Shown in pieces: positions 1 to 15,264 of a DNA stretch of 15,264 bases. A program made the position numbers and the translations under genes. This stretch comes from a virus. The notes under the pieces were generated by a model that made no database searches, was not told where the DNA came from, and saw nothing but the letters and a program-made list of their open reading frames with translations. Within the stretch, counting starts at the first letter, position 1; each line of letters begins with the position of its first letter. The stretch lies in UHGV virus genome UHGV-0370902; one strand, given 5' to 3'.

Positions 1-494
1 TGCTGCCCCCACAAACAGACTTCACGCTCAATCTCACGACGGGTCATCAGCCCTTTCCATTGCTTACCGCCAGCATATGTCCAGCGACGTAGCTGGTCAC
101 ATGCGCCTTTGATATCGCCCTGGTTTATTTTGCGAAGAAGCATCGATGTTCTGAAATTGCCAGCGCCCACGTTGTAAACGAACGAGTAAAGAGCGCCGCG
201 CGTTGTTTCCGGTATATCGACTTTGATGTACGGGTTAATTTGTCTGGCGACAGTGGCAAGGTCTTTATTCAGGAGGGCTTTGCATTCTGCTTCGGTATAC
301 GTTTTACCGAGCATGATGTCTTTTCCGGTGTGTCCGTGGCATACAGTCCATACGCCAACGATATCTTTGTATGGTATGTAGCTGACACCTTCCAGACCAT
401 CGTTACCACCTGGGCCAGTGATGAGCACAGACGCTATGGCAATAGCCCCACCACCAATAGCAACTGCAACAGCCTTGCGTAATGATGGCGACAT
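1..494 (-). CDS. R: SAR endolysin (phage 21 R-type lysozyme), 3' end cut by window edge
   Basis: Minus-strand translation from ATG 494..492 reads [39 protein letters not shown]...EVCLWGQ, a lysozyme with an N-terminal Gly/Ala-rich signal-anchor-release segment; start overlaps holin stop (TAATG). Confidence 0.9.
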
Positions 495-709
495 TATTCA
501 CCTCTCGCAGCCTTACGCTTGTCTTCTCTGATTTTGAAGTACAGATTTGTCAGATAAGTCAGGAAGCCCAGAACCAGACTCCCCAGTACACCAATCGCAG
601 CCCACTGTGACGGACTGACCTGATCAAGCCACTGTAAAAACCAGTAGCCAGCACTGCCTGCGGAGGTGCCGTAGGCAATGCCCGTTGATATTTTGTCCAT
701 GGATTTCAT
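494..709 (-). CDS. S: Pinholin, phage 21 S-type, with dual-start motif MKSMDK
   Basis: Translation [71 protein letters not shown] matches the S21 pinholin family; GGAGGTGA RBS upstream; the ORF-track start at 787 is an upstream extension. Confidence 0.9.
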
Positions 710-825
710 AGCCTCACCTCCGCAAATAACGGATGGCGTAGTTCTTATATTGGGAAGGGAAAAAGAAGGCCGCAGCGTAACTGTCACTGATGAATTCAGG
801 ATAGCCAGTGGCTACGGCTCAGTTA

Positions 826-901
826 TGGTGCTGGTTAACGGACTTGAACCGCTACCCATTCGCTTACAAGGCGACTGCTCTACCATTGGAGCTAAACCAG
901 C
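826..901 (-). tRNA. tRNA, anticodon UGU (Thr) by manual fold
   Basis: 76 nt with 7-bp acceptor stem (GCTGGTT/AACCAGC), D stem GCTC/GAGC, anticodon loop CTTGTAA, T arm AGCGG-TTCAAGT-CCGTT, encoded CCA. Confidence 0.7.
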
Positions 902-906
902 ATATT

Positions 907-981
907 TGGCGGGACAGCGTGGACTCGAACCACGATAAGAAGGTTAACAGCCTTCCGTAATGACCTTTATACGACTGACCC
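907..981 (-). tRNA. Divergent tRNA-like gene, anticodon GUU (Asn-like) by manual fold
   Basis: Perfect anticodon arm GAAGG-CTGTTAA-CCTTC and T arm CGTGG-TTCGAGT-CCACG with CCA end, but the acceptor stem has one U-U mismatch and the D stem is 3 bp; could be a decayed tRNA. Confidence 0.45.
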
Positions 982-983
982 CA

Positions 984-1016
984 ATAAAAAATCCCGAAAC
1001 CGTTATGCAGGCTCTA
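984..1016 (-). terminator. Remnant of lambda tR'-like terminator (3' arm and U-run only)
   Basis: Minus strand reads GAGCCTGCATAACGGTTTCGGGATTTTTTATT, matching the 3' half of lambda tR' as I recall it; the complementary 5' arm (AATCCCGAAAC) is not present upstream. Confidence 0.3.
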
Positions 1017-1131
1017 TTCCTATGTGCTCTCGAGTTTATGATGCGCATGTCAGCGCGCTTAGAACTTAAAGATGAGGTGGGTAAAAAACCGAAAGAATGT
1101 GAACGGATATAAATCTGCCATTCTTGAGTCA

Positions 1132-1160
1132 AATTTACCCAACTTTATTCAAAAAGTCAA
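1132..1160 (-). promoter_or_regulatory. Late promoter pR' (lambda-type) with adjacent qut region
   Basis: Minus strand TTGACT-17 bp-TAAATT (ATATTGACTTTTTGAATAAAGTTGGGTAAATTTGACTCAAG), near-identical to recalled lambda pR', directly downstream of Q. Confidence 0.6.
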
Positions 1161-1202
1161 TATCATGCCGTTAATATGTTGCCATCCGTGGCAATCATGC
1201 TG

Positions 1203-1826
1203 CTAACGTGTGACCGCATTCAAAATGTTGTCTGCGATTGACTCTTCTTTGTGGCATTGCACCACCAGGGCGTCATACAGCGGCTTAACAGTGCGTGACC
1301 AGGTGGGTTGAGTAAGGTTTGGGATTAGCATCGTTACAGCGCGATATGCTGCGCTTGCTGGCATCCTTGAATAACCGACGCCTTTACATCTTCCGCACTC
1401 TTTCTCAACAACTCTCCCCCACTGCTCTGTTTTTGCTATATCAACTGCCCGGCCTGTACCGTGGCAATCTCTGCATCTTGCGCCCGGCGTCGCGGCACTA
1501 CGACAATAATCCGCATAAGCGAATGTTGCGAGCACTTGCAGTACCTTTGCCTTAGTGTTTCCTTCGAGCTTTGCCACACCACGGTATTTCCCCGATACCT
1601 TGTGTGCAAATTGCATCAGATAGTTGATAGCCTTTTGTTTGTCGTTCTGGCTGAGTTCATGCTTACCGCAAAATGCAGCCATTCCGAATCCGGCTTGTGA
1701 TTGCGCCATCCCCATAGCAGCCATCACATCAGTACCGGAAAGAGAGTCAGAAGCCGTAGCCCGTGGTGAGTCGCTCATCATCGGGCTTTTTGGCGAATGA
1801 AATTTAGCTACGCTTTCGAGTCTCAT
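1203..1826 (-). CDS. Q: Late antiterminator Q (lambda type)
   Basis: 207-aa ORF MRLESVAKFHSPKSPMMSDSPRATASDSLSG...CRDCHGTGRAVDIAKTEQWGRVVEKECGRCKGVGY, essentially lambda Q including the zinc-binding Cys cluster. Confidence 0.95.
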   Translation of the reverse strand: MRLESVAKFHSPKSPMMSDSPRATASDSLSGTDVMAAMGMAQSQAGFGMAAFCGKHELSQNDKQKAINYLMQFAHKVSGKYRGVAKLEGNTKAKVLQVLATFAYADYCRSAATPGARCRDCHGTGRAVDIAKTEQWGRVVEKECGRCKGVGYSRMPASAAYRAVTMLIPNLTQPTWSRTVKPLYDALVVQCHKEESIADNILNAVTR

Positions 1827-2011
1827 CGTCTTCCCCTCTTGCCCTGTTTGACCATCAGGACGCCGTTAACTATTACGTGACGCTCGCCTTTGCTGTCTCG
1901 GTTGTACTTGAGCACTGTTCCTCTTGCGCAGGAAAGCATCCTCGCCACTTCGGTCTGATTGCCTCGTGTCTGGATAAGAAGCTCTGGTATCGTTTGAATT
2001 GTGGCGTTCAT
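1823..2011 (-). CDS. ninH: NinH-like small HTH protein
   Basis: 62 aa, GNQTEVARMLSCARGTVLKY...IVNGVLMV resembles lambda NinH; stop overlaps Q start (ATGA). Confidence 0.8.
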   Translation of the reverse strand: MNATIQTIPELLIQTRGNQTEVARMLSCARGTVLKYNRDSKGERHVIVNGVLMVKQGKRGRR

Positions 2012-2370
2012 ACGTTCTCCAGTTCGGTGATTTTTATTCCAAGCCTTCCGCCTGGTACTTTCACACCACGAATTACGCGAATGTCATCGAATTGCTCGTC
2101 GTCTTCCGCAAATCCGGCGTGGATAAGAGAGTCGAGTAGCCCCTTCAGGATGTTGTCGAGGTCGCGGCGGCGGGAGTCTGGAACGTCTGCGATGACTTTG
2201 ATGCGGAGTCGTGCTTTGGTGAAAATATCTAACTTGAGTTGGCGGATGATTTGCTGAACGTCTTTTCGGTATTTCTGGCCTTTATCGCTGATGTAGTATC
2301 GGCTTCCCCGTCTTCGCCAGTAGGTGTTCAGCGACGGCGGGTATGGAAGCGTGAATCTGTACTCATTCAT
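2008..2370 (-). CDS. rusA: RusA-family Holliday junction resolvase
   Basis: 120 aa with RusA hallmarks (LPYPPSLNTYWRRRG, DSRRRDLDNILKGLLDSL, GGRLGIKITEL); occupies the ninG/rap position. Confidence 0.9.
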   Translation of the reverse strand: MNEYRFTLPYPPSLNTYWRRRGSRYYISDKGQKYRKDVQQIIRQLKLDIFTKARLRIKVIADVPDSRRRDLDNILKGLLDSLIHAGFAEDDEQFDDIRVIRGVKVPGGRLGIKITELENV

Positions 2371-3137
2371 GCAGCCTCCCCTGTTACTTTCAGCATTCCG
2401 TTATCGAGCAGCTTTCTGGTCAGCCACTGTTGACCACGCCCGGTGATTTTTGTGGTGAACGATATCTGTATTCCGTGATTTGTGTTGACCGCTGTTTCTT
2501 TCACTGTGAAATAGCCGCGATCCATATATTCCTGCATTGGCACATTGCGCCGGGAACCTGAAGCAATAAGGATTTTGTGATCACGCATCCACGCAAACAG
2601 TTTGTTTGGGCCAATACCAACAACCTTTGCAAAGTTTCCAATCAAAATTCCGCTGGCCTCGCCAACGCGATCGGCAAACTCAACTTTAGGTGCGGCAATC
2701 GCGAGTTGTTGCTCCAGCTTCACTTTCTGCTCATATTCGTTTGCCCACGCTCTGGCGGCTTCAGCAGGGTTTGTGAAGTCGGGCAAGGCTGACTTATCTT
2801 CTTTTTGGCCACGAAAATAATTGCGAACAAGCTCACGTTGCACTCTCCACGCCGTCTCGTCGCGCAGGGTTTTAACCAGCATCAAATAGCCTGATTCAGT
2901 GAAAACTCGCATGCCACGAGGAGGAATTTCAAAACCCCTTCTAAAGGTATTTTCATGAAAATCAATAAAATATGTATCTTCCCTGTCTATGAAATACTCA
3001 GAGTTTCGCGCATAGCCATTTTGAATAGTGGCTACTGGAACCCCGTGAATATCAGCAATCATTTGATACGTAACAACACGCTCGCCATTAAACTCAATCG
3101 GCACGATTTCTGCGTTGGCAATAATTACGGCATTCAT
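2367..3137 (-). CDS. Phage antirepressor-like protein (ORF6N-like N-terminus, KilAC/Ant-like C-terminus)
   Basis: 256 aa; C-terminal half (DFTNPAEAARAWANEYEQKVKLEQQLAIAAPKVEFADRVG...) is typical of the antirepressor C-domain; start overlaps upstream stop (ATGA) with GGAGGTG RBS. Confidence 0.75.
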   Translation of the reverse strand: MNAVIIANAEIVPIEFNGERVVTYQMIADIHGVPVATIQNGYARNSEYFIDREDTYFIDFHENTFRRGFEIPPRGMRVFTESGYLMLVKTLRDETAWRVQRELVRNYFRGQKEDKSALPDFTNPAEAARAWANEYEQKVKLEQQLAIAAPKVEFADRVGEASGILIGNFAKVVGIGPNKLFAWMRDHKILIASGSRRNVPMQEYMDRGYFTVKETAVNTNHGIQISFTTKITGRGQQWLTRKLLDNGMLKVTGEAA

Positions 3138-3394
3138 GCAACACCTCCTTCAACGACAATAATGCTGTCGCGCTTACCTTGTTCGCCTTCGAAGACGTAA
3201 TGCTCGTACTGAACATTGAACCCTAAGTTATTGATTCTTTCGGAAACCTCAATTTGAGGAAGCCGGATAACTCCACTTTTAACCAGCGTTTCGATGGTAC
3301 GTTTCACATTGTCATGACGCTTACCCACCAACTCAGCGATTTCAATGCTGGTCATTTTGATGGCGTTGCTATTTATCAGCTCGTTCATTGTCAT
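3134..3394 (-). CDS. Rha-family phage regulatory protein (pRha domain only)
   Basis: 86 aa; MTSIEIAELVGKRHDNVKRTIETL is the characteristic pRha N-terminal motif; GAGAGGA RBS upstream. Confidence 0.8.
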   Translation of the reverse strand: MTMNELINSNAIKMTSIEIAELVGKRHDNVKRTIETLVKSGVIRLPQIEVSERINNLGFNVQYEHYVFEGEQGKRDSIIVVEGGVA

Positions 3395-3418
3395 GTCCTC
3401 TCATATTGAAAATTCAGC

Positions 3419-3443
3419 AATAAAAAACCCAGCCGAAGCTGGG
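3419..3443 (-). terminator. Rho-independent terminator candidate
   Basis: Minus-strand RNA CCCAGC-UUCG-GCUGGG followed by UUUUUUAUU, between the ORF6N gene and the rha gene. Confidence 0.5.
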
Positions 3444-3462
3444 TCGTTGCGTTGGCAATCTG

Positions 3463-4167
3463 TCAGTAGTGATGTAGTGAAGGAGGTAATTCTTTGTTCT
3501 TAAGTCTTACCCATGCAGAAAGATTCGTTGGTCCGTCTGGCTCATTAATATCAACATCTCGTGTGTGATTGATTAAAACGTCTCTCGCCATTCCGATAAC
3601 ATACGAGAACTCATGACCGTAGTCGTGGCATCTGCCGGAATAGTTAGACTGAATTTGTCTTAGCGCCGGATACAGTTCGCGGAATAATGCCTGTGAGCGG
3701 TTGGCATAATCCCACAACCATACCAGACTGTTTGCATCTTTTGCAGAAAGCTCGCTGGTTTTCTTCTCGTGATGACCTGCGCTTTTCGAAGTCTGGCTGA
3801 AATAGCAGTCTTCCAGTTTTTCGAACACGTCCCATGCCTGATCGGTTTCGAGCATCTTCGCGTGACGGGCTGCGCCTCGTTCTGTCCAGAGGATGAGCGA
3901 GCGGGTTTTCGGGGAAATTTGTAACCCTCTTAAAGATGGTTGCAAATTTTGTGAGTAGTTTAAAGCTACCCGCAATTCTTTAAGGTCATTACCAACAACT
4001 TTGAAAAAGTGTTTCCCTTCAACGAAGCGTACTTTGTTCTCATGATGATTCTGGCGAATACGCACCGGCTCAGTGCCGTAAAGCTGCGCCAAAAGTTCAG
4101 TGGTAATAACAGGTATCTGGTTATGGGTGATCGGGGAGAGAGTTTCAACAGCAATTTGAGTTGTCAT
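3463..4167 (-). CDS. ORF6N-domain protein (antirepressor-type N-terminus, unknown C-terminal domain)
   Basis: 234-aa ORF; N-terminal 110 aa resemble the ORF6N/antirepressor N-domain ([11 protein letters not shown]...[10 protein letters not shown]...[16 protein letters not shown]...); C-terminal half unrecognised. Confidence 0.65.
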
Positions 4168-4335
4168 AGTGACACCTCCGGTAGATGTTTCAGAACATCA
4201 CCACCTTCAGGTGCTAATCATCGGGTGGCGAGACGTACAGGGTTAGCACTACCGGATCTACCAACCGGCCAGCCTTTCGGCTGCCCCATACGCCCCACCA
4301 TAATTCAGATGTGCGTGCGCATACGACAATAAAAA

Positions 4336-4352
4336 ACACGCTTGCGGCGTGT
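4336..4352 (-). terminator. Rho-independent terminator candidate
   Basis: Minus-strand RNA ACACGC-CGCAA-GCGUGU followed by UUUUUUAUUG. Confidence 0.4.
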
Positions 4353-4488
4353 GTCTGTCGCGGTAGTTATCCGGGGTGCTAATCCCGACGCCAGATTTTG
4401 CTGGCGTATGAGGAATATAGCCCCGGATATGTGTTGTCGTCAACTACAGGCCTTGAATGCATATAACGATTTTGTTATGTTGATACCT

Positions 4489-4818
4489 ATGAACTACACT
4501 ATCGAATACTACAGTGAAGATGTAAGGCTGGAAGTCGATCGGCTTCCATTGAGTATGCGTGCCCGATACCAACATCTCGTTGAACGTATGAAGATATATG
4601 GCAGCAATCTCGGAGAACCTCACACCAGCGCCTTTGGTGACGGGCTTTTCGAACTCAGAATTAAAGGCAACGATGGGATCGCGCGTGTTTTTTACTGCAC
4701 TCTGACAGGGAAACGCATCATCATGCTGCATAGTTTTGTAAAGAAAACGCAGAAAACACCGCCAGCCGAACGCAAGAAAGCTGAAACCAGAATGAAGGAG
4801 GTTAAGCATGACTGGTAA
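4489..4818 (+). CDS. Type II toxin, RelE/HigB-like (phage Gp49-like killer family)
   Basis: MNYTIEYYSEDVRLEVDRLP...GDGLFELRIKGNDGIARVFYCTLTGKRIIMLHSFVKKTQKTP is typical of this toxin family; alternative start at 4477; the ORF-track 5' extension uses a TTG start and is unlikely. Confidence 0.8.
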   Translation: MNYTIEYYSEDVRLEVDRLPLSMRARYQHLVERMKIYGSNLGEPHTSAFGDGLFELRIKGNDGIARVFYCTLTGKRIIMLHSFVKKTQKTPPAERKKAETRMKEVKHDW

Positions 4819-5116
4819 ACGCACTCTCCCCACCATGACACACGACGAAATGGCAGCCAAATGGATGGAAGACCCGGCTTTTAAAGCAGAATACGACGCT
4901 ATCGCTGACGAATTCGCACTGCTTGATGAAATGCTGGCAGCACGCAAAGAAGCTGGCTTAACTCAGGCTGAAGTTGCCGAGCGAATGGGAACAAAAGCGA
5001 CCGCGATCACCAGAATGGAAAGTAATCTCGCATCAGGTATCAGCGGCCCATCATTTGCCACACTAAAAAAATTCGCCCGCGCTACTGGAAAAAAACTCCA
5101 GATCCGCTTCGTTTAA
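4808..5116 (+). CDS. HigA-like antitoxin, XRE-type HTH
   Basis: 102 aa; HTH segment LTQAEVAERMGTKATAITRME; AGGAGG RBS; start overlaps the toxin 3' end; toxin-first order as in higBA. Confidence 0.8.
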   Translation: MTGKRTLPTMTHDEMAAKWMEDPAFKAEYDAIADEFALLDEMLAARKEAGLTQAEVAERMGTKATAITRMESNLASGISGPSFATLKKFARATGKKLQIRFV

Positions 5117-5157
5117 CCACACCGCGCCGTCATTCTGGCGGCGCACCGGATAAATAG

Positions 5158-5334
5158 TCATTTCCTCGCACGATGTCTTAGCCACCGGATATCCCACAGG
5201 TGAGCCGTGTAGTTGAAGGTTTTTACGTCAGATTCTTTTGGGATTGGCTTGCGTTTATTTCTGGAGCGTTTCGTTGGAAGGTATTTGCAGTTTTCGCAGA
5301 TGATGTCGGTGAAACTTCGTCGCTGTCGTCTCAT
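5158..5334 (-). CDS. ninE: NinE
   Basis: From the internal ATG the ORF reads [58 protein letters not shown], matching lambda NinE; start overlaps ninB stop. Confidence 0.85.
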
Positions 5335-5771
5335 GCCGCCCTGTCTCCCCATCGCGCTTTCCACTCCAGAGCCAGTCGCGCTTCGTCTGACCACTTAACG
5401 CCACGCTCTGTACCGAATGCCTGTATAAGCTCTAATAGCTCCGCAAATTCGCTTACACGCATCCTGCTGGTTGACTGGCCTATTACCACAAAGCCATTCC
5501 CGGCAAGGTTAGGAACAACGTCCTGCTGCTTTAATGCTGCGGTAAACACACACTTCCAGCTTTCTGCATCCAGCCAGCGACCATGCCATTCAACCTGACG
5601 AGAGACGTCACCAAGGCAAGCCCAAAGCTTTCGATTCTGGTCTAAGCTGCGGTTGCGTTCCTGAATGGTTACTACGATTGGTTTGGTTGGGTCTGGAAGA
5701 ATTTGCTGTACTGCGTGAATAGCGTTTTGCTGATGTGCTGGAGATCGAATTTCAAAGGTTAGTTTTTTCAT
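5331..5771 (-). CDS. ninB: NinB (Orf-family recombination mediator)
   Basis: [67 protein letters not shown]... is essentially lambda NinB; GAGGGAAG RBS; the ORF-track start at 5789 is a 6-codon extension. Confidence 0.9.
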
Positions 5772-5787
5772 GACTTCCCTCTCCCCC

Positions 5788-5819
5788 AAATAAAAAGGCC
5801 TGCGATTACCAGCAGGCCT
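5788..5819 (-). terminator. tR2-like rho-independent terminator
   Basis: Minus-strand RNA AGGCCUGC-UGGUAAUC-GCAGGCCU followed by UUUUUAUUU, between the helicase stop and ninB, as for lambda tR2. Confidence 0.7.
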
Positions 5820-5848
5820 GTTATTAGCTCAGTGATGTAGATGGTCAT

Positions 5849-15264: not shown

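What the first reader, a model, noticed from the sequence alone, without database searches (positions are those of the whole stretch)
4329..5116. HigB/HigA-like toxin-antitoxin module inserted convergently into the nin region
A Gp49/RelE-family toxin followed by an overlapping XRE-HTH antitoxin lies on the strand opposite to the pR operon, between ninE and the antirepressor cluster. Minus-strand hairpin/U-run structures on both sides (4336-4352, and a GCGCCG/CGGCGC hairpin at 5117-5157) may insulate it. Such modules can stabilise the prophage or mediate abortive infection.
Basis: partly seen in the sequence, partly recalled or inferred. Interest (0 to 1): 0.5.

Follow-up and report, generated by a model that had tools for sequence, protein, structure and literature searches.

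The report
Prophage HigB/HigA-type toxin-antitoxin cassette
A real but ordinary two-gene toxin-antitoxin unit sits backwards in the late-early region of a lambda-like E. coli prophage, and the "insulating" hairpin next to it is in fact the terminator of a neighbouring small RNA (IsrK) that controls an antirepressor.

Summary
The gene pair is real. The toxin (4489-4818, +) is a Gp49/HigB-type RelE-fold protein: Pfam PF05973 at E 8e-26, and an AF2 model closest to S. pneumoniae HigB and M. tuberculosis HigB1. It overlaps by 11 nt an XRE-HTH antitoxin (4808-5116, +). The pair is convergent with the minus-strand pR operon, between ninE and an antirepressor gene. Phages with an empty site show it is an insert of about 0.72 kb. 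RefSeq already labels identical copies as a RelE/ParE toxin plus an HTH protein, and N15 gp49/gp48 (46% identical toxin) is cited in the literature as a validated TA system. It is therefore a member of a known kind.

I add three things. A 16-bp operator palindrome (4463-4478) lies inside a promoter whose -10 ends 7 nt before the ATG and which has no Shine-Dalgarno sequence. This layout recurs in 81 homologous upstream regions, whereas the antitoxin has a strong SD. In enterobacterial prophages this TA clade is almost always placed back-to-back with such an RNA-antirepressor unit, and elsewhere it is not. The right hairpin is the cassette's own 3' end and has no U-run.

The parts
4453..4481 (+). 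Predicted TA promoter: -35 TTGAAT (4453-4458), 17-nt spacer, -10 TATGTT (4476-4481). The -10 ends 7 nt before the ATG, which implies a leaderless mRNA or one with a leader of about 1 nt.
   Evidence: In the window this is only an 8/12 match to consensus, so the scan did not report it. The call rests on positional conservation in 81 unique homologous upstream regions: TTG at -35 (68, 67 and 62 of 81), a 17-nt spacer, TAttAT at -10 (final T in 80 of 81), and the start codon 7 nt further on. This is inferred; the transcription start has not been mapped.
4463..4478 (.). Operator-like palindrome ATAACGATTTTGTTAT (family consensus ATAACATATTTGTTAT). It lies in the spacer and overlaps the -10. It is the predicted binding site of the HTH antitoxin dimer.
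   Evidence: This is the only exact ATAAC-N6-GTTAT in the window. TAAC-N6-GTTA occurs 8-14 nt (mostly 10-11) upstream of the start codon in 59 of 67 one-per-species homologue loci, and in all prophage classes, although the surrounding sequence differs.
4489..4818 (+). Toxin gene (109 aa). Gp49/HigB-type member of the RelE/ParE superfamily, with no Shine-Dalgarno sequence.
   Evidence: Pfam PF05973, E 8.3e-26. PDB 6af3 HigB, E 1.5e-5. AF2 pLDDT 89.6; Foldseek TM 0.76-0.79 to S. pneumoniae HigB and 0.70 to M. tuberculosis HigB1. 46% identical to N15 gp49. E55, R57, R66, F83, K85 and K89 are invariant.
4795..4801 (+). Strong Shine-Dalgarno sequence AAGGAGG, 6 nt upstream of the antitoxin ATG and inside the toxin's 3' end.
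   Evidence: Read directly from the sequence.
4808..5116 (+). Antitoxin gene (102 aa). N-terminal helices (residues 12-49) followed by a C-terminal XRE-type HTH. It overlaps the toxin gene by 11 nt.
   Evidence: HTH_3, E 3.4e-11. Best PDB sequence hit is 6af3 HigA. AF2 pLDDT 84; the HTH part matches HipB, HigA2 and C-proteins, and only 6af3 HigA aligns over 94-100 columns. A homologue lies directly downstream of the toxin in 79 of 80 genome loci.
5124..5144 (+). 3' hairpin GCGCCGUCA-UUC-UGGCGGCGC, the last conserved element of the cassette. Probably a 3'-end or stabiliser hairpin, or a weak terminator, of the TA mRNA.
   Evidence: The cassette homology with POCJ13 and PhiR5_2 ends exactly here. 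The plus-strand fold has z -2.5, against -0.2 for the minus strand. There is no U-run.
4331..4443 (-). NOT part of the TA unit. This is the neighbouring isrK sRNA gene (4407-4331) with its terminator (4352-4336 plus T-run), its promoter TTGACG-18-TATATT (4443-4414) and the c4-a1b1 element (4420-4368). It lies back-to-back with the TA promoter.
   Evidence: Rfam RF01394, 80.4 bits; RF03163, 47.2 bits. Promoter and terminator scan. The same unit is present in the TA-less phage PhiR12_1.
4221..4305 (-). NOT part of the TA unit. C4-type antisense RNA lying between isrK and the antirepressor gene (4167-3463).
   Evidence: Rfam RF01695, 71.8 bits. Antirepressor domains P22_AR_C and ORF6N.

Best explanation
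The locus is an autonomous, autoregulated type II toxin-antitoxin cassette of the Gp49/HigB-HigA (Tad-Ata) kind. It is carried as an accessory 'moron' by a lambdoid prophage and sits immediately upstream of the isrK-C4-antirepressor transcription unit, pointing the opposite way.

Proposed mechanism (inferred by homology unless marked otherwise):
1. A sigma-70 promoter (4453-4481) makes a bicistronic mRNA that starts at or next to the toxin ATG. The toxin therefore has no Shine-Dalgarno sequence and is translated poorly. The overlapping antitoxin has a strong AAGGAGG and is made in excess.
2. The antitoxin's N-terminal helices hold the toxin. Its C-terminal HTH dimer binds the palindrome ATAAC-N6-GTTAT over the -10 and represses the operon.
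3. If the antitoxin is lost, through proteolysis, a block in gene expression by an infecting phage, or loss of the prophage, the RelE-fold toxin enters the ribosomal A site and cuts mRNA. This arrests the cell.

The likely benefit is prophage retention and/or abortive defence against other phages.

What is shown directly: the gene pair, its family and fold, the conserved proposed catalytic residues, the insert boundaries, the conserved promoter/operator layout, and the conserved pairing of the two genes.
For: Family and fold:
- Both proteins have the same best PDB entry, the HigBA complex 6af3.
- The long C-terminal helix typical of Gp49-type HigB toxins is present: the model has H92-107, and PMC9098466 describes this helix as typical of the group.

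Catalytic residues:
- Residues equivalent to S. pneumoniae E66/R68/R73/F90/K92 and M. tuberculosis E66/R68/R77/F93/K95/Q98/K99 are E55/R57/R66/F83/K85/Q88/K89.
- All of these except Q88 are invariant in 30 homologues.
- E55, R57, R66, F83, K85 and K89 were also checked in the prophage copies and are intact in 49 of 50. Q88 was not checked there.

Homology to a TA system cited as validated: 46% identity to N15 gp49. PMC5906591 cites Dziewit 2007 for the TA function of N15 and for the rule that Gp49 TA operons are toxin-first.

Conserved pairing: an antitoxin homologue lies directly downstream in 79 of 80 species.

Cassette nature:
- The PhiR12_1 site is empty.
- The same core (4427-5144) occurs in Stx phages POCJ13 and 75/02 and in PhiR5_2, at other map positions.
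- It is present in only 31 of 5426 complete E. coli genomes, always chromosomal.

Promoter, operator and missing SD. The first 12 nt of the mRNA are unpaired.
Against: - Nothing here tests toxicity, neutralisation, DNA binding or the transcription start.
- The window's own promoter hexamers are weak (8/12).
- Many homologues start with GTG, which is a poor leaderless start. 'Leaderless' may therefore really mean a very short leader without an SD.
- PADLOC has no matching defence system. The only hit is a partial match of the toxin to the C-terminus of NsnC, E 8e-10, so an anti-phage role is unsupported by any library.
- The N73 equivalent that matters in M. tuberculosis HigB1 is not conserved in this family.
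- Some Gp49-type toxins (M. tuberculosis HigB2 and HigB3) are non-toxic.
Confidence: 0.85

Rival explanations
1. The pair is a functional accessory of the antirepressor switch rather than, or in addition to, a selfish TA unit. In this reading the HTH protein or the TA complex, bound 50-70 bp upstream of the isrK start, modulates the isrK promoter. Alternatively, toxin activity shifts the IsrK/C4 control of antirepressor translation. Either way, antitoxin loss under stress would feed into prophage induction.
For: Promoter geometry:
- The two promoters are back-to-back, with their -35 hexamers only 4-9 nt apart.
- The isrK start lies 76-83 bp from the toxin ATG in 42 of 50 IMG/VR prophage loci whose toxin is at least 72% identical.
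- The other 8 loci still carry a C4-type RNA (C4 or sRNA-Xcc1) upstream on the opposite strand. So does a locus whose toxin is only 53% identical.

The adjacency survives mosaic exchange:
- A 100% identical toxin occurs with a 73-75% identical C4 block, and a 73% identical toxin with an 88-94% identical block.
- The downstream effector differs between loci: P22AR-type Ant, Rha or Ash.
- The prophage backbone and map position differ.
Against: - Most isrK-C4-ant units have no TA pair. The flanks are found in 1455 E. coli genomes and the cassette in 31. The empty-site phage keeps its own TTGACG-18-TATATT isrK promoter. The switch therefore works without the pair.
- There is only one operator copy, and it lies outside the isrK core promoter.
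- The spacing between the two promoters varies (76, 80 and 82-83 bp), so helical phasing is not kept.
- Homologues at 58-69% identity in 79 other species keep the operator and the pairing but have no C4-type RNA. This was 0 of 36 by Rfam and 0 of 79 by nhmmer.
- N15 gp49/48 is not next to an antirepressor.
- The IMG/VR loci are redundant and related by descent, so the counts overstate independent events.
Confidence: 0.12
2. The locus is a decayed or non-toxic TA remnant: the toxin fold is retained but the activity is lost, and the HTH protein serves only as a generic regulator.
For: M. tuberculosis HigB2 and HigB3 are Gp49-type proteins that are not toxic (PMC9098466). PHROG 2523, which the toxin matches at E 2.6e-45, is labelled 'unknown function'.
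Against: - Both ORFs are full length in 49 of 50 prophage copies.
- The residues missing from the inactive M. tuberculosis paralogues (F93 and K99 equivalents, and the basic C-terminal helix) are present here and invariant: F83, K89, R101 and K106.
- The toxin is 58-69% identical across classes of Proteobacteria and Nitrospirae, which points to strong purifying selection.
Confidence: 0.08
3. The ORFs and hairpins are chance features of an intergenic stretch.
For: None beyond the many spurious ORFs listed in the region.
Against: Pfam E-values of 8e-26 and 3e-11. More than 4000 toxin homologues. A confident AF2 model.
Confidence: 0

Closest known systems
N15 gp49/gp48, the Tad-Ata-type TA system (founding member of Pfam Gp49/PF05973; Dziewit et al. 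2007 as cited in PMC5906591)
   Same: Toxin 46% identical over 83% of its length. Toxin-first operon with an overlapping or abutting XRE-HTH antitoxin. Phage-borne and placed against the direction of the surrounding operon.
   Different: The N15-type loci have a clear Shine-Dalgarno sequence (AGGAGG) ahead of the toxin, lack the ATAAC-N6-GTTAT operator, and are not next to a C4/IsrK-antirepressor unit.
Streptococcus pneumoniae HigBA (PDB 6af3/6af4)
   Same: Best sequence hit in the PDB for both proteins. Best structural match for the toxin, TM 0.76-0.79. It is the only PDB antitoxin that aligns along nearly the full length of the antitoxin model. E66/R68/F90/K92 align with E55/R57/F83/K85.
   Different: Only about 20% identity. 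It is chromosomal in a Gram-positive bacterium. The antitoxin match is weak (E 1e-3; TM about 0.5).
Mycobacterium tuberculosis HigB1 (HigB-TAC, Rv1955; PDB 7nbu/7awk)
   Same: RelE fold with the long basic C-terminal helix. The F-x-K-x-x-Q-K motif has identical spacing (F83..K89 against F93..K99). It has been shown to cut mRNA on the ribosome, which is the mechanism inferred here.
   Different: The TAC system needs a SecB-like chaperone as a third component, and none is encoded here. The N73 equivalent is not conserved in this family.
Gifsy-1 isrK-orf45-anrP locus and the P1/P7 immI c4-icd-ant region (the neighbour, not the TA unit)
   Same: Full-length Rfam matches to IsrK, C4 and c4-a1b1, followed by an antirepressor gene. 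The promoter and terminator are placed as described in PMC4825925.
   Different: That paper does not mention a toxin ('toxin' occurs 0 times in its text). The divergent TA partner seen here is an optional add-on found in a small minority of such loci.

Membership tests
Gp49/HigB-type toxins (Pfam PF05973, RelE/ParE superfamily) | Sequence match to the family profile above the curated threshold | tested here: met
   90.3 bits against a cutoff of 23.9, E 8.3e-26, covering profile positions 3-90 of 90.
Gp49/HigB-type toxins (Pfam PF05973, RelE/ParE superfamily) | RelE-like fold (beta-sheet flanked by helices) with a long C-terminal helix | tested here: met
   The AF2 model (pLDDT 89.6) has E4-7, H10-17, H21-37, four strands and H92-107. 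Foldseek gives TM 0.70-0.79 to HigB (6af4, 7nbu), with RelE, YafQ and YoeB next.
Gp49/HigB-type toxins (Pfam PF05973, RelE/ParE superfamily) | Conserved basic and acidic active-site residues (equivalents of E66, R68, R73/R77, F90/F93, K92/K95, K99) | tested here: met
   E55, R57, R66, F83, K85 and K89 are invariant in alignment A4 and in 49 of 50 prophage copies. The N73 equivalent is not conserved.
Gp49/HigB-type toxins (Pfam PF05973, RelE/ParE superfamily) | Ribosome-dependent mRNA cleavage and growth arrest | not testable with these tools
   Needs expression and cleavage assays.
Type II toxin-antitoxin system (HigBA / Tad-Ata architecture) | Toxin-first bicistronic operon with an adjacent or overlapping XRE-HTH partner, conserved as a pair | tested here: met
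   11-nt overlap. A partner lies directly downstream in 79 of 80 one-per-species loci; the exception is cut by a contig end.
Type II toxin-antitoxin system (HigBA / Tad-Ata architecture) | Operator in the operon's own promoter for autoregulation by the antitoxin | tested here: inconclusive
   A conserved 16-bp palindrome overlaps the predicted -10 in 59 of 67 species and in all prophage classes. Binding was not tested.
Type II toxin-antitoxin system (HigBA / Tad-Ata architecture) | The antitoxin binds and neutralises the toxin and is proteolytically labile | not testable with these tools
   There is only indirect support: N-terminal helices 12-49 precede the HTH, as in 6af3 HigA.
Known anti-phage defence systems (PADLOC-DB v2) | Match of both proteins to the models of a listed system | tested here: not met
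   The toxin matches only 51 residues of NsnC (E 8e-10). The antitoxin gives only weak generic HTH hits to capH and RmrA.
   The left hairpin is the IsrK terminator and is present without the insert. The right hairpin has no U-run and carries a C.A mismatch on the minus strand.

The most novel reading that the evidence does not exclude
In enterobacterial prophages this Gp49-HTH clade has become a dedicated partner of the IsrK/C4-controlled antirepressor switch. Its promoter and operator sit 4-9 nt behind the -35 of the isrK promoter. The state of the TA system (antitoxin level, operator occupancy, toxin-mediated mRNA cleavage) could therefore tune IsrK/C4 output and antirepressor translation. 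That would link cellular stress or superinfection to the decision to induce the prophage.
Probability: 0.12. Interest if true: 0.6.

Novelty: new member of a known kind. Interest (0 to 1): 0.3.

Why it matters
The module on its own adds little. It is a routinely annotated RelE/ParE-type pair and a close relative of a TA family that has been characterised experimentally.

Two by-products are more useful.

1. The family-wide layout gives a simple, testable explanation of how a toxin-first operon keeps the antitoxin in excess. The elements are a -35, an operator palindrome, a -10, a start codon 7 nt later with no SD, and a strong SD for the antitoxin.

2. The clade is persistently placed back-to-back with IsrK/C4-antirepressor units, across different prophage backbones and different effector genes. 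This could simply be a favoured 'safe harbour' for morons. It could instead hint that some prophage TA pairs talk to the induction circuitry. That would matter for Stx-phage biology, because Stx phages POCJ13 and 75/02 carry the same cassette.

Tried and rejected
Rejected in favour of 4489 because homologues start at MNYT. One sub-class (PhiR5_2 and L053) has ATA at that codon while keeping the upstream ATG, so 4477 cannot be fully excluded for that sub-class.
- A general association of Gp49 toxins with antirepressors through the founding member N15. N15 gp49/48 has no antirepressor or C4 RNA nearby.
- A family-wide link between the toxin and C4/sRNA-Xcc1 RNAs. This was 0 of 36 non-enteric loci by Rfam and 0 of 79 by nhmmer.
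- A second operator near the isrK core promoter. None was found. One 1-mismatch site at 6606 is within chance expectation.
- The Gifsy-1 STM14_3218-3220 story (PMC9879122) as a possible description of this pair. It is unrelated: an AAA ATPase plus two hypothetical proteins.
- A literature search for a described TA/C4/antirepressor link. Nothing relevant was found.
- A combined C4 plus sRNA-Xcc1 covariance model. The two families align too poorly (A6), so separate nhmmer profiles were used instead.
- Foldseek on the antitoxin. It gives only generic XRE-HTH matches (best E 0.018), so it does not discriminate between antitoxin families.

Full report
CONTEXT. The window is a lambdoid prophage segment whose early-right (pR) operon runs on the minus strand.
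- cI-like repressor, 10669-11406 (+).
- Cro-like gene, 10608-10363 (-).
- An HTH replication protein.
- A toprim primase/helicase carrying a LAGLIDADG/Hint intein, 8755-5849.
- ninB (5789-5331) and ninE (5394-5158).
- Further down the minus strand: a P22AR/ORF6N antirepressor (4167-3463), a Rha fragment, a KilAC-type Ant, RusA, Q (1826-1203) and two tRNAs.

OBSERVATION. Between ninE and the antirepressor, on the plus strand, lie two overlapping ORFs.
- The first matches Pfam Gp49 (PF05973) at E 8.3e-26.
- The second matches HTH_3 at E 3.4e-11.
- NCBIfam gives only sub-threshold hits to RelE/ParE-type toxin and to antitoxin or repressor models.
- The two genes overlap by 11 nt.
- An identical locus in E. 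coli FDAARGOS_943 is annotated by RefSeq as 'type II toxin-antitoxin system RelE/ParE family toxin' plus 'helix-turn-helix domain-containing protein'. PhiR5_2 is annotated HigB/HigA.

WHAT THE PROTEINS ARE.
- The best PDB sequence match for both proteins is the same entry, the S. pneumoniae HigB-HigA complex 6af3 (E 1.5e-5 and 1e-3).
- An AF2 model of the toxin (pLDDT 89.6) has the RelE topology plus a long C-terminal helix.
- The model is closest to S. pneumoniae HigB (TM 0.76-0.79) and M. tuberculosis HigB1 (TM 0.70). RelE, YafQ, YoeB and V. cholerae HigB2 follow.
- PMC9098466 describes the long helix as typical of 'Gp49-like toxins' and lists the active-site residues of HigB1 and their S. 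pneumoniae equivalents.
- By the HMMER alignment and the identical F-x-K-x-x-Q-K spacing, these correspond to E55, R57, R66, F83, K85, Q88 and K89. All but Q88 are invariant in the family alignment.
- E55, R57, R66, F83, K85 and K89 were also checked in the prophage copies and are intact in 49 of 50; one copy is frameshifted.
- The toxin is 46% identical to N15 gp49. According to the literature cited in PMC5906591 (Dziewit 2007), the N15 pair is a validated TA system, and Gp49 operons are always toxin-first.
- The antitoxin model (pLDDT 84) has two N-terminal helices (12-49) followed by a generic XRE HTH. Only 6af3 HigA aligns along most of it.
- The pairing is conserved. In 79 of 80 one-per-species genome loci an antitoxin homologue follows the toxin directly.

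IT IS AN INSERT.
- In phage PhiR12_1 the flanks are contiguous. Window 3401-4429 and 5162-5342 align to a site where about 24 bp replace the roughly 730 bp found here.
- Stx phages POCJ13 and 75/02 share only 4426-5144, at 92% identity. PhiR5_2 shares 3793-5144 at 77%. In both, the cassette lies ahead of ninB rather than after ninE.
- The conserved core runs from GATATGTGTTGTCGTCAAC (4427) to the end of the hairpin at 5144.
- The heptamer CCGGATA occurs at both junctions (4424-4430 and 5148-5154). A degenerate copy of the empty-site sequence (CCGGATAAATAGTCAT against CCGAATAAATCATCAC) remains at the right junction. I could not assign an insertion mechanism.
- The cassette is rare. It occurs in 31 of 5426 complete E. 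coli genomes and is always chromosomal.

HOW IT IS PROBABLY EXPRESSED (inferred). I aligned 81 unique upstream regions on the motif TAAC-N6-GTTA. They came from the window, IMG/VR prophages and one-per-species genomes.
- The motif itself is present in 59 of 67 species loci.
- The alignment gives a fixed layout: TTG at -35, a 17-nt spacer holding the near-palindrome ATAACATATTTGTTAT, TAttAT at -10, then the start codon 7 nt later with no Shine-Dalgarno sequence.
- In the window these elements are TTGAAT (4453-4458), ATAACGATTTTGTTAT (4463-4478), TATGTT (4476-4481) and ATG 4489.
- The hexamers match consensus at only 8 of 12 positions, so the generic scan missed them.
- The first 12 nt of the mRNA are unpaired.
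- The antitoxin has AAGGAGG 6 nt ahead of its ATG.
- My reading is poor, leaderless-type translation of the toxin, efficient translation of the antitoxin, and repression through the palindrome. Many homologues use GTG, which argues for caution about strict leaderlessness.

THE HAIRPINS.
- The left one (4352-4336 plus T-run, minus strand) is the terminator of an IsrK sRNA gene. Rfam RF01394 matches 4407-4331 over its full length at 80.4 bits.
- A C4 antisense RNA lies at 4305-4221 (71.8 bits) and the c4-a1b1 element at 4420-4368.
- The only promoter the scan found, TTGACG-18-TATATT at 4443-4414 on the minus strand, places a start at about 4407, the Rfam 5' end.
- This is the isrK-orf45-anrP arrangement of Gifsy-1. 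There, short IsrK and read-through mRNA arise from one promoter, and IsrK activates antirepressor translation (PMC4825925).
- The unit is present, terminator included, in the TA-less PhiR12_1. It is therefore not an insulator of the TA pair.
- The right hairpin (5124-5144) is the last conserved element of the cassette. It has 9 bp including a G.U pair on the plus strand (z -2.5) but a C.A mismatch on the minus strand (z -0.2). It has no U-run on either strand.
- I read it as the 3' end of the TA mRNA, not as a barrier to pR transcription.

AN UNEXPECTED REGULARITY. I searched with profiles built from the Rfam-confirmed RNAs.
- All 50 IMG/VR prophage loci with a toxin at least 72% identical carry a C4-type RNA upstream on the opposite strand.
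- In 42 of them the isrK 5' end is 76-83 bp from the toxin ATG.
- In 5 an sRNA-Xcc1 lies about 330 bp away; 3 of these also show a weak partial isrK-like match at 76 bp.
- The other 3 lie at 550 bp (one locus) and about 1950 bp (two loci). A locus with a 53%-identical toxin has sRNA-Xcc1 at 218 bp.
- The same holds in e14-like E. coli prophages where the downstream gene is Rha or Ash and in Edwardsiella.
- The identities are mosaic. A 100% toxin occurs with a 73-75% C4 block, and a 73% toxin with an 88-94% block.
- The two -35 hexamers are 4-9 nt apart.

Against a functional coupling:
- The isrK unit is common without the pair: 1455 genomes against 31.
- The empty site has its own complete isrK promoter.
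- There is one operator only, and it lies outside the isrK core promoter.
- The spacing is not phase-constant.
- 58-69% identical homologues in 79 other species have the operator and the partner but no such RNA.
- N15 does not show the arrangement.
- The IMG/VR loci are redundant, with about 22 distinct protein pairs.

I therefore treat the linkage as most likely a favoured, inherited landing site upstream of an independent transcription unit that is active in lysogeny. I keep regulatory coupling as a minority hypothesis.

COMPARISON AND VERDICT. The module meets every testable defining feature of a Gp49/HigB-HigA (Tad-Ata) type II TA system. Toxicity, neutralisation and DNA binding remain untested. 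It matches no curated defence system in PADLOC. It is a new member of a known kind and has already been labelled by automatic annotation. Interest is low to moderate. It rests on the conserved SD-less promoter/operator design and on the clade-specific partnership with IsrK/C4-antirepressor units.

Noticed in passing
window 4221-4443 (-): A complete IsrK sRNA, C4 antisense RNA and c4-a1b1 element, with its own promoter (TTGACG-18-TATATT, 4443-4414) and terminator. It lies upstream of the P22AR/ORF6N antirepressor gene (4167-3463), which makes it a Gifsy-1 isrK-orf45-anrP / P1 immI-like unit. A 41-aa minus-strand ORF (4339-4214) matches PHROG 20442 and may be the orf45 equivalent.
   Followed up: yes
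window 5849-8755 (-): The 968-aa toprim primase/helicase carries an intein-like insert: Hom_end Hint at residues 379-424 and LAGLIDADG_3 at 579-634. The insert sits between the Toprim domain and the AAA_25 helicase domain.
   Followed up: partly
window 4424-4430 and 5148-5154: The heptamer CCGGATA flanks the TA cassette as a direct repeat. The right junction also keeps a degenerate copy (CCGGATAAATAGTCAT) of the empty-site sequence. This looks like a target duplication or a microhomology junction, but the mechanism is unknown.
   Followed up: partly
L019-L021, L023, L029, L031 (1582-1769 and 2238-2425); L167 (1275-1462 and 2265-2451); L041: Some prophages carry two tandem isrK-C4 units (or two sRNA-Xcc1 copies) upstream of the same TA pair, 656-990 bp apart.
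   Followed up: no
L167 1660-2661 and L168 1843-2661 (-): The RefSeq CDSs called 'Rha family' and 'ash family' extend across the full IsrK and C4 RNA genes and into the toxin gene. Their N-terminal parts are probably over-extended annotation.
   Followed up: partly
L003 (POCJ13) 1030-1113; L038-L043, L058, L087, L169: In some loci the C4 position is occupied by an RNA that Rfam scores as sRNA-Xcc1 (RF02221), a family described from Xanthomonas integrons. It sits ahead of antirepressor genes in enteric prophages. It may be functionally equivalent to C4, although Rfam does not place it in the C4 clan.
   Followed up: partly
window 14696-14754 (+): A full-length match to the lambda cIII thermoregulator RNA element (RF01804, 88.5 bits).
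   Followed up: no
window 826-901 and 907-981 (-): tRNA-Thr (TGT) and tRNA-Asn (GTT) lie downstream of the Q antiterminator gene.
   Followed up: partly
L169 3190-3495 (+): In E. coli JNEC-KY176 a second gene, annotated 'HigA family addiction module antitoxin', follows the TA pair directly. It could be an orphan antitoxin or an anti-TA element.
   Followed up: no
window 10363-10608 (-): The Cro-like gene scores best against Pfam 'YdaS_toxin' (E 3.6e-18) as well as against P22_Cro and HTH_3. From its position opposite cI it is a Cro-type repressor, so the Pfam name is misleading.
   Followed up: no
L092 584-797 (+): A HEARO RNA (RF02033, 155 bits) lies about 700 bp upstream of a toxin homologue in a Methylococcaceae MAG. 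It is probably an unrelated mobile element.
   Followed up: no
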